Shown in pieces: positions 1 to 64,000 of a stretch of DNA of 64,000 nt (its first letter is position 1; every line of letters begins with the position of its first letter). The notes under the pieces were generated by a model. That model saw only the letters and a list, made by a program, of their open reading frames with translations. It was not told the DNA's origin and did no database searches. The position numbers and the translations under genes were made by a program. Origin of the DNA: an uncultured bacterium (GTDB lineage: Bacteria > Chlamydiota > Chlamydiia > Chlamydiales > SM23-39); assembly GCA_964424735.1 (NCBI GenBank), contig CAYRJU010000005.1, positions 5,009-69,008 of the forward strand, read 5' to 3'.

Positions 1-1360
1 GGCCGATTTCTTTGCGGAAGGTGAGTTGGATATCGCCGATCGGGCCATGGCGGTTTTTCACGACGAGGATTTCTGCAATGCCAGGTTTATCGTATTTATC
101 GTAGTAATCCCTTCGGAAGAGCATCATCACGACGTCACTATCCTGTTCCAAGCTCCCAGACTCCCTCAGATCGCTCAGCATGGGACGGTGTCCTTGTCTC
201 TCTTCCACTTTCCGCGAGAGCTGCGCCGCGCAGAGAACGGGAATGTTGAGTTCGCGAGCCAAATTCTTCAGCATGCGAGAAATTTCAGAGATTTCCGTCT
301 GCCGGTTCTCGATCGATCGCATGTTGCCAGAACCAGAGATGAGCTGGAGGTAGTCGATGACGATGAAGCCGACATTGTGCGCCTCTTTCATCCTGCGAGC
401 CCTTGCCCGGATATCGGTGATTTTGAGGCCCGGCTGATCGTCAATGATCATCGTGTGTTTTTGCATCTTGTTCACGGCTGCAACGATGCGTTGGTACTCA
501 GAGCCGCTCAAAGAGCCCGTTTGGATCTTTTCCGATTCGACCTCAGATTGCGAGCTGATGATGCGGTGAAGAATTTGTGTAGCGCTCATCTCGAGAGAAA
601 AAATGCCGACCGGAATGTTGTTGCGAAAACAGATGTTTTCTGCAAGTCCGCAGACAAGCGCAGATTTTCCCATGGCGGGCCTTGCAGCCAGAATCATCAG
701 GTTCGAATTGTTGAACCCGTTGAGCATTTTATCCAGATCCATGAAATGAGTAGGAATGCCCGTAATGCCAGGTTCGTTGGGTCCCCTTTCTTGGAACTTT
801 TGCTGTCTTTCTTGGAGCTCTTTGAGATAGGGAAGTTTCGATTCGGCCTTGAGACCTGAGATGAGATCTTTGATCGATACGCCGCCATTTCGCTGATTTT
901 CTTGAGAAATTTGAAAGAGTTGACTCTGCGCTTCATCCAGAGCAGCCAAGACATCGGCGGGCTCTTCAAGAGCCGTTTTCTCAATCCCTTGCGCGGTGAG
1001 GATCATGCGCCGTAAAACCGACTTTTCGCGCACGAGCTGTACGTATTCTTCGATGAAGGCGGAAGTTCCTGCGTATTGAGCAAGTGTCGTGAGATAGCTG
1101 ATCCCTCCGACCGACTCGAGTCTATTTTGCCGTTTCAGCTCTTCTCCAACGATGTGGATGTCGGCAGGTTTATCGGCTCTATAGATCGCTTTCAGAGCCG
1201 AGAAGAGAGTTTGGTGTTCCGTGTAATAAAAATCGAGATCGTGAAGCGAGTCGGCGGCTATGTTGAGTGCATTGATGTTCGTCAGCATGCAACCCAAAAC
1301 CATCATCTCCGATTCTTTGGAATTGGGAGGAACGCGCATCTTTTTGGTGTCTTCTGCCAT
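1..1360 (-). CDS. dnaB: Replicative DNA helicase DnaB (C-terminal end runs off the window)
   Basis: Absent from the ORF track because there is no stop in the window. The reverse-complement translation from ATG 1358-1360 reads MAEDTKKMRVPPNSKESEMMVLGCML.... It contains the P-loop region AARPAMGKSALV, IIDYLQLISGSG and LSDLRESGSLEQDSDVVMML. The + ORF 26..859 is its antisense shadow. Confidence 0.9.
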   Translation of the reverse strand, partial: MAEDTKKMRVPPNSKESEMMVLGCMLTNINALNIAADSLHDLDFYYTEHQTLFSALKAIYRADKPADIHIVGEELKRQNRLESVGGISYLTTLAQYAGTSAFIEEYVQLVREKSVLRRMILTAQGIEKTALEEPADVLAALDEAQSQLFQISQENQRNGGVSIKDLISGLKAESKLPYLKELQERQQKFQERGPNEPGITGIPTHFMDLDKMLNGFNNSNLMILAARPAMGKSALVCGLAENICFRNNIPVGIFSLEMSATQILHRIISSQSEVESEKIQTGSLSGSEYQRIVAAVNKMQKHTMIIDDQPGLKITDIRARARRMKEAHNVGFIVIDYLQLISGSGNMRSIENRQTEISEISRMLKNLARELNIPVLCAAQLSRKVEERQGHRPMLSDLRESGSLEQDSDVVMMLFRRDYYDKYDKPGIAEILVVKNRHGPIGDIQLTFRKEIG

Positions 1361-1412
1361 AATCCAAAACAATAGCAAAACGATCTTTAATGAGCTATTC
1401 CCAATGCATGTG

Positions 1413-1437
1413 GCTGCCCAGCTTTTTCCTGGGCAGC
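1413..1437 (-). terminator. Terminator-like hairpin downstream of the 1448..1960 gene
   Basis: Perfect 9-bp stem GCTGCCCAG / CTGGGCAGC with a 7-nt loop, about 10 nt after the stop codon. There is no clear U-tract. Confidence 0.35.
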
Positions 1438-1447
1438 ACCTTCTAAA

Positions 1448-1960
1448 TTAAGCCTGGTGGATGTTGCGATGAGAGCAAGTTGACATGAGCGTCCAGGTCT
1501 TTGACCAGTTTTGCTCTAAGACAGATTTTACAATGAACCCTATCCGATAGCAGGTGGAAAGTTGGTGTGGATTTTCTTTCAGAAGGAGAGCTGCCATAGC
1601 AGGACTTTTAGTATCGCGAATGAGTGTAGCATAATCCCATGCGTCCACCTCTCCTGCGGATAAGATTTTAGGGATAGCATCAGCATTCTGTCGATCTACA
1701 GCTTCATCAAGGGCTTTGAAAAGGATAGCTGCTCGGGGAGTGTCAAATCGGGTTCCATCATTACGACAATCAGGCTTCGTGTCCGCAGTATACCTTCCCT
1801 GCTGCACTCTAGCTAACAATTGGGTGAGTCTTTCGGAAGTGTACATGCTACTATCCCTTAGAATGTCGTGGAAGGCTTGATTCAGCTCAGACTGAGAAGG
1901 GTTTGGAAAGTTTGGATTGCATAGATTCAAAATATTTTGACGATATAGTTCAACAGACAT
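1448..1960 (-). CDS. Hypothetical protein (170 aa)
   Basis: Intact ORF with an ATG start. No recognisable motif. Confidence 0.5.
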   Translation of the reverse strand: MSVELYRQNILNLCNPNFPNPSQSELNQAFHDILRDSSMYTSERLTQLLARVQQGRYTADTKPDCRNDGTRFDTPRAAILFKALDEAVDRQNADAIPKILSAGEVDAWDYATLIRDTKSPAMAALLLKENPHQLSTCYRIGFIVKSVLEQNWSKTWTLMSTCSHRNIHQA

Positions 1961-2100
1961 TTATTCCTCATTTTTAATGAACAAATTATATCAATTTTAT
2001 TGTTTAAATTAAATAATTTCTTGTCCCGAAATTCGAGTTGCAAAGAAACTGTTTGAAAATATTTTCTCTTCAAGCCAAATAAGGGGATAGGAGAGAAACT

Positions 2101-3144
2101 ATGCAGAAAAGTGTCGTCATTGTCACCGGGAGCTGCGGAAGGATTGGGACGCAGATCGTCAAACGGCTCGGCAAAGAGCATTCCATCGTCGGGTTTGAGC
2201 TCTTAAAAGCCATTTATGCCTCAGAGCAAGAAGAGCTCGTGCCAGTGGATCTCTCCTCCGATGAGAGTGTGACTCAGGCTTTTAACCACATTCGGCAGTT
2301 TTACGGGAATCGGATCTCCTCTGTCATCCACTTGGCCGCCTACTACAGCTTTAAAGAAAAATGCTCGCCCCTTTATGACAAGATCACCGTGCAGGGCACA
2401 GAAAGACTTTTGAAGGCGCTTGAAGATTTTGAAGTGGAACAGTTCCTCTTTACGAGTACGATGTTGGTGCATGCTCCCACAAGACCTGGCGTGGCCATCA
2501 CAGAAGATTCTCCCGTTTGCGCCACGTGGGGCTATCCCATTTCCAAAGTAGAGACGGAAGAGCTGATTCATGAAAAAAGGGGGAAAATGCCCGTCGTCAT
2601 CTTGCGCGTAGCGGGGGTGTATGACGATTTTTGCCATTCGATTCCCATCAGCCATCAGATCCAGCGCATTTATGAAAGAAAGCTCGAAGCGAGACTCTTT
2701 TCTGGGAATATTCAGCACGGAGCCGCTTTTGTTCACATGGATGATCTCATCGATGCGCTAGAAACCTCTGTGAAAAAGAGAAAAGAGCTTCCCGAAGAAC
2801 TCACGCTTTTGATTGGTGAAGAGACGACGATGAGCTACGACGCGATGCAGAGGAGCATTTCGAAACTCTTATTTGACAAAGAGTTTACGACGTTGCGAGT
2901 TCCAAAAGCTCTTGCAAAAATAGGTGCTTGGATTCAGTGCCATTTGCCCTTCGGCAAAGATCCCTTCATTAAGCCTTGGATGATCGATTATGCCGATGAT
3001 CACTACGAGCTCAATGTCAGTCGGGCCAAAGAGATGCTCGGGTGGACTCCAAAACACTCAATTGAAACCACTCTGCCCAAAATGATTCAGGCCCTTTTGA
3101 AAGATCCTGAAAAATGGTACCACGGAAATGGGCTGCAGAGGTAA
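2101..3144 (+). CDS. NAD-dependent epimerase/dehydratase (extended SDR family)
   Basis: N-terminal Rossmann motif VTGSCGRIGTQIV. Length and overall pattern fit an extended SDR. Confidence 0.8.
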   Translation: MQKSVVIVTGSCGRIGTQIVKRLGKEHSIVGFELLKAIYASEQEELVPVDLSSDESVTQAFNHIRQFYGNRISSVIHLAAYYSFKEKCSPLYDKITVQGTERLLKALEDFEVEQFLFTSTMLVHAPTRPGVAITEDSPVCATWGYPISKVETEELIHEKRGKMPVVILRVAGVYDDFCHSIPISHQIQRIYERKLEARLFSGNIQHGAAFVHMDDLIDALETSVKKRKELPEELTLLIGEETTMSYDAMQRSISKLLFDKEFTTLRVPKALAKIGAWIQCHLPFGKDPFIKPWMIDYADDHYELNVSRAKEMLGWTPKHSIETTLPKMIQALLKDPEKWYHGNGLQR

Positions 3145-3293
3145 GAGACTGTCTACTTGTTTATCATGTCCTTATCCAATCTATGATAGATCTTGACAAT
3201 GGGGAGCGCTACATAGGATAAAGGGACTATGCAGACTTTTTTATTGAAGGGGCTAGTTGTATCCCTACCTCAGGGGGAAATGGAACAGGAGGA

Positions 3294-4091
3294 GTGGGTG
3301 GCGATGCAGGCAATATCCGCTTGCAGCCCGCTACTGGGTATTCAGGCAATTATCCGATGGGGCTCATCATTTTGAATGAAGATCTATCGAGCGGACTCGA
3401 AGGCAATCTGGTCGCTTTAGGGGGAAGTGGCACGATTCAAGGTCTAGATGCGGAAATCGCTCTCTCTGCCAACCGCTCGAGTTATCCAGCAGTTGCGACC
3501 ATTGTCAGCAGTGCATCGGGGAATGACCTAGTCGTCAATGCACGCTCTTTGGTGATGGGTACTTTCGAAACCATGACCATTCTCGGCAATATCACTTTGA
3601 ACTGCACGAATCTCACTCTCGGAGATACGGTGGCTCTACAGAATCTGGCTCTCAATGCGACGAGTTCAATCTTTCTCAAAACGCATGGAGATGTATCTTT
3701 GCTCAATAATATCGGAGGATTTTACACTTCGCCATCACTCTACTTTTTAGGTGGTTCTGGCTACAGTCAGACTGGAACTTTGATTCCTTCGGGAGCGGCT
3801 CTCAACGCTGGCGATATCGGTCTATCTACTCCTGTCTTTTTGAACCTTCTCTTCTTCACTTCCCACATTTTGAACTATGACACCACTTTCCAGCCCAATC
3901 CTCCTGCCCCTACTCCTTCGGGTGGTGGGACCGTCGAAATTGCCCCTTCGCCCTCGATTGTCCGCGGTGACTTTTACAAACTCGCGATAGCCGATGCGCA
4001 GCTATCCGATCTCTTGCCGATCTACCCTCATTATTTCCCCCGTCCTTTCAAGCTGATCCCCCACAAAAAGTGGAGAATAAGACCGAAATAA
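3294..4091 (+). CDS. Beta-helix / adhesin-like repeat protein, possibly a gene fragment
   Basis: The frame is open from 3222 with no ATG; the first candidate start is GTG 3294. It begins mid-repeat (GGNGTGGVGGDAGNIRL), has ITLN/LTLG-type repeats and no signal peptide. Confidence 0.4.
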   Translation: MGGDAGNIRLQPATGYSGNYPMGLIILNEDLSSGLEGNLVALGGSGTIQGLDAEIALSANRSSYPAVATIVSSASGNDLVVNARSLVMGTFETMTILGNITLNCTNLTLGDTVALQNLALNATSSIFLKTHGDVSLLNNIGGFYTSPSLYFLGGSGYSQTGTLIPSGAALNAGDIGLSTPVFLNLLFFTSHILNYDTTFQPNPPAPTPSGGGTVEIAPSPSIVRGDFYKLAIADAQLSDLLPIYPHYFPRPFKLIPHKKWRIRPK

Positions 4092-4103
4092 GAAGAATTG
4101 GGA

Positions 4104-4481
4104 TTAATAATGAGTTGGCGTAAGCCCGTTGGCTAAGGCTTCGCAGCAGCCTTGGCATCTTCCAAGCTGCAAAGTGATTAAATTAGGATCAGTCTCAGGT
4201 CCTTCCTCTATGAGATTTACACAGGTTTGTTCTGTTATGCCAAAGCAGGGTTGTAACGCTCTGGGTAGTTTATTAAAATCAATACTTCCAAGCATGGATA
4301 AAACGTTTCCGATGTCTGCATGAAACTTCGTAAAATTTCCACTTTTTATCGCGTCTTCTAGATCGCTGGAATAGCTGTAAAGCCAGTCCGTTAATTTGTT
4401 GAAAACCTCTTGGGAAGGAGGAATAGGAGGATAGGGATCAGATTTTCCTGGGCCGTTACTGCCATCAATAGGCTTAATCAT
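4104..4481 (-). CDS. Hypothetical protein (125 aa)
   Basis: ATG start preceded by AGGAGA. No recognisable domain. Confidence 0.5.
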   Translation of the reverse strand: MIKPIDGSNGPGKSDPYPPIPPSQEVFNKLTDWLYSYSSDLEDAIKSGNFTKFHADIGNVLSMLGSIDFNKLPRALQPCFGITEQTCVNLIEEGPETDPNLITLQLGRCQGCCEALANGLTPTHY

Positions 4482-4606
4482 AGGATCTCCTTTGTGAGTT
4501 AATTCCTACTTACCAAAATCAAATAAAAATTTGCACTGATTTCAAGATGGGAGATCGAGATCGTTACGTAACGGTAAATGGACTGAATATCAGCCACTTA
4601 AAAATT

Positions 4607-4674
4607 CATGCGGAGAATAATCGGTCTATTCCCCGCATGTTTTGCGGAGAATAAGCTTGGCTTTGCGGAGAATA
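4607..4674 (+). promoter_or_regulatory. Cluster of four copies of an 11-13-mer (TGCGGAGAATA) upstream of fic
   Basis: Direct copies lie at 4609-4619, 4643-4653 and 4664-4674. An inverted near-copy TATTCCCCGCATG lies at 4627-4639. All sit just 5' of the likely fic ATG (4695). Confidence 0.45.
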
Positions 4675-4694
4675 GATGTTACAATTGGGTAGAT

Positions 4695-5801
4695 ATGTAT
4701 ATTCATGAACTATCCGACTGGCCCCATTTTTCGTGGGATCAGTATCAGATCGCCGAGCTATTGATTCAAGTGCGACACCAGCAAGGCCGTTTAACGGGCG
4801 GGATGGAGTCAATAGGACTTCATTTGCTCGAACAAACTATTTTACAGACATTGACTCAAGACGTGGTGAAATCTAGCGAAATTGAAGGGGAAATACTCGA
4901 TGCGTCGCAAGTTCGTTCTTCTGTGGCTCGGCAGCTTGGCATAGAACATGCTGCTCTCGGTCTTCCAGATAGACATATTGATGGCGTAGTCAAGATGATT
5001 TTGGATGCAACTCAAAATTTTGACAAGCCTCTCACTAAAGAACGACTCTTTAGCTGGCATAGAGCTCTTTTTCCAGAAGAGAGGAGTGGTTTGAAGAAAA
5101 TCACTATTGGAACCTGGCGAAAGGGTCCTGTTTATGTAGTTTCTGGGCAAATGGGCAAAGAAAAGATCCATTTTGAAGCGCCGCCAGCTGAGCGTGTTGA
5201 TGGTGAGATGAGATCTTTTTTATATTGGATCAATGAAGAACACTCGATGGACCTTGTTCTTAAGGCAGCCCTTGCTCATCTTTGGTTTGTCACCATTCAT
5301 CCCTTTGATGATGGGAATGGTCGTATCGGTCGAGCTATTGCAGATCTTCTTCTTGCTCGATCCGAAAAGAGCTGTCATCGTTTTTACAGTCTTTCTCAAC
5401 AAATTCAAGTAGAAAGAAAACGCTACTATACAATTTTAGAGCAGACTCAACGAGGAACGCTAGACGTGACATCTTGGATTGCGTGGTTTTTGGGGTGTCT
5501 GGAAAGGGCGATTCAACAGGCTTTCAGTGTTTTTGAGACAGTGCTTGACAAAGCGCGGTTTTGGGAAGCAGTCTCGAGTGTAGCGCTGAATGAAAGACAA
5601 AGGAGGGTATTAAATCGTTTATTGGATGGCTTTGAAGGCAAACTCACCTCTTCAAAGTGGGCGAAGATGACAAAGTGTTCGCAGGACACAGCTCATCGAG
5701 ACATTGTCGATCTAATCGAAAAGGGAATTCTCATTAAGAATATCGGAGGAGGGCGGAGTTCGAGCTATTCATTAGTGATGCGGAAGCGAAGTTTACAATG
5801 A
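4695..5801 (+). CDS. Fic family protein (class II architecture, C-terminal winged-helix-like region)
   Basis: Canonical motif HPFDDGNGRIGR at 5298-5333. Inhibitory-helix motif SSEIEG at 4872-4889. I chose the start at MYIHELSDWPHF because the upstream part of ORF 4608.. covers the repeat cluster. Confidence 0.85.
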   Translation: MYIHELSDWPHFSWDQYQIAELLIQVRHQQGRLTGGMESIGLHLLEQTILQTLTQDVVKSSEIEGEILDASQVRSSVARQLGIEHAALGLPDRHIDGVVKMILDATQNFDKPLTKERLFSWHRALFPEERSGLKKITIGTWRKGPVYVVSGQMGKEKIHFEAPPAERVDGEMRSFLYWINEEHSMDLVLKAALAHLWFVTIHPFDDGNGRIGRAIADLLLARSEKSCHRFYSLSQQIQVERKRYYTILEQTQRGTLDVTSWIAWFLGCLERAIQQAFSVFETVLDKARFWEAVSSVALNERQRRVLNRLLDGFEGKLTSSKWAKMTKCSQDTAHRDIVDLIEKGILIKNIGGGRSSSYSLVMRKRSLQ

Positions 5802-5899
5802 CCTATCTAAGGAGTTTTCTTTATCTTCACTCATAGCGGGCGGCAAGCCGTCCCGTCCATTCGGGGCCGCTTCGGTCCCTCTCTTTCGATACTTCGTAT

Positions 5900-5989
5900 C
5901 GGAAAGAGAGGGATTTGAACCCTCGGTACCCCTTTGGGGAGTACGCGTCCTTAGCAGGGACGTGCCTTCAGCCGCTCAGCCATCTTTCC
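5900..5989 (-). tRNA. tRNA-Ser (anticodon GCU)
   Basis: Manual fold: acceptor GGAAAGA/TCTTTCC, anticodon stem CGTCC/GGACG with loop CTGCTAA, long variable arm, T-loop GGTTCAAATCC. CCA is not encoded. Confidence 0.9.
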
Positions 5990-6043
5990 AAAAAACAGTG
6001 GAGTCCATGGTAACCCAAAAAGCCGTTTTCAGCAAGGAATTGT

Positions 6044-6179
6044 CAAAGAATAAAGTAAAGCGTTTAGTGGTCTCAGAATGGGTCAGGCTTGAATGATCTT
6101 AAGGAGAGCCATATTGCCGCAATATGGCCGACGAAAGATCATTCAAAGATGGCCGCTAAACGCTTTACTTTATTCTTTG
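6044..6179. repeat. Nested palindromic element (copy 1 of the CCATATTG-N3-CAATATGG core family)
   Basis: Perfect 24-bp outer inverted repeat 6044-6067 / 6156-6179. Middle inverted repeat 6088-6100 / 6135-6148. Core hairpin 6108-6128. Confidence 0.8.
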
Positions 6180-6205
6180 GCAGTTCTCACGGAAAGGAAA
6201 ACTCC

Positions 6206-8074
6206 TTAACGGACGCGCAGCGCGTTCAGAATCACGGCCACATCGATCACCTCTTGGAGCATCGCCCCAACGGCCGGCTCGATCTGCCCAAAAGCCGCCA
6301 GAATCATCAAGAAAAAACTTAAAAGTAAGCCAATGAAAATGCTCTGCTTGGCAACCTGCAAGGTCCTTTGGCTGATCGCGATTGCGTCCCCCACCTTGGC
6401 CACATCGTCGACGAGAAGGACAATGTCGGCGGCCTCTGCCGAAATAGCGCTTCCCATAGCGCCCATCGCGATGCCCGTTGTGGCCGTTGCTAGAGCTGGC
6501 GCATCGTTAATCCCATCGCCGATCATAGTAATGGTCGAGTACTGTTCCTTGAAGCCACGCACCGTTTCGACTTTTTGGGCAGGAAGCAGCTCTGCCTGAA
6601 CTCGCTCGATGCCCGCCTGCTTGGCGATGACTTCTGCATTCTTTTTGCTATCCCCAGTGAGCATGACGATTTCTTTGACTCCAAGAGCGCGCAGCCTTTT
6701 GAGAAGAGAGGGGATTTCCGGACGAATCTGGTCGCTGATGACAAAGATGCCAATGCAGAGATGGTCTTTTGCAATGAAGATAAGCAGCTTCTCTTGAGAA
6801 TAGAAACGCTGGATGGCCTCTTCACAGTTTTTAAAACAGTCGGTGCCCAGTTTTTCTTTGAGAAAAGAATAGGATCCAATGGTGTAGTGAGCGCCCTCGA
6901 GATCTCCCTCAATCCCGCGTCCCGCAAATTCTCGATAATTTTGGGGCAACTGGAGCTTTTGATTGGCCTTTTCGACAACAGCTTTGGCAATGGAATGGGA
7001 TGAGAGCTGCTCGAGAGAGGCCGTTTTATAGAGAAGGTCTTGGGCAGATTCGTGATTGAGAGGGATGATTTCTTCTACAAAAGGCGTTCCATAAGTGATG
7101 GTTCCCGTTTTATCGAAAAGAGCCGCTTTGGTTTGCCCTACCTGCTCCATCGGAGCGCCCCCTTTGACGATGATCCCCTCTTTAGCGCATTTGTTGATGC
7201 CACACAGAATGGCAAGAGGCGTTGCTAAAATGAGGGGACAAGGTGTTGCAACGACGAGAACGGCTAAAATCGTGAGGGGGTCGCGGGTGAGCAAATAGCC
7301 CAAAAAGCTCATCAAGAGAGTGAGAGGGGTGAAGAAAATGGCATACCGGTCGGCAAGGCGTTGGATGGGCGCTTTTTCGAGCTGCGCTTTTTGGACGAGC
7401 TCGACAATTTTTTGATATTGGCTCTCTTGGCTATCCTTATCGGCACGCATTTCAAAGGCGCCATTGATATCGATGGTTCCAGAATAGACTTTGTCTTTGG
7501 CCGCTTTGGATTTAGCGAGAGGCTCTCCCGTAAGGGCCGCTTCGTCAATTTCTGCCGAGCCGCTGAGAATGGTTCCATCGACGGGGATGAGATCCCCAGG
7601 ACGGACCATGAGAATATCGCCGATCTGCACCTCTTTGACGTCAATTTTTTCGATGGAGCCATCGATTTTGCGGAAAGCAAATCGAGGAGCCCGTTCCAAA
7701 AGAGCTTTGAGAGAGCTCGAGGCTCTTTTCATCCCAAAATTTTCTAGCGCTTCGCCACCCGACTGCATCAAGACCACTACGGCTCCTGCAAAGGCCTCGC
7801 CCATGAAGAGTGCGGTCAGGATAGCGAGCATGGCGACGATATCGGAGGCAAATTCTCCCTTCAGCATGCCCTTCACAGTCTGAAAGACAATGGGCGCTCC
7901 ACAGGTAATCAGTGTCGTGAGCCAAATCCACTCACTGATCTCTTTTCGATGCAGAGGAAAATAAAAAATGAGACCGAGGATGAGGCCACTGAGAGCCAAT
8001 AAGGGCAGAGGGTAGCTGAGCCATTTACTCAATTTCGCTAGGGGGCGCGAGGAGGCGTTTGCCATTGAGGGCAT
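6206..8074 (-). CDS. Heavy-metal-type P1B ATPase without an N-terminal metal-binding domain
   Basis: DKTGTIT, LTGEP and GDGINDAPAL motifs. The membrane motif is TPCP (7235-7246) rather than CPC. The protein starts directly with TM helices. Confidence 0.9.
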   Translation of the reverse strand: MPSMANASSRPLAKLSKWLSYPLPLLALSGLILGLIFYFPLHRKEISEWIWLTTLITCGAPIVFQTVKGMLKGEFASDIVAMLAILTALFMGEAFAGAVVVLMQSGGEALENFGMKRASSSLKALLERAPRFAFRKIDGSIEKIDVKEVQIGDILMVRPGDLIPVDGTILSGSAEIDEAALTGEPLAKSKAAKDKVYSGTIDINGAFEMRADKDSQESQYQKIVELVQKAQLEKAPIQRLADRYAIFFTPLTLLMSFLGYLLTRDPLTILAVLVVATPCPLILATPLAILCGINKCAKEGIIVKGGAPMEQVGQTKAALFDKTGTITYGTPFVEEIIPLNHESAQDLLYKTASLEQLSSHSIAKAVVEKANQKLQLPQNYREFAGRGIEGDLEGAHYTIGSYSFLKEKLGTDCFKNCEEAIQRFYSQEKLLIFIAKDHLCIGIFVISDQIRPEIPSLLKRLRALGVKEIVMLTGDSKKNAEVIAKQAGIERVQAELLPAQKVETVRGFKEQYSTITMIGDGINDAPALATATTGIAMGAMGSAISAEAADIVLLVDDVAKVGDAIAISQRTLQVAKQSIFIGLLLSFFLMILAAFGQIEPAVGAMLQEVIDVAVILNALRVR

Positions 8075-8864
8075 TCCAATAGGTTGTCATTTGAGATCCA
8101 TCTGGATTTTGGACGACAATGCTATAAACGGGAAGAAAAATCTCTGTTGTTTTTCGGATGGCAAAATCGCCTCCAAAAGCAGCTTTGGCAATGTTTTCGA
8201 TTTGAGAAGCACGGTAGCGCTTTTTGACTCGAAGGGCATGTTTTGTCGGTTTTGTTACGAGCCATTGCTCAAGTTTAGTCTCGGGAATCACTTGCAGTTT
8301 AGGATTTTGTAAATGGAGGCGATAGGTATTGCCATGCTGAACAATGAGGCTTTTTTTTCTGCAACTATCGACCCACGTATCCAAAATATTGTTTTCGATA
8401 TTGAGGAATCTAGAAAGCCCATCCCGATCCCAAGAGCCCCCTTTTGAAGAAAGAGCGTTGATGATCTTGAACTCTTGACGCGTTGCGTTGGAAGCGATGC
8501 AGTCGGTAAACCCGTGCGTTTTTTCCCAGGTCCCCGTATTGATGACCATCTCTCCATCGACAAGTCCCCAGAGGATGATCCCTTCGCTCGTTTTATCTTT
8601 AGATCGGTTGTATTTGACATCCAGGAGTAAATAGGGAACAAATTTCAGAGTGGGTTCGAGGAAGATGTGATTCGGATCTTTGAGGAGCTCTTTGCGGTGC
8701 GCCTCCATGATACTCTCTGCCGAATAGCGCATCTCGAGGGTTTGAAAAGTGGAAGAACTCAGTAAATCTTCAATCTTTGTTCTTACTTTTGGTTGATAAT
8801 TCCAAGTCCAATATCCGCCGCCAACAATGAATAAAAAGAACAATGTTGAGAAGATTGTGCGCAT
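8025..8864 (-). CDS. Membrane-anchored hypothetical protein (279 aa)
   Basis: N-terminal TM segment STLFFLFIVGGGYWTW. Its 3' end overlaps the ATPase start by about 50 nt. Confidence 0.6.
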   Translation of the reverse strand: MRTIFSTLFFLFIVGGGYWTWNYQPKVRTKIEDLLSSSTFQTLEMRYSAESIMEAHRKELLKDPNHIFLEPTLKFVPYLLLDVKYNRSKDKTSEGIILWGLVDGEMVINTGTWEKTHGFTDCIASNATRQEFKIINALSSKGGSWDRDGLSRFLNIENNILDTWVDSCRKKSLIVQHGNTYRLHLQNPKLQVIPETKLEQWLVTKPTKHALRVKKRYRASQIENIAKAAFGGDFAIRKTTEIFLPVYSIVVQNPDGSQMTTYWNALNGKRLLAPPSEIE

Positions 8865-8917
8865 GCAACGGCCTCCAAGAGAAGCTCCCCCGGGAGGCCT
8901 CTCAACCTTCTTTTACA

Positions 8918-10237
8918 TTATTCTTTCATCGAAAGCAAGAACTCCGCATTGGATGCTGTTTTTTTCAATCGGGCCGTGAGGAGATTCATGGCATCGACAG
9001 GCGTGAGATCGGCAATGCCCTGTCTCAAGAGATAGATCTTCTCGAGCTCTGCAGGATGGTAGAGAAGCTCTTCTTTTCGGGTGCCGCTCTTGATGAGATC
9101 GATGGCAGGCCAAATGCGTCGATCGGCAAGTCTTCGATCGAGAACCAGCTCCATATTGCCCGTTCCCTTAAACTCTTCAAAGATCACCTCGTCCATTCTA
9201 GAGCCCGTATCGATGAGCGCCGTGGCGATGATGGTGAGCGAGCCGCCCTGTTCCACATTGCGCGCAGCTCCAAAGAATCTCTTCGGTTTGTGAAGGGCGT
9301 TCGCGTCGACACCCCCCGTCAAGATCTTACCCGAATGGGGCTGAACGGTGTTGTAAGCGCGGGCAAGACGGGTGATGTTGTCGAGGAGGATGACGACATC
9401 ATAGCCGCACTCGACCATTCGTCTAGCCTTTTCAATGGCCATATCAGCAATTTGAACGTGTCTTTCAGGAGGCTCGTCAAAGGTAGAAGCGATGACTTCT
9501 CCCTTCACCGTGCGGATCATGTCGGTCACTTCTTCAGGACGCTCGTCGATGAGAAGCACCATCAAAACAACTTCTGGATTATTCACTTCAATCGCGTTTG
9601 CGATGTGCTGCATCAAAATAGTTTTTCCCGATTTGGGCGGAGCTACGATGAGCGCGCGCTGCCCTTTCCCAATCGGAGAGGCTAGATCGAGAACTCTTGT
9701 GGAGAGCCTTTCCCGGGTGGTCTCCATGACGAGACGCTTATCTGGGTAAAGAGGGGTTAAGTTTTCAAACAGAACCCGGTCTCTTGTCTGCTCAAACGTT
9801 TTCCCGTTGATCTTCTCCACTTTGAGCATGGCGAAGTATTTTTCCTTGTCTTTGGGAGCCCGAATGGAGCCATACAGCGTATCGCCTTTTCTCAAGTCAA
9901 ATCTACGGATTTGAGCTGGCGAAACATAGATGTCTTCTGTCGAGGGAAGGTAGTTGTAGTAAGGGGATCTCAAGAAGCCAAATCCATCGGGCAGCACCTC
10001 CAAAACCCCTTCACCGTAGAGGACTTCGTTGGGTCTTTCGGAGATCGTCTTGACGATTTCAAAGACGACGGCCGATTTGGGAAGAGAGGCGGTATGTTTG
10101 AGGCCGATATTGCGAGCATATTCTTGCAATTTGTCGATCGTCATCCTCTGTAGATCGGAAATTTTGGTGACAATTTCAAAATCGGTGGGAGGACGAAAAT
10201 TTTCAGAATTTTGCTGCTCGGTTTGTTGATCATTCAT
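8918..10237 (-). CDS. rho: Transcription termination factor Rho
   Basis: P-loop APPKSGKT and the conserved Rho core. I prefer the start at MNDQQTE (ATG 10235-10237, GGAG upstream). The track start at 10357 would overlap coaE. Confidence 0.9.
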
Positions 10238-10337
10238 GGAAGAGTTGACTCCAAATTTAAAGAATTTTGTTTCATGGATTGAGTGGTCGGATGATGTAGA
10301 TGTATAGACTAGAGTTTCCCTAACTTTAGCACTCTTC

Positions 10338-10916
10338 TCAATTTTTGCCAATTTCAAGTTTTTTGTGTACTTGGAGCACCTCTTTGCGAAGGTCTTCTAG
10401 GGTCCCATTATTGTGGATCGTGAAGTGGGCTCTAGCCGCCTTTTCTTCGGGCGTCCATTGTCTTTTCATGCGGAGGGTGTATTCCTCTTCGCCCTGTTTG
10501 AATCTCTTCTTTGCGAGTCTCTCATCACTCAAAACGGCGATGACGACATCGTACCCTTTTTCTGCTCCTATTTCGAAGAGAAGGGGAATTTCTACGACGA
10601 AGAGATTCCCCTTTGCCCGGGCATAGTCTTCCTCAATTCTCTGAAGGACTGCTGGATGTAGGACCCTTTCGAGTCGTTTCAACGCTTTGGCGTCCTTGAA
10701 GACCTGACTGAGCTTTTTTGTATCTAGCGCCCCATTTTTTAAAACGGGCACTTTGAATTCTCGGATGATTTTTTCCCCGATGGGAGTCTTTGCCTTTAAT
10801 AGCTCATGGACGATCTCATCGGCAAAAACGACGGTTGCTCCGAGTTCTTGAAAGATTCGGCAAACCGTTGTTTTTCCGCTTGCCACACCGCCGGTCACTG
10901 CAACTTTCTTCAACAT
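10338..10916 (-). CDS. coaE: Dephospho-CoA kinase
   Basis: [12 protein letters not shown]-loop. The ATG at 10914-10916 overlaps the polA stop (ATGTTGA). Confidence 0.85.
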
Positions 10917-13561
10917 TCTGCCCAATTTTTCCCAACCGCCATGTGGACTTCGATGGGAACTTTCAATTTCATGACCCCTTCCATCTTTTCTTTGACGAGC
11001 TTTTCGAAAAGAGGAATTTCCAAATCGGGAATTTCAAAGATCAATTCGTCGTGAATTTGGAGAATCATTTTTCCTTTAAGCCCTTTTTCTCGAATGACTC
11101 GATCGATCTCGATCATGGCCATTTTGATGAGGTCGGCAGCGGTCCCTTGGAGAGGAGTATTGATGGCGAGTCTTTCCGCAGCAAAGCGGATAGAAGGGTT
11201 TTTATTGTGAATTTCGGGAATGGGGCGCTGTCTTCCCGTCAAAGTGGTCGAATGTCCCACCTTTCTCACCTTTTCTTTACACTCTTCCAAATAATTTTTC
11301 ACTCCGGGGTATCTCGCGAAATAGGTCTGAATGAAAAGCGAGGCCTCTTTTTGAGGGATTCCCAATTGTTTGGAAAGACCAAACGCAGTTTGACCATAGA
11401 CAATGCCAAAATTGACTGTTTTGGCGGCTCTTCTCATGGCATCACTCACCTGTGTTTCGGGAACCCCATAAATTAAAGAAGCGGTGTGGATGTGGATATC
11501 TCTTCCTTCTCGGAAAGCCTTCGTCAATTCTGGATCTTCGCTAAAATGGGCGAGGAGTCTGAGCTCGATTTGAGAATAGTCTGCGCCCAAGAAACTGCAC
11601 CCCTCTTTGGGTTTAAAACAGGAACGGATGGCGGAATGGATGGGGATATTTTGCAAATTGGGATCTTGGCTCGAAAGGCGGCCTGTCGCTGCCACCGATT
11701 GGTTGAAGGTGCAGTGGATTCTGCCCGTGATGGGATTGACGGCGAGCGGGAGGGCTTCTACATAAGTGGAGCGGAGTTTTTCCAGGGTCCGATACTCGAG
11801 AATCTCTTTGGCAATCACATGTTCTTCTGCTAGCTCTTCCAATATGTCGGCGCTCGTGGAGGTAGTGCCTGCTTTGAGCCCCATTTTGTCGTAGAGGATG
11901 GTTCCGAGCTGTTTAGGCGAGTTGAGATTGAATTCAACGCCTGCATGGGCAAAAATGCGCAATTTGATCTCGTATAAATCTTTAATGAGCCCTTCCCCAA
12001 CAACTCTCAGCTGTTTCACGTCGAGATAAATTCCCTCTCTTTCCATTTCGGCAAGGATCCGCAAGAGGGGCAGTTCGATCTCTTGCAAAAGGGGTTCCAT
12101 TTTTTTTTCTTTCAGCTCTTCTGCGAAGATTTCTTTGAGCCGGGTCGTGTAGTCGATGTCCTCGCAGCAGTACTCCTTCACCTTTTCAATCGGGACATCG
12201 CGCATCGAAATCTGTTTTTTCCCTTTTCCGATGAGGCTTTCCAAGGCAATTTTTACGTGGGTGAATTTTTCCAAAACTAGGTCGTCTAGGTTGTGCCGTC
12301 TTTTTTGCGGATCGAGCAGATAGGAGGCCAAAAGAGTGTCGAATCCGATGCGTCGGATCTGGATTCCGTGGCTTTGGAGAATGTGGTAATCATATTTGAA
12401 GTTGTGGCCAAAAAAAGCGCTTTCTGTCTTTGCAAAAAACTCTTTCAAGAGTTCAAGAACCCGTTTTTTCCCAATTTGGCCATTGAGAGGGACATACCAA
12501 GCTTCTCCCGGTTTTATAGCAAATCCAACTCCGACGAGATGGGCGAGTAGCGGATCGAGGTCGGTTGTCTCTGTATCGATCCCAATCTCTTTTTCCCGAG
12601 AAAGGGTTTTCAAGAGCTGGATCAAATCCTCTTCCCGATCGACGAGGTGGTAATCGTGTTTGGCTAAATGTAAAGCGGTTTTACTTGGGGCTGGAGGTTC
12701 GACTGCAGGATGGCTCAATTCTTTGAGAAGAGAGTTGAATTTCATCTCCTGATAGAAGGCAGTGAGCTTGCCTAAATCTTTTTCTTTGAGACGATAAAAT
12801 TCTTCGTTTAAGGGAACTTCGACTCGCGTGTGCAAAGTGGCGAGCTCGCGACTCATCAGGGCCTCTTTTTTCTGGGTACGCAAGAGCTCTTGTTTCTTTT
12901 CTCCTTTCACCTCTTCTGGATGGGCTAAAAGATAATCTAGAGTGCCGAATTGCTCTAGTAAAGAGGCGGCTGTTTTGAGGCCAAATCCCGCAATCCCTGG
13001 GATATTATCGGAAGCGTCTCCCATCATCGCCAAGAGATCGAGCATCTGATCGGGACGCACTCCGAAGAGCTCTTGCACCTTGGCTGCATCGATGATCAGA
13101 TTATCCTTGTGCTGTTGGAGTAAAAAAATTTGCTCATTCACGAGCTGCATGAGATCTTTGTCGCTCGAGCACAAGAACACTTTGGCCCCTTTTTTTTCTG
13201 CCCAAAGAGCAATGGTTGCCATTGTGTCATCGGCTTCTACTCCCTCTGCAGAAAGAGTGGGAATCCCGGCGAGAGCGCAATATTGATAGGCCCATTCGAA
13301 TTGAGGGAAGAGATCTTCTGGAGCGCCTTTGCGGTGCATCTTGTATTCGGCGTAAACAGCCTGTCGCGATTTTTTGTTATCGGGACCATCAAACACGCAA
13401 ATGAGATGGCTAGGAGCAAACTCTCGAATGAGCTTTTGAACCGATCGGATAAAACCAAAAAGGGCACTTGTCGACTGCCCTTTGTCATTGAGCATGGGGC
13501 CAATGGCATAGTAGGAACGGAAGAGATAATTGACCGCATCCAGAATGTATATGGTTTTCAT
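10910..13561 (-). CDS. polA: DNA polymerase I
   Basis: 5'-nuclease, 3'-5' exonuclease (IDTETT) and polymerase (DYSQIELR, QIHDEL) regions. The start at MKTIYILD overlaps the sppA stop (ATGA). Confidence 0.95.
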   Translation of the reverse strand: MKTIYILDAVNYLFRSYYAIGPMLNDKGQSTSALFGFIRSVQKLIREFAPSHLICVFDGPDNKKSRQAVYAEYKMHRKGAPEDLFPQFEWAYQYCALAGIPTLSAEGVEADDTMATIALWAEKKGAKVFLCSSDKDLMQLVNEQIFLLQQHKDNLIIDAAKVQELFGVRPDQMLDLLAMMGDASDNIPGIAGFGLKTAASLLEQFGTLDYLLAHPEEVKGEKKQELLRTQKKEALMSRELATLHTRVEVPLNEEFYRLKEKDLGKLTAFYQEMKFNSLLKELSHPAVEPPAPSKTALHLAKHDYHLVDREEDLIQLLKTLSREKEIGIDTETTDLDPLLAHLVGVGFAIKPGEAWYVPLNGQIGKKRVLELLKEFFAKTESAFFGHNFKYDYHILQSHGIQIRRIGFDTLLASYLLDPQKRRHNLDDLVLEKFTHVKIALESLIGKGKKQISMRDVPIEKVKEYCCEDIDYTTRLKEIFAEELKEKKMEPLLQEIELPLLRILAEMEREGIYLDVKQLRVVGEGLIKDLYEIKLRIFAHAGVEFNLNSPKQLGTILYDKMGLKAGTTSTSADILEELAEEHVIAKEILEYRTLEKLRSTYVEALPLAVNPITGRIHCTFNQSVAATGRLSSQDPNLQNIPIHSAIRSCFKPKEGCSFLGADYSQIELRLLAHFSEDPELTKAFREGRDIHIHTASLIYGVPETQVSDAMRRAAKTVNFGIVYGQTAFGLSKQLGIPQKEASLFIQTYFARYPGVKNYLEECKEKVRKVGHSTTLTGRQRPIPEIHNKNPSIRFAAERLAINTPLQGTAADLIKMAMIEIDRVIREKGLKGKMILQIHDELIFEIPDLEIPLFEKLVKEKMEGVMKLKVPIEVHMAVGKNWAEC

Positions 13562-14604
13562 TGAGGTTGGTAGAGGTAGGCGATTTGGTCGCGAATGGCG
13601 GGAGCTCCCATATCCAAAGTGTGCTCGATGCGCCCTGTGAAAAGGGGTGATTTGGAATTCAAGAGAGAAGACAACCACTCACTTTTGAGCTCCAATTCCA
13701 CAACTTGATAGGTCTTTGTAGAATCGATCCCAGCCTCTTCGAGAAGGGCAAGAAGAGTGCTATCGCGACTTGCGTGGGCAACATCGACGTAGCCATATTC
13801 TTGAGCTGTCTCGGGATCAAATACTTTCGCGCCATATTCGTTGATCAATTTTGTTCGATCGAGCCGAGGTTTTGCGCTCGTGACGATCCCGACAAATTGT
13901 TGGTAGAAATAGGCAGTGACCGCTTTTAAAGAAGCATCTTCATCTGACTTCCAAGCACGAAAGGGAGTCATCATATCTTTATCCAACCCTTCCGTGATTG
14001 TTTTGGAAATCACGCCGATTTTTCCAAGGGCATCCACGACATTGAAAAAGGGCCCGATGATGACGCCGACAGATCCAATGATGCTGGCAGGACCTGCATA
14101 GACTTTATCTGCTGCGCTGCTGATGTACATACCGCCGGAGGCGCAAAGACCTTCGACATAGGCGTAGACGGGCACTTTGTATCTGGCTTTGTAGTCTTTC
14201 AGCATCCGGTAGATGTTATCTGAATCGACCACGGTGCCGCCGGGCGTGTTCATGTGGAGTAAAATTCCTTTGACTCTATCTTGTCTAAAATCCCCAGCAC
14301 GAGAGTCGAGGAGCATGTTTTGAACTCCCCTTGTATCGACTCCTGCTTTGGGATCTCCTATGACGCCGTGAACGTTGATTTGGAGAATGACGGGACTTGT
14401 CGAAGAGCTCTCTCGATTCCCATTTGCATCGGGAAGGTATTTTACAATTGTTTTCACATCGGTTGGCGAAGAGGTCCCTTCACCCAGTGCGGTATAAATT
14501 AAAGACATGACAATAAAGGCAAAAAAAATTCCGCAAATTGCAAAAAACATTTTACAAAATGAGCGAAGCGCCGAAACAAAGATTGATTCTCTTTGGATTT
14601 CCAT
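13558..14604 (-). CDS. sppA: Signal peptide peptidase SppA (S49 family, 36K type)
   Basis: N-terminal TM segment and a ClpP/crotonase-like S49 pattern (GLCASGGMYISSAADKVYA). Confidence 0.8.
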   Translation of the reverse strand: MEIQRESIFVSALRSFCKMFFAICGIFFAFIVMSLIYTALGEGTSSPTDVKTIVKYLPDANGNRESSSTSPVILQINVHGVIGDPKAGVDTRGVQNMLLDSRAGDFRQDRVKGILLHMNTPGGTVVDSDNIYRMLKDYKARYKVPVYAYVEGLCASGGMYISSAADKVYAGPASIIGSVGVIIGPFFNVVDALGKIGVISKTITEGLDKDMMTPFRAWKSDEDASLKAVTAYFYQQFVGIVTSAKPRLDRTKLINEYGAKVFDPETAQEYGYVDVAHASRDSTLLALLEEAGIDSTKTYQVVELELKSEWLSSLLNSKSPLFTGRIEHTLDMGAPAIRDQIAYLYQPQ

Positions 14605-14621
14605 CTAAAATTCTCCCAATT

Positions 14622-14805
14622 TCTTAGAGACTGCCTCTGAATTAAGGCTTCGTCGCTTTTGGGGATTATTTTGGCTAACTTTCGATTCAAAATTGGGGGG
14701 TCATATACGGGATGTTGATATTACCCCCCAATTTTGAATCGAAATTTAGCTCAAAAGAACCCCAAAATCGACAGAAGCTTAATTCAGAGACAGTCTCTTA
14801 TAAGA
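14622..14805. repeat. ~180-bp near-perfect palindrome filling the sppA / mscS-like intergenic spacer
   Basis: Arms 14622-14700 and 14724-14805 are complementary apart from a few mismatches and indels. A G6/C6 clamp flanks a 23-nt loop at 14701-14723. Confidence 0.85.
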
Positions 14806-14831
14806 ATAACCATACATGAAAGGAGGGAAAG

Positions 14832-15338
14832 ATGGCAATTCAAACGGGATTATTGATTGCGGGTGTCCTTCTCATGACTTGGCTTGGGTTACGAGCCAAG
14901 AAACTATTTATTCGCAAAATGGAAGTGAAATGGCGTGGGGGACAACATGGATTGAGCGCCACCTCCTTAAAATCGGTCGAAAAAATTTTGACAACGCTCA
15001 TTGTCTTTATCAGCGCTTTACTGATCTTGCAGGTTCTGGGGCTCGACATCGTCCCGCTTCTCACCTTTAGCGGAATTGGTGCAGCCATTGTCGGCTTTGC
15101 GAGTAAAGAGGTGGTGGCCAATTTTTTTGGGGGGCTTCTGATCTATATCAACCGCCCTTTTGCCGTGGATGAAACGGTTGAAATCCCGAATCGAAACATT
15201 CGGGGAACTGTGGAAGAAATGGGCTGGTATTTAACGACTCTACGCGACTCTGAGAAAAATGCGGTTTATATTCCCAATTCCATTTTCTCTACGGAATTGA
15301 TCCGGAATTTAAGCCGTAGAAGTTCTGACATGGAATAG
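14832..15338 (+). CDS. Minimal MscS-family mechanosensitive channel-like protein (168 aa)
   Basis: Pore-helix and beta-domain pattern GIGAAIVGFASKEVVANFFGGLLIYINRPF...NLSR. It ends right after the beta domain. Confidence 0.65.
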   Translation: MAIQTGLLIAGVLLMTWLGLRAKKLFIRKMEVKWRGGQHGLSATSLKSVEKILTTLIVFISALLILQVLGLDIVPLLTFSGIGAAIVGFASKEVVANFFGGLLIYINRPFAVDETVEIPNRNIRGTVEEMGWYLTTLRDSEKNAVYIPNSIFSTELIRNLSRRSSDME

Positions 15339-15809
15339 TTCTAGGAAGGCGAGCCATCCCATAACGACAAAGCTCGCGAAAATGTACCAGGGGATGGGAA
15401 TTCCGACAGCGAGGGCCAGGAGGACGAAGAACTGGAGCGCGGTCGTTATTTTACCCCAGCGAATGGCCCTAAAAACAATCGATTTCCACCGTTGAGTGAT
15501 CAGCATTAAAAAGCCGTAAAGACAGAGGAAAAAGTCCCTAGAGAGCATGGTCGTCATTTCCCAAGGTCCCAATTTATTCTCGAGAAAGAGGACCGTCATC
15601 GCGAAATAGACAAAAAATTTATCCATCGTTGGGTCGAGAATCGCTCCAAACCGGCTGACAGATTGACTTCTTCTCGCCAAATACCCATCAATGCTGTCCG
15701 TAAACATGGCAAGAAGGATAGCCGTAATGCGTAGGGTAGTATTTTCTTGCAAAAATAAAAAAGCAAGTGGTGCACGGATAAAAGAAAGGCTATTGGATGC
15801 GCTTAACAT
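15309..15809 (-). CDS. pgsA: CDP-alcohol phosphatidyltransferase (PgsA-like)
   Basis: DSIDGYLARRSQSVSRFGAILDPTMDK matches D-x2-DG-x2-AR...G-x3-D-x3-D. ATG 15809 lies 5 nt after the upstream stop; an alternative ATG is at 15857. Confidence 0.8.
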   Translation of the reverse strand: MLSASNSLSFIRAPLAFLFLQENTTLRITAILLAMFTDSIDGYLARRSQSVSRFGAILDPTMDKFFVYFAMTVLFLENKLGPWEMTTMLSRDFFLCLYGFLMLITQRWKSIVFRAIRWGKITTALQFFVLLALAVGIPIPWYIFASFVVMGWLAFLELFHVRTSTA

Positions 15810-15813
15810 GAAC

Positions 15814-16422
15814 CTAGGTGGCGGCTTTTTTCTTTCTTTTATACCAAATGATGCCAATTATCGCGACAGCAAAGGCACCGAAGAGGAAAATATTGAAGGT
15901 TTTAAGCGAGGAGATGAGGGCTTCATAGTTCTTGCCGACCGTATAGGCCAAGGTAAAGAGGACCGTGTTCGACAAGATGCAGGCGATCCCGTCGCTCAAG
16001 AGAAATTTGGGAAAGGGCATGCGGCCGAGTCCCGCCGTGAGAAAGAGGCCATTTCGCACTCCAAACGGAATGAATCTGCCGACGAGAAGGGTTAAGAATC
16101 CATAGCGGGCATAATAGGCATGGATCTGATCGATCCTTTTTCGATCGAAGGTGCGGGCGAACCAGTGGATATTCCACAATTTCGGCCCAAAATGGCGTCC
16201 AATCCAGTAACAGACCCAATCTGAAATGTAGCATCCCAAAAAGACCGCTAAAAAAAGTTTATAGGTATTTTCGGGAACGACGGTCGCTGCGAGGACTGCG
16301 CTGAAGATGATCATGAGATCCTCGCTGATCGGTACATTGAGGCCTGCAAGCATCAAGGCGCCAAAGACGATCCAATGGGCGTATTGCGCGTGCTCAAAGA
16401 TGAAGTGAATAATGGAGTCCAT
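15814..16422 (-). CDS. DedA/SNARE-associated family membrane protein
   Basis: Multi-TM protein with a DedA-type segment YARYGFLTLLVGRFIPFGVRNG. Confidence 0.75.
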   Translation of the reverse strand: MDSIIHFIFEHAQYAHWIVFGALMLAGLNVPISEDLMIIFSAVLAATVVPENTYKLFLAVFLGCYISDWVCYWIGRHFGPKLWNIHWFARTFDRKRIDQIHAYYARYGFLTLLVGRFIPFGVRNGLFLTAGLGRMPFPKFLLSDGIACILSNTVLFTLAYTVGKNYEALISSLKTFNIFLFGAFAVAIIGIIWYKRKKKAAT

Positions 16423-16528
16423 TTATTTCTTACAAATATGAAAAGTTTATTTTTGTAAAGCTTTGTTATTATACGTGGAAAGGGATTTAGGAACCTATCC
16501 TAATTGAAAGATGGGTTTCAAACACTTT

Positions 16529-18040
16529 CTAAGCGGGGGCGATTTCTTTATCCAGGACAGGTTTTGTGAGGCTGTCGAATCGTTTGCCCAGAGCAATGAC
16601 CGAGAAAATCCAGACGAGAATGACGACGAGAAAGATCCCGGCTACATAGGGCGTGCAGGCGGCAATTGAAGAAAAGATGAGAATGAGAGTTTGGTGAATG
16701 ACCGATCCTCCCGATTTGCCGATTCGGGACCCCACTCCATCAATGGCAGCTTTTCCTTTTTGCTTGGATTCTTGACTTAAGGGGATAAAGGCAATCTCTT
16801 TAGTCGCATCGAAAATGGTGTATTTTGAAGCCCGTCCCAAGCAGTTTTGAAAGCCTCCGAGAGCGACACTTAAGACAAGAGGGGTCGATCCCATCGCGGC
16901 AGCAATCCACGTTAACCCAGAGTTTGGAAAGAGGACGAGTAGAAAGAAGCCAATTCCTGTTACGAGCATGGTGATTGCTGGGATGAGCGCATTGAAGGTC
17001 CAGGAAAATCTCTGAATGGCAAAAGCAGTCAAAATGGCAGTGATCGTCGCGATGATTCCCATGAGAGTCATCACTTCTCCCATGTAGATATTGTACTCAG
17101 TGGGATTGGGATAGAGCTGTTGGATTTGGTTTTTCCACACAACTTCGATCAGATTGATCGAAATATTGTAGGTGAGAACAATGAGCGCAATGCAGAGTAA
17201 ATATTTGGATTTCGCGAGGTAAGCGAAGTTCTTGCGCATAGACATCTTGATTTTTTCAGGGGGCGCATGTTTCTCGCTTGGCCGGATCACGTGTTGGTTG
17301 AGCCATCGGTAAATACCCATGGTTAAGATTCCAGCAACAATGATCAATCCATTCAAAAATAAAATGGATTGATCCCAGCTGGTCTTTCCGTAAGGAAGCA
17401 TGGGAAGGAAAGTGTGATTGCAGAGCAGTACAGAGGCCTGCCCAGAGATGATCCCGGCAATATTCGCGCCGATCATCAAGAGCCCGTAATAGCGCTTGGC
17501 CTCACCTACTTGAGTGATCTCATTCGCAAAACCCCACCACAGAACACTCAAAATAGCTGTCCCCCAGAGTTCAGACATCACGTAGAAAAGGGTGAAGGTC
17601 CAATTTCTAAACATCGCGACAAGGCCATTAAACCCTTTTGGTAGAGCGGCTTGCAGCTTGTCTGCCAGTGCATTGGGATGGAAAAAATCCTGAGCGGGAA
17701 AGAGGATGAGGGTGAAAATCATGAAGAAGCCGAGGAAGATCGACATCATGATATAAAAAACTTTTTCTCGACTGAAGCGGTTGGATAGGCGTGTGAAGAG
17801 GTAGGTGAGGAGAATGGCCCCAGGCAAAATAGCCCATACTTTGATGAAGGGGATGGCCTCTGCTCCCGAATGGGGAGCTGTGACGACCAAAGAGTCTTTA
17901 CATGCGCGCAACGTATTGTAGTTAAAAGAGATTAGGAAAAACAGGAAGAACATGGGAATAAATTTTTTCAATTCCCAGCGATGGATGGGCCAGAACAAAG
18001 AGCGCCACTTTCCAAATTTTACTGCGCTATCTTCCCGCAT
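16529..18040 (-). CDS. ntt: ADP/ATP (nucleotide) translocase, TLC family
   Basis: ~500-aa, 12-TM protein. The N-terminus WELKKFIPMFFLFFLISFNYNTLRACKDSLVVT is typical of chlamydial and rickettsial nucleotide transporters. Confidence 0.9.
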   Translation of the reverse strand: MREDSAVKFGKWRSLFWPIHRWELKKFIPMFFLFFLISFNYNTLRACKDSLVVTAPHSGAEAIPFIKVWAILPGAILLTYLFTRLSNRFSREKVFYIMMSIFLGFFMIFTLILFPAQDFFHPNALADKLQAALPKGFNGLVAMFRNWTFTLFYVMSELWGTAILSVLWWGFANEITQVGEAKRYYGLLMIGANIAGIISGQASVLLCNHTFLPMLPYGKTSWDQSILFLNGLIIVAGILTMGIYRWLNQHVIRPSEKHAPPEKIKMSMRKNFAYLAKSKYLLCIALIVLTYNISINLIEVVWKNQIQQLYPNPTEYNIYMGEVMTLMGIIATITAILTAFAIQRFSWTFNALIPAITMLVTGIGFFLLVLFPNSGLTWIAAAMGSTPLVLSVALGGFQNCLGRASKYTIFDATKEIAFIPLSQESKQKGKAAIDGVGSRIGKSGGSVIHQTLILIFSSIAACTPYVAGIFLVVILVWIFSVIALGKRFDSLTKPVLDKEIAPA

Positions 18041-18109
18041 AAAATAACGACGGACCCCTTCCTTTGGTGTGTCTCTAGCATCGCATATTCTTCTATTAAT
18101 TGAAATGAT

Positions 18110-18619
18110 TCAAAAACCAATTCCAAGAGAGGCGGTAGTGATGAGTAAAGGTGAAAATTGAATTTGAAAAAACTGATTCCTCTGATTTTCTCCCCACTGA
18201 AAGCCAACCGTGATCGGTAGATTGAAATAGGGAGCACTTTTGTTGTTTTCAAAATATTCTATTTTATTTGCATAGCCCCCGCTCAATCCAATCCCTAAAT
18301 AGGGGGAGGAGTAAGAAGATTGGTTGGTGGGCAAAAAGAAGTGGAGATAAGAAACTTGTCCCCAGACATACATTCCTTGGAGAGAGGCTCCGGCCTGTAT
18401 GTCCCAGGCGTGTTTAGCGGTGAGTTTTCTCAAACCCAGAGCAACTTCAGGAGACATGATGGGCAATACAAAGCCGCAGCCACCTAGAGCAAAATAGCCA
18501 AAGAGTGGTTTTTCTATCTTTTCAAGAGGGTTTGTTTCCTCGATGACGGGAAGGACGGTCTCTTCAGCGAAAATGAGAAGAGTCGGAACTAAAAAAAGAG
18601 ACAGAAGTTTTCTTGTCAT
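18110..18619 (-). CDS. Small outer-membrane beta-barrel-like protein
   Basis: Signal peptide, alternating aromatic/Gly pattern and a C-terminal Phe (LGIGF). Confidence 0.45.
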   Translation of the reverse strand: MTRKLLSLFLVPTLLIFAEETVLPVIEETNPLEKIEKPLFGYFALGGCGFVLPIMSPEVALGLRKLTAKHAWDIQAGASLQGMYVWGQVSYLHFFLPTNQSSYSSPYLGIGLSGGYANKIEYFENNKSAPYFNLPITVGFQWGENQRNQFFQIQFSPLLITTASLGIGF

Positions 18620-18653
18620 AGGATTCAATTATCGAAGGAGTTGGAATTTTTCT

Positions 18654-19838
18654 CTAGGTGAAGGATTGATTTGTCAGCGCGTCGATGCCGGGTAAATGCC
18701 CAAATTCCAGAAATTCTAAAGAGGCTCCGCCGCCGGTTGATAGATGCGCGAACTGTTTTTGCAATCCCATCTGTTCAATGGCGGCCACGGAGTCACCTCC
18801 TCCGACAATTGTCTTGGCGTTAGAGGAACTAAGACATTCGGCAATGGCTCTTGTCCCTTTTGCAAATTGCGGCATTTCAAAAACTCCGAGGGGACCATTC
18901 CAAAATACGGTGGAAGCCTTTTGAAGCTCCTGGGACCATTCTCGGATGGTTTGAGGCCCAATGTCCATTCCTTGCCAGCCTTTGGGGATTCCCTCTTTTG
19001 CAAGGACCTGTTTGGTGTTTGCATCGTTGGAAAATTGGTCTGCAATCACGAGATCTTTGGGAAATCGGAGTTTATCTTTCGGAAGATTTTGGATCTGTGC
19101 AGGATCTTCAGAGGGAGAGCTACCTATGTCAATCCCCTCTTTTTTCAAGAAGGTATACACCATGGCCCCTCCGATGAAGAGGAGATCGACTTTGGTGATG
19201 AGCTGTTTGATCACGCCGATTTTAGAAGAGATTTTCGCTCCGCCGACAATGGCGTAAAAGGGACGTTTGGGATGGGACAAAAGAGGCGAAAGAGCCTCGA
19301 TCTCTTTTTCCATTAAAAAACCCATCAATGCGGCCTTTGGAAAGAATTTGGCAATCGCTGCTGTAGATGCGTGGGCCCTATGAGCGGTTCCAAACGCATC
19401 ATTCACATAAATGTCGCCAAGAGCTGCGAGCTCTTTTACGAAATCGGGATATTTTTCTGGCTCTTCTTCTCCCGGATGAAAGCGCAAGTTTTCTAAGAGT
19501 AGAATTTCCCCAGGTTTTAAAGCATTTGCCATCTTTTTCACTTCGGGGCCTACGCAATCGGGAGCCATTTTGATGCCTTTTCCGAGAAGCTCGGAGAGTC
19601 TTTTTGCGCAAGGGGCTAACGAAAATTCCTTTTCGGGTTTGCCCTTGGGTCTTCCCAAATGGCTCATCAAGATCAAAGAAGCGCCCCCGTTCAAAATATA
19701 TTCAATGGAAGGAAGGGCTGCCCGAATGCGCGAGTCATCGGTGATGCGTCCTTTTTCCATAGGGACATTGAAATCGACCCGCATCAATACGCGTTTAGCT
19801 TTCAGGGAAAGATCTTTCAGCTTAAGTTTTTTTTGCAT
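18654..19838 (-). CDS. pgk: Phosphoglycerate kinase
   Basis: Full-length PGK pattern (RVDFNVP, NDAFGTAHRAH, STGGGASLEFLEG-like). Confidence 0.95.
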   Translation of the reverse strand: MQKKLKLKDLSLKAKRVLMRVDFNVPMEKGRITDDSRIRAALPSIEYILNGGASLILMSHLGRPKGKPEKEFSLAPCAKRLSELLGKGIKMAPDCVGPEVKKMANALKPGEILLLENLRFHPGEEEPEKYPDFVKELAALGDIYVNDAFGTAHRAHASTAAIAKFFPKAALMGFLMEKEIEALSPLLSHPKRPFYAIVGGAKISSKIGVIKQLITKVDLLFIGGAMVYTFLKKEGIDIGSSPSEDPAQIQNLPKDKLRFPKDLVIADQFSNDANTKQVLAKEGIPKGWQGMDIGPQTIREWSQELQKASTVFWNGPLGVFEMPQFAKGTRAIAECLSSSNAKTIVGGGDSVAAIEQMGLQKQFAHLSTGGGASLEFLEFGHLPGIDALTNQSFT

Positions 19839-20599
19839 ACATTTTTAATTAGGTCGCTTGCAACTTGGAACTTCTTTTTATAAACAGTTCCCTTTTTGGT
19901 TCCCCAACTCTTAGGGATCGCGACAAATTTAGCTCTCGACATGGGATCTTTAGGGATAACGTAGTAGTATTCATAGCTAGAATAGATCGAATCTAGATGT
20001 TTTTGAATGCATTTATACGTGCACGCCACATCTCCGTATTGATCATAATGGCAGTCGGGGCGATGGGGGACTTTAAAATCGTCAATCACGATAATACAAC
20101 GGTCCCGATGTGTGGTTGCAATGGCCCCGAGCTCTTCGAGTAGAGGGCAGTAATCATTCCAATGAGCGTCTAAATAGAAGAGAATCCGCTTGTCATGCAA
20201 ATTGGGGAGGATTTGAGAAAGGATTTTTTCGGAGCTTCCCAAATGGTAGTGGATGTTGTGGCAATCCTTCAAATTCTCTTGTGCGAATTGAAAAGAATCG
20301 GGATTCAGTTCGATGGTATGGACTTCATTGAAACAAGAAGAGAAAAACCGAGTTGTTTCACCGCGGTAAGTTCCCGTTTCAACAGCTACCTCTATTCCGA
20401 AATCCTTTTTGAGAAGGTTTATGAAATGGCCGATTTCTGGCGCTTGGTTAAAAGCTGTAGGAGGAGTTTTGAAAGGAGCTAAAGAAGCCCATTGTTTTGG
20501 CTGCAGTTTGGCAAAATCGATTTGCCTTGAATAGGGAAGGGGTTTGGTCAGAGTGAAAAGAGCAGACAAAATCACTAAAACGGTAAGAGCGCGAAGCAT
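19817..20599 (-). CDS. Signal-peptide-bearing class I SAM-methyltransferase-like protein
   Basis: Cleavable-looking N-terminus. The ETGTYRGETT (motif I-like) and IIVIDDF pattern supports only a tentative assignment. Confidence 0.45.
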   Translation of the reverse strand: MLRALTVLVILSALFTLTKPLPYSRQIDFAKLQPKQWASLAPFKTPPTAFNQAPEIGHFINLLKKDFGIEVAVETGTYRGETTRFFSSCFNEVHTIELNPDSFQFAQENLKDCHNIHYHLGSSEKILSQILPNLHDKRILFYLDAHWNDYCPLLEELGAIATTHRDRCIIVIDDFKVPHRPDCHYDQYGDVACTYKCIQKHLDSIYSSYEYYYVIPKDPMSRAKFVAIPKSWGTKKGTVYKKKFQVASDLIKNVCKKNLS

Positions 20600-20648
20600 A
20601 CAACCTCAAAAAAAATTAGAGTATAGGAGATGGCTCAAAAAATCAACT

Positions 20649-21398
20649 TCACAGATCGGCGAAAGGATTGGCCGATTGTTCAAACCCTCCCCCTTTTTTT
20701 CGGTTGCGCAGTTCGGAGCGAATGGAAAAGAGCAGATCCTGATCGAAATCTTTCCGTTCTGCCCAGAGCAAATATTCCAGGGGAATCTCATCGAATTTTC
20801 GCCCTTTGTGTTTTCCAAGGGGCATGGCTTTGAGTTTGATCGGTTTTTTGAGTGTTTCTAAAAGCTCTTCTGTCGTCTTATAAGATTTAGCCAGGTATTT
20901 GAAGACCTCGATGTTCACAATGACGTCGCTCATCGCTCGGTGAGCGCCTTCGGGCTCAATGTTGAAGTGCTGTCTCAAGCGTTCGAGCGAATTGATGGGA
21001 CTTTCTCCATAGAGTCTTGCCATGCGAAGAGTATCGATGAACTTTTGCTTTTCGATTTGGGTGGGAATTTGATGTCTTTTGGCCTCGGCTGCAATGAGGG
21101 CAATGTCAAATCCAATTCCATGACCTACGATCACATGACCTTCGATCATTTTGAGAAGGGAGGGAAGCACTTCGGCAATTTTGGGTTTCCCTTGCAGCAT
21201 ATCTATAGAAATTTTGTGAATCTCTTGAGAAACTTGGGGAATGTCGCATTCGGGATCGATGAGCGATTCGAAAGATTGGAGGATTTGATCAAAGGTGAAA
21301 CGGGAGGCCGCGATTTCGATGACGCGATCTTTCTCGGGATCTAGTCCTGTCGATTCGCAATCGATACAGACGAAAATATCTTGGTAAATTAGCCCCAT
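20649..21398 (-). CDS. DnaQ-like 3'-5' exonuclease with an extra C-terminal domain
   Basis: Exo I motif IDCESTGL, plus Exo II/III regions including HRAMSD. The C-terminal ~70 aa (MPLGKHKGRKFDEIPLEYLLW) is an added module. Confidence 0.8.
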   Translation of the reverse strand: MGLIYQDIFVCIDCESTGLDPEKDRVIEIAASRFTFDQILQSFESLIDPECDIPQVSQEIHKISIDMLQGKPKIAEVLPSLLKMIEGHVIVGHGIGFDIALIAAEAKRHQIPTQIEKQKFIDTLRMARLYGESPINSLERLRQHFNIEPEGAHRAMSDVIVNIEVFKYLAKSYKTTEELLETLKKPIKLKAMPLGKHKGRKFDEIPLEYLLWAERKDFDQDLLFSIRSELRNRKKGGGFEQSANPFADL

Positions 21399-21952
21399 AA
21401 AATTTGTTCGATCCTTTTCAAGAGATGCTGCGAGGAGGACTCCATGATTGAATAGAGAATGGCCTCTGGGTATTTTTTTAAAAGCTGATTCCTTTCAGAG
21501 GCTTTTAGTTTATCAGTTTTTGTCAAAATCAACAAAACGGGAATTTTTTTTGTTTCTGCCCATTTTAGAAGAGTTTGATCTTCTGGGCCCAGTTCTCTTC
21601 GAGAGTCGATGAGGAGGAGAATCAATTTTAAAGTCTTTCTCTCATTGATGTATCGATCGATTGCTTCCGACCATTGCTGAATCTCTTCTGAAGAGGCCTT
21701 GGCAAATCCATATCCCGGTAAATCGACGAGTAGAAATTTTTCTTCGATGCAAAAGAAATTGAGCAGCTTTGTTTTCCCAGGCGTTGCCGATGTTTTGGCC
21801 AGATTTTTTTGCCTGAGTAAATGATTGATCAAACTCGATTTGCCCACATTGGATCTCCCTACCAAAGCAATCTCGGGCAAGGGGATTCCTCTGGGGTCTT
21901 TGAGATTGGGGAAATCGGTCAATGTGGAGAGGAGAAAGCGGGCTTGTGTCAT
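21389..21952 (-). CDS. engB: Ribosome biogenesis GTPase EngB/YsxC
   Basis: GRSNVGKSSLIN, DLPGYG and TKTDK GTPase motifs. Confidence 0.85.
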   Translation of the reverse strand: MTQARFLLSTLTDFPNLKDPRGIPLPEIALVGRSNVGKSSLINHLLRQKNLAKTSATPGKTKLLNFFCIEEKFLLVDLPGYGFAKASSEEIQQWSEAIDRYINERKTLKLILLLIDSRRELGPEDQTLLKWAETKKIPVLLILTKTDKLKASERNQLLKKYPEAILYSIMESSSQHLLKRIEQILWG

Positions 21953-22362
21953 GAAATATTTGCGATTCGCCCTCCCTCATCATATTCAAAGTGGATGTAG
22001 ATCGTCTCGAGAGGTAAAATGGCTCGGATCCTTTCAGACCATTCGATGGCGCAGATGTGCGAGGAAAAATATTCTTCAAATCCTAGAGCCAGAAAGTCCT
22101 CCACATTTTTGAGTCGATAGAGATCGAAATGGGCAAGGCCTTGATACACATTTAGCAAAATAAAAGTGGGACTTTGAATGGGTTCTTGAATTCCGAGCTC
22201 TTTAGCCAGTCCTTGGACAAAGGTCGTCTTTCCCGCTCCGAGTTCGCCAGAAAGTGCAAGGATAGAGGGTTTGGGGAGAGTACTGGCTACAAATTGTCCA
22301 AACTCTATCATCTCCTCTGCATTTTTGAGAACGTGCCGTTTTCTTAGTCCGATTCGACCCAT
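21949..22362 (-). CDS. tsaE: tRNA t6A biosynthesis ATPase TsaE
   Basis: SGELGAGKTTFVQG P-loop, ~137 aa, ATGA overlap with engB. Confidence 0.85.
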   Translation of the reverse strand: MGRIGLRKRHVLKNAEEMIEFGQFVASTLPKPSILALSGELGAGKTTFVQGLAKELGIQEPIQSPTFILLNVYQGLAHFDLYRLKNVEDFLALGFEEYFSSHICAIEWSERIRAILPLETIYIHFEYDEGGRIANIS

Positions 22363-23141
22363 TTTTCTAAATAGGGTTCGAATTCAGGATGCTGAGCGAG
22401 GCCTTCGACAAAGCCTGCGATTTTGTCTTCTGTTAAATGCTTTTGAATGAAATCAAGAAAATGTTCTTCGATCTGGAATCGGTTTTGATTTTGCACTTCG
22501 AGTAAAGTGAGGAGTTTGGTGTGATTTTTCTTGAAATCGTCAATGACCGCTGCCTTGCTGTTGAAGAGTTTTCCCGTAATGGCAGAAGAATAGACTACTT
22601 TTTTAATCGAAGATTTTCTTTCGCTGATATAGTTTTTAATGACTTCGGGATCTTCAGAGACAAAAAATCTCTTGACGGGGAGGCCTCCTACCCGCTCGGT
22701 GTTTTCTGGGCATTTTGCAACCCAATCGTAAATGGCGTCTTGAGGATTTGGGCAAGTGTTGTCCCCAAACACTTTGCCGGTGAAGGGGCAGATGTAAATC
22801 TTTTTTGTGTCCTCATTGACGCTTTGCTGGCCAAATTGAATCGTAATCTCTGTCTCGCGCCACAATTTTCCTTGTGCTTCGAGTTTTTCGATGAGATCTG
22901 AGGTGCTTTGGTAAATCGTCTTGTCTCTGGGAAATAGAACGGGTTTTAGGTGATATTTTTCCTCGACAAAAGCAAGGTATACTGTGACCAGATCGGCGCC
23001 GCGATTTTTCTTTAAAAACTTTAATAGCTCGTTTTTTTGTTCCGCAGTGACACTCAGAGCAGTTGCCATAATCTCCTCAAAAAATAGTGGTTCACCAAGG
23101 TACAACAAAAAGGCTTTCTCATCAAGGAGTTCTTCAATCAT
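22344..23141 (-). CDS. Conserved hypothetical protein with a Cys cluster
   Basis: First gene of the tsaE-engB operon. Has a CPFTGK...CPNP...KCPEN cysteine pattern. The ATG is at 23139-23141. Confidence 0.6.
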   Translation of the reverse strand: MIEELLDEKAFLLYLGEPLFFEEIMATALSVTAEQKNELLKFLKKNRGADLVTVYLAFVEEKYHLKPVLFPRDKTIYQSTSDLIEKLEAQGKLWRETEITIQFGQQSVNEDTKKIYICPFTGKVFGDNTCPNPQDAIYDWVAKCPENTERVGGLPVKRFFVSEDPEVIKNYISERKSSIKKVVYSSAITGKLFNSKAAVIDDFKKNHTKLLTLLEVQNQNRFQIEEHFLDFIQKHLTEDKIAGFVEGLAQHPEFEPYLEKWVESD

Positions 23142-23258
23142 GACCACAAACTGAATTTTTTATTCGAATGCGAAATAAACTTTTTTTAAGATCCTTGATT
23201 TTCGTTTGCATGCATGTTATAGTTCACTCTTAAATATACTTCTCTTGAGGTTTTGCAT

Positions 23259-24425
23259 ATGAGTAGTCAACTTTTGGAAAAAAAAGTCCAAGATCCTAAG
23301 AAGCGATTGGCCTCTTTGCTTCAAGAAAGTCAAAAGAGCCTTCAGTTCGAAAGGATCATCGTCAAAGGATTTGAAAAGGTGGTGAAGGTAACCGACCGAA
23401 AGGTGGGGCTCACAGCGATCATCGCCATTCACAATACCATCCTTGGACCTGCTCTTGGAGGAACCCGGATCCGACCCTATCCGAATTTTGAAGCGGCGCT
23501 AGAAGATGCGCTTCGGCTCGCTAAAGGGATGACCTATAAGGCGGCTATTGCCGAAGTGGGATTTGGGGGAGGGAAAAGCGTCATCATCGCAGATCCTCAA
23601 ACAGAAAAAACACCCGAGCTCTTGATGGCGTTTGGTGCTGCTGTGGAAAAGCTAGGCGGAACCTACATCTGCGCCGAAGATATGGGCTGTACGGGAGAAG
23701 ATGTGAAGGTCATTCGAAGAATGACCCAGCACGTCGTGGGCCTTCCTCACGAAAAGAGCAGTGGAGACCCAGGTCCTTTTACTGCTTGGGGAACGTTCCG
23801 AGGCATTCAATCTGTTGTAAAGCAGCTTTACAAGACCGATTCACTCGAGGGGAAAAAAGTTGCTGTACAAGGGTTGGGAAATGTCGGAAGTCAGCTGATC
23901 GATTTTCTATTTTGGGCGGGCGCTGATCTCATCATCACGGATACCGATTCGGTTAAACTGAAGAAACTGGCGAAAAAGTACCGTGCGAAAATCGTAGATC
24001 CCGATCAAATCTGGAAAGTGGAATGCGATGTATTTGCTCCTTGCGCAGCTGGCGGAATCATCAATGACAAGACAATTCCGGAATTTAGGTGTAAAGCCAT
24101 TGCGGGTTGCGCGAATAATCAGCTCCTCAACGATCATCATGCTAAAGTGTTGCAAAGTAAAGGCATTCTCTATGCTCCCGACTTTGTCATCAATGCGGGA
24201 GGCCTTCTCAACGTGGCGATGGAGTTAGAAGATGAGGGATACAATCCGAAACTTTCTCGCTATAAAGCCCACCATATCTACAATACTCTGCTTGCCATCT
24301 ATGAAATCGCAGAGAAAAATCGGGAATCCACTCATGAAGCGGCGCTTGCGCTCGCCGAGTATCGACTCAAATATGCGATTGGAAGGAGGGTCATTCCTCC
24401 GACGTTCCATCACAGCGTTGAGTAA
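23259..24425 (+). CDS. Leu/Phe/Val-type amino-acid dehydrogenase (Glu/Leu/Phe/Val DH family)
   Basis: Catalytic region GFGGGKSVIIADP and Rossmann motif VQGLGNVG. Confidence 0.75.
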   Translation: MSSQLLEKKVQDPKKRLASLLQESQKSLQFERIIVKGFEKVVKVTDRKVGLTAIIAIHNTILGPALGGTRIRPYPNFEAALEDALRLAKGMTYKAAIAEVGFGGGKSVIIADPQTEKTPELLMAFGAAVEKLGGTYICAEDMGCTGEDVKVIRRMTQHVVGLPHEKSSGDPGPFTAWGTFRGIQSVVKQLYKTDSLEGKKVAVQGLGNVGSQLIDFLFWAGADLIITDTDSVKLKKLAKKYRAKIVDPDQIWKVECDVFAPCAAGGIINDKTIPEFRCKAIAGCANNQLLNDHHAKVLQSKGILYAPDFVINAGGLLNVAMELEDEGYNPKLSRYKAHHIYNTLLAIYEIAEKNRESTHEAALALAEYRLKYAIGRRVIPPTFHHSVE

Positions 24426-24482
24426 GAACCTACAAAATAATCCCGAAAATCGACGAAAAATTTTATTGAGGTAGGTTCAAGT

Positions 24483-26228
24483 ATGGACACAATCATTTCC
24501 GACTTTCGGAAGAAAGTTACAGAGGCTATTACTCGCGCTTTTGGCAATTCTCTTTCTAAAGAACAGGAGCTCGCCGATATGGCTCCCTGTATGCAGGAAG
24601 GATTTGGCCACTATCAATGCAATAGCGCGCTTCCCCTTTCTAAAATTTTAAAACAAAATCCACGTGTCATCGCGCAAAAAATCATCGAACATTTCGATGC
24701 GAGGGACTGTGAGAGAGTTGAAATTGCAGGGCCTGGCTTCATCAATTTTACGCTCTCTTCTGCCTATTTGTCCCATCAACTTCAGCTGCAGCTCAAGAAT
24801 AAGTATCTAGGAGCTGTTCCTCCATCTAAAAGACAAAAAATTATCGTCGAATTTTCCTCGCCGAATATTGCTAAAGAGTTGCATGTGGGCCATATCCGCT
24901 CGACCATTATCGGCGACTGTCTGGCTCGTCTTTTTGAATTTTTGGATCAAGACGTGCTCCGTCTCAATCACCTGGGCGATTGGGGAACGCAATTTGGGAT
25001 GCTCATTGCCTATATGAAGGATCATTGTCCGGCAGTCCTCAAGGGCGAAGAGCCGATGACGCTCGATATGCTGATGAGATGGTATAGAGCGGCCAAACAC
25101 CGCTTTGATGAGGATTCCCAATTCAAAACGCGTTCGCAAAAAGAGGTCGTGAAACTCCAAGCTGGCGAAAAAGAGGCTCTCTTTGCCTGGAGGCTCATGT
25201 GCGAGGTATCGCGTAAAGGCTTCCAAGAAATCTACGATTTGATGAAAGTGCGCATCACCGAGCGGGGAGAATCGTTCTACAATCCTTTTCTCAAAGAAGT
25301 GGTCGACGAGTTGGATCAAAAGGGTCTCGTCACTCTTTCTGATGGAGCCAAATGCGTCTATCTAGAAGGATTTAAAAACCGAGAAGGGGAGCCTCTACCC
25401 ATCATGATTCAAAAGTCGGATGGGGGCTATAATTACGACACGACCGATTTAGCGGCGATCCGGCATCGCATTTTTGTCGAAGAGGCAGATCGGATCATCG
25501 TTGTCGTCGATCAGGGGCAATCGCTCCATTTTCAGATGATCTTTGCGCTTGCCGAAAAAACGGGATGGCTCGATCCATCAAAAGTCAAAGCCGAGCATGT
25601 GGGATTTGGTCTTGTTCTCGGATCTGATGGGAAAAAATTCAAAACCCGTTCTGGAGATACCGAAAGACTCATCGATTTACTCTTAGGTGCGATCGACAAG
25701 GCTCGAGAGATTCTGAAGGAAAGATATCCAGATGGCAATCCGAAAGAGATCGAACACTTAGCGCATGTTCTCGGAATCGGCGCTGTCAAATATGCCGATC
25801 TTTCTTCTCTACGCACCAAAGACTACATGTTCAGTTACGATCGGATGCTCCGTTTTGAGGGCAACACAGCTGTCTTTCTCCTCTATGCCTACGTTCGAAT
25901 CAATGGCATTAAGAGAAAGACTCATGCCGATATGCATCACATTCTCAAAACGCATAAGATCGACGTCAAACATCCTGCAGAAATCGCTCTTGGGTTGCAT
26001 CTGGCTCGCTTTGGTGAAATGATCGAAATCATGGCCCGCGATCTGCTTCCCAATCGTCTCACTGACTATCTCTATGAGCTTGCTGAAAAGTTCAATGCTT
26101 TCTTTCGCGACTGCCGTGTCGAGGGGAGTCCTGAAGAGGGGAGCCGGCTTGTCCTGTGCGAGCTCACCGCAAAAGTGCTCAAGCAAGGCCTTGAAATCCT
26201 CGGTCTTGAAACAGTCGAGCGTCTCTAA
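24483..26228 (+). CDS. argS: Arginine--tRNA ligase
   Basis: Class I motifs SSPNIAKELHVGH and a KFKTRSG-like KMSK region; 581 aa. Confidence 0.95.
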   Translation: MDTIISDFRKKVTEAITRAFGNSLSKEQELADMAPCMQEGFGHYQCNSALPLSKILKQNPRVIAQKIIEHFDARDCERVEIAGPGFINFTLSSAYLSHQLQLQLKNKYLGAVPPSKRQKIIVEFSSPNIAKELHVGHIRSTIIGDCLARLFEFLDQDVLRLNHLGDWGTQFGMLIAYMKDHCPAVLKGEEPMTLDMLMRWYRAAKHRFDEDSQFKTRSQKEVVKLQAGEKEALFAWRLMCEVSRKGFQEIYDLMKVRITERGESFYNPFLKEVVDELDQKGLVTLSDGAKCVYLEGFKNREGEPLPIMIQKSDGGYNYDTTDLAAIRHRIFVEEADRIIVVVDQGQSLHFQMIFALAEKTGWLDPSKVKAEHVGFGLVLGSDGKKFKTRSGDTERLIDLLLGAIDKAREILKERYPDGNPKEIEHLAHVLGIGAVKYADLSSLRTKDYMFSYDRMLRFEGNTAVFLLYAYVRINGIKRKTHADMHHILKTHKIDVKHPAEIALGLHLARFGEMIEIMARDLLPNRLTDYLYELAEKFNAFFRDCRVEGSPEEGSRLVLCELTAKVLKQGLEILGLETVERL

Positions 26229-26495
26229 TAAAAAAAGCGCCCCGGGTTAGAGGGCGCTAAAATAATAAAAAGGTGATTAGGGTATTATAGAAATATTAAC
26301 AGGGGTTAACTGTTAATTACTAAAAATTATATCAAAATCATTCATTATAATAAATCGAATTTTTATTATGTTTGTTCTTAAGGTCTTGCGCTATTATCCC
26401 GAAAATTTTCACTTTATTCTGAGAAATCAACTGACACTTATCCAAGAAATACAACATATTGATTTTTAACTTCTTAAGTTAGTGTCGTAGGTCTG

Positions 26496-26661
26496 TCCCT
26501 AAATCCATTTCAGCAAACAAAAAAACAGGATTTGCAAGATCACAAGTGGCAGGATTCACAGGAAAAATTTGGATTTTAAGAGAGTTGTATCATCCTTACT
26601 TATCCTGCCGTTTACGATCCTGCAAATCCTGTTTTTTTGTTTGCTGAAATGGATTTAGGGA
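26496..26661. repeat. 166-bp palindromic element with 41-bp perfect arms
   Basis: TCCCTAAATCCATTTCAGCAAACAAAAAAACAGGATTTGCA (26496-26536) is exactly complementary to 26621-26661. The arms extend imperfectly by ~20 nt further. Confidence 0.85.
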
Positions 26662-26693
26662 TGTGTTGTGCGGGCACAGCCCCGTATTTGGTT

Positions 26694-27692
26694 TTATTCA
26701 GGAAATACAAACGTTTTGCTGGCTTTGCCGGGTTCCTCGCGGACGAGGCGGGGGACCCCGTAGCCAGAAAAGTTTTCTCGTAAGAACTGGATGAGCTCTA
26801 GCCCCCTTGCGTCGGCAACGTCGAAATGCCCGGTTCCCCGAACGGGATCGTGCAAGTGGAGATAGTAGGGAAGAATGCCGGCATTGACGAGAGTTTTTGA
26901 AAGGGCGAGTAAGGTTTCTTCCTCATCATTGACTCCCTTGAGCAAGACCGATTGATTCAGGAGCGGAATCCCCAGTTTTTGGATTTTCTTGAGATGGAAA
27001 AGGACCTCTTCATCGAGCTCTTTGGCGTGGTTACAGTGAATGATAAAGAAAATTTGTTTGGAGCTAGAGGCGAGAATCGAGAGAAAAGAATCGTCGATTC
27101 TTTCGGGGATCCCAATCGGAAAACGGGTGTGAAAACGGATGCGCTGGATATGGGGGATTTCTTCAAGGGACTGGAAGAGAGAAGCGAGCGATCCATCGCT
27201 CAAAGAAAGAGGGTCTCCCCCACTTAAGATGACTTCTGAAATTGTGGGATTGAGGCTCAAATGGGCCAGTTCTTTTTCAAAACTCTTCTCCTCGGTCTCG
27301 TAAGGAAAATTTTGACGGAAACAGAACCTGCAATGCATGGCGCAAGCGCCGCTTGCGAGAAGGAGCGCTCTGCCCTGATACTTTTTCAAGAGCTTTTGGG
27401 ATTGCCGAAATCGTTGATCTTGCAACGGCTCTGGCGTGCCAAAACTCTCTTCCAATTCATCGATTAAAGGGACAAATTGTTTAAAGATTGGGCCATCTAG
27501 ATTGTTTTTCTCCATTTTTTCCGCAAGGCGCATCGGCACATTGAGGGCAAACTGGGGGCGTGACAAGACTTTTTTTCGCTTATCTTCCGAAAGCTCTAAA
27601 AAGTCCAAAAGGGAATCGATTCGATTGAAGTTGGTCCTTTGGATTTGCCTCCAAAGAGGAATGCTCTCGTTTTTGAAGGGAAGGGGCAGCAT
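26694..27692 (-). CDS. epmB: KamA-family radical SAM aminomutase (EF-P beta-lysylation EpmB-like)
   Basis: CAMHCRFCFR radical SAM cluster motif and KamA-family length. Confidence 0.8.
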   Translation of the reverse strand: MLPLPFKNESIPLWRQIQRTNFNRIDSLLDFLELSEDKRKKVLSRPQFALNVPMRLAEKMEKNNLDGPIFKQFVPLIDELEESFGTPEPLQDQRFRQSQKLLKKYQGRALLLASGACAMHCRFCFRQNFPYETEEKSFEKELAHLSLNPTISEVILSGGDPLSLSDGSLASLFQSLEEIPHIQRIRFHTRFPIGIPERIDDSFLSILASSSKQIFFIIHCNHAKELDEEVLFHLKKIQKLGIPLLNQSVLLKGVNDEEETLLALSKTLVNAGILPYYLHLHDPVRGTGHFDVADARGLELIQFLRENFSGYGVPRLVREEPGKASKTFVFPE

Positions 27693-27735
27693 AGGAAAAC
27701 CAGTTTAATGCCCCTTCTGCCTCTTTGTCAATGAT

Positions 27736-29124
27736 TCAAGAGCAAATCCGCGCGTCTTCCAGCATGGTTTGTAAAGCAGCTTTACTTCCCTTTTTCGTGA
27801 GGGGGATCCGGGTGATATCTGCCCCTAAAGAGGTAAGTTTAGTAACGAGATCCTCATATCCCCGATCGAGATAATCGACGTTCGAAATAGTGCTTGTCTC
27901 TGCCGCGAGGAGCGCTGCCATGACATAGGCAAACCCCGCTCTTAAGTCGGGAATCGAGATGTCGGTTGCTTTAAGAGGAGTTGGGCCTTTCACGACAATG
28001 CTGTGATGGTGATCACAAGAGGCAAAACGGCAGCTTCTGCCACCTAAACACTGCGTGAAGAGTTCGATATCAGCTCCCATGGCTTTTAGAGTATTTGTAT
28101 AGCCGAACCGATTTTCATACACGGTTTCGTGGATGACGGAGGCTCCCATCGTTTGGGTCATCAAGACGACAAAGGGCTGTTGCCAATCGGTCATAAAACC
28201 GGGATGGACATCGGTTTCCAAATGAAGTCCTCCGCGCAAAGGCTGTTCATAGAAAAATTCAATCCCATTTTTTTTCACCTGGTAGCCGCCGCCGATTTCT
28301 CTCAACTTATTGAGGAAAGCGATCATATTGAGATGTTCGGCCCCTTCGACGAAAACTCTTCCCTTCGTGCTGATGGCAGCCATCGCATAGGAGGCGACCT
28401 CATTGCGGTCAGTGAGGACCGTATGCTCCACTTCGTAAAATTGATGGGCTTGCTGAATGCAGATGGTCCGATCGACATCCACCATGATATTGGCACCTAA
28501 CTTTTGCAAAAAGAGGATGAGATCGATGATCTCTGGCTCGATGGCGGCATTTTTGATGAGGGTTGTTCCTTTCGCTCTGACGGCGGCCAAAATGGTGTTT
28601 TCGGTAGCCCCGACAGAAGGATAATTGAGGGTGATGATGGAGCCTTTGAGTCCTTTATGGGCTTGAGCAAAGTAGGCACCCTCCTTTTTCATTTCCCGAT
28701 ATTCGATCCGAGCTCCCAGTTTTTGAAGGGCGTGGATGTGTAGATCGACCGGTCTTGTCCCAATGAGATCGCCTCCGATTGTGGGAACGATGATATCTTC
28801 ATCTGTTCTTCCGAGAAGCGCTCCAATCATCAGAATGGGAATGCGATTGGACCCAGAATAGCGTTGAGGGACATAGGAAGTTTTGAGTTCTGGAGTGAAG
28901 ATCTCGAGAACTTTTTCTTTTTTATCCCACTTGATTTCTGAGCCGATCTCTTTGCAGAGATTGACTGTAATTTCAACGTCTCCGATATTCGGAACGTTGT
29001 AAAAAGTGCACTTTTTATCTGAGAGAAGGGAGGCGACCAGGAGTTTGGTCATTGCATTTTTTGCGCCTGCTGCTCTGATGTGTCCTGTAAGTGGTTTTCC
29101 GCCCGTGATTTTTAAAACTTCCAT
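27736..29124 (-). CDS. murA: UDP-N-acetylglucosamine 1-carboxyvinyltransferase
   Basis: Full-length MurA. The active-site loop reads IGGDLIGTRPVDLH, with Asp119 at 28768-28770. Confidence 0.95.
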   Translation of the reverse strand: MEVLKITGGKPLTGHIRAAGAKNAMTKLLVASLLSDKKCTFYNVPNIGDVEITVNLCKEIGSEIKWDKKEKVLEIFTPELKTSYVPQRYSGSNRIPILMIGALLGRTDEDIIVPTIGGDLIGTRPVDLHIHALQKLGARIEYREMKKEGAYFAQAHKGLKGSIITLNYPSVGATENTILAAVRAKGTTLIKNAAIEPEIIDLILFLQKLGANIMVDVDRTICIQQAHQFYEVEHTVLTDRNEVASYAMAAISTKGRVFVEGAEHLNMIAFLNKLREIGGGYQVKKNGIEFFYEQPLRGGLHLETDVHPGFMTDWQQPFVVLMTQTMGASVIHETVYENRFGYTNTLKAMGADIELFTQCLGGRSCRFASCDHHHSIVVKGPTPLKATDISIPDLRAGFAYVMAALLAAETSTISNVDYLDRGYEDLVTKLTSLGADITRIPLTKKGSKAALQTMLEDARICS

Positions 29125-29187
29125 ATTTTTCCGACCTCTAAAAATATGTTAAGCGAATTTGAAATTTAAGGATATTTTTTGAAGAGT

Positions 29188-30105
29188 TCAGAGGAGATTT
29201 CGAGAAAACTGCTTGTTTTTTAGGCAGTTCGGAAGAAGTCCTTCGCTTGAACGGAGGTAGGAGAGCCTTTTTTCTTTGCGTTGAAGTGCTACCCAGCTCA
29301 TCGTTTTGCGTGCATTGATTTCAACGACGGGATGAACCCGCTTTTTTCCTTCCCAAAGATAGATGAAGGCATCCACTCCCATATTTCCCGAATATCCCAT
29401 TTGGAAAAGTTTTTGGATGAGGGGACGAGAAACGCTCAAATGTTCTTCCAGGGCCCACGGCTCTACTTCCTCAACATAGGTGCTCTTATAAGTGCCATTC
29501 GGTTCATTTTCAAATAGGGTCACGCCCAATAGCTCTCCATTTTTCCACTGGGTACTGAAATCCAATACTCTTTCTACCCAAGGTTCTCCAATCACGGGGC
29601 AGGATATCTTCTTTGGACGCCCTTCCAGAATCAGCGTGTGGCCCCCTCCTGCCGTTCCAAAGGGGGTTTTGAGCACTTTGGGGCCTGGAGTTTGGAGGAC
29701 CCATTCTTCGATCTCTTCAGGAGAATTGAGGATTTTAGCGCCTGGGAGTTGAGGAGATTCCAAAAAAGAAAAGATTTTGGAGTTGACCTGGCGCACCCAA
29801 TTCCAATCGGGGAGGGAATAGGGAATTTTATGCTTTTTTGCCCATTCCGAAATGGCAAGAGAGGGCCCCCAATGTTCGATTTCGGAGCAATCAGTCGGTG
29901 GATTCTCAATGAGACAGAGGCGTGGATCGGGATTTTCTGGCAATGCGGATACGAGGATCCGGTCGTCCTTAGCGGCATAGAGAAGGGGCAAAAACTGCAA
30001 TTGGAGCACAATGGGGGAGCTTTGCATCCATCTCAAGAGATCTCTTGACTCTCTTTTTTCCAGTTCCCTTTCAAAAAATGTGTTGCAGATGTGAAGCCGC
30101 GACAT
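29188..30105 (-). CDS. ATP-grasp-like hypothetical protein
   Basis: VLKTPFGTAGGGH and GVDAFIY...VVEINAR resemble ATP-grasp nucleotide-binding elements. Confidence 0.45.
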   Translation of the reverse strand: MSRLHICNTFFERELEKRESRDLLRWMQSSPIVLQLQFLPLLYAAKDDRILVSALPENPDPRLCLIENPPTDCSEIEHWGPSLAISEWAKKHKIPYSLPDWNWVRQVNSKIFSFLESPQLPGAKILNSPEEIEEWVLQTPGPKVLKTPFGTAGGGHTLILEGRPKKISCPVIGEPWVERVLDFSTQWKNGELLGVTLFENEPNGTYKSTYVEEVEPWALEEHLSVSRPLIQKLFQMGYSGNMGVDAFIYLWEGKKRVHPVVEINARKTMSWVALQRKEKRLSYLRSSEGLLPNCLKNKQFSRNLL

Positions 30106-30133
30106 TTATCGCTCAATATGCCATAATCATGCC

Positions 30134-30634
30134 ATGATGAAACCACAATTTCCTATTTTTCGCACGGGCATTGGCCAAGAGAGTCACCGCTTTTTGCCTG
30201 AAGGCTCTTCCAAACCTTGCATGATAGCGGGGACAATTTTTGATGGAGTTCCCGGTTTGGACGCCGATTCAGATGGGGATATCGTCTATCATGCGATCTG
30301 CAATGCGATCACTTCTCTCTCTGGCGTTCCCATCCTAGGGGGGATTGCTCGGGATCTTTGCCGTAAAGATGGCATCACCGATAGCGGTGTCTATGTCGAC
30401 AAGGCGTTGGCCACTTTGGGCCGGCAAAAGATTGTCCATGTCGCTTTGAGCATTGAGGGGAAGCGTCCCTACTTCGAAGAGAAAATTAGCTCTATGAAAA
30501 AGTGCATTGCGCAAGCCTTGAATATCCTTCCCGCTGCGATCGGGATCACTGCGATTTCTGGAGATGGCCTTTCCGATTTTGGGTGCGGCGATGGCCTGCA
30601 GTGTTTTTGCATCATCACGACTGTAGAGAGTTGA
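30134..30634 (+). CDS. ispF: 2-C-methyl-D-erythritol 2,4-cyclodiphosphate synthase (divergent)
   Basis: GIGQESHRF and DSDGDIVYHAICNAI correspond to the IspF metal and substrate motifs; ~160 aa. Confidence 0.7.
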   Translation: MMKPQFPIFRTGIGQESHRFLPEGSSKPCMIAGTIFDGVPGLDADSDGDIVYHAICNAITSLSGVPILGGIARDLCRKDGITDSGVYVDKALATLGRQKIVHVALSIEGKRPYFEEKISSMKKCIAQALNILPAAIGITAISGDGLSDFGCGDGLQCFCIITTVES

Positions 30635-30635
30635 T

Positions 30636-31685
30636 TCAATACACATCCAATAAGTAACGCTTTTCTAAGCGTAACGCTTTCCAGAATTTGCGGGCCTCTT
30701 CCTCACTCATTCCCCCAACTTCTCTGGCAATTTGCTCTAAAGCGGCCTCCACATCTTTAGCCATCTCCTCTGCATCTCCGCAGACATAGAGGTAACTGCC
30801 CGTTTGGATCCACTCCCAAAGGCTTCTTTTCTCTTCGAGCAGGCGGTGTTGTACGTAGATTTTTTGCGGCTGATCGCGAGAAAAGGCGGTGTCGAGTCGA
30901 AGGCGCCCCTGTTTTTCGAGCTCGAGCAGATAGTCTTGATAATAAAAGTCTGTTAAGCGGTTTCTCTCCCCGAAAAAGAGCCAATTGCGCCCCAAGGCCT
31001 GACAAGCGATCCTCTCTTGCAGAAAAGCGCGGAAAGGGGCGATCCCTGTCCCAGGCCCAATCATGATGATCGAGGTATTCGGATCTTTTGGTAGGGTGAA
31101 ATGGTGAGAGGGTTGGACATAGATGGGAATCGGCGTCGATTCGAGAATGGCCTGCTCACAGAGAAAATGACTGCCGACTCCAACCTGGATTTGCCCATGG
31201 AGTTCAAAACGGACAAAGGCCACAGTGAGGTGGATTTCGTGAGGATAGATTTTGGGAGAGGAGGCAATCGAATAGAATCTCGGTAGCAAAGGCAATAAGA
31301 CTTTGCAAAGTTCATGGGGACTTGGTTTCAGATTTTCCACTAATTCGATCAGAGGACACGCTGTTTTTTCTACAGAAAAGATTTTGTGGAAAGAGACTTT
31401 GCTGATGTTGGCCTTATGTAAGAGAAAGTCCCGAAATGAAAGGGTGGTATTGGCCCTCGTATCTTCAACGAGCTCTAGACCGCTGGCCCCTAATTTGTGA
31501 AGGATCCGATCGACAACTGCCGGGTCATTCGTCGGAAGAACCCCGATACTATCCCCCACTTTAAAACTGAAATGAGGGTCTTCGATATCTAGAACGATGT
31601 GATAGGTTTTTTTGCTCGAGCCCGGCCCCGTTAAAAGAGTCCGTTCCTGGATACGTGCAATGTAGGGATGGGTTCTGGAGTACAT
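30636..31685 (-). CDS. FAD/NADPH-binding oxidoreductase (CysJ / CPR C-terminal FNR-like module only)
   Basis: RFYSIASSP, GPGTGIAPFRAF, YVCGDAEEMAKDV and a C-terminal LLDVY. Confidence 0.75.
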   Translation of the reverse strand: MYSRTHPYIARIQERTLLTGPGSSKKTYHIVLDIEDPHFSFKVGDSIGVLPTNDPAVVDRILHKLGASGLELVEDTRANTTLSFRDFLLHKANISKVSFHKIFSVEKTACPLIELVENLKPSPHELCKVLLPLLPRFYSIASSPKIYPHEIHLTVAFVRFELHGQIQVGVGSHFLCEQAILESTPIPIYVQPSHHFTLPKDPNTSIIMIGPGTGIAPFRAFLQERIACQALGRNWLFFGERNRLTDFYYQDYLLELEKQGRLRLDTAFSRDQPQKIYVQHRLLEEKRSLWEWIQTGSYLYVCGDAEEMAKDVEAALEQIAREVGGMSEEEARKFWKALRLEKRYLLDVY

Positions 31686-31745
31686 TTTTTCTAGACAGTG
31701 GTTGCAAAAATAATTAGAGTGAAGAAAAAGGACTGATCCACACCC

Positions 31746-31889
31746 ATGCGCACCCTATTTTTCCTCATTGTATGCTTTCTTTTGACCGCTTGCAACAACA
31801 ATACCGGCTCTCATAGGCCGAGTTACGTCATTTCTAAATCGATCGAGACCCTAGAGACAGAAGACCTCACGGAGTCGCCGGCTGAATAA
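31746..31889 (+). CDS. Possible small lipoprotein (47 aa)
   Basis: Below the ORF-track size cutoff. [16 protein letters not shown] carries a lipobox LLTAC. Its 3' end overlaps the gltX stop region by 23 nt. Confidence 0.3.
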
Positions 31890-33384
31890 CGAGATCTTTG
31901 CAATTCTTCTTATCCCAGCCTTTTTTCAATAGATCCATTTTCTTGTTGGAAATCCCACCGAGCAGCTCGATGGCTGCCATCATTCTCACTCGGGTTCGAT
32001 CTTTGCCGAGTAGAGTCACCGAATCAAAGAGAGGCGGCCCTTGCAATTTGCCCATGACGCAGGCAAAGAGAAGGGGGATGATCACTTTTTTGTGATGCAG
32101 GCCAAAAACCTCAGCTGCTTCGTGAGATGCGGTTTCGAGCCCTTTCCCCGACCAATCTTCCCCCGCATCGAGACTCCAAATGAGCGCTTGCAATAAGCAG
32201 GCAATCGTTTCGGGGGCAGTCCCTTTTGGACAGAGCATTTCGGGGGTGACTTTGAGCTCATTGATGAAGAAAAAGTCGCAGAGGTGCATAAAATCCCCAA
32301 ACGTCTTGATCCGGGTGTGAACGAGCGGCATCAGCTTTTGCATGAAGGATTCGTTGAATTGCCACTTTTTGAGCCGATCCCAAAGCTGATTTTCTGGAAC
32401 CATCTCGATGAGCCGTTTTTGATTGACCCAATTGAGTTTCTGGATATCAAAAAAAGCTCCTGAGATGCCGATTCTCTTGGGGTCAAATTCGCGGATGATC
32501 TCGTCGAGATTATAAATCTCCTTATCTCCAGGCATGCTATATCCCATGAGCGTCAAGAAATTGATCAGCGCTTCGGGGAGATAGCCGCTGTCTCTGAAGT
32601 AGAAAATCGAGGTGGGATTTTTTCTCTTCGAGAGCTTTTTCCCATCTTTTCCCAAGAGAAGAGGCATGTGCATGAAAACGGGAGGAGTCCAGCCAAAAGC
32701 CTCGTAGAGAAAAATGTGTTTTGGAGTGGAACTCATCCACTCATCACCTCGGATAACATGGGTGATCTGCATGAGATGATCATCCACTACGTTCGCGAGA
32801 TGGTAGGTGGGAAAGCCATCTGACTTTAAGAGAACCTGATCATCGATATCTGCCCAGGGCGCTGTGATGCGGCCTTTGATCTGATCTTCATAGACGCATT
32901 CTCCTGTCAGGGGAATTTTGAGTCGAATGACGTACGACTGACCCGCTTCTTCGCGAGCACGCACCTCATCTGGGGTCAAATTGCGATATCTGCGGTCATA
33001 CCCTGCCCGCTTTCCCTGCTTCGCTGCGACTTCGCGCATTTCGGCAAGCTCTTCGGGAGTCGCAAAGCATTTATAGGCGTTGCCCCTTTTGATGAGCTCG
33101 TAGGCGTGTTTTCGATAGATTTCGGTCCTTTCCGATTGGCGATACGGTGCATGGGGGCCTCCTACATCGGGACCTTCGTCCCAATCGATGTTGCACCAGT
33201 GGAGCGCCTTGAGAATATTTTCTTCATACTCGGGTCGACTTCGCGTCTGGTCTGTATCCTCAATGCGGAGAATGAATTTTCCCTTAAAATGTCTAGCAAA
33301 GATCAAGTTGAAAAGGGCGATATAGGCTGTCCCTACGTGGGGGTCACCTGTAGGGGATGGGGCAATGCGAACTCTTACAGTCAT
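31867..33384 (-). CDS. gltX: Glutamate--tRNA ligase
   Basis: [12 protein letters not shown] (HIGH) and KLSKRK (KMSKS) motifs. Confidence 0.95.
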
Positions 33385-33435
33385 AAAGATCCTCTAACAA
33401 ACTATCTATTCTGAAGATCTCGGGAGTTTTTTTCA

Positions 33436-35379
33436 CTACCGATTCTCTATACTCATGAGAAAAATGAGGTCCTTCATGACATTGACCGTCTCTGCGAGCT
33501 GGAGATCGGTCTGTCCAAATAGATTGACGGGATCGGCATCAAAATTCTTTTTTTGAATTTCTGTCAAAAAGTTCTGATAGGTTTTATTGTAATCGAGGCG
33601 CACCTTTGAATTTTTCTTCAAGATCTCCATGTAGGGCATATAGGTCGTCAACTGTTGTTGTAAGCTGTGACGATAGGTAGGCCCCAGTTGGATTCTGTGA
33701 AAAGGAGAAAGATCGGATAGATCATCGTCGAAATGAGGCTCAATCGAGTCATTTTCTAAAGGAAATTTAGCAAAATTTTCTCCGATGTCTAGTTCGGAGA
33801 GAATTCCGGGAATTGTGATGTCGGAGAGCACTCCCGATAACTGTGGGCTTTTCCCAGAGACGGTGTAGTAACGTCCCCGAGTCACTTTGTATTCCCCTTG
33901 AGGATTGATCTTTGGATTGTTGATCGGATCGAGGGTGAAAGTCTGAAAGGATCCTTTGCCGAATGTGTGATCATCTCCTAAGACAGCGGCTCTTCCATAA
34001 TCTTGCAGGGTTTGAGCAACGATTTCAGCTGCAGAAGCAGAGGCTCTGTTGACGAGGACGAAAAGAGGCCCTTCCCACGCAGGTTTTCCTTCCACTTCTC
34101 GAAGATGCTGCACTTTGCCCGTATTGTCTTTGATCGAAACGACGATTCCCTTGTTGATAAAAAGTCCTGAAACGCTGACAGCTTGAGTGAGTAGACCTCC
34201 TGCATTGCTCCTGAGATCTAAGATAACGCCTTTGAGTTTCTGGTCTTTTTTGATTTGCTCGAGCGCCTTGCGTATGTCGCTAGCGGAAGAGCTCTTTAAA
34301 TCTTGATAGAAAGAAAAGAGTTTTAAAGTGGCAATGACTCCATCTCCATAAGGCTCTACGCTGTGCTCGAGACGAGATTCTTCTAAGACGACCTCATTGC
34401 GGACCAATTCGATTTCCAGTTTTTCTAGGCTGCGCTCTTCCCCCTCACCACTTTCTCGCAAGAGCGTCAGGAGAACGGAGGTCCCTTTTTCGCCTCGAAT
34501 CAATTCGACGGCTTCGCTGATTTCCATCCCGATAACGGCTTCGCTGTCGACGGCGATGATCTTATCGTTGATTTTGAGCTTATTGCTCTGGCTTGCCGGA
34601 CTATTTTCAATGATGCGCACGACAGATAAGCCGTCTAGATCGTCGCGTAATTGGGCGCCGATGCCAAAGAGCCGCTGTTGAACTTGGATCATGAATTGAT
34701 TGGCTTCATTGGGAGTGAAGTAATTCGTGTGGGAATCTAAAGAGGAGGTGGCCGCTTTGAGAACGAGGCTCAAAGTCATTTTGCGCCGCTCTTCTTCGCT
34801 TGCACCCGTCAACTCTAATTCTCGATTGGTTCGCCTTTTAGTCAGACGTTGCAAGAATTTGTTCTGGCTCTCATTGCCTAATTTTTCGGTTGCTTCGAGT
34901 TGGAGCGATTTGATCCGCGCATTGCGATTGACGAGATCTTCATAGTTAAAAGCCCATCCGAGATCTTTAAATTCCTCGCTCTTGACTCCCTTGGGAAGTT
35001 CCCACCCCCCAATTTCAGCTTCCATGGCATTTCGTCTTTCAACGGCCTTTAAAAAAACGGAATGGATGTCGTGGAAAAGGGAAAAATCTCCATTTTTAAA
35101 TCCCAAGAGAGCTTTTTGGAGGGTAGCCTCTGAGGGCTGCAACCACTCTGCAATTTCCCCTTCGATGAAATACGTTTTGGTGGGGTCGAGCTCTTCGAGG
35201 AAATTCTGCAAGGTGCGCTGCATCAAGTCGGTAGAAAGGGCTTTGTGGCAGACGTGCGCCTTGAGGATTTCGTCAAGTTTTGTTTTGACGTCTCTAGGGC
35301 TCAATTGGGGAGGTTTTGCCTCAGAGAGGACAAAGGCGAATAGGAATAAGAACAAAAAGCATTTGCGAATCATATACAT
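33436..35379 (-). CDS. tsp: Carboxy-terminal (tail-specific) processing protease, S41 family
   Basis: Signal peptide, PDZ-like region and S41 core (RSNAGGLL, NRASASAAEI). Confidence 0.9.
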   Translation of the reverse strand: MYMIRKCFLFLFLFAFVLSEAKPPQLSPRDVKTKLDEILKAHVCHKALSTDLMQRTLQNFLEELDPTKTYFIEGEIAEWLQPSEATLQKALLGFKNGDFSLFHDIHSVFLKAVERRNAMEAEIGGWELPKGVKSEEFKDLGWAFNYEDLVNRNARIKSLQLEATEKLGNESQNKFLQRLTKRRTNRELELTGASEEERRKMTLSLVLKAATSSLDSHTNYFTPNEANQFMIQVQQRLFGIGAQLRDDLDGLSVVRIIENSPASQSNKLKINDKIIAVDSEAVIGMEISEAVELIRGEKGTSVLLTLLRESGEGEERSLEKLEIELVRNEVVLEESRLEHSVEPYGDGVIATLKLFSFYQDLKSSSASDIRKALEQIKKDQKLKGVILDLRSNAGGLLTQAVSVSGLFINKGIVVSIKDNTGKVQHLREVEGKPAWEGPLFVLVNRASASAAEIVAQTLQDYGRAAVLGDDHTFGKGSFQTFTLDPINNPKINPQGEYKVTRGRYYTVSGKSPQLSGVLSDITIPGILSELDIGENFAKFPLENDSIEPHFDDDLSDLSPFHRIQLGPTYRHSLQQQLTTYMPYMEILKKNSKVRLDYNKTYQNFLTEIQKKNFDADPVNLFGQTDLQLAETVNVMKDLIFLMSIENR

Positions 35380-35710
35380 CTAAGGATATCCCATAATCAC
35401 AGGTTTTATCTCATTTAAGACTATACCGAAAAGATCTAGTTTGACGCTAATCAAAAATTTTGAAAATAAGTTGTTGGTGGTGAGTCTCTTATAAAGATGG
35501 ATTTCGGGGTAAAAAAAACGCACTTTTAAGAATGAGAAAGCGATTGATTTATAGTCGATAATATGAAATAATGTTTTCTTAAAGAGCGAAATTTAAACTA
35601 AATGCGCAAATTCGAGGCCGCATTGTAAGGCATTCTTTTAGGTTGGCCTAAGAGTTTAAGCGCGAATTAATTGTAAAAAAGCTTAATCATTTTTTTAGGA
35701 GGAAGGAACC

Positions 35711-36142
35711 ATGAATTCGGATACAGCATGGGGCCAGGCACAGCAAAATGCGAAAAAAGTAGTTTCGATCACCGAAGCTGCGCGCATCAATAATGTGACT
35801 CGCCAGGCTATCTATGTTGCCATTAAACAGAAGAAGCTTAAGGCAACAAAAGATTCAACCCGTTGGACCATTGATTTAGATGACTTAGAAGAGTACCGAA
35901 AGAATAAGTATTCGCGTACGAAGTCGATGTTTGATGGAGAGCTTTTATTTGATAATCGTAAAGGGTATTACTCTGTCAACCAAGCGGCAAAAGTGCTCGG
36001 AGTACCTGCGCAAAAGATCTATTATGCGACCCGTGTTGGCTTGATGAAAGCTCACCGAAAGGGTGCAGCTTGGGTTATCCATACTGACGATATCAAACAA
36101 TACCAAGAAAACTATCTAAATCGTAGACCTAAAGTAGGCTAA
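35711..36142 (+). CDS. euo: Tandem excisionase-type HTH DNA-binding protein, EUO-like developmental regulator
   Basis: Internal duplication: ITEAARINNVTRQAIYVAIKQ..W.IDLDDLEEY versus SVNQAAKVLGVPAQKIYYATRV..W.IHTDDIKQY. Strong SD AGGAGGAAGG. Its position next to tsp/gltX matches the chlamydial euo neighbourhood as I remember it. Confidence 0.65.
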   Translation: MNSDTAWGQAQQNAKKVVSITEAARINNVTRQAIYVAIKQKKLKATKDSTRWTIDLDDLEEYRKNKYSRTKSMFDGELLFDNRKGYYSVNQAAKVLGVPAQKIYYATRVGLMKAHRKGAAWVIHTDDIKQYQENYLNRRPKVG

Positions 36143-36159
36143 TGTCATTCATTTCTTGA

Positions 36160-36189
36160 ATCGCCCCAGTTCTCAGGGCGATTTTTTTG
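36160..36189 (+). terminator. Intrinsic terminator after the euo-like gene
   Basis: ATCGCCC-N9-GGGCGAT followed by TTTTTT. Confidence 0.7.
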
Positions 36190-36243
36190 CCCCAAATTCA
36201 AATATTTCCTATTATAAAAGACCCAGTGTGATAGAAGGCAGAT

Positions 36244-36951
36244 ATGCATCCGAAAACCGTCGTGATTGGGGGGAGCTCAGGAATGGGTCTTGCCTCTGCC
36301 AAAATGCTCCATTCTCTCGGCCATGAGATCGTGCTTGGGGGCCGCTCGAAAGAAAAGCTCGAAAAGGCTAAGGATGCGATTTCTGGTAAAGTTGAAAGCT
36401 ACGTGCTGGATATCACCGACGAAAAAACCATTCAGAAATTTTTTGAATCGGTCGGCCCTTTTAATCATCTGGTGATCTCTGCTGCAGATTTTGTCTTGAA
36501 GCCGTTTTTAAAGATGAGCTCTCAAGAGGCAAAACGGCTGTTTGACAGCAAATTTTGGGGGCAGTATTTGGCTGCCAAATTTGGAGCGCCGCAGATTCGC
36601 AAGGGGGGATCGATCACCTTTTTTTCTGGAGCGGCCAGCCAAAAGCCTTTTTTGAATTTTGCTGCTGGGAGCGCGATCAATTCTGCCATTGAAGGGCTAA
36701 CGAGAGCGCTAGCTCTTGAGCTTTCTCCCATTCGGGTCAATGCCATTGCGCCCGGTACAGTTGTGACGCCTCTTTGGGACACTTTCCCAGAGAAAGAAAG
36801 ACGCGCAGCTTTTGAAGAGGAAGCAAAGCGATTGCCAGCCAAGCGAGTCGGGCAGCCCGAAGACATTGCCAGAGCGGTTTGTTATTTGATTCAATGTGAG
36901 TTTGCGACAGGCTCTGTTGTCTATGTGGATGGGGGCTTTCGTCTCATTTAA
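36244..36951 (+). CDS. Short-chain dehydrogenase/reductase
   Basis: VIGGSSGMGLA cofactor motif; 235 aa. Confidence 0.85.
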   Translation: MHPKTVVIGGSSGMGLASAKMLHSLGHEIVLGGRSKEKLEKAKDAISGKVESYVLDITDEKTIQKFFESVGPFNHLVISAADFVLKPFLKMSSQEAKRLFDSKFWGQYLAAKFGAPQIRKGGSITFFSGAASQKPFLNFAAGSAINSAIEGLTRALALELSPIRVNAIAPGTVVTPLWDTFPEKERRAAFEEEAKRLPAKRVGQPEDIARAVCYLIQCEFATGSVVYVDGGFRLI

Positions 36952-37015
36952 ATCTATGCCGAAAATATCCTTTTTGCTAGAATCTCCAGTTTTCCTTTAA
37001 AAACTTTGGAGTACT

Positions 37016-38656
37016 ATGCAGAAATTCAGTTATCTCTTTTCTCTAATAGGATCGATGGTCTTCGCGGCCACAGAAACCGACAGTTCCTTACTCAAAGGAG
37101 TTCTCATCGTCAATGAATCCTCCAAACTGCGAGAAGAAAATCTCGATAAAATTGAGGGCATTCAGTTCGATGGAGTGGTAAAAAATGAAGAGCTCGTCGA
37201 AGAATTGAGCCCATTTCTTTCCGATTTTTCTCTAACGGCCAATGGAGCAGAAGCTCTTTGTGCAGCGATCACGAATTACTATCATGATCACGAAGATATG
37301 AGGGTTGCTGTCACCCTTCCTGATCAAAACACCTCCAACGGGGTTGTTCAGCTCGTCGTCGCTCCAGAGCGTTTGGGAAAAGTGAATGTCAAAGACAATC
37401 AATATACGAGATCAGAGACTCTCAAGCGTCATGTTCGCCTTTCTGCGCATGAGCCGATCAATGAAAAGACCGTTACGCAAGATCTAGGTTGGATGAACAC
37501 CAATCCCTACCGCACTGTGAAAGCCGACTATCATGCATCTTCTCAGCCTGGTATGACCGATCTCGATCTCGTCGTATCTGATAAAAAGAGCTGGAAGATC
37601 TCGACTGGAGTAGAGAATACCGGTTCTATGCCAACAGGAGTGAACCGAATTTTCGCAGGGTTTAACGTGAATGATTTCATCTTCACAGACCACACTTTGA
37701 AAGTGCAAGCGACCACGACCAATCGCTACAAAGAGTATCAGTCTTATAAGGGAGAGTATATGGCTCTTCTTCCCTGGCGCAATACCTTGCGTGTATTTGG
37801 ATCTTATTCTGGTTCAACACCTGAGACCACACCCTATCCGAGAAAACATCGCCAGAGTTTTGAAGCGTCGGCTCGCTATGCGATCCCACAGTGGTTTGGA
37901 ACCAATCTTTGGGTCGATCAGATCACCTATGAAGCGGGAGCTGATTTCAAAGGAACGAATACCAACATCTTCTTTGAAGACGATGCGCTTCCTGTAGAGA
38001 AAAGACTTGCTTTCACAGGGCAGTTCGCAGCGAACGTCAGCGCCATTCGCAATCGTGAAGGAAGCAAACTGACAGCTGGGATAGATCTGATTGGCTCTCC
38101 TGCTCGTATGCTGCCTCACCAAACCAATGCAGACTACAACAACTTGCGCCAAGGGGCAACTCCTCAGTATGCCTATTCAAAACTCGCGCTTGCTCTGGAA
38201 CAAGAGTTTTACAACGACTGGAGCCTCTTTTTCCAAGGTAGAGGTCAGTATGCTTTTGCAGACTTGATTCCCTCTGAGCAGTTTTCTCTCGGCGGCTATA
38301 GCACAGTACGCGGCTACGATGAAAAAGTAGTGAGTGGCGATCACGCTGTCTGTGGAAACCTCGAGCTCAGAACTCCAGAGTTTACCGTTGCAGGGATTTG
38401 GCTTCCTAAATTTGCGGATAAGCTCAACTTCCTCGGGTTTGTCGATGGAGGTTATGCTTGGTTCCGTAGCCAAGTGGCCGATGCTCCCATCAAGCAAGGG
38501 CTTCTCAGCTTTGGCCCAGGCGTGCGCTATTCTGTAGCCTCTTACTTCACGAGCAGACTCGATATGGGTTTCCCCATCTTCCAAGTCGAAAAAGACAATG
38601 GACAAAAGGAAAATCTCAATCCCCATATCCACTTTAGTGCATCTTTAAACTACTAA
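37016..38656 (+). CDS. ShlB/FhaC/HecB-type two-partner-secretion transporter (TpsB)
   Basis: Signal peptide, POTRA-like N-terminal region, and LGGYSTVRGYDE in the beta-barrel. Confidence 0.8.
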   Translation: MQKFSYLFSLIGSMVFAATETDSSLLKGVLIVNESSKLREENLDKIEGIQFDGVVKNEELVEELSPFLSDFSLTANGAEALCAAITNYYHDHEDMRVAVTLPDQNTSNGVVQLVVAPERLGKVNVKDNQYTRSETLKRHVRLSAHEPINEKTVTQDLGWMNTNPYRTVKADYHASSQPGMTDLDLVVSDKKSWKISTGVENTGSMPTGVNRIFAGFNVNDFIFTDHTLKVQATTTNRYKEYQSYKGEYMALLPWRNTLRVFGSYSGSTPETTPYPRKHRQSFEASARYAIPQWFGTNLWVDQITYEAGADFKGTNTNIFFEDDALPVEKRLAFTGQFAANVSAIRNREGSKLTAGIDLIGSPARMLPHQTNADYNNLRQGATPQYAYSKLALALEQEFYNDWSLFFQGRGQYAFADLIPSEQFSLGGYSTVRGYDEKVVSGDHAVCGNLELRTPEFTVAGIWLPKFADKLNFLGFVDGGYAWFRSQVADAPIKQGLLSFGPGVRYSVASYFTSRLDMGFPIFQVEKDNGQKENLNPHIHFSASLNY

Positions 38657-38665
38657 TCTTTTTGT

Positions 38666-38696
38666 GAAAGGGCCCGCTGATTCCAGCGGGCTTTCT
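38666..38696 (+). terminator. Hairpin after the TpsB gene
   Basis: GAAAGGGCCCGCTG-ATTC-CAGCGGGCTTTC. The following T-run is weak. Confidence 0.45.
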
Positions 38697-38750
38697 TAAA
38701 AACGCTTCTTTGTTGTATCTTTGTTTCTCATTTAATTTTTGGAGTTAAAT

Positions 38751-39347
38751 ATGAGTACAATTACTCGATATCCTAAGTCGATTACGGATTTGCCTTTCTT
38801 TCCTACCGATAAGGATCCAGCAGGAAATCGGGCATGGGGCTACGAGACCCCTGAACAATATGACCAACAAACACAGGAGTATACTCTTGAGCAAAGGCAA
38901 AAAGGTGGAGCGTTTTGCTACCCACGAGTCCTTCGCATGGCTATTGTAAACGGGAATTTGCCCCTCATACAGCATGTTGTAGATCGAGCTTTAAAGGAAG
39001 CTCCCCTTCTTTTTCAAGAGTACTCCCTGTTGTTTTTTGCTGTTCATGATACCCTAGCTGATCAAGAAACTCGTCGCAAGATGGTCGCATTACTCTTAGA
39101 AAAAGGAGTTAGTCCCAATCGAGTAAACTGCAAAGAGGAGTCGATTTTTTCTGATGGAAAAGGGATCAGCCCTCTTTATTGGGCAGCTGCTCAGGGAGAC
39201 AAAGAGACAGCCCGCCTTCTCTTGTCTCATGGGGCCCTTCCAGCTAATTTAGATGCTGAAGATCGACAAATTCCTTTCGATCTTAAAGCAATGGCATTTG
39301 TTGACTCTGTACGTCAGGAAATGGAGGCAAACCAACCTGCACTTTAA
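38751..39347 (+). CDS. Ankyrin-repeat protein
   Basis: GISPLYWAAAQGDKETARLLLSHGALPA and preceding ANK-like repeats. ATG 38751 is preceded by GGAG. Confidence 0.7.
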   Translation: MSTITRYPKSITDLPFFPTDKDPAGNRAWGYETPEQYDQQTQEYTLEQRQKGGAFCYPRVLRMAIVNGNLPLIQHVVDRALKEAPLLFQEYSLLFFAVHDTLADQETRRKMVALLLEKGVSPNRVNCKEESIFSDGKGISPLYWAAAQGDKETARLLLSHGALPANLDAEDRQIPFDLKAMAFVDSVRQEMEANQPAL

Positions 39348-39353
39348 AGAGTC

Positions 39354-40265
39354 TCAAGCGGCCGCTGGCTTTTTCTCCGCCTGTTCTCGGCGGCTGCGGT
39401 AGAGAATATAGAGATTGCTTCCGACGATGATCATAGCTCCAATGATCGTGTGCTTCATGGGGGCTTTATCCCACCAGAAATAGTCGAGTAGGAAGACCCA
39501 GAAGAAGGTCGAGTAGTCGATAGGCGCAAGGGTTGATCCTTGAGCGAAGCGCAAAGAATGGGCAATTGCATATTGTCCAATCGAAGTGATCACGCCTACA
39601 ATGGCAAAAAATCCCCAATCGTGCCAAGAGAGAGGCTGCCAGCTCGTGATGAGAAAGGGAAAGGTGACGAGAATCATCGCGATATTGGGATAAACCGCAA
39701 TGGCCAAGCTGTGCTCTGTTGCCGCGAGGCGTCTCATCAGAATTTTATTTAAGCTGCCCAAAAAAGCTCCCATGAGAACGATGAGACCGGCCACTTCAAA
39801 AACGCCCTGATCGGGTTGCATGGCAACGATGACGCCGACCATCCCGATGGCAACGGCGATCCATTTTCCGATCGATACTTTTTCTTTCAGCATGAGGGCA
39901 CTTAAAATGATCATGAAGAGAGAAGAGGTGTAGCCAAGGGTATAGACAGTCGTGAGCGTGGCCTGCGAATAGGCAAACATGAAGGCATAGGTATAGGCGA
40001 GATTCACGGCGAGCCTGGCTGCGTGACGCATCGGATAGTGGGTTGAAAAAATCTGCTTGACTCCCCCCTGCATAAAGACCGCAAAGAGGAGGGGAATGAG
40101 GCGGGTAAAAGCTCTTAAAAAAGTGGTTTGACGAACCGAATAGGTTCCCATGAGCTGCTTGATGAAAGCATCGGATAGGGCATAGAGGGCAAGGCCGCCC
40201 AACATGAATAAAACGCCAACTAAGGCTCGGTTATGGTGCTTTCGGGAATCGGCAGTCACAGACAT
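39354..40265 (-). CDS. EamA/DMT-family transporter
   Basis: 10-TM pattern with two EamA-like halves. Confidence 0.8.
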   Translation of the reverse strand: MSVTADSRKHHNRALVGVLFMLGGLALYALSDAFIKQLMGTYSVRQTTFLRAFTRLIPLLFAVFMQGGVKQIFSTHYPMRHAARLAVNLAYTYAFMFAYSQATLTTVYTLGYTSSLFMIILSALMLKEKVSIGKWIAVAIGMVGVIVAMQPDQGVFEVAGLIVLMGAFLGSLNKILMRRLAATEHSLAIAVYPNIAMILVTFPFLITSWQPLSWHDWGFFAIVGVITSIGQYAIAHSLRFAQGSTLAPIDYSTFFWVFLLDYFWWDKAPMKHTIIGAMIIVGSNLYILYRSRREQAEKKPAAA

Positions 40266-40295
40266 TTAAATAAACCTTCTTTTTGAGCCCTACGA

Positions 40296-40991
40296 TCATA
40301 CCAAACTATAAATTTGTTCGGCAATCCGAAGATCGAACTCGGTCGTGATTTTAATATTTTTTTCATCACCGAGAACCACATGCACTTTTTTACCGAGACG
40401 CAATACTAGCTGGCAGTCATCGCTTGCATTGTCCTGATGAGTCCTTTCATGAGCTTCCAGAATCCAATCCATTCGAAAAGTTTGAGGGGTTTGACCGCGC
40501 AAATATTCTCCTCGATTGGGAATGCTGCCAATGACCTTGCCTCCGGGTGCGTGCACCAGCGTATCCATACTGGGAATGCAGGTGTCCACCGCTCCAAACT
40601 GGATAGCGGCTTCCACATTTTCTTTCAAAATCTTCTCGGTTACAAAGGGACGAACGGCATCGTGAATCAAGACGATATCGGGGCGTATCTTAAAACCTTT
40701 AAGACCGCAATAAGCCGATTCCTGGCGGGTTTTCCCTCCCACCACAGCCGTTTCTTCCTGAAGGCGATCGATCCAATTTGGATGGCAAACCAAGACGATT
40801 TCATCGAATAGCCCAGACGTCCTAAAGGTGTCCAGTGCATGGCGATAAATTTTTTTACTTCCGAGTAGGAGGAATTGCTTCGGTATCTCACTGCCCAGCC
40901 GTTCTCCAGCGCCTGCCATGAGGAGAATGGCGCCGATCCGTTTTCCCAAATACATACTCGACATGATATCCCATTGAGGGAAAATTGGCAT
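40296..40991 (-). CDS. ispD: 2-C-methyl-D-erythritol 4-phosphate cytidylyltransferase
   Basis: AGAGERLGSEIPKQF N-terminal motif and IspD length. A later ATG start is possible. Confidence 0.85.
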   Translation of the reverse strand: MPIFPQWDIMSSMYLGKRIGAILLMAGAGERLGSEIPKQFLLLGSKKIYRHALDTFRTSGLFDEIVLVCHPNWIDRLQEETAVVGGKTRQESAYCGLKGFKIRPDIVLIHDAVRPFVTEKILKENVEAAIQFGAVDTCIPSMDTLVHAPGGKVIGSIPNRGEYLRGQTPQTFRMDWILEAHERTHQDNASDDCQLVLRLGKKVHVVLGDEKNIKITTEFDLRIAEQIYSLV

Positions 40992-41018
40992 CTATCTTAG
41001 TCTAGATAGATCTTCAAC

Positions 41019-41091
41019 GCCTAAATAGCTCAGTTGGTAGAGCAGCGCATTCGTAATGCGAAGGTCGTCGGTTCGACTCCGGCTTTAGGCA
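41019..41091 (+). tRNA. tRNA-Thr (anticodon CGU)
   Basis: Manual fold: acceptor GCCTAAA/TTTAGGC, D-arm GCTC..GAGC, anticodon loop TTCGTAA, T-arm GTCGG TTCGACT CCGGC. Confidence 0.9.
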
Positions 41092-41156
41092 TTCTTAGAG
41101 ACTGGCTCTTAATTGCTAACAGCAGGCTTTAAGGCGGTCTGCTCCCAATTCTTTTT

Positions 41157-41381
41157 TCATGATAACCCCAAAAATCTCATGATTACGATAATCAGTGCTG
41201 CAATATAGGAAAGCGCCGCCACAGCGCAGAAAAAGAGCGTATGTGAAAGATAGATCGGCTTGTTAGTCTTTTTCCATTGATCCCAAGTGTGCAGCATTTT
41301 CGGCACGATAATGTAGCTTGGCAGCACTAGGAAAAAAATAAACGTAACACTTTTCAAAATGGATATGGTTTGTAAGTCCAT
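41157..41381 (-). CDS. Small two-TM membrane protein (74 aa)
   Basis: ATG 41379-41381 is preceded by AAGGAG. The longer track ORF (to 41681) reads through the palindromic element and is probably artefactual. Confidence 0.4.
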   Translation of the reverse strand: MDLQTISILKSVTFIFFLVLPSYIIVPKMLHTWDQWKKTNKPIYLSHTLFFCAVAALSYIAALIIVIMRFLGLS

Positions 41382-41439
41382 AGGTAGAACTCCTTGAAGG
41401 GATCGCATTCTATAGAATAAATATTTCTTGTCCAAGATC

Positions 41440-41620
41440 TTATTAACCCGAGACTCAAACAGGTGACAATCGACTTGCTGCGGCTTTGCCATATCGATCC
41501 TCGCTCGGAATCCTTCGTATTCAAGAATGTTCTTCCTCGCGACGACCGCGGGCAAGCCCGCTTCGATCTGGCTTTGCCTCGCCGAGTCGACTGTCACCTG
41601 TTTGAGTCTCGGGTTAATAA
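41440..41620. repeat. 181-bp MITE-like element with 36-bp terminal inverted repeats
   Basis: TTATTAACCCGAGACTCAAACAGGTGACAATCGACT (41440-41475) matches the reverse complement of 41585-41620 at 35 of 36 positions. The interior is GC-rich. Confidence 0.75.
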
Positions 41621-41779
41621 TGATGCAGCAAGAAAAATAGTGGAGTTGCAAAAAGTTGCACTTGGCGATCAAATCTAACAACAGGTAGCCTTATTTTACG
41701 ACAAGATCTGATCTTTTAGGAGTTTTGGAGAATGCTCCAAAGGGACATAGTCGTTATTACATGAAAAAAGAGTTGTAAC

Positions 41780-43000
41780 ATGAAAAGATGCTTGATTTCG
41801 ACGATCTCTGGCGTAGAGTATCCTTTCGATAGACTCGACGAATTTGCTGAAAACGGAGAGTCTCTTGAGGTTAAATTAAAGAGACGGACTCAAGCAAAAC
41901 CCAAAAGCGGAGCAACGATTTGGGAACGCTTTCAAGATTTTTTGCCGTTCGATCATTTTGATCCGTCTTGTTCTCTAGGAGAAGGATCTACTCCACTCTT
42001 GGAGTCTGGAACATTAGCCGAGCATGTAGGCCTAAAAACTCTGCTCTTGAAGAACGAGAGTGTAAATCCGACGTGGAGCTTTAAAGATAGAGGCTCTTTC
42101 CCATGTGTTTTAATGGCTAAGGAATGTAACGAGCATTTTGTCGCCACAATCTCTACAGGCAATATGGGAGCATCGCTCGCAGCTTACGGCGCTCGCTGCG
42201 GTATCCAACCGATTATTTTTATTCCTCCTACCTGTCCTGAAGAGAAGATTCGATCTATGGCCATTCATGGCGCTATAATCTTCAAAGTAGAGGCTCCAGA
42301 TTTTGGAAAAATGAAGCATAAAGTTTTAAGCCTCGCCGCCAAGTTGAAACTCCGAATTGTCTCCGGGAATGGGCCGATTCGTGTAGAAGGCTATAAATTT
42401 TGCGCCTTTGAGATGTTTGAAGAGTTGCATGGCCACGTCCCTGATTTCATCGCTGTGCCAACGTCAGCCTGCGGACACATTCGTGGCTTGTTCAAGGGAT
42501 TTAACGAACTATTCGAAGCGAAACTTATCAATCGCTTGCCTCGCATGATCATTGTGCAGGCTGCGAATAACAGTCCTCTTGTCACTGCACTGAAACAAGG
42601 GAAATCTAAGCCTGTACCTTTTTCCGATATCCATACGATCGCCAAAGCCATCACTACTGGAAATCCTATGGGTGGCGATGAGATTCTTCAAAAAGCCTAT
42701 AAGCACCACTGGCTAGCAGAAGACGTCACAGAAGAGGAAATATTGGTTGGACAACGGCTCTTAGCAAGGGCCGGCTTTTTTGTAGAGCCTTCATCTGCGA
42801 CATCTCTGATTGCGGTGAAGAAGCTGGTTGCGGCGGGAAAAATCAAACGAGATGAATCGGTAGTGCTGATGTTGACTGGTTCTGGCTTAAAAGATGCAGA
42901 GGTGTTTCAGCACCATCCAACAGATGTGATTGTTAGTGACATTTCTTCGATTGAAAACGATCTTGCTCGAGTCTTACACCTATCGAAACGTTTTCAATAG
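41780..43000 (+). CDS. thrC: Threonine synthase (PLP-dependent, fold type II)
   Basis: NPTWSFKDRGS PLP-lysine motif; 406 aa. Confidence 0.75.
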   Translation: MKRCLISTISGVEYPFDRLDEFAENGESLEVKLKRRTQAKPKSGATIWERFQDFLPFDHFDPSCSLGEGSTPLLESGTLAEHVGLKTLLLKNESVNPTWSFKDRGSFPCVLMAKECNEHFVATISTGNMGASLAAYGARCGIQPIIFIPPTCPEEKIRSMAIHGAIIFKVEAPDFGKMKHKVLSLAAKLKLRIVSGNGPIRVEGYKFCAFEMFEELHGHVPDFIAVPTSACGHIRGLFKGFNELFEAKLINRLPRMIIVQAANNSPLVTALKQGKSKPVPFSDIHTIAKAITTGNPMGGDEILQKAYKHHWLAEDVTEEEILVGQRLLARAGFFVEPSSATSLIAVKKLVAAGKIKRDESVVLMLTGSGLKDAEVFQHHPTDVIVSDISSIENDLARVLHLSKRFQ

Positions 43001-43031
43001 GCTTTAGGATGCAAATCTTTGACGAGAAAAG

Positions 43032-44117
43032 TTATTTTTTAATGCACAGTTGCACTTGAGGATTTTTGCATCGCATAAGATCTTCAAGTAGTTGTGTCCT
43101 CAAGGCTTCGTAAAATTCTGATTGATTGTCATACTCGTAAAATCCGCCATCGATAGCATTAATTGTGTCATAAAAACGGTATCTCCCAGGAGAGCATTGA
43201 AAAATTATCGTATGGCCTCCATAGTAATCTTTTTCTCGTTGATCTTGCTCACCTCCTCTAAGGAAAATCCTGCCTGCGGTAGTGCTGCTTGTGGATATAT
43301 TTGCAGATTTTAATAATTGCTCTAGGTTCGTCCGAAGAGTCTGAGAAGATTCCTTAATAGGGAAGGGTTCGGTTTGCAGCTCTTCCCAGGGGATAAATGA
43401 CTTTTGAATTTCAGTGATAATTTGGTTAAAAGCCAGAGCTAGCTCTTCCAATTTTTTCACTTTTTGTGGCTTGTCTGGATCTTCGTTTACCAGAGGCAGT
43501 CCTTGTGACTGGTTCCAGACATTTACGAAAGAAGGTGATCGTTCCCATTGGAGATCTTCTTGAACTCCTTTTTCAGCTACTTGGAAGCCTGCAAGCATAA
43601 AATGTACCAGCTGAAGATAAAAGGTATGGCGCAGATCCATAGATCTTAATAAATCAGGACACGAAGCGTGAGGATTTTTATCGATGATTTGGAGCAAACT
43701 GGTTGCAGATCCAAAACAATATCCTAATTTGAGGCTACTTTGGAAAAAAGAAAACGCAGCCTCATCGCTCTCGTAGCCTCTAATTTTTTTGAACGTTCCG
43801 TAATAAGGATGATGTTTCAGCTTTTCGAATGCGTCAGTCAGTAATTTCTCATACTGGACTGTTTTTTCTTTAACAAGGATAGGTGCTGCAGCGCGATGGC
43901 ACCATTTGTCGTAATGCTCGTAGGTTATTTCTCCTACAGCGTATGCAAACAACGATCCCACAGTACCGCTGATAGTCGTAGCTAGATAACCTAGTGCGCT
44001 AGCAGGATTCACAACTCCCCAAGCAATAGCAACTCCACCTACCAGAGTTGCATTCATAAAATTAACAGAATTATTTTTAGCTGCTTGGTTTCTCGAAATA
44101 TTTGTTTCTATTAACAT
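43032..44117 (-). CDS. Inc-like membrane protein with a C-terminal Cys-His-Asp papain-like module
   Basis: Bilobed hydrophobic segment ATLVGGVAIAWGVVNPASALGYLATTISGTVGSLFAYAVG (43932-44051). Candidate triad GYCFG, GGHTIIF and RFYD. The ATG overlaps the upstream stop (ATGTTAA). Confidence 0.6.
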   Translation of the reverse strand: MLIETNISRNQAAKNNSVNFMNATLVGGVAIAWGVVNPASALGYLATTISGTVGSLFAYAVGEITYEHYDKWCHRAAAPILVKEKTVQYEKLLTDAFEKLKHHPYYGTFKKIRGYESDEAAFSFFQSSLKLGYCFGSATSLLQIIDKNPHASCPDLLRSMDLRHTFYLQLVHFMLAGFQVAEKGVQEDLQWERSPSFVNVWNQSQGLPLVNEDPDKPQKVKKLEELALAFNQIITEIQKSFIPWEELQTEPFPIKESSQTLRTNLEQLLKSANISTSSTTAGRIFLRGGEQDQREKDYYGGHTIIFQCSPGRYRFYDTINAIDGGFYEYDNQSEFYEALRTQLLEDLMRCKNPQVQLCIKK

Positions 44118-45781
44118 TTGTCTTTTTGAAGAGCGGGCATGAGGGTAGAGGGAGAGAAGTAGCGACGCCAGATGTCTTGGTAGGTTGAGAGAATTGAGGA
44201 AATATTGATCACGTCGAATTGGGGATATTCCTTTTTCAGAATGGGAACGTCGAGGTTCCAATAGCGGTGTACGAAGGCCCACAGGCTCTCAACAACCGAG
44301 CCGGTACCTCGGTTCAGCGGGGTGGTATTTCCGATGAGCCAAACAAGCCCGATAAGCGATTTGTAAAACTCGTTCGGCTTATCGTTGGGATTTTGCGTCA
44401 AGACCGTTTGAAATAGATCTTCAATATCGGGCCATGTGACAGAAGGTACTACATTGCCATGGTGCCATCGAAACCACTCGAAATGGGTCATCGATTTGCC
44501 TTTGTAGGAAGAGGAGCAAACGTTCTGTTGGGTCAACTTCTCACTCGCAAGAGTATGCCCCCAACGATATCTGTCGCAAAGAGGTGTTTGAAAGGCAGTC
44601 GTTGGATCGTTGCGAAGATCCACCTGATCTCCCTGCCTTGCCTGATTGCGGAAGATGGCTATCTGTTCCACGAACCAGGCAGCTGTACGCTTTCCATTGG
44701 CCCCGGTGGGCAATTGGCGATATTTTTCGCCTTGAGGTTCTAAATTTTGACTTTGCTTGTAGGCGGTAAGAAGTTGGTTAACTAACTCAAAGCAGCGCTT
44801 CCCGTAGGCTCGATCTTTCTCTACAGAGGCTAAAGATGCATCGTCTTTTTGTTGGTAGGCGTTTTGTATGTAGGTGAGATCTTGGGGTTTATCATGCTGA
44901 GAGACATGGGGCAACCATTGTAGGCAGTCATGCTGTACCTCTTTTAATAGGGAGCGAATAGAGTTATGTCGAGAGGTCTCGAAAGATTGCACAAAGGGCT
45001 CGATCATCTCTTCCACAGTTTCAATTGGATTGAGCCGGAAAAGCGCAGTCCATTGACGGCGTAGTTCGGTGTCGTCGAGGCTTTTGAGTTTGTCAAAAAA
45101 TAACCTTGCCGTTTCTGTTTGGTTGCAAAGCGAAAGAGCAATGTCTAAATGATTGCATTTCACAGCCTCTTGAAGACATTCCTTCTGAAGCTGTGAGCTG
45201 ACTTTTCCGCGTTCTAGCAGCAGCTGAACACATGCAGCAGATTTATACTGACCCACCGCTTTTCTAAATAGGGCCTCTTCTTGAACCAAGCTGTGAGAGA
45301 TCAGAAAATCGACGCACGCCTTAAAGGCAGTTTGTTGTTCGGGTGTTTTTGTGTGAGGATTGAAATCGCAAATCGCCTCTTCCCATCGATGTGTGCTGAG
45401 CCCGAGCCTACCCAAAGAGTCTTTCTCTTCATTCAGCTTTTGAAGACAGGTGATCGGATCTACGATCAGCAGTATGTTTGCATGGGTCTGTACAGTGGTC
45501 ATGCACCGTTTTATCAAAACAAAAATCGCTACAATTAAAGGAATGATGAGAGTGATATAGCTCATGACCTTTAAGAGGGTCATATACCATTCGGATGTGA
45601 CTTTTTTTAAAGTTGTATCCACTATGACGGTATTCCCATGGGCAAACAGAATGGGGTGTACTTCCCGGTCTCCTAGATGGAAATAATCCTCTAAAGTCAT
45701 GTAGTTGCGAAATCCTTCCGTGAGCATTTGACTAGACGGGAAAATCCCACACTGACCTAAAGAAATATTACTCATAATCAT
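44111..45781 (-). CDS. Hypothetical single-TM protein (556 aa)
   Basis: One TM segment (MSYITLIIPLIVAIFVLI). No recognisable catalytic motif. Translationally coupled to the downstream gene. Confidence 0.6.
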   Translation of the reverse strand: MIMSNISLGQCGIFPSSQMLTEGFRNYMTLEDYFHLGDREVHPILFAHGNTVIVDTTLKKVTSEWYMTLLKVMSYITLIIPLIVAIFVLIKRCMTTVQTHANILLIVDPITCLQKLNEEKDSLGRLGLSTHRWEEAICDFNPHTKTPEQQTAFKACVDFLISHSLVQEEALFRKAVGQYKSAACVQLLLERGKVSSQLQKECLQEAVKCNHLDIALSLCNQTETARLFFDKLKSLDDTELRRQWTALFRLNPIETVEEMIEPFVQSFETSRHNSIRSLLKEVQHDCLQWLPHVSQHDKPQDLTYIQNAYQQKDDASLASVEKDRAYGKRCFELVNQLLTAYKQSQNLEPQGEKYRQLPTGANGKRTAAWFVEQIAIFRNQARQGDQVDLRNDPTTAFQTPLCDRYRWGHTLASEKLTQQNVCSSSYKGKSMTHFEWFRWHHGNVVPSVTWPDIEDLFQTVLTQNPNDKPNEFYKSLIGLVWLIGNTTPLNRGTGSVVESLWAFVHRYWNLDVPILKKEYPQFDVINISSILSTYQDIWRRYFSPSTLMPALQKDKC

Positions 45782-45801
45782 CCCTGAAAATTTAAAGTAT
45801 T

Positions 45802-46830
45802 TTAAAGCCTCGTCGATTTTGGGGAAAGAAGAGAAACAATGGAAGCCAAATCCGGCATGATTTGATCGGGATGACTCAACGTAACGGGAGAGAGCTTAGG
45901 AGAATAGACGAGAAAATGGTCGATCGCCTTGGATTGAAAGACGAGCGGAGAAATATTGGTAGGATAGGGAGAATAGAGGGAAAAAGGAGAGTCGTTGGAA
46001 AAAGCCCCTTTCATCGCATCGGACATTTCTAGTTCGTTAAAATTCATATCCCCCATAGCAAGCGTCGTGATGTTTGGGTCAAAACTACTCTGTAAATACT
46101 GCGCAAATTCAAAACGGCCCGGTTTGGTTGGATCGCCCGGCAAGTGAACGTTGATGAGGCGCATTTTTTGTCCGTTGTCTAGACGGCGGATTTGGATGTC
46201 TTGAAAGGTTCTATAAAGAGCCTCTGAAAAGATGCCAGACACCTCTTTGGCCTCCACTACTTCAAAACGGCGCTTGTCCAAGATCACCGCATCCCCCTGA
46301 CACGAAATCACTTCGAGTTGAGCGGGGAGCCTAGCGCGGAGCTCCTCTAAGAAAGGCTTGCCGCACTCTTGTAAAGAGAGGATACTGCGCGGATGAGTCG
46401 GATGCAAGAGCATTTCGAGAACCAAATCGACCACGTGTCTATCTCGGATCGTGAGTTTAGAATCCCCAATATATACATGCTCATCGGCAATGAGAGAGCG
46501 GCTAAGGCCTTGGGAATTTTTTTCAGTCACCCAGTTCATGTATTCGCCATCCAGCACATTCCAGGAGGCCAAATGGAGATCTTCAAAGGTCATACCAATG
46601 GGTAAATGGTCCGAAGGAAACTGCCATTTTTCCTGCAGCTCTCCGACGTAGGTTCCCATGGGCTGTAGCGCAGGCGCTACTTCGAGTTGGTGCTTCATTC
46701 TGCGTGAGAGCGCACGCTGAGAAGAGGTGATCTCCTGAGCCGGCTGAGAGGGGGAGGGGGTAGCAGATAGAGAAATCGGCAGAGAAAGGAGGGATAGGGC
46801 GAGCATTGCAGAGATTTTTTGATCCGACAT
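45802..46830 (-). CDS. Secreted endonuclease/exonuclease/phosphatase (EEP) family protein
   Basis: Signal peptide MSDQKISAMLALSLLSLPISLSA. EEP motifs WNVL, SLQE, NVHL, GDMNF and IDH. ATG 46830 is preceded by GGAGA; the track start at 46887 is TTG. Confidence 0.7.
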   Translation of the reverse strand: MSDQKISAMLALSLLSLPISLSATPSPSQPAQEITSSQRALSRRMKHQLEVAPALQPMGTYVGELQEKWQFPSDHLPIGMTFEDLHLASWNVLDGEYMNWVTEKNSQGLSRSLIADEHVYIGDSKLTIRDRHVVDLVLEMLLHPTHPRSILSLQECGKPFLEELRARLPAQLEVISCQGDAVILDKRRFEVVEAKEVSGIFSEALYRTFQDIQIRRLDNGQKMRLINVHLPGDPTKPGRFEFAQYLQSSFDPNITTLAMGDMNFNELEMSDAMKGAFSNDSPFSLYSPYPTNISPLVFQSKAIDHFLVYSPKLSPVTLSHPDQIMPDLASIVSLLSPKSTRL

Positions 46831-46924
46831 ATAAGAAATTCTCCAAAGTAAATGAAATAGGATATATTTTTTTCTGTTTAATTTCAACTTGTTAAAATAA
46901 ATTTGTTTCTGTATGTGAAAGATT

Positions 46925-48148
46925 ATGAATCATTCTCTTTTTAAACATGGCGGTCTGAGGAATTTCATTCCGGTTGTGTTTGCCTATACGATGGATCTTC
47001 TGGGCTATTCCATTGTATTTCCCATTCTCGCCCCCCTTCTCTTGAACCCTCAGCTTGCCTTTTTCTCTCCCACTGCCTCGGAAATTGTCCGGACCAGTTT
47101 TCTCGGCATGCTCTTTGCTGTCTTCGGTCTTGCCCAATTCATTGCAGCGCCTCTCATTGGAACAGCTGCCGATCGATGGGGAAGAAAAGCTCTCTTTCTC
47201 TTCACAATCGGAGTGAGCGTCCTGGGATATGCCTGCATGTGTTTGGGGGTTTATCAAGAAAGTCTTTGGATCCTCATCTTGGGACGCGTGATCACCGGTT
47301 TTTCCTCTGGCAACATCAGCATCGCGCAGTCGGCAACGGCTGATATGACCGACCCGGAAAATAGGGGAAAGGCGTTTAGTCTTCTCATGGGGATCGGCTC
47401 TTTTGGCTTTATTGGGGGGCCTGTCATTGGGGGAATGCTTGCCTCTATTTCTGGGGCCGCCTCTTTTCTCTTTGCGGCTCTTGCGGCGCTTCTCAATTTT
47501 CTCATCATCTGGATCTTTTTCCACGAAACCTGGAAAAAGCCCTCCGCTCTCCACGAACACTCTTATTGGGACGCCCTCAAAGATATCGCTCTTCTCTTCA
47601 GGCAGAAAGAGGTCAGCTGGTATCTCATCTCTTTTCTCTTTCTTCTTCTCGGTTGGGGTTTTTTCCTCACCTTTTTCCCGACCTACTTAACACAGCGCTT
47701 TCAATGGGGCCCTTCTCAGATTGGCAACCTCTATGCCTACATGACTCTTTTTTGGTTTCTCGGAGCCACCTTCATCAATCCCGCGCTCCTCAAGAGATTT
47801 CATGCAGACGCAATCATCCGCATTGGACTCCCCGTTGCAGCTCTAGGAATTGCCCTTCTCATGGTCCCGCAGACCGATTGGCCGATCTGGCTCGTTTCTA
47901 CGGTCATGCCTATTGGAGGTTCGTGTGCTTGGATTGATCTCACCGCGCTCATCTCGACGCACAGTCCATCTGGGCTCCAAGGAAGAGCCCTCGGCGTGAC
48001 CGCCTCGCTCTGGTCGCTGGCTCAAACGGTGTCTCCACTCGCGGCAGGCCCCATGGCAGGCCTGAATGAGCACATTCCGCTCATGTTGGGATCGAGTCTT
48101 GTCTTCTTGTCTTTTCTGCTCTTTCTCTTCAGTCGAAAAACTGCTTGA
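46925..48148 (+). CDS. MFS transporter (drug/H+ antiporter-like)
   Basis: 12 TM segments and motif A GTAADRWGRK. Confidence 0.85.
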   Translation: MNHSLFKHGGLRNFIPVVFAYTMDLLGYSIVFPILAPLLLNPQLAFFSPTASEIVRTSFLGMLFAVFGLAQFIAAPLIGTAADRWGRKALFLFTIGVSVLGYACMCLGVYQESLWILILGRVITGFSSGNISIAQSATADMTDPENRGKAFSLLMGIGSFGFIGGPVIGGMLASISGAASFLFAALAALLNFLIIWIFFHETWKKPSALHEHSYWDALKDIALLFRQKEVSWYLISFLFLLLGWGFFLTFFPTYLTQRFQWGPSQIGNLYAYMTLFWFLGATFINPALLKRFHADAIIRIGLPVAALGIALLMVPQTDWPIWLVSTVMPIGGSCAWIDLTALISTHSPSGLQGRALGVTASLWSLAQTVSPLAAGPMAGLNEHIPLMLGSSLVFLSFLLFLFSRKTA

Positions 48149-48161
48149 ATCCTACTCGAAA

Positions 48162-48286
48162 CCTGCCGCGAGCGTAAGCGAAGCAATCCTGCAGGCCTCG
48201 CGTCAGCGGGCCGTATCCTGTTTAAAAATATAAGGGAACAGGATCGGCTGACGCCGGCAGGATCGCTCGCTCGCGCTCGCGGCAGG
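48162..48286. repeat. GC-rich imperfect palindrome between the MFS gene and tRNA-Leu
   Basis: Arms 48162-48222 and 48238-48286. The perfect end pair is CCTGCCGCGAGCG / CGCTCGCGGCAGG. The loop is TAAAAATATAAGGG. Confidence 0.75.
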
Positions 48287-48295
48287 ATAAGAAAT

Positions 48296-48379
48296 TGCGG
48301 CCAAAAGGAGTTGAACCTTCACCGAGTTGCCCCGACTAGAACCTGAATCTAGCGCGTCTGCCAGTTCCGCCATGGCCGC
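48296..48379 (-). tRNA. tRNA-Leu (anticodon CAG)
   Basis: Manual fold: acceptor GCGGCCA/TGGCCGC, anticodon stem CTAGA/TCTAG with loop TTCAGGT, long variable arm. Confidence 0.9.
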
Positions 48380-48472
48380 AAAAATGGCTCTCATTATAAG
48401 TTCATGGAGGATTCTTTGTCATTTGGAAAAAAATCTGTGAGATGAGTAGACTGGGTGTAAAAGAGGTGTAGA

Positions 48473-48793
48473 ATGGCAGAAATGATTAAACATTTTAGTG
48501 ACAAAGATTTCCATGAGCAAACGAAGAAAGGGGTGGTCCTTGTCGACTTTCACGCAAACTGGTGCGGTCCCTGCCGGACTTTAGCCCCCGTGCTAGAACA
48601 GGTGGCAAAAGATGTTCATGGTAAAGCGGTCATTGGCAAAATCGATATCGACAATGAGCAAAAAACAGCTGCCCAATTTCAGATCACCTCTGTCCCAACC
48701 ATGATTCTCTTCAAAAATGGCAAAGAAGTGGGACGTCTCGTCGGTTTGCGAACAGCAGATGCAGTGAAAGAATTCATCCACTCGGCAATGTGA
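48473..48793 (+). CDS. trxA: Thioredoxin
   Basis: WCGPC active site; 106 aa. Confidence 0.95.
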   Translation: MAEMIKHFSDKDFHEQTKKGVVLVDFHANWCGPCRTLAPVLEQVAKDVHGKAVIGKIDIDNEQKTAAQFQITSVPTMILFKNGKEVGRLVGLRTADAVKEFIHSAM

Positions 48794-49008
48794 CGCAAGT
48801 TATTGGACTCACTCTTCTCCTCATGATCGCTGCCGGTTTGGCCATCCATGCCGGCGTTCAATTTCCATGGTATTTCGAGTGGTTTGGCACGCTGCCCGGA
48901 GACATCATCATCAAAAAGGACAGTTTGACCCTTTATTTGCCCGTAACCTCATCGCTCATCATCAGCGTCGCCCTTTCGATTTTCTTATCCCTTTTTTCTA
49001 AACGGTAA
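48790..49008 (+). CDS. Small membrane protein (DUF2905-like)
   Basis: LPGDIIIKKDSLTLYLPVTSSLIISV pattern. Its GTG start overlaps the trxA stop. Confidence 0.55.
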   Translation: MTQVIGLTLLLMIAAGLAIHAGVQFPWYFEWFGTLPGDIIIKKDSLTLYLPVTSSLIISVALSIFLSLFSKR

Positions 49009-49441
49009 TTTGTCTAAGAGCTTCAAAGAGGACGACTCCGACACTCGTTGCCAAATTGAGACACCGCGCTTTTGGCAACATCGGAATGGTGAAAAATCTG
49101 TCTGGCCACTTCTCAAAATAATGAGGAGGAAGGCCCGAAGTTTCAGAGCCAAAAATGAGAAGACAGTTCGGGGTGTAAGGAGCTTTTGTGTAATGAGTGG
49201 GAACTTTGCTCGAAAAAAAGAAGAAAGGGTCGGTTGTCTTTTCTAAATAGGCATCGAGATCCTCGATTTCTTCCACTTTCACCCCTTCCCAATAGTCGAG
49301 CCCTGCCCGTTTCAGATGGCGGCTCTGCGTGCTAAACCCGAGTGGATGTACGAGAATCAGATCCGTTCCAGTGACAGAACAGGTGCGGACAACGTTCCCC
49401 GTATTTTGCGGAATCTGGGGTTGGAAGAGGATGATCTTCAT
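48998..49441 (-). CDS. trmL: SpoU-family tRNA 2'-O-methyltransferase (TrmL-like)
   Basis: NTGNVVRTC and LIFGSETSGLP motifs; 147 aa. Confidence 0.85.
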   Translation of the reverse strand: MKIILFQPQIPQNTGNVVRTCSVTGTDLILVHPLGFSTQSRHLKRAGLDYWEGVKVEEIEDLDAYLEKTTDPFFFFSSKVPTHYTKAPYTPNCLLIFGSETSGLPPHYFEKWPDRFFTIPMLPKARCLNLATSVGVVLFEALRQITV

Positions 49442-49752
49442 TCGGACAGATTTTGCACTTGATCGCCATTGGAAATGGCATCGGCTCGTTCAAGCGTCTG
49501 TTCAGAGAGAGTGGTCATTTTCTCTTCTTGTAGGAGAGCAATCGCTTGGACGCATTCATCTTCGTTGAGCGGCGAAGTTTTTCCTTCCGATTCTTCCTGA
49601 AGCCCTTTGACAATGGCGTTGAGATCGAGATCTAGGCCGAGAGAATCGAGATTTTTCCCGATGATGTGCCCCATCGCCTCGGAGATTTTAGCCACATCCT
49701 CTTTTTGTGAGGCGAAGATGACTAAGGGGATGAGAATGAACTTTTTAAACAT
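49438..49752 (-). CDS. Mip/FKBP N-terminal-domain-only protein
   Basis: Signal peptide followed by ISEAMGHIIGKNLDSLGLDLDLNAIVKGLQEESEGK, which resembles the FKBP_N dimerisation domain. There is no PPIase domain; the stop overlaps the trmL start. Confidence 0.55.
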   Translation of the reverse strand: MFKKFILIPLVIFASQKEDVAKISEAMGHIIGKNLDSLGLDLDLNAIVKGLQEESEGKTSPLNEDECVQAIALLQEEKMTTLSEQTLERADAISNGDQVQNLSE

Positions 49753-51022
49753 GAGAAAACTCCTTCAGAAAATCCTCAATGCGGATCTCTCTTTGTTCGC
49801 GCGTTTGCAAATCTTTGAGTTGCAGCGTTCCTTGAGCGAGTTCTTGGCTGCCAAGAATGGCGCAAAACTTTGCCTCGGCGCGGATTGCATTTTGAATGGC
49901 AGCTTGCATTTTGCGGCCACTCAGCTCAATGTCTGCCCCGATACCTTTGTGACGGCACTGGGTGGCTAAGGCGAGGCATTTTGCCTTTGCTTCCTCACCC
50001 ATGGGAATGAAGTAGACAAGGGGTCTACAGGCGGGAGGAAGGGAGATTTTTTGAGCAGAGAGAACTTGCAAGACCCGCTCAAGCCCTGTTGCCCAGCCAA
50101 CGGAAGGTAAATCGGGCCCCCCGAGAGTTTTGATGAGTCCATCGTATCTACCGCCAGCTCCGATGGTGTTTTGAGCGCCCAGCTCTCCTGCTAGCACTTC
50201 AAAAACCGTCTTGTTGTAGTAATCGAGTCCTCGCACAATTTTATCGTCCACGACATAGGGGATGTTGAGCTCTTTCAAATATCCACACACAGCTTCAAAG
50301 TGCTGTTTTGCTTCTGGGGTCAAATAATTCAGGATGGAGGGCGCTTTTTTCACGAGCTCTTTATCCTGCGGATCTTTGGAATCGAGAATGCGTAGCGGGT
50401 TTTTCTCAAAGCGGATTTTGCTCTCTTCGGAAAGCTCGGCAAAGTGGGGTTTTAGGTAATTTAAAAGAGCCGTTTTAAAATGGGTTCTCGACTCTATATC
50501 TCCGACCGTATTGATGTGCACTTTGAGATTTTTAAGACCGAGTCGATGATAGAATTCGATGAGGAGATCGATGACCTCTGCATCTTGTTCAGGGCCCCCG
50601 TTGCCAATGGCTTCTACCCCAAATTGATGGTGTTGACGATATCGTCCAGATTGGGGTCTCTCATAGCGAAACATGGGGCCTGTGTAGAAGAATTTATGCA
50701 CCGCTCCCAAATTCGCTAAATTGTGCTCGAGAAATGAACGCATGACGGCAGCAGTCCCTTCGGGTCGCAAAGTGATCCATCTGCCTCCTTTATCCTGAAA
50801 AGTGAACATCTCTTTCGAGACAATATCGGAAGTTTCGCCAATTCCCCGATCAAAAAGAGAGGTCATCTCATAAAGCGGAGTGCGGATTTCTCGATAGCCA
50901 TAATCACAACTGATTTTGCGGAGAACTCCCTCTACAAATTGCCAAAAATCGACAATCTGCCAAGGCTCTTCGCAGCCATAAGGGAGAATGTCAAAGGTTC
51001 CTTTCTGCATCTGGTATTGCAT
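49745..51022 (-). CDS. hisS: Histidine--tRNA ligase
   Basis: KGTFDILP, class II motifs (FRYERPQSGRYRQHHQ, GAGGRYDGL). I prefer the start at MQYQMQKG; the upstream extension overlaps the neighbouring gene. Confidence 0.9.
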   Translation of the reverse strand: MQYQMQKGTFDILPYGCEEPWQIVDFWQFVEGVLRKISCDYGYREIRTPLYEMTSLFDRGIGETSDIVSKEMFTFQDKGGRWITLRPEGTAAVMRSFLEHNLANLGAVHKFFYTGPMFRYERPQSGRYRQHHQFGVEAIGNGGPEQDAEVIDLLIEFYHRLGLKNLKVHINTVGDIESRTHFKTALLNYLKPHFAELSEESKIRFEKNPLRILDSKDPQDKELVKKAPSILNYLTPEAKQHFEAVCGYLKELNIPYVVDDKIVRGLDYYNKTVFEVLAGELGAQNTIGAGGRYDGLIKTLGGPDLPSVGWATGLERVLQVLSAQKISLPPACRPLVYFIPMGEEAKAKCLALATQCRHKGIGADIELSGRKMQAAIQNAIRAEAKFCAILGSQELAQGTLQLKDLQTREQREIRIEDFLKEFSHV

Positions 51023-51045
51023 AGGAAGAGATTCTATTCTCTTGC

Positions 51046-51618
51046 TTATTTTCGCTGCAAGAGGCGTATTGCGTCTTCGAGAAGACGTGTCCATTCGGTG
51101 AGACTGCTCGTGCTCGGGCTTTTCTCGTGTTCCCGATGGAGCTTTTGCACGAGTTCCATATAGGGAAAGGGAATCCATTTTTGTCCCGCATATTCTGTGA
51201 GATAATAACCAAATGTATGGACTTGGTTCTCGGGGTAGTGAAGGATTTTTTTAACAAAAATTTTGAAGATGAGGCTAGCCTCTTCTTTGAAGGCGAGGCT
51301 TTCCTCAAGAGCCTGGTTCCAGCTCTTTGAGAGATCGTTGAGAAAATGAACGTCTTGGCTCCGGTCTTCGGCTTTGAGAAGATCTAAGAAGGATTTGAGG
51401 GTGTTGAGGGAGGTCTCTTTGGAGCTGTTTTCTGTCTTGCCAAAACGCTCTAAGAGGGCATTTAAAGCCCTTTGCATGGCTTGAAGAAGATAGCCGATGA
51501 TTCCCTTGTTATCTGGGGGTTCGTTTGGGGGGCCTTCTGGGCCCGATTGCCGACTGCCTGAACCTTCAGCTCGGTAGCCGAAAGGATCGGGAATGCCTCC
51601 CACAGGGTTTTGACTCAT
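51046..51618 (-). CDS. Hypothetical protein with a Gly/Pro-rich N-terminus (190 aa)
   Basis: Intact ATG ORF between hisS and uhpC. No recognisable domain. Confidence 0.5.
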   Translation of the reverse strand: MSQNPVGGIPDPFGYRAEGSGSRQSGPEGPPNEPPDNKGIIGYLLQAMQRALNALLERFGKTENSSKETSLNTLKSFLDLLKAEDRSQDVHFLNDLSKSWNQALEESLAFKEEASLIFKIFVKKILHYPENQVHTFGYYLTEYAGQKWIPFPYMELVQKLHREHEKSPSTSSLTEWTRLLEDAIRLLQRK

Positions 51619-51648
51619 AATTTGTATTATAGAAAGAAAGACTTTTTG

Positions 51649-51676
51649 TTGACAGAACGGACTTGAGCAGTATACC
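51649..51676 (+). promoter_or_regulatory. Sigma-70-like promoter candidate for uhpC
   Basis: TTGACA (51649-51654), a 16-nt spacer, then TATACC (51671-51676). Confidence 0.35.
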
Positions 51677-51719
51677 CTTTTTGGTTTGTACGAATGGCAT
51701 AAAAACCCCTGGAGGCCTC

Positions 51720-53054
51720 GTGTCCGTACTCGATATTTTTAGACCCGCTCCCCCCGTTGACGAGATTCAAGATCCAGAACTGGTAAAAAAAAATTATAAG
51801 TATTGGCGCCTCCGTACCTTTTACGCCATGTGGGTAGGCTATGCTTTTTTCTATTTCACGAGAAAGAGTTTTACCTACGCCATGCCCGTCATGCAAGTTG
51901 AGCTAGGCCTCAGCAAATTTGAGCTCGGGCTTCTCGGAAGCATTCTCTACATCACTTATGGCGCTAGTAAATTTTTGAGCGGTATTTTGGGGGATAGGTC
52001 CAATCCGCGCTATTTCATGTCCATCGGTCTCATCCTCACCGGTATCTTCAACTGCTTTTTCGGCATGTCTTCGATGTTTTGGGCTTTTGCCGTATTTTGG
52101 GGACTCAATGGAGTGTTTCAGGGTTGGGGATGGCCAGGTTGTGCAAAATTACTCACTCACTGGTATTCGCAATCGGAAAGAGGAAGATGGTGGAGTGTTT
52201 GGAACACGTCCCACAATATTGGAGGCTCTCTCATCCCCCTCTTGGTAGCAGCTTGTGCAGAATATCTCGGCTGGCGCTTCAGCATGTATATCCCGGGTTT
52301 GATCTGTATCTTGGCTGGATTTTTCATCATGAACCGCCTGCGCGACACTCCTCAATCTTTGGGACTGCCCCCAGTGGAAAAGTTCCGCAACGACTATTCT
52401 GCCAAAACAGGCTCCAAAGAAAAAACCAACCTCTCTACCAAAGAAATTCTCTTTGAATATGTCATCAAAAATAAATACATCTGGATCTTAGCCGTTGCCT
52501 ATTTTCTCATTTATGTGATCCGGACAGCTGTCAACGACTGGAGCATGGTCTATTTCATCGAGGTAAAAAATTATTCTCTGAAGCAGGCGGGTGTCTGTCT
52601 GTTTTGGTTTGAATGGGGAGGCCTTGCGGGAAGTTTGGCTGCAGGCTGGGCGTCTGATTTGATTTTTAACGGAAAGAGAAATCCCATCAACATTCTCTTC
52701 ACGGTTGCCATTCTTCTCTTGATCTTCGCTTTCAAATCGTTTAGCGCGACCTCTGTTTGGATCGATTCGGTCTTTATTTTCCTCTTTGGATTTTTTATCT
52801 TTGGTCCTCAGATGCTCATCGGAATGGCGGCCGCGGAACTCTCGCACAAAAATGCGACGGCTACAGCGACCGGTTTTGTCGGCTGTTTTGCCTATCTTGG
52901 AGCAGCTGTTGCAGGGGGACCCCTTGGCGCAATTACGCAGAAGTATGGATGGGATGTCTATCTCACCACTCTTTTCATTTGCGGTCTTCTCGGCGCCCTC
53001 ATCATGCTTCCTCTTTGGTCAGTAAAAACCAATCCCAAAGAAGCCCTCGTCTAA
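51720..53054 (+). CDS. uhpC: Hexose-phosphate transporter UhpC (MFS organophosphate:Pi antiporter)
   Basis: IFRPAP...YKYWRLRTFYAMWVGYAFFYFTRKSF N-terminus typical of UhpC/UhpT. GTG 51720 is preceded by GGAGG. The track TTG start at 51663 lies inside the promoter candidate. Confidence 0.85.
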   Translation: MSVLDIFRPAPPVDEIQDPELVKKNYKYWRLRTFYAMWVGYAFFYFTRKSFTYAMPVMQVELGLSKFELGLLGSILYITYGASKFLSGILGDRSNPRYFMSIGLILTGIFNCFFGMSSMFWAFAVFWGLNGVFQGWGWPGCAKLLTHWYSQSERGRWWSVWNTSHNIGGSLIPLLVAACAEYLGWRFSMYIPGLICILAGFFIMNRLRDTPQSLGLPPVEKFRNDYSAKTGSKEKTNLSTKEILFEYVIKNKYIWILAVAYFLIYVIRTAVNDWSMVYFIEVKNYSLKQAGVCLFWFEWGGLAGSLAAGWASDLIFNGKRNPINILFTVAILLLIFAFKSFSATSVWIDSVFIFLFGFFIFGPQMLIGMAAAELSHKNATATATGFVGCFAYLGAAVAGGPLGAITQKYGWDVYLTTLFICGLLGALIMLPLWSVKTNPKEALV

Positions 53055-53086
53055 CACATTAAATAAGACTAGTTCGAGGAGATATT

Positions 53087-53605
53087 GACGTCGGGCATGC
53101 TTCATTATCATTCCGCCCCCGCGCCCAGGTGACCGGATTCCGGCTGTGATCACCAGTCGCGTTTGAAACGTTCCTTATCGCGTCTGCGTGCTCCGCGACC
53201 TAGAGGTCAGCTCCGCCGTTTTTATACGACGCGATTGCTCTTTGCCGGTCGCGATATCCTCCGGATCTCGCTAACCGGTCAATGGCTGCGCTCAGGTTCC
53301 CCATTTCATGGGGGCCCCTCCGAGCGCAGAGTGGGCCGCGCGGCAAAGGCCTAGCGCGGCTTCGTGTTACCGCGCACGGAGTTGCGCGGTTCCCTGCACC
53401 CGGAGGGGACCCCACAACGTGGGGAACCTGGGTGCAGCCAATATCCGGTCACCTGGGCGCGGGGCTGCGGAATCGAGGAAAAGGTCCTTGAATGGACCTT
53501 TTTCTCGCGGAGCAGATGAGCGAAGCGAATACGCCCGATTGGACGAGCTGCTTTGCGGCTCGCCTGAGGGGGAGCGACTTCAGGTCGCGTAACATGCCCG
53601 ACGTC
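53087..53605. repeat. 519-bp GC-rich hairpin-dense element with perfect 13-bp terminal inverted repeats
   Basis: Termini are GACGTCGGGCATG (53087-53099) and CATGCCCGACGTC (53593-53605). A perfect 22-bp inner inverted repeat pairs 53117-53138 with 53443-53464. There are at least 5 perfect local hairpins. ORFs in every frame are Arg/Pro/Gly-rich. Confidence 0.8.
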
Positions 53606-53670
53606 CATATTTATTTGGATTCGTTTTATGCATTATTTTTTTATCCATTATTTTGTATACTCCCGAGAAT

Positions 53671-56600
53671 ATGTATGTTCCGCTGAATGTTCACTCCCAG
53701 TATTCCATTCTCGATTCAACGGCTTCTGTCACCGATCTTGCGGATAAGGCCAAAGAATTTGGTTTGCCCGCACTCGCACTCACTGATGAAGGCAATCTTT
53801 ATGGAGCTGTCGATTTTTACAAGGCTTGTAAAGCGGCTGGCATTAAAGCCATTCTCGGTTGTGAAATTTGGATGGCGCCGCAATCTAGACTCGACAAGAA
53901 GCGAACTCCAGGTTTGCCCAATGGACTTCCCATCACCCTCCTTGCAAAAACAAATGTGGGCTATCAAAATCTCTGCAAACTCTCGTCGATCGGATTTTTA
54001 GAAGGGTTTTACTATCAGCCCCGCATCGATAAGGAGGTTTTGAGTCTTTATCGAGAAGGACTCATCTGTCTATCCAGTGATGCGCAAGAGGCCCCCTTTT
54101 ATCGAGATCTCTTCGGAGAAGATTTTTACTTGGAAATCCAAAGGCATCCTCTCATCGATGAAGATATTCAAGAGAGCTGGCTCTTGCAGCGCTACCGCGA
54201 TTTTTCTTCAAGCGAAGAGAAAAAGAATGAGGAGCTCATCGCCCTTTCCAAAAAGCTTAAGGTAGGTCTCGTTGCAACCAACGACATTCACTACATCGAC
54301 AAAGAGGACTGGCGCGCTCATGAAATCTTGCTCAACATTCAATCGGGCGAGGTGTGCGAGATTTGGGAAAGAGATTCGGCCGGCAATCCAAAAAATAAAG
54401 CGCCCAATCCAAGAAGAGAGACTGCGCCGACCCGGGAGCTCTATTTCAAATCGGCTGAGGCCATGAAAGCCCTTTTTGCCGATCTGCCCGAAGCGATCGA
54501 AAACACGGTCAAAATCGCCGAAAAGTGCAAATGTGAACTCGACTTTAAAGCAAAACACTATCCGGTCTTCATTCCCCCTTCTTTAAAAGGAAAAGAGGTC
54601 ACAAAAGAAGAGAGACTGAAAGCGGCTGAGCAGTTCCTCCATGAACTTTGCCAAAAGGGGATCGAAACGCGCTATACTCCAGAAAAACTCGCCAAAGTGC
54701 CGGGCGCAAATCCACTGGAAATCGTCAAAAAGCGGTTTCAATATGAATTTGAGATCCTCACGTCAAAAGGCATGAGCGATTACATGCTCATTGTCTATGA
54801 CTTCATCGCATGGGCCAAAGCGCACAATATCCCAATGGGACCCGGTAGAGGCTCTGCTGCAGGTTCCATCATTTCCTATCTCATTGGCATCACCGATATT
54901 GAACCGTTGCGGTTCCATCTCTTCTTTGAGAGATTCATCAACCCAGAAAGGATTTCCTATCCAGATATCGACGTCGATATCTGCATGGACCGGCGTCAAG
55001 AAGTGATCGATTATGTCGTTGCCAAATATGGAAAGACCCATGTCGCGCAAATCATCACCTTTGGGACCATGAAGGCCAAAATGGCGATCCGCGATGTGGG
55101 CAGAGTCCTCAATGTTCCCCTTTCTAAAGTGAATGAGATCGCAGCACTCGTTCCTGAAGATCCGACGATGACCCTCGAAAAGGCTTTTCAGATCGATCCG
55201 GCGTTGGGTCGTCTCATGGAAAGCGATGAGGAGGCAAGAGCCGTTTTAGAAATGGCAAAGAAAGCCGAAGGATCGATCCGAAACACGAGCACGCACGCTG
55301 CAGGGCTGATCATTTCTGCGAGTCCCATCACCGATCACATCCCCGTCTGCACGGCTAAAGATTCAGAGATGTGGGTGACGCAATTTGCGATGAAGCCAGT
55401 TGAGAGTGTGGGCATGCTCAAAATCGACTTTTTGGGGCTCAAAACCCTCACTTCGATTCAAAAATGCTCTAGCGCCATCGAAAGGAATACAGGACGTAAA
55501 ATCGACTGGGGGAATTTGCCCCTCGATGATCAGCCGTCCTTTGATTTACTCAATCAGGGCAAAACGCTTGGCGTCTTCCAACTCGAGTCGGGCGGGATGC
55601 AGGATCTGGCCCAGCAGCTCCATATCGATACCTTTGAAGAGATCATCGCGGTAGGCGCTCTCTATCGACCGGGCCCCATGGATATGATCCCCTCTTTCAT
55701 CAACCGCAAACACGGTAGGGAACCGATCGAGATCGACCATCCGCTCATGCAGAACATCCTCTCTGAAACTTACGGTGTCATGGTGTATCAAGAGCAGGTG
55801 ATGCAGATCGCGAGTGCACTTGCTGGCTACTCTCTCGGCGAGGGCGATGTGCTGAGACGTGCGATGGGGAAAAAAGATCGAGAAGAGATGACCCGTCAAA
55901 GAGAAAAATTTGTGACGGGATGTGCGAAAAAGGGAATCGATCACGATACAGCCGTCAAAATCTTTGATAAGATCGAAAAATTTGCCTCCTATGGCTTCAA
56001 CAAGTCACACGCTGCAGCTTACGCCTATCTCTCCTATGCAACGGCCTATTTCAAAGCGAATTACCCAAAGGAGTGGATGGCAGCTCTCATGACGTGCGAT
56101 CAACACGACACGACAAAACTGGCCAAATTCATCGCAGAGGCCAAAACCCTCCATATCGATGTTCTTCCTCCCGATATCAATCAGGCGACGAGCGAATTTA
56201 CCGCTTCGCAAGATGGGATTCGCTTTGCCATGGCGGGAATCAAGGGAGTTGGGGGAGGGGTAGTCGAAGCGATTCTCGAAGAAAGAGATGCGCGCGGTCC
56301 TTTTTCCAGCCTCTATGATTTCATTCAAAGAGTCGATAAGACCAAAGTTGGAAAAAAACAGATCGAGCTCTTGATCGAAGCGGGCTCGTTTGATTTTACC
56401 TCTTGGTCGCGCGATGCCATGCGCGAAAGCGTCGAGGCGATGTACGATAGAGCCTCTCGCGATCAAAAAGAGGTCTCTCTTGGGATTCTCAATCTCTTTT
56501 CGCTCATCGAAGAGCCCGAAAAACCGTTTGCCAAGCCGCCGCCCGTCTCCAATAAGTCCTCCAACTTACAACTCTTTCAAAGGGAAAAAGAGCTTCTCGG

Positions 56601-57327
56601 TTTTTATCTGACGGGCCATCCCATGGATGGGTACAAAAAAGTGTTGGGACGCCTCTCATGTGCACCGCTCACAGAAATCCACAAAATGTCCGACGCGAGC
56701 CTTTTGCGCGCAGCTTTTGTCGTCGAGACTCTCCAAGTGAAAGTTTCCACAAAGAATCAGAAAAAATTTGCGATTCTCGTGATTTCAGATGGAATGGAGC
56801 GCTTTGAGCTCCCCATTTGGTCCGAGATGTACGAAGAGAAGGGAGCGCTTCTTCGAGAAAACCAGCTTCTCTACGGCATTTTGCAGCTCGAGAGAAAAGA
56901 GGGGACTATCCAGCTCTCCTGTCGCTATCTCGACGATCTCACAGCAGTGGATGAGGCGAAGATCAAAGCCTGCGATGAGGCCTACGATCGGCTCAAAGCT
57001 TTCTCAAAAACGGAGCCTAAATGGAAGACAAATGGAAAAGAAAAGGGGGCCAAAATAGATCCCAAAATAGGTAAGGAAGAGATCAAAAAAATCCATTTTC
57101 AAATCGATGCAGACCGCATTCGACTCAGTGAACTCCTCGCCCTCAAAGAGCTCTTCCGGTCCCATCCGGGTAAATCGACTCTCGACCTCCATTTCCACAC
57201 TCAGCAAAAGCGGGTTGGAAGCATCTTTGTCGACTCGCAGTGGGGCGTGAAGGTGAGTCCAGAGTTTCAAGAACAGCTGCGCATCTTAACAGAGAAACTC
57301 GGGGCCAAGTTCGAGATCAAGTCGTAG
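53671..57327 (+). CDS. dnaE: DNA polymerase III alpha subunit
   Basis: PHP domain start NVHSQYSILDS and a full-length DnaE pattern. The first ATG is at 53671; the track start at 53653 is TTG. Confidence 0.95.
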   Translation: MYVPLNVHSQYSILDSTASVTDLADKAKEFGLPALALTDEGNLYGAVDFYKACKAAGIKAILGCEIWMAPQSRLDKKRTPGLPNGLPITLLAKTNVGYQNLCKLSSIGFLEGFYYQPRIDKEVLSLYREGLICLSSDAQEAPFYRDLFGEDFYLEIQRHPLIDEDIQESWLLQRYRDFSSSEEKKNEELIALSKKLKVGLVATNDIHYIDKEDWRAHEILLNIQSGEVCEIWERDSAGNPKNKAPNPRRETAPTRELYFKSAEAMKALFADLPEAIENTVKIAEKCKCELDFKAKHYPVFIPPSLKGKEVTKEERLKAAEQFLHELCQKGIETRYTPEKLAKVPGANPLEIVKKRFQYEFEILTSKGMSDYMLIVYDFIAWAKAHNIPMGPGRGSAAGSIISYLIGITDIEPLRFHLFFERFINPERISYPDIDVDICMDRRQEVIDYVVAKYGKTHVAQIITFGTMKAKMAIRDVGRVLNVPLSKVNEIAALVPEDPTMTLEKAFQIDPALGRLMESDEEARAVLEMAKKAEGSIRNTSTHAAGLIISASPITDHIPVCTAKDSEMWVTQFAMKPVESVGMLKIDFLGLKTLTSIQKCSSAIERNTGRKIDWGNLPLDDQPSFDLLNQGKTLGVFQLESGGMQDLAQQLHIDTFEEIIAVGALYRPGPMDMIPSFINRKHGREPIEIDHPLMQNILSETYGVMVYQEQVMQIASALAGYSLGEGDVLRRAMGKKDREEMTRQREKFVTGCAKKGIDHDTAVKIFDKIEKFASYGFNKSHAAAYAYLSYATAYFKANYPKEWMAALMTCDQHDTTKLAKFIAEAKTLHIDVLPPDINQATSEFTASQDGIRFAMAGIKGVGGGVVEAILEERDARGPFSSLYDFIQRVDKTKVGKKQIELLIEAGSFDFTSWSRDAMRESVEAMYDRASRDQKEVSLGILNLFSLIEEPEKPFAKPPPVSNKSSNLQLFQREKELLGFYLTGHPMDGYKKVLGRLSCAPLTEIHKMSDASLLRAAFVVETLQVKVSTKNQKKFAILVISDGMERFELPIWSEMYEEKGALLRENQLLYGILQLERKEGTIQLSCRYLDDLTAVDEAKIKACDEAYDRLKAFSKTEPKWKTNGKEKGAKIDPKIGKEEIKKIHFQIDADRIRLSELLALKELFRSHPGKSTLDLHFHTQQKRVGSIFVDSQWGVKVSPEFQEQLRILTEKLGAKFEIKS

Positions 57328-58174
57328 TCTGCTTTTCGTCGTCGCCTTGGAGTGCTTTGCGGGCTTGTTTTTGAACGCTTCGTAAAGTTCCTCGGCAAAG
57401 CTCTTCATGGCGAGGGAGTACGACTTGAGCTAGAATCTGATGGCTTCCCTTCATTCTGAGAATTTCAAAGCCATATTCTGCTAATTTTCGCAGTACTTTG
57501 CGCAAATTTGTGTCGTCCAAAGTCAAAGGTTCTAAAGAGGGTTTGTTTTTTGGTTTTGGTTGGGGCTTAGGCGCGGGAGGCGCCTTTTTCGTCTCGACTA
57601 CGGCAGCTGGTTCAGGCGTAGGTTCTGGAGGCTGTCTTCGCTTGATTTCCTCTTCGACCCCTTCCAATTGGATGAAATTGGCTAGTTCCAGAGGAATGTC
57701 TTGCTTTTTGTCGTTTTGTCCAAGAAGCGATTCTGCGTCCCCCAAAATGAGGGCCAATCGGCATAGAGGAAGACACTCTTCAAAGCAGATCTGTCGAAGC
57801 TCCTCAATATTCTGATCTGGAGAAGGAGGAAACTCTTCCCACACCTTTTTCAGTACATGAGAAAGCTTGCGCAAAATAGCAGGGAAATGCCCGATACCTT
57901 CTCTATAGGATTCGAGCTCTTCAATGGAAAATAAAGGTTTGGGAAGAACGGATCTTTTTCTGTCTTGGTCAATGGATTGATTGGTGTCATGAGAAGCTTG
58001 TCGATACTTAGATAGCAAGGGAGAAAAAATGGGGTCCAGATGTGTTTTCAAAACGTTTCGAAAAGGCTTTGCGTCCTGAATTTGAGGGTCTTTTTCAAGC
58101 TGCATCAAATTTAAGGTTAAACGATAGGCAAAACGGTGTCTAGGAATGTATTGATCGGGGATAAAGAGGAACAA
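57317..58174 (-). CDS. Hypothetical protein with a C-terminal HicA-like domain
   Basis: The C-terminal ~50 aa LRKVLRKLAEYGFEILRMKGSHQILAQVVLPRHEELCRGTLRSVQKQA (about 57356-57505) matches the HicA pattern (G-S-H, P-x-H, GTLRS). It follows a Pro/Lys-rich linker. The start is uncertain: TTG 58174 or ATG 58105. Confidence 0.6.
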   Translation of the reverse strand: MFLFIPDQYIPRHRFAYRLTLNLMQLEKDPQIQDAKPFRNVLKTHLDPIFSPLLSKYRQASHDTNQSIDQDRKRSVLPKPLFSIEELESYREGIGHFPAILRKLSHVLKKVWEEFPPSPDQNIEELRQICFEECLPLCRLALILGDAESLLGQNDKKQDIPLELANFIQLEGVEEEIKRRQPPEPTPEPAAVVETKKAPPAPKPQPKPKNKPSLEPLTLDDTNLRKVLRKLAEYGFEILRMKGSHQILAQVVLPRHEELCRGTLRSVQKQARKALQGDDEKQTTT

Positions 58175-59285
58175 GAACTCGATCTTCCAGGAGCGTATTC
58201 AAATCCTCTCCGAAGAGTTTCGCTAAAGAGAAAATGAGACAGTCTTTATGGCGGCGCTCACAAAACTCCTCCTGTGAAGGGCTGCTCATTGACGGAGTTT
58301 CATGTTTTTCCAACCATTGCTCATGATTGAGCGTACCTTGCAGGGCTTGCTCGAATTCCCATTCAAATTCTTTCCCCTTTTTATTTATGAAATACTGCGC
58401 AGAGGCAATTTTTCTGGGCATTTCAAGAAGAGCGGGATCTTTTTCTTTTAGGCTGAGGAGCTCTTGAGCAATCAATTGCAAACCCTGAAATCCCACCCCC
58501 ATATATTTTCTTTCATGAGCTCTTGTAAAAAGAGAAGTGACGTATTTGATGTATTGCTTATACTGACCCAACGTCTCTTTCATTGGGGAAGGAAAAGTGG
58601 CCACACAGCTATAGTATCGCAATTGGTGATCGACTAATAAAGTGGAAGCGTATGGAGAATTGAAGCAATGGAAGAATAAATCTTGAATGGCCATCAGGTC
58701 TTCTTTTTGTCGATCTAAAGACTCGGTCATTTGTTTTATGGTTTGTGGTTTAAATCCCGATCTCTCGATACTGAACTGTTTTTTAACGAATACGGCTTGA
58801 ATCCAATCCCTCATTTCTCGAAGTTCTTTGAATAGGGTTTCTTTTGTCTTATAGAGTTCGTTTTCGTGCTCTAACCTAAGCGGAATGTCTCGAGTGTGTC
58901 GAAACAAATTCAAATAAATGAGGAATAAGGTAGCTGGATATTTGGAGTGAAGAGGGTTTTCCCTATCATTATTACAGAGCGTTTCAAACTGCGTACAGAT
59001 CTCTACTCCTATTAAATCTAAGAGAGTGAGGGAGGATCCCAACTTCTCCCATTTCTTGGTGAGCTGTTGTAGCACTTTTTCTTGTTGTGGACTTAAGTGA
59101 AAATCGCGGGGTAAAATTTGTGCTTTATAAAACCGTGTAAGGAGGGGATCGGTCTGTTTGGCTTTAGGAAAATCAAACATTTTTGTTGGGGGCTTTAGCT
59201 GCCCGACCTCTTGCGTATGCCTGCGGCAGTCTGGGGAAGCCGGAATAGAGCTGGTTAAGCGATCTGATAGGGATGGAGTTGTCAT
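58140..59285 (-). CDS. Hypothetical protein (381 aa)
   Basis: ATG start with a Ser/Thr/Pro-rich N-terminus. Lies upstream of, and overlaps, the HicA-domain gene. Confidence 0.5.
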   Translation of the reverse strand: MTTPSLSDRLTSSIPASPDCRRHTQEVGQLKPPTKMFDFPKAKQTDPLLTRFYKAQILPRDFHLSPQQEKVLQQLTKKWEKLGSSLTLLDLIGVEICTQFETLCNNDRENPLHSKYPATLFLIYLNLFRHTRDIPLRLEHENELYKTKETLFKELREMRDWIQAVFVKKQFSIERSGFKPQTIKQMTESLDRQKEDLMAIQDLFFHCFNSPYASTLLVDHQLRYYSCVATFPSPMKETLGQYKQYIKYVTSLFTRAHERKYMGVGFQGLQLIAQELLSLKEKDPALLEMPRKIASAQYFINKKGKEFEWEFEQALQGTLNHEQWLEKHETPSMSSPSQEEFCERRHKDCLIFSLAKLFGEDLNTLLEDRVLVPLYPRSIHS

Positions 59286-59355
59286 AAAAATGGGTTTTTT
59301 TATATTTTTCTGGGTGATATTTTATCTTTTTTGAAACTATTTTTCCAGAATATTG

Positions 59356-60216
59356 ATGTTCCATTCCCAAGAAACTTCTGAGTTCCGAAAGGAAAGCGTT
59401 CCTCCCTTTAACGAGATGATGATCAGCTGGAATGGGCCAAGGCCTTTGAAGGGGAAATTGGAGGTCTACGCAAGAGTCTTCCTAGACGATTGGACCCCCT
59501 GGCTCCTCTACAGCTCTTGGGAGGCAAATGCCCAATCGAGTTTCCATACTCAAGAGGGCTTTTCCCGTGTCTATCAGGACGCCTTTGAAGTGCTGGAGGG
59601 CAAAAAGGCCACGGGATTCCACATCCGACTCAACCTTCCCATGAGGCTCCATGTCTATACGAATGGTTCCGTGCAATCTTCAGAAAATCTGTCTTTTTCT
59701 CCCCTTTACTTAAAATTAGAGGGCCTTTCTCAAATGACCCTCGATCATCCGCGTCATCGTAGTTTGTGCTCACCTACCTCGGTGGCGGCTGTCTTGCGCT
59801 ATCTGTTGAAAAAACCCATCCATCCCCTCCAGATTGCCGAACGGGTTTGGGATCGGGGTTTTGACATCTACGGCAATTGGGTATTCAACGTTGCGGAAGG
59901 CGTCTCCTGCTTAGGCCCTTCTTGGAATGGCTGGGTGGAAAAACTGTCTGGATTTTCCGATCTCTATCGAAAACTCACCTCGGGTATTCCCGTCATTGTG
60001 AGCGTACGAGGTCCTCTTCCCGGTAGCAGAGAACCCTACGCTCAAGGACACCTTCTCGTAGTGACCGGCTTTGATCCTGAAAAAAAGGAGGTCTGTTGCA
60101 TGGACCCGGCCTTCCCTTCCGATGAAGCGACCCATGTGCGCTATCTATTAGACCCTTTTCTTGCGGCCTGGGCGCGGCGGGGCAACGTGGCCTACCTCTT
60201 TGAAAAAACGTCCTGA
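59356..60216 (+). CDS. Papain-fold cysteine peptidase, C39-like
   Basis: Candidate catalytic residues in order: SLCSPTSVAAVLRYL (Cys), AQGHLLVVTGFD (His), CCMDPA (Asp). This module follows a ~120-aa N-terminal domain. Confidence 0.55.
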   Translation: MFHSQETSEFRKESVPPFNEMMISWNGPRPLKGKLEVYARVFLDDWTPWLLYSSWEANAQSSFHTQEGFSRVYQDAFEVLEGKKATGFHIRLNLPMRLHVYTNGSVQSSENLSFSPLYLKLEGLSQMTLDHPRHRSLCSPTSVAAVLRYLLKKPIHPLQIAERVWDRGFDIYGNWVFNVAEGVSCLGPSWNGWVEKLSGFSDLYRKLTSGIPVIVSVRGPLPGSREPYAQGHLLVVTGFDPEKKEVCCMDPAFPSDEATHVRYLLDPFLAAWARRGNVAYLFEKTS

Positions 60217-60230
60217 GATTTCTCAGGACG
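60209..60230. terminator. Bidirectional hairpin between convergent genes
   Basis: Perfect palindrome CGTCCTGAGA-TT-TCTCAGGACG spanning the stop codon of the peptidase gene. Confidence 0.45.
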
Positions 60231-60236
60231 CCCACC

Positions 60237-61067
60237 CTAAAAACTGTGAACGGATACAGGCGCTAACAGTTTCTCAAATACCCTATGAACTGCTTTTTTA
60301 ACCCAAGATACTCCCCAAAGTCCCCCAAAGAACGAAGTTGAGGCTGGCGATTGAGTTTTCTCCTTCAAAGAAAATTGACACTCGGCGTTGGTTTCTGCAT
60401 TTGAGTCGATGGTGTAGACGGCCCGGGCAGAGAGCTGAAGGGGTTTTCGTAAAGAGAAAGCTTCCATTTTCCCGCTGGGCAAACACTGATCAAAAACCGT
60501 TTGTGTGGTAGCCACAACCTGTACAGGCGCATTTTGAGAAATGATCAGTTCGCATCGTCGCTTTTCAGGCTGAGTGCCCATAAAGTTTTTTTGATATCGC
60601 CGTTTTGTGTGTTCACCGACCTCGTGCATAATCCTAGTGAGAGGCTGCTGAGAAAAACGAAAGAGAATTTCGGGTGCGAGGTGCGCTCGTTCGGGACCGA
60701 GTTGTTGATCCAGAAAGTTTTGAAAATCAAGCTTTATTTTTGTTTTGAGGCGTGCGGTAGCAGTATCAATTTCATTTTGCAAAACTTCATAGAGGCGTGT
60801 GTTCCCTTCGCTTTCGGGGCTTTTTAGAATTTGTTGTTGGGTCTCTTCTAAATCTGCAATTTCTCTATAAAATTTTTCAAATCTTGTAAAAACAGATTTT
60901 CCTCCATACACTAAAGTCTTTTCCATACCCTGACAATCTTTGAAAAAGGCCCTGTAATCGCCCGCATCTCGAGCGCTTCCTGGATCAAAAGACTTCTTTA
61001 CGAAAGAATGAACGGGTGGAGAAAATCTTCGCAAGGCGCATTGCGCCTCTAATGTTGAAATAGACAT
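60237..61067 (-). CDS. Hypothetical protein (276 aa)
   Basis: ATG 61065-61067 is preceded by AGGTGA. No recognisable domain. Confidence 0.5.
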   Translation of the reverse strand: MSISTLEAQCALRRFSPPVHSFVKKSFDPGSARDAGDYRAFFKDCQGMEKTLVYGGKSVFTRFEKFYREIADLEETQQQILKSPESEGNTRLYEVLQNEIDTATARLKTKIKLDFQNFLDQQLGPERAHLAPEILFRFSQQPLTRIMHEVGEHTKRRYQKNFMGTQPEKRRCELIISQNAPVQVVATTQTVFDQCLPSGKMEAFSLRKPLQLSARAVYTIDSNAETNAECQFSLKEKTQSPASTSFFGGLWGVSWVKKAVHRVFEKLLAPVSVHSF

Positions 61068-61215
61068 TATAATCACCTGTTATTTATTAACCCTATTTGG
61101 AAAATTATACGGTAATTTATGTTAGTTATCAATGCTAAGGATTGATTGGTATTAACGAAAGATTTTGCTTCTGCAGATTGACACCAATCGAGTGAATATT
61201 CTATTCTACTTTGTT

Positions 61216-62139
61216 ATGAAAAAGTTTGCTTTTGCTCTTCTCGCCTCCTTTTCGCTTTTTGCTCTCGAAGAAGATGAACTCATCTGGAAAGAGGGCCCCT
61301 CTGTTCAAGAATACAATAGTGCTTTACAGCAAGCGCTCAATGCAGGGGATTGGTGGGCGGTGATCGATTATGCAAATATTATTTCATACAACTTCCCAAC
61401 CTCGCCTTTTGCGCAGGAAATTTCCTATATCATCGGCGAGGCCTACTACAAGCTCAATCAGCTGGAATATGCCAATGAAGCTTTTACTGCCTATTTGAAT
61501 CACGCAGTGGCGCCCAAGCATTTTGAGGAGGCCATTGAGTATAAATTCAACATTGCCCAGCGCTTTGCCTCAGGAGAGAAAAAGCACCTCTTCAATTCTG
61601 GCAAAATGCCCGCCTGGGTTCCCGCACGGGAAGATTCACTCACAATTTTCGACGAAGTGATTGCAGCACAGCCCCATTCAGAACTCGCCGTCAAAGCGCT
61701 CTTATTGAAGGCGCAAACGCAAGCCTATTTGGAAGATTTTAAGCCGAGTCTTGAGACTCTAGATCTCTTGATTCGCCGCTTTCCCAAACATGAGCTAGCT
61801 GTAGAGGCCTATCTCGAAAAAGAAAAGGTATTTTTGCTCCAGTGTCAGGCAAAAAACCTCGATCCCGATGTGCTCGACATGGCAGAGGTCAATTTGCGGA
61901 AATTCCGTCTCGCTTTCCCTCGAGAAGTGCGGCTTAGAGAAGGGGAAAAGCTCTATGCTCAAATGCAGGAGATCTTTGCCCAAAATCTCTATGAAACGGG
62001 CTATTTCTTTGAAAAGACCAAAAAGACGCCCGCCTCCATCATCTATTACAACAAGGTGATTGCCAAATATCCGAAGACCGAAGCTGCAGCGGCTGCCCTT
62101 GAAAAGCTTAAAAGTATTCAGCCTGATCCTACTCGCTAG
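61216..62139 (+). CDS. bamD: TPR-repeat outer-membrane assembly factor BamD/YfiO-like
   Basis: Signal peptide MKKFAFALLASFSLFA, TPR-like repeats, and a position upstream of the lptE-like gene. Confidence 0.6.
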   Translation: MKKFAFALLASFSLFALEEDELIWKEGPSVQEYNSALQQALNAGDWWAVIDYANIISYNFPTSPFAQEISYIIGEAYYKLNQLEYANEAFTAYLNHAVAPKHFEEAIEYKFNIAQRFASGEKKHLFNSGKMPAWVPAREDSLTIFDEVIAAQPHSELAVKALLLKAQTQAYLEDFKPSLETLDLLIRRFPKHELAVEAYLEKEKVFLLQCQAKNLDPDVLDMAEVNLRKFRLAFPREVRLREGEKLYAQMQEIFAQNLYETGYFFEKTKKTPASIIYYNKVIAKYPKTEAAAAALEKLKSIQPDPTR

Positions 62140-62680
62140 TTGCGGCTATCGCTGGCAACCCGATTTTCCAGATGTTGGACGTCCTACCGTTTCTATCCCC
62201 TTTGTAGTTGGAGATGAGGAGGGGATGTTGACGGCAGAAATCATTCGGGCCGTTAGCTCTTCGGGGCTTGCCGATGTTCGCTCTCAGGGGGGAGATTATA
62301 CCTTACAGATATCCATCGTTGGAGAGGAGACAGAAAAAGTGGGGTTTCGCATCGATCCACAAAAAGTGGATGGGAAAGTGAGAAAGAATCTCTTGGCAAC
62401 TGAAGGAAGGCGCATCTTAACCCTGGAAGCGTCTCTTTGTCTAAATGGCGAAATCATCCATGGACCTTACCGCATTTCTGCAGACGCCGATTACGATTAT
62501 GTGGATGGAGATTCGATCCAGGATTTGACTTTTCTAAATCCAGAGGGACAAATGGTTACGGTCCTTCCCTTTTCTTTGGGGCAATTGGAGCCCGCGGAGT
62601 CGGCCATGCAGGCTTCTTCTAAGCCCCTTTATAGAAGACTTGCACAAAAAGTGGTCGATGCGATTTCCTCAGAATGGTGA
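62099..62680 (+). CDS. lptE: LptE-like LPS-assembly lipoprotein
   Basis: A TTG start gives MKSLKVFSLILLASCGYRW, a lipobox followed by the LptE-like CG[YF]x motif. An alternative ATG is at 62060. Confidence 0.5.
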   Translation: MKSLKVFSLILLASCGYRWQPDFPDVGRPTVSIPFVVGDEEGMLTAEIIRAVSSSGLADVRSQGGDYTLQISIVGEETEKVGFRIDPQKVDGKVRKNLLATEGRRILTLEASLCLNGEIIHGPYRISADADYDYVDGDSIQDLTFLNPEGQMVTVLPFSLGQLEPAESAMQASSKPLYRRLAQKVVDAISSEW

Positions 62681-63108
62681 GAATGGAATTTATAGCCAGC
62701 ATCGATCGGCTTCACGAGATCTTGGATTGGATTCGAAAAGAGCTCGAACCCATGCAGTTTGAGTCATCCACTCTCCATCGGGTGACGCTTGCCTCAGAAG
62801 AGGCCCTTGTCAACATCATTCATCATGCCTACCAAGGGCGTCCTGAGAAGGTGGAAATAGAGGTTCGTTGTTTAAAAACCCACGCAGAAATCACTTTTGA
62901 AGATGGAGGTCCTCCTTTCAACCCTTTGAAGGCCAAAGCTGTGGATTCCACTTTGCCCATAGAAGAAAGAGAGGCAGGAGGTCTCGGCATTCACTTCATT
63001 CGTCAATGCATCGACGAAGTGCGCTATATGCGCCAAAAGGAAAAAAACATCCTGATCTTTGTTATACCATCTATCAAAAATAACCTCGACTGGGAACAGC
63101 CATCATAG
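62674..63108 (+). CDS. rsbW: Anti-sigma-factor serine kinase RsbW-like (HATPase_c)
   Basis: EEALVNIIHHAY (N-box) and GGLGIHFIRQ (G-box); 144 aa. Confidence 0.8.
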   Translation: MVRMEFIASIDRLHEILDWIRKELEPMQFESSTLHRVTLASEEALVNIIHHAYQGRPEKVEIEVRCLKTHAEITFEDGGPPFNPLKAKAVDSTLPIEEREAGGLGIHFIRQCIDEVRYMRQKEKNILIFVIPSIKNNLDWEQPS

Positions 63109-63122
63109 CAGCTCAGCTTTTA

Positions 63123-63172
63123 ACAAACGCTCGTCGCCCATATTGATGCAATATGGACCTCCTCGCGTTTGT
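63123..63172. repeat. Nested palindrome (copy 2 of the CCATATTG-N3-CAATATGG core family)
   Basis: ACAAACGC...GCGTTTGT encloses CCCATATTG-ATG-CAATATGG. About 28 of 33 nt are identical to the reverse complement of 6103-6135. Confidence 0.75.
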
Positions 63173-63192
63173 CAAAATCTAAACCACTCTGA

Positions 63193-63215
63193 GACTGTTC
63201 GCAGTCAAGCTTTTT
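63193..63215 (+). terminator. Intrinsic terminator candidate after rsbW
   Basis: GACTG-TTCG-CAGTC followed by AAGCTTTTTT. Confidence 0.4.
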
Positions 63216-63229
63216 TCTGATAAATGGTA

Positions 63230-63661
63230 TTATTCGTTCTTCTCAAAAGAGGTGAGCGTCTCTTCCGTTTCGAGCATGTCTACGAGAAAATGTTGCAACA
63301 CTTTCAAGACATAGCGGGGAGTATTGTAGACTCCGCAGGTTGAAAAAACGATTTCGAGATTGGCTTTCTCTGGATGGTTGAGAGCAATCATGACATAGGT
63401 AAAGGGCTGCTCTCCCTCTGCTTTGGGAATGATCCAGACGATGAATTGCTCGTTGAAGAGAGTCACTTTCTCAACGCTTTCAATGACATGGAAATACTGT
63501 GTCAGATCGTCGGGGTCGCTGTGATCTTCTTGTAAACTTTGCAAAAGTCCTTGATCGTGAAGGAATTTGAGATCTATGGTCATAATGCCATCATGGGCAA
63601 CAGTGGGAAGGTTTGTGATGAATTGTTTGTATACTTCTTCAATCTGTACAGGGTTTAACAT
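63230..63661 (-). CDS. Conserved hypothetical protein (143 aa)
   Basis: ATG 63659-63661 is preceded by AGGAGGAAGG. The longer track ORF (to 63934) overlaps the dac gene start. Confidence 0.6.
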   Translation of the reverse strand: MLNPVQIEEVYKQFITNLPTVAHDGIMTIDLKFLHDQGLLQSLQEDHSDPDDLTQYFHVIESVEKVTLFNEQFIVWIIPKAEGEQPFTYVMIALNHPEKANLEIVFSTCGVYNTPRYVLKVLQHFLVDMLETEETLTSFEKNE

Positions 63662-63771
63662 GCCTTCCTCCTGATTCCTCGCCCGTAGCCTCAGATTAGC
63701 TGAAAAACCAAACTTTGTCAAGTCTGGTATTTTATTGATCCTTGCATTACTATTTGCCTTTTGGTGATGCG

Positions 63772-64000
63772 ATGCGACTGATTCTATTCCTCTTATGTAT
63801 TTCCACCCCTCTACTGGCAAAACCGCTGGAAATGGACATTCATTCTCCTTCTGCGATTTTGATGAATGCCGATACGGGGGCCATTCTCTTTGAAAAACAT
63901 GCCCACCTTCCTTTAAGTCCTGCCAGCACCACAAAAATTGGGGTAGTTCTCTATGTCTTAGAGCAGGGGATCGATTCCAATCGGGTGATGACCGTAAGTC
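63772..64000 (+). CDS. dac: D-alanyl-D-alanine carboxypeptidase (S11), N-terminal part, runs off the window
   Basis: Signal peptide MRLILFLLCISTPLLA and active-site motif SPASTTK. Confidence 0.85.
   Translation, partial: MRLILFLLCISTPLLAKPLEMDIHSPSAILMNADTGAILFEKHAHLPLSPASTTKIGVVLYVLEQGIDSNRVMTVS

Follow-up and report, generated by a model that had tools for sequence, protein, structure and literature searches.

The block lies in the spacer between a gene for a UhpC-like MFS transporter (NF008661, 542 bits; just under the cut-off of 564) and dnaE, within the 64-kb stretch of DNA that was analysed as a whole (the window). The best matches of the DnaE encoded here were obtained from Parachlamydiales/Chlamydiales MAGs, with 82–86% identity, which places the organism among the Chlamydiae. 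We observed that uhpC is placed directly upstream of dnaE in 30 related loci, where the spacer has a median length of ~96 nt and the gap is ≤135 nt in 23 of them. In the window the same gap is 616 nt, and it amounts to ~91 nt without the element, which is close to the spacer of the relatives. Therefore, we concluded that the element is an insertion. It starts 28 nt past the uhpC stop codon and ends 61 nt ahead of the dnaE start. From this position, it is likely that the insertion spares the conserved TGTATACT motif adjoining dnaE, and that any transcript reading through from uhpC would gain a very stable hairpin, including one composed of an A-run, a stem and a T-run. Other TA-flanked palindromic elements were found in the uhpC–dnaE spacer of L021, L022, L007, L002 and L013/L003. 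The assemblies of three relatives break off 157–268 nt upstream of dnaE, and two of these ends (L003 and L004) fall within the same TA-flanked palindromic repeat.

An earlier note, made from the sequence of this stretch, had described a GC-rich, non-coding block bounded by a perfect 13-nt inverted repeat, and our analyses bore out each of these properties. The G+C content is 62% at 53083–53609 in a genome of 47% G+C. Across 53100–53600 it stays at 0.60–0.70, as compared with 0.466 on average in the window (sd 0.048, 200-nt windows), and just one other 200-nt stretch of the 64 kb, a coding one, exceeds 0.60. The terminal repeat GACGTCGGGCATG/CATGCCCGACGTC (53087–53099/53593–53605) extends outward as ATAT(T/G)GACGTCGGGCATG to 18 nt with one mismatch. 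The ATAT next to both termini, which had been proposed as a target-site duplication, is part of these symmetric ends, so that a TA flank with an extended inverted repeat fits better. We thus define the element as 53085–53607 (523 bp), which becomes 527 bp once the two TAs are counted.

Five internal ORFs (63–94 aa) are present and all of them lacked a Pfam match. The 85-aa ORF predicted by the gene caller (P0123) matched only itself among 5.8e9 proteins. The 94-aa ORF, used as a probe against 1.8e9 representatives, gave two weak matches (P0121 and P0122), both over the segment that we call module B, and a repeat search with this ORF gave no match. The copies of the element described below are also separated by frame-breaking indels, whose lengths are not divisible by three.

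The interior is organised by inverted repeats (Table 1). The inner 22-bp repeat reported earlier (53117–53138 with 53443–53464) is indeed perfect, with zero matches expected by chance, and can be lengthened to 30 nt (90% identity) or ~39 nt (87%). All five local hairpins (53299–53313, 53335–53360, 53369–53390, 53410–53424 and 53478–53504) could be confirmed from the sequence. A third, interleaving pair (53194–53214/53571–53589) fared less well: it exists only if gaps are allowed, and it is not kept in the full-length homologue of locus L075. Between the hairpins H1 and H2, the local stem is preserved by two compensatory pair changes.

Table 1. Features of the element and their positions in the window
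Feature	Coordinates	Strand	Remarks
Left flanking TA, candidate target-site duplication	53083..53084	.	TA 4–5 nt outside GTCGGG at both ends of 5/5 complete copies
Left terminal inverted repeat, TTGACGTCGGGCATG	53085..53099	+	Perfect 13-nt core; GTCGGG(N)TG at both ends of all copies
5′ arm of long inner inverted repeat, including the perfect 22-mer 53117–53138	53110..53146	+	Homologous arms in L075 and L072
Module A (left-half block), conserved core CGCGACCTAGAGGTCAGCTCCGCCGTTTT	53129..53324	+	nhmmer matches in L017 and L075
Hairpin H1, CTGCGCTC...GAGCGCAG, apex CCCCA/TGGGG	53286..53329	+	Read from sequence
Two central hairpins, GCCGCGC/GCGCGGC and ACCGCGCA/TGCGCGGT, apex of the foldback	53335..53390	+	Counterparts in L075
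Hairpin H2, inverted copy of H1, CTGCACCC...GGGTGCAG	53394..53437	+	Repeat I1
3′ arm of long inner inverted repeat	53435..53473	+	
Module B, hairpin followed by tail	53457..53532	+	Covariance model R1, 91.3 bits
Rest of 3′ domain: CGCCCGATTGGACGAGC-loop-GCTCGCCTGAGGGGGAGC, variable hairpin 53574–53588, then GCGTAACA	53533..53592	+	Aligned with L072, L073, L075, L076 and L077
Right terminal inverted repeat, CATGCCCGACGTCCA	53593..53607	+	
Right flanking TA dinucleotide	53608..53609	.	

We searched for homologues by nhmmer with a 570-nt query, comprising the element and ~25 nt of flank on each side, and obtained E values of 1e-22 to 1e-28 against L075, L072, L076 and L077, 4e-17 against L073 and 4e-16 against L017. 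Five copies are complete (window, L075, L072, L076 and L022) and three are partial (L077, L073 and L017). The homologues, all on Chlamydiae-like contigs, range from 159 to 731 bp, and the window copy is colinear with that of L075 over its whole length. Module A was matched in L017 (16358–16543, E 3e-16) and in L075 (4772–5061, E 1e-27). The left-half copy in L017 could be taken for a stand-alone sRNA with its own terminator. Since the hairpin at its end is the homologue of the one at the centre of full-length elements, it is more likely a truncated copy. Two further candidates, L071 and L074, were set aside as probably chance or very distant matches to a 23-mer pattern.

All five complete copies follow a common end design: TA, 4–5 nt, GTCGGG(N)TG ... 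CA(N)CCCGAC, 4–5 nt, TA. The ends are of the GTCGGG(N)TG(Y)TACGC type in inverted orientation, and we write the family end motif as TA-N4-5-GTCGGGNTG. The regular expression TA-N4-GTCGGG ... CCCGAC-N4-TA retrieved the copies of L022 (159 bp), L076 (371 bp), L075 (628 bp) and L072 (731 bp); in the window copy the spacing is N5 at both ends. TA was present at 10/10 ends, for which we estimate a chance probability of ~1e-7 (TA frequency ~0.1, two offsets allowed); TA is its own reverse complement, so that a duplication and a longer inverted repeat look alike. GTCGGG is invariant at both ends, and the outer 4–5 nt are variable and often non-complementary (GAAA vs GTCA in L075; AACG vs GATG in L072). 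As the end sequence is conserved and the outer bases are often unpaired, protein-recognised terminal inverted repeats (TIRs) fit these ends better than an RNA stem.

Every copy with readable neighbours resides in a different gene context, and the orientation relative to the neighbouring genes varies. The L075 copy lies between a PagL-like gene and a hydrolase gene, antisense to both; that of L077 comes from the same metagenome sample on a separate contig; that of L022 is located ~6.5 kb beyond the dnaE start; and that of L072 has a tRNA ~85 nt away. Relatives at the L022 insertion site were only 65–70% identical. We observed one copy in the 64-kb window and two in one metagenome sample. These Chlamydiae also carry several further TA-flanked palindromic repeat families, three of which are present in the window.

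Conservation within the element is strongly asymmetric: a ~60-nt block in the 3′ part is nearly invariant, and the left half is variable or replaced. Module B consists of a hairpin CGAGGAAAAGGTCC-TTGAAT-GGACCTTTTTCTCG (53474–53507) and a tail GCGGAGCAGATGAGCGAAGCGAA (53507–53529), which includes a GCGAAGC mini-hairpin (53520–53526). The covariance model R1, which scores 91.3 bits on this module, gave 15 matches at E<1e-4 from 12 sources. Among its cells, 92% are paired, as compared with 41–54% in slid controls, and both sides are changed in 11 pairs; 0/500 shuffles came up to this. In the tail, 20/23 bases are identical in 11/11 aligned copies and three positions vary two ways; seven of these 11 copies were retrieved with a pattern that itself demanded the tail match. 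The mini-hairpin covaries from GCGAAGC to ACGAAGT. This 74-nt hairpin module, with its invariant tail, was also found within three other palindromic repeat families, where it sits at the apex of the palindrome.

Taken together, we consider that the block probably belongs, as one of its copies, to an undescribed family of MITE-like elements in environmental Chlamydiae, which are non-autonomous, fold back and carry terminal inverted repeats; most likely it is the family that is new, and the kind of element is known. Among the three interpretations of the earlier note, that of a non-autonomous TIR element is best supported, by homologues in different contexts, conserved ends, TA at all ten ends and the ~90-nt spacer. 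Bacterial MITEs are known to have TIRs, 5′-TA-3′ termini, target-site duplications and transcripts that form long stem-loops (PMC2229807). The copies described here share conserved TIRs, lack coding capacity and occupy several unrelated sites, with filled as well as empty ones (the ~96-nt spacers of the 30 relatives). The bacterial MITEs reviewed so far are <200 bp and A+T-rich (PMC2229807), as against 523 bp and 62% G+C in the window copy; these features are typical of such elements and not defining.

Insertion would have occurred at a TA, through a DDE transposase acting in trans; candidates are an enzyme of a TA-duplicating type (for instance IS630/Tc1-mariner) and one of the IS427 group of IS5. 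Such an enzyme would recognise the 15–20 nt ends, and the TA would be duplicated upon insertion. The variable interior may have grown through internal duplication, inversion and the exchange of hairpin modules with other palindromic repeat families of the same genomes. Judged from the aligned copies, the interior is held as hairpins through compensatory substitutions. Covariation in hairpins would suit an RNA as well. We looked for a transposase-encoding element with the same ends (120–4000 bp) in the window and 79 loci (~1.1 Mb) and found none; this search returned short copies and one chance pair inside dnaE of L019.

Two groups of known elements come close to this design. The Correia/NEMIS (CREE) elements of Neisseria are likewise non-coding, bounded by inverted repeats and provided with 5′-TA-3′ at both termini; the whole element forms a long stem-loop, size variants arise by an internal block, and the copies are intergenic and near genes (PMC2229807; PMC5039591). 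However, Correia elements are ~107–155 bp long, A+T-rich and found only in Neisseria, whereas this family spans 159–731 bp at ~62% G+C and has, unlike them, a strongly conserved asymmetric internal core; the Correia TIR has no sequence similarity to this family. A partial resemblance to the Correia TIR is limited to the other repeat family of the window (TTAACCCG). The RUP elements of Streptococcus pneumoniae and the MITEs derived from IS630/Tc1-mariner share the TIRs and the TA insertion site (PMC2229807), and for them, too, a DDE transposase that duplicates TA has been proposed to act in trans (PMC2229807; for ISY100, PMC2170065). RUP is 107 bp and its TIRs match those of a known IS (IS630-Spn1), whereas no matching IS was found here in ~1.1 Mb.

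The asymmetric conservation suggests a function beyond transposase binding. One tentative reading is that the nearly invariant 3′ core has a function of its own as a module of structured nucleic acid and is not passive repeat DNA. This core would perhaps comprise the module B hairpin, the GCGGAGCAGATGAGCGAAGCGAA tail with its covarying GCGAAGC and a stem with a GAU/UGA internal loop, and it might ride as cargo on at least four inverted-repeat backbones in environmental Chlamydiae. Its role could be that of a protein-binding RNA, a bidirectional terminator/insulator or a single-stranded-DNA signal. The GCGAAGC sequence forms an unusually stable mini-hairpin in single-stranded DNA. Resemblances within the core to hammerhead-like CUGAUGA or box C/D-like motifs were rejected, as the essential positions differ and Rfam gave no match.

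It is also conceivable, though unlikely, that the family represents a multi-copy gene for a large structured non-coding RNA. In that case, the closing P1 stem would be formed by the terminal repeat, and the covarying hairpins would be real RNA helices; the invariant GCGGAGCAGAUGAGCGAAGCGAAU and CCCGAU-GGACGAGC...GCUCGCC-UGAGGG would be functional junctions or protein-binding loops, and such an RNA could itself travel on mobile DNA. This is consistent with the covarying stems and invariant unpaired stretches of module B, with the compensatory changes by which pairing is preserved among the H1-type hairpins of the window, L075 and L017, and with a 3′ domain that is far more conserved than the remainder. 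The size range of the copies (159–731 nt) would not be exceptional, as known large RNAs also vary in size through optional domains. Folding is very stable: the minimum free energy of the block is −316.5 kcal/mol on the + strand and −314.5 kcal/mol on the − strand, as compared with ~−216 and ~−209, respectively, after shuffling (z = −14.5 and −15.2). However, neither strand folds consistently better across the copies: in this comparison the window copy gave −314.5 (+) and −313.8 (−) kcal/mol, and the − strand has a small advantage in L072 and L076. G–U counts were not raised on the + or the − strand. The closing stem is conserved by sequence and not by covariation, with its outer bases often unpaired, and TA flanks at all ends would be without reason. 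Outside the element the copies share neither a promoter nor a terminator, and a simple scan found none. Perfect or near-perfect helices of 22–55 bp are unusual in functional RNAs, and the occurrence of module B at the apex of other palindromic repeats also speaks against an RNA gene.

The Rfam searches point in the same direction. At E≤1 there was no match for the window copy (best 17.6 bits vs a threshold of 270) or for the copies of L072, L073, L075 and L076: L075 gave at best a sub-threshold MIR3454 (33.4 bits vs 142), L073 only a 17.3-bit match (threshold 181.5), and L072 and L076 nothing apart from the flanking tRNA in L072. Thus no Rfam family came near its gathering threshold here, RNase P, tmRNA, SRP, 6S, group I/II introns and ribozymes included. 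In gathering mode, the whole window and four loci yielded tRNAs only, and ARAGORN detected neither tRNA nor tmRNA at the site. The large RNAs ROOL, GOLLD, OLE and HEARO are several hundred nt long, with many hairpins and a closing stem, and are often multi-copy or carried on mobile DNA. All of them are in Rfam and none matched the element at E≤1; they are strand-specific, whereas the two strands of this element fold equally well. The specific proposal of a large ncRNA ending at the terminator-like hairpin 53478–53504 is further disfavoured, since this hairpin is followed by the most conserved 60–100 nt and by the 3′ strand of the closing stem, and since the orientation to neighbouring genes varies and there is no strand bias.

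Still less probable is an array of the REP/BIME or REPIN kind, in which a RAYT-type Y1 (HUH) transposase would use hairpins of single-stranded DNA as its substrate and in this way spread and maintain units such as H1/H2 and module B; the large block would have built up from these units. Defined inverted ends and TA flanks, as present here, are not known from REPs and IS200/IS605-type elements. The REP/BIME/REPIN and RAYT systems are described in PMC2817692 as G+C-rich imperfect palindromes and inverted pairs of hairpin units, with stems that evolve by compensation and a mosaic, modular layout. The block is likewise G+C-rich relative to its host, H1 and H2 represent a single hairpin unit in two opposite orientations that differ by compensatory changes, and module B, with GCGAAGC covarying to ACGAAGT, behaves as a portable 74-nt hairpin within several different palindromic hosts. 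However, REPs are short units, usually with more than 100 copies per genome and without TIRs or TA flanks, and the hairpins of this family are parts of one TIR-bounded unit, not found alone. H1/H2 and the other hairpins had no further copy within the 64-kb window, and the H1/H2 unit pattern gave zero matches in GTDB genomes (596 Gb) and JGI metagenomes; the unit is thus not a dispersed REP. The REP/BIME cluster, as put forward in the earlier note, does not agree with hairpins that occupy homologous positions of one element, colinear throughout between the window and L075 and therefore a single unit, not a cluster assembled ad hoc. A Y1 transposase was not seen among the few neighbouring ORFs scanned. 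Pneumococcal BOX elements produce stable hairpins in transcripts; they are not known to have the TA-flanked TIR design, and they have no sequence relation to this family. They are similar in being modular (boxA–boxB–boxC), with a variable number of modules giving a variable length (PMC3049150).

A last reading, hardly credible, is that a one-off remnant of GC-rich foreign DNA is decaying here, that its palindromes arose by chance and that it belongs to no family. The single copy in the window and a sensitive blastn against phage and plasmid collections, in which the element had no match, might suggest this. It was refuted by the homologues, which occur in at least seven further contigs and have their ends and core conserved, and the fold z-score of ~−15 also speaks against it. 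In viral contigs, the 22-mer, module-B and module-A patterns gave zero matches each.

Large and plastic genomes are characteristic of environmental Chlamydiae. In the literature searched, we found no description of small non-coding repeats from these organisms. Their genomes hold several families of TA-flanked palindromic elements, one of which is unusually large and G+C-rich, with a conserved covarying core. Gene callers place spurious ORFs within such elements (P0123), and metagenome contigs of the relatives examined terminate beside or within such repeats. The otherwise conserved uhpC–dnaE junction is a recurrent insertion site and could act as a strain marker. Should the core have a function, Chlamydiae would possess in it a cis element specific to them and open to direct tests; as cargo, on the tentative reading above, it would make the 520–730-nt elements mobile elements of a new class, of the structured-RNA or single-stranded-DNA type.

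The best matches of the DnaE protein were Parachlamydiales/Chlamydiales MAG proteins (82–86% identity), and we compared the surroundings of dnaE in ~50 related chlamydial loci. In 30 of these ~50 loci, dnaE is directly preceded by a uhpC homologue, with a median gap of ~96 nt (≤135 nt in 23 of the 30). In the window, the gap of 616 nt shrinks to ~91 nt once the G+C-rich element residing there is taken out. As this value is like that of the relatives, the element has been inserted into an ancestral short spacer, 28 nt past the uhpC stop codon and 61 nt ahead of the dnaE start. The insertion left undamaged a TGTATACT motif that precedes the dnaE ATG by ~11 nt (53650-53670). This motif is conserved upstream of dnaE in the loci L001, L003, L007, L011, L013 and L054, with variants in L016 and L044, and may serve as an extended −10 element from which a dnaE mRNA with a short leader or none would start. 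In L021, L022, L007, L002, L013/L003 and L001, the same spacer harbours different palindromic elements or larger insertions.

The G+C content of the element block is 0.60–0.70 against a window average of 0.466, in agreement with the earlier note. The perfect 13-nt terminal repeat and the perfect 22-nt inner repeat described there were reproduced, no such 22-mer being expected by chance, and the local hairpins that it listed are all present in the sequence. The terminal repeat, moreover, extends outwards beyond 13 nt to ATAT(T/G)GACGTCGGGCATG. The family-wide conserved feature is TA at 53083-53084 and 53608-53609 instead of the proposed ATAT target-site duplication, and an imperfect 'third pair' of repeats was obtained only with gaps and is not kept in the closest full-length homologue (metagenome contig L075). 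When folded as single strands, both strands were ~100 kcal/mol more stable than dinucleotide shuffles (z-scores of −14.5 and −15.2).

A BLASTN count of copies had been proposed as a check; the element occurs once in the 64-kb window and has homologues outside it. Searching the related loci with blastn and nhmmer, we matched the left half of the element to L017 and the ~75-nt module B, a hairpin with its tail, to L013, L022 and L024. A metagenome scan with a module-B-derived pattern, GCGGAGCAGRTGARCGAAGYGAA, returned nine contigs; complete homologous elements were found on L075, L072 and L076, and right-hand parts on L077 and L073 (nhmmer E-values of 1e-28 to 4e-17). The window copy is colinear with that of L075 over its whole length. 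The gene contexts of the L075, L077 and L072 copies are mutually distinct. A PagL-like gene and an alpha/beta hydrolase gene flank the L075 copy, which is antisense to both, and a TLC ATP/ADP translocase gene nearby points to an intracellular bacterium as host. The L077 copy comes from the same sample (G+C of 0.479 versus 0.474 for L075) and lies on a separate contig with other neighbouring genes, while that of L072 is ~85 nt from a tRNA. The L072 copy also holds two more inverted, diverged module-B-like hairpins (146-222, 483-573 (− strand); 34.7 and 45.8 bits with R1, the covariance model of module B), which shows that parts of a single element have been duplicated and inverted. In another organism, residues 1–40 of a predicted 120-aa protein, P0121, are the C-terminus of a DDE_Tnp_1_3 transposase (E = 2e-11) and the remainder is translated module B and 3′ domain, so an IS abuts, or has inserted into, an element copy.

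Features of the window and complete copies of the element
Feature	Location	Description
uhpC	51663-53054	UhpC-like MFS transporter
uhpC-dnaE spacer	53055-53670	
dnaE start codon	53671	ATG
Hairpin H1	53286-53329	
Hairpin H2	53394-53437	
Module B	53457-53532	74-nt hairpin and tail
P0123	53354-53608, − strand	85-aa ORF
TTAACCCG-family palindrome	41440-41620	181 bp, ends TTATTAACCCG...CGGGTTAATAA, 58-nt arms, 84% complementary
Third-family foldback, near-perfect	14621-14803	183 bp, 86-nt arms, 83% complementary, motif TTCGATTCAAAATTGGGGGG
G+C-rich inverted repeat	48162-48286	20-nt arms, 90% complementary, 85 nt apart
Complete copy, TA to TA	L022	159 bp
Complete copy, TA to TA	L076	371 bp
Complete copy, TA to TA	window	527 bp
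Complete copy, TA to TA	L075	628 bp
Complete copy, TA to TA	L072	731 bp

Each complete copy has the form TA, 4–5 variable nt, GTCGGG(N)TG(Y)TACGC ... GCGTARCA(N)CCCGAC, 4–5 nt, TA. All 10 ends of the 5 complete copies carry the TA; being its own reverse complement, the dinucleotide would give the same count whether duplicated or part of the inverted repeat. GTCGGG is without variation at both ends, whereas the outermost bases vary and are frequently non-complementary. This is the pattern of terminal inverted repeats (TIRs) recognised by a protein and not of an RNA closing stem. A multi-copy structured RNA is, in view of such ends, an unlikely account of the element.

The interior forms a long, imperfect foldback whose apex varies. 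Hairpins H1 and H2 are inverted copies of a single hairpin, in which two compensatory pair changes preserve each stem (CTGCGCTC/GAGCGCAG versus CTGCACCC/GGGTGCAG). The H1-homologous hairpins of L075 and L017 diverge further with pairing retained, the apex being CCCCA/TGGGG in the window, CCCAC/GTGGG in L075 and CCCAAC/GTTGGG in L017. The most conserved part is an asymmetric 3′ domain of ~170 nt. Within it, the module-B hairpin and its tail, CTTTTTCTCGCGGAGCAGATGAGCGAAGCGAAT, were invariant in 6/6 long-type copies (window, L072, L073, L075, L076 and L077), although the five metagenome copies had been found with a pattern that demanded 23 bases of this stretch. The tail is followed by a stem, GGACGAGC/GCTCGCC, with GAU/UGA on its flanks.

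R1 gave 15 matches at E<1e-4. In their alignment, 92.3% of cells pair, compared with 41–54% in controls with slid partners; as R1 itself had shaped the alignment, these figures are biased towards structure. Changes on both sides were observed for 11 of 20 module-B pairs, a number reached by 0 of 500 shuffles, and compensatory changes are visible in the raw sequences too. A GCGAAGC mini-hairpin becomes ACGAAGT, with both sides altered. Across copies, neither strand was steadily more stable or richer in G-U pairs, and the orientation of the element relative to neighbouring genes differs. Simple scans found no terminator and a single promoter-like site, outside the element. With its stem set between an A-run and a T-run, the module-B hairpin might terminate transcription weakly in both directions. 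The sequence that is best conserved is found past this hairpin, which argues against an RNA ending there; together with the lack of strand preference and the variable orientation, this speaks against the earlier proposal of an ncRNA ending at an internal terminator.

The Rfam search (E-value mode) that had been recommended gave at best 17.6 bits for the element against a 270-bit threshold. ARAGORN found nothing at the site, and phage and plasmid collections held no match. Five ORFs of 63–94 aa inside the element had no Pfam hit. A search of 5.8e9 proteins yielded no homologue of P0123, a gene-caller prediction on the source contig lying wholly inside the element; this ORF is almost certainly spurious. 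Indels between homologous copies also disrupt every reading frame. The element is thus non-coding, as first supposed.

We consider that the element probably represents a new family of non-autonomous, TIR-bearing foldback (MITE-like) elements, which would insert at TA and presumably depend for their movement on a TA-duplicating DDE transposase acting in trans. Among the three readings in the earlier note, the non-autonomous TIR element is therefore the best explanation, and the REP/BIME cluster and the terminator-ended ncRNA find less support. No autonomous element with matching ends was found in the window and related loci (~1.1 Mb). Typical bacterial MITEs are <200 bp and A+T-rich (PMC2229807); the element, with 527 bp from TA to TA and its high G+C (0.60–0.70), is atypical in both. 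Its closest likeness is to Correia/NEMIS, RUP and ERIC-type bacterial MITEs, which have TIRs, a terminal TA and a whole-element hairpin, but it differs from them by size, G+C content and the conserved asymmetric core. A REP/REPIN-type system driven by a Y1 transposase is improbable: G+C-rich, compensated hairpins are common to the element and REP/BIME, but solitary dispersed units like those of the latter were found neither in the 64-kb window nor, with a pattern for the H1/H2 unit, in GTDB genomes and JGI metagenomes. The idea of a unique remnant is refuted. Within the proposed MITE-like family, the internal core is conserved beyond what transposition alone requires, and there is a modest chance that it is a functional RNA or single-stranded-DNA module borne by several repeat backbones.

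Three further long inverted-repeat elements carry module B at their apex or close to it. The module resides inside TTAACCCG-family members in L013 and L024 and in two different palindromes (L078 and L079), and is missing from the TTAACCCG-family members at window 41440-41620, L013 5481-5695 and the two L018 copies. The element just upstream of dnaE has module B in L013 and lacks it in the relative L003/L004, so the module was gained or lost as a unit. The TTAACCCG family, whose window member lies ~350 nt downstream of tRNA-Thr, occurs elsewhere in L013 (two copies), L018 (two copies), L024 and L003/L004. In L018 (14935-17100), two direct copies flank an A+T-rich 1.8-kb segment with one long ORF of unassigned function, apparent by eye; the arrangement is reminiscent of a composite element or a cassette. 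The TIR of this family, e.g. TATTAACCCGCTAGGCAAAAATGAGACAAA (L013 9637-9666; window 41440-41470), shows partial similarity to the Correia repeat of Neisseria, TATAGTGGATTAACAAAAATCAGGACAA (PMC5039591), with TA, TTAAC and AAAAAT-AG-ACAA in common, and the resemblance may be due to chance. The third family has many copies in L018, L021, L030, L052, L002 and L007. The G+C-rich inverted repeat of the window lies between a gene end and tRNA-Leu (48295-48380).

Three close-relative assemblies (L002, L003 and L004) end 157–268 nt upstream of dnaE. In L003 and L004, two assemblies of one organism that encode identical DnaE proteins, the contig end falls within a TTAACCCG-family repeat (L003 1-140, L004 1-30), and L002 starts with a GATTTTCGAT-family repeat (1-120), which suggests that palindromic repeats break metagenome assemblies. 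The sharing of module B among backbones, together with the presence of several families, indicates that these genomes hold several TA-flanked palindromic repeat families that probably exchange parts.
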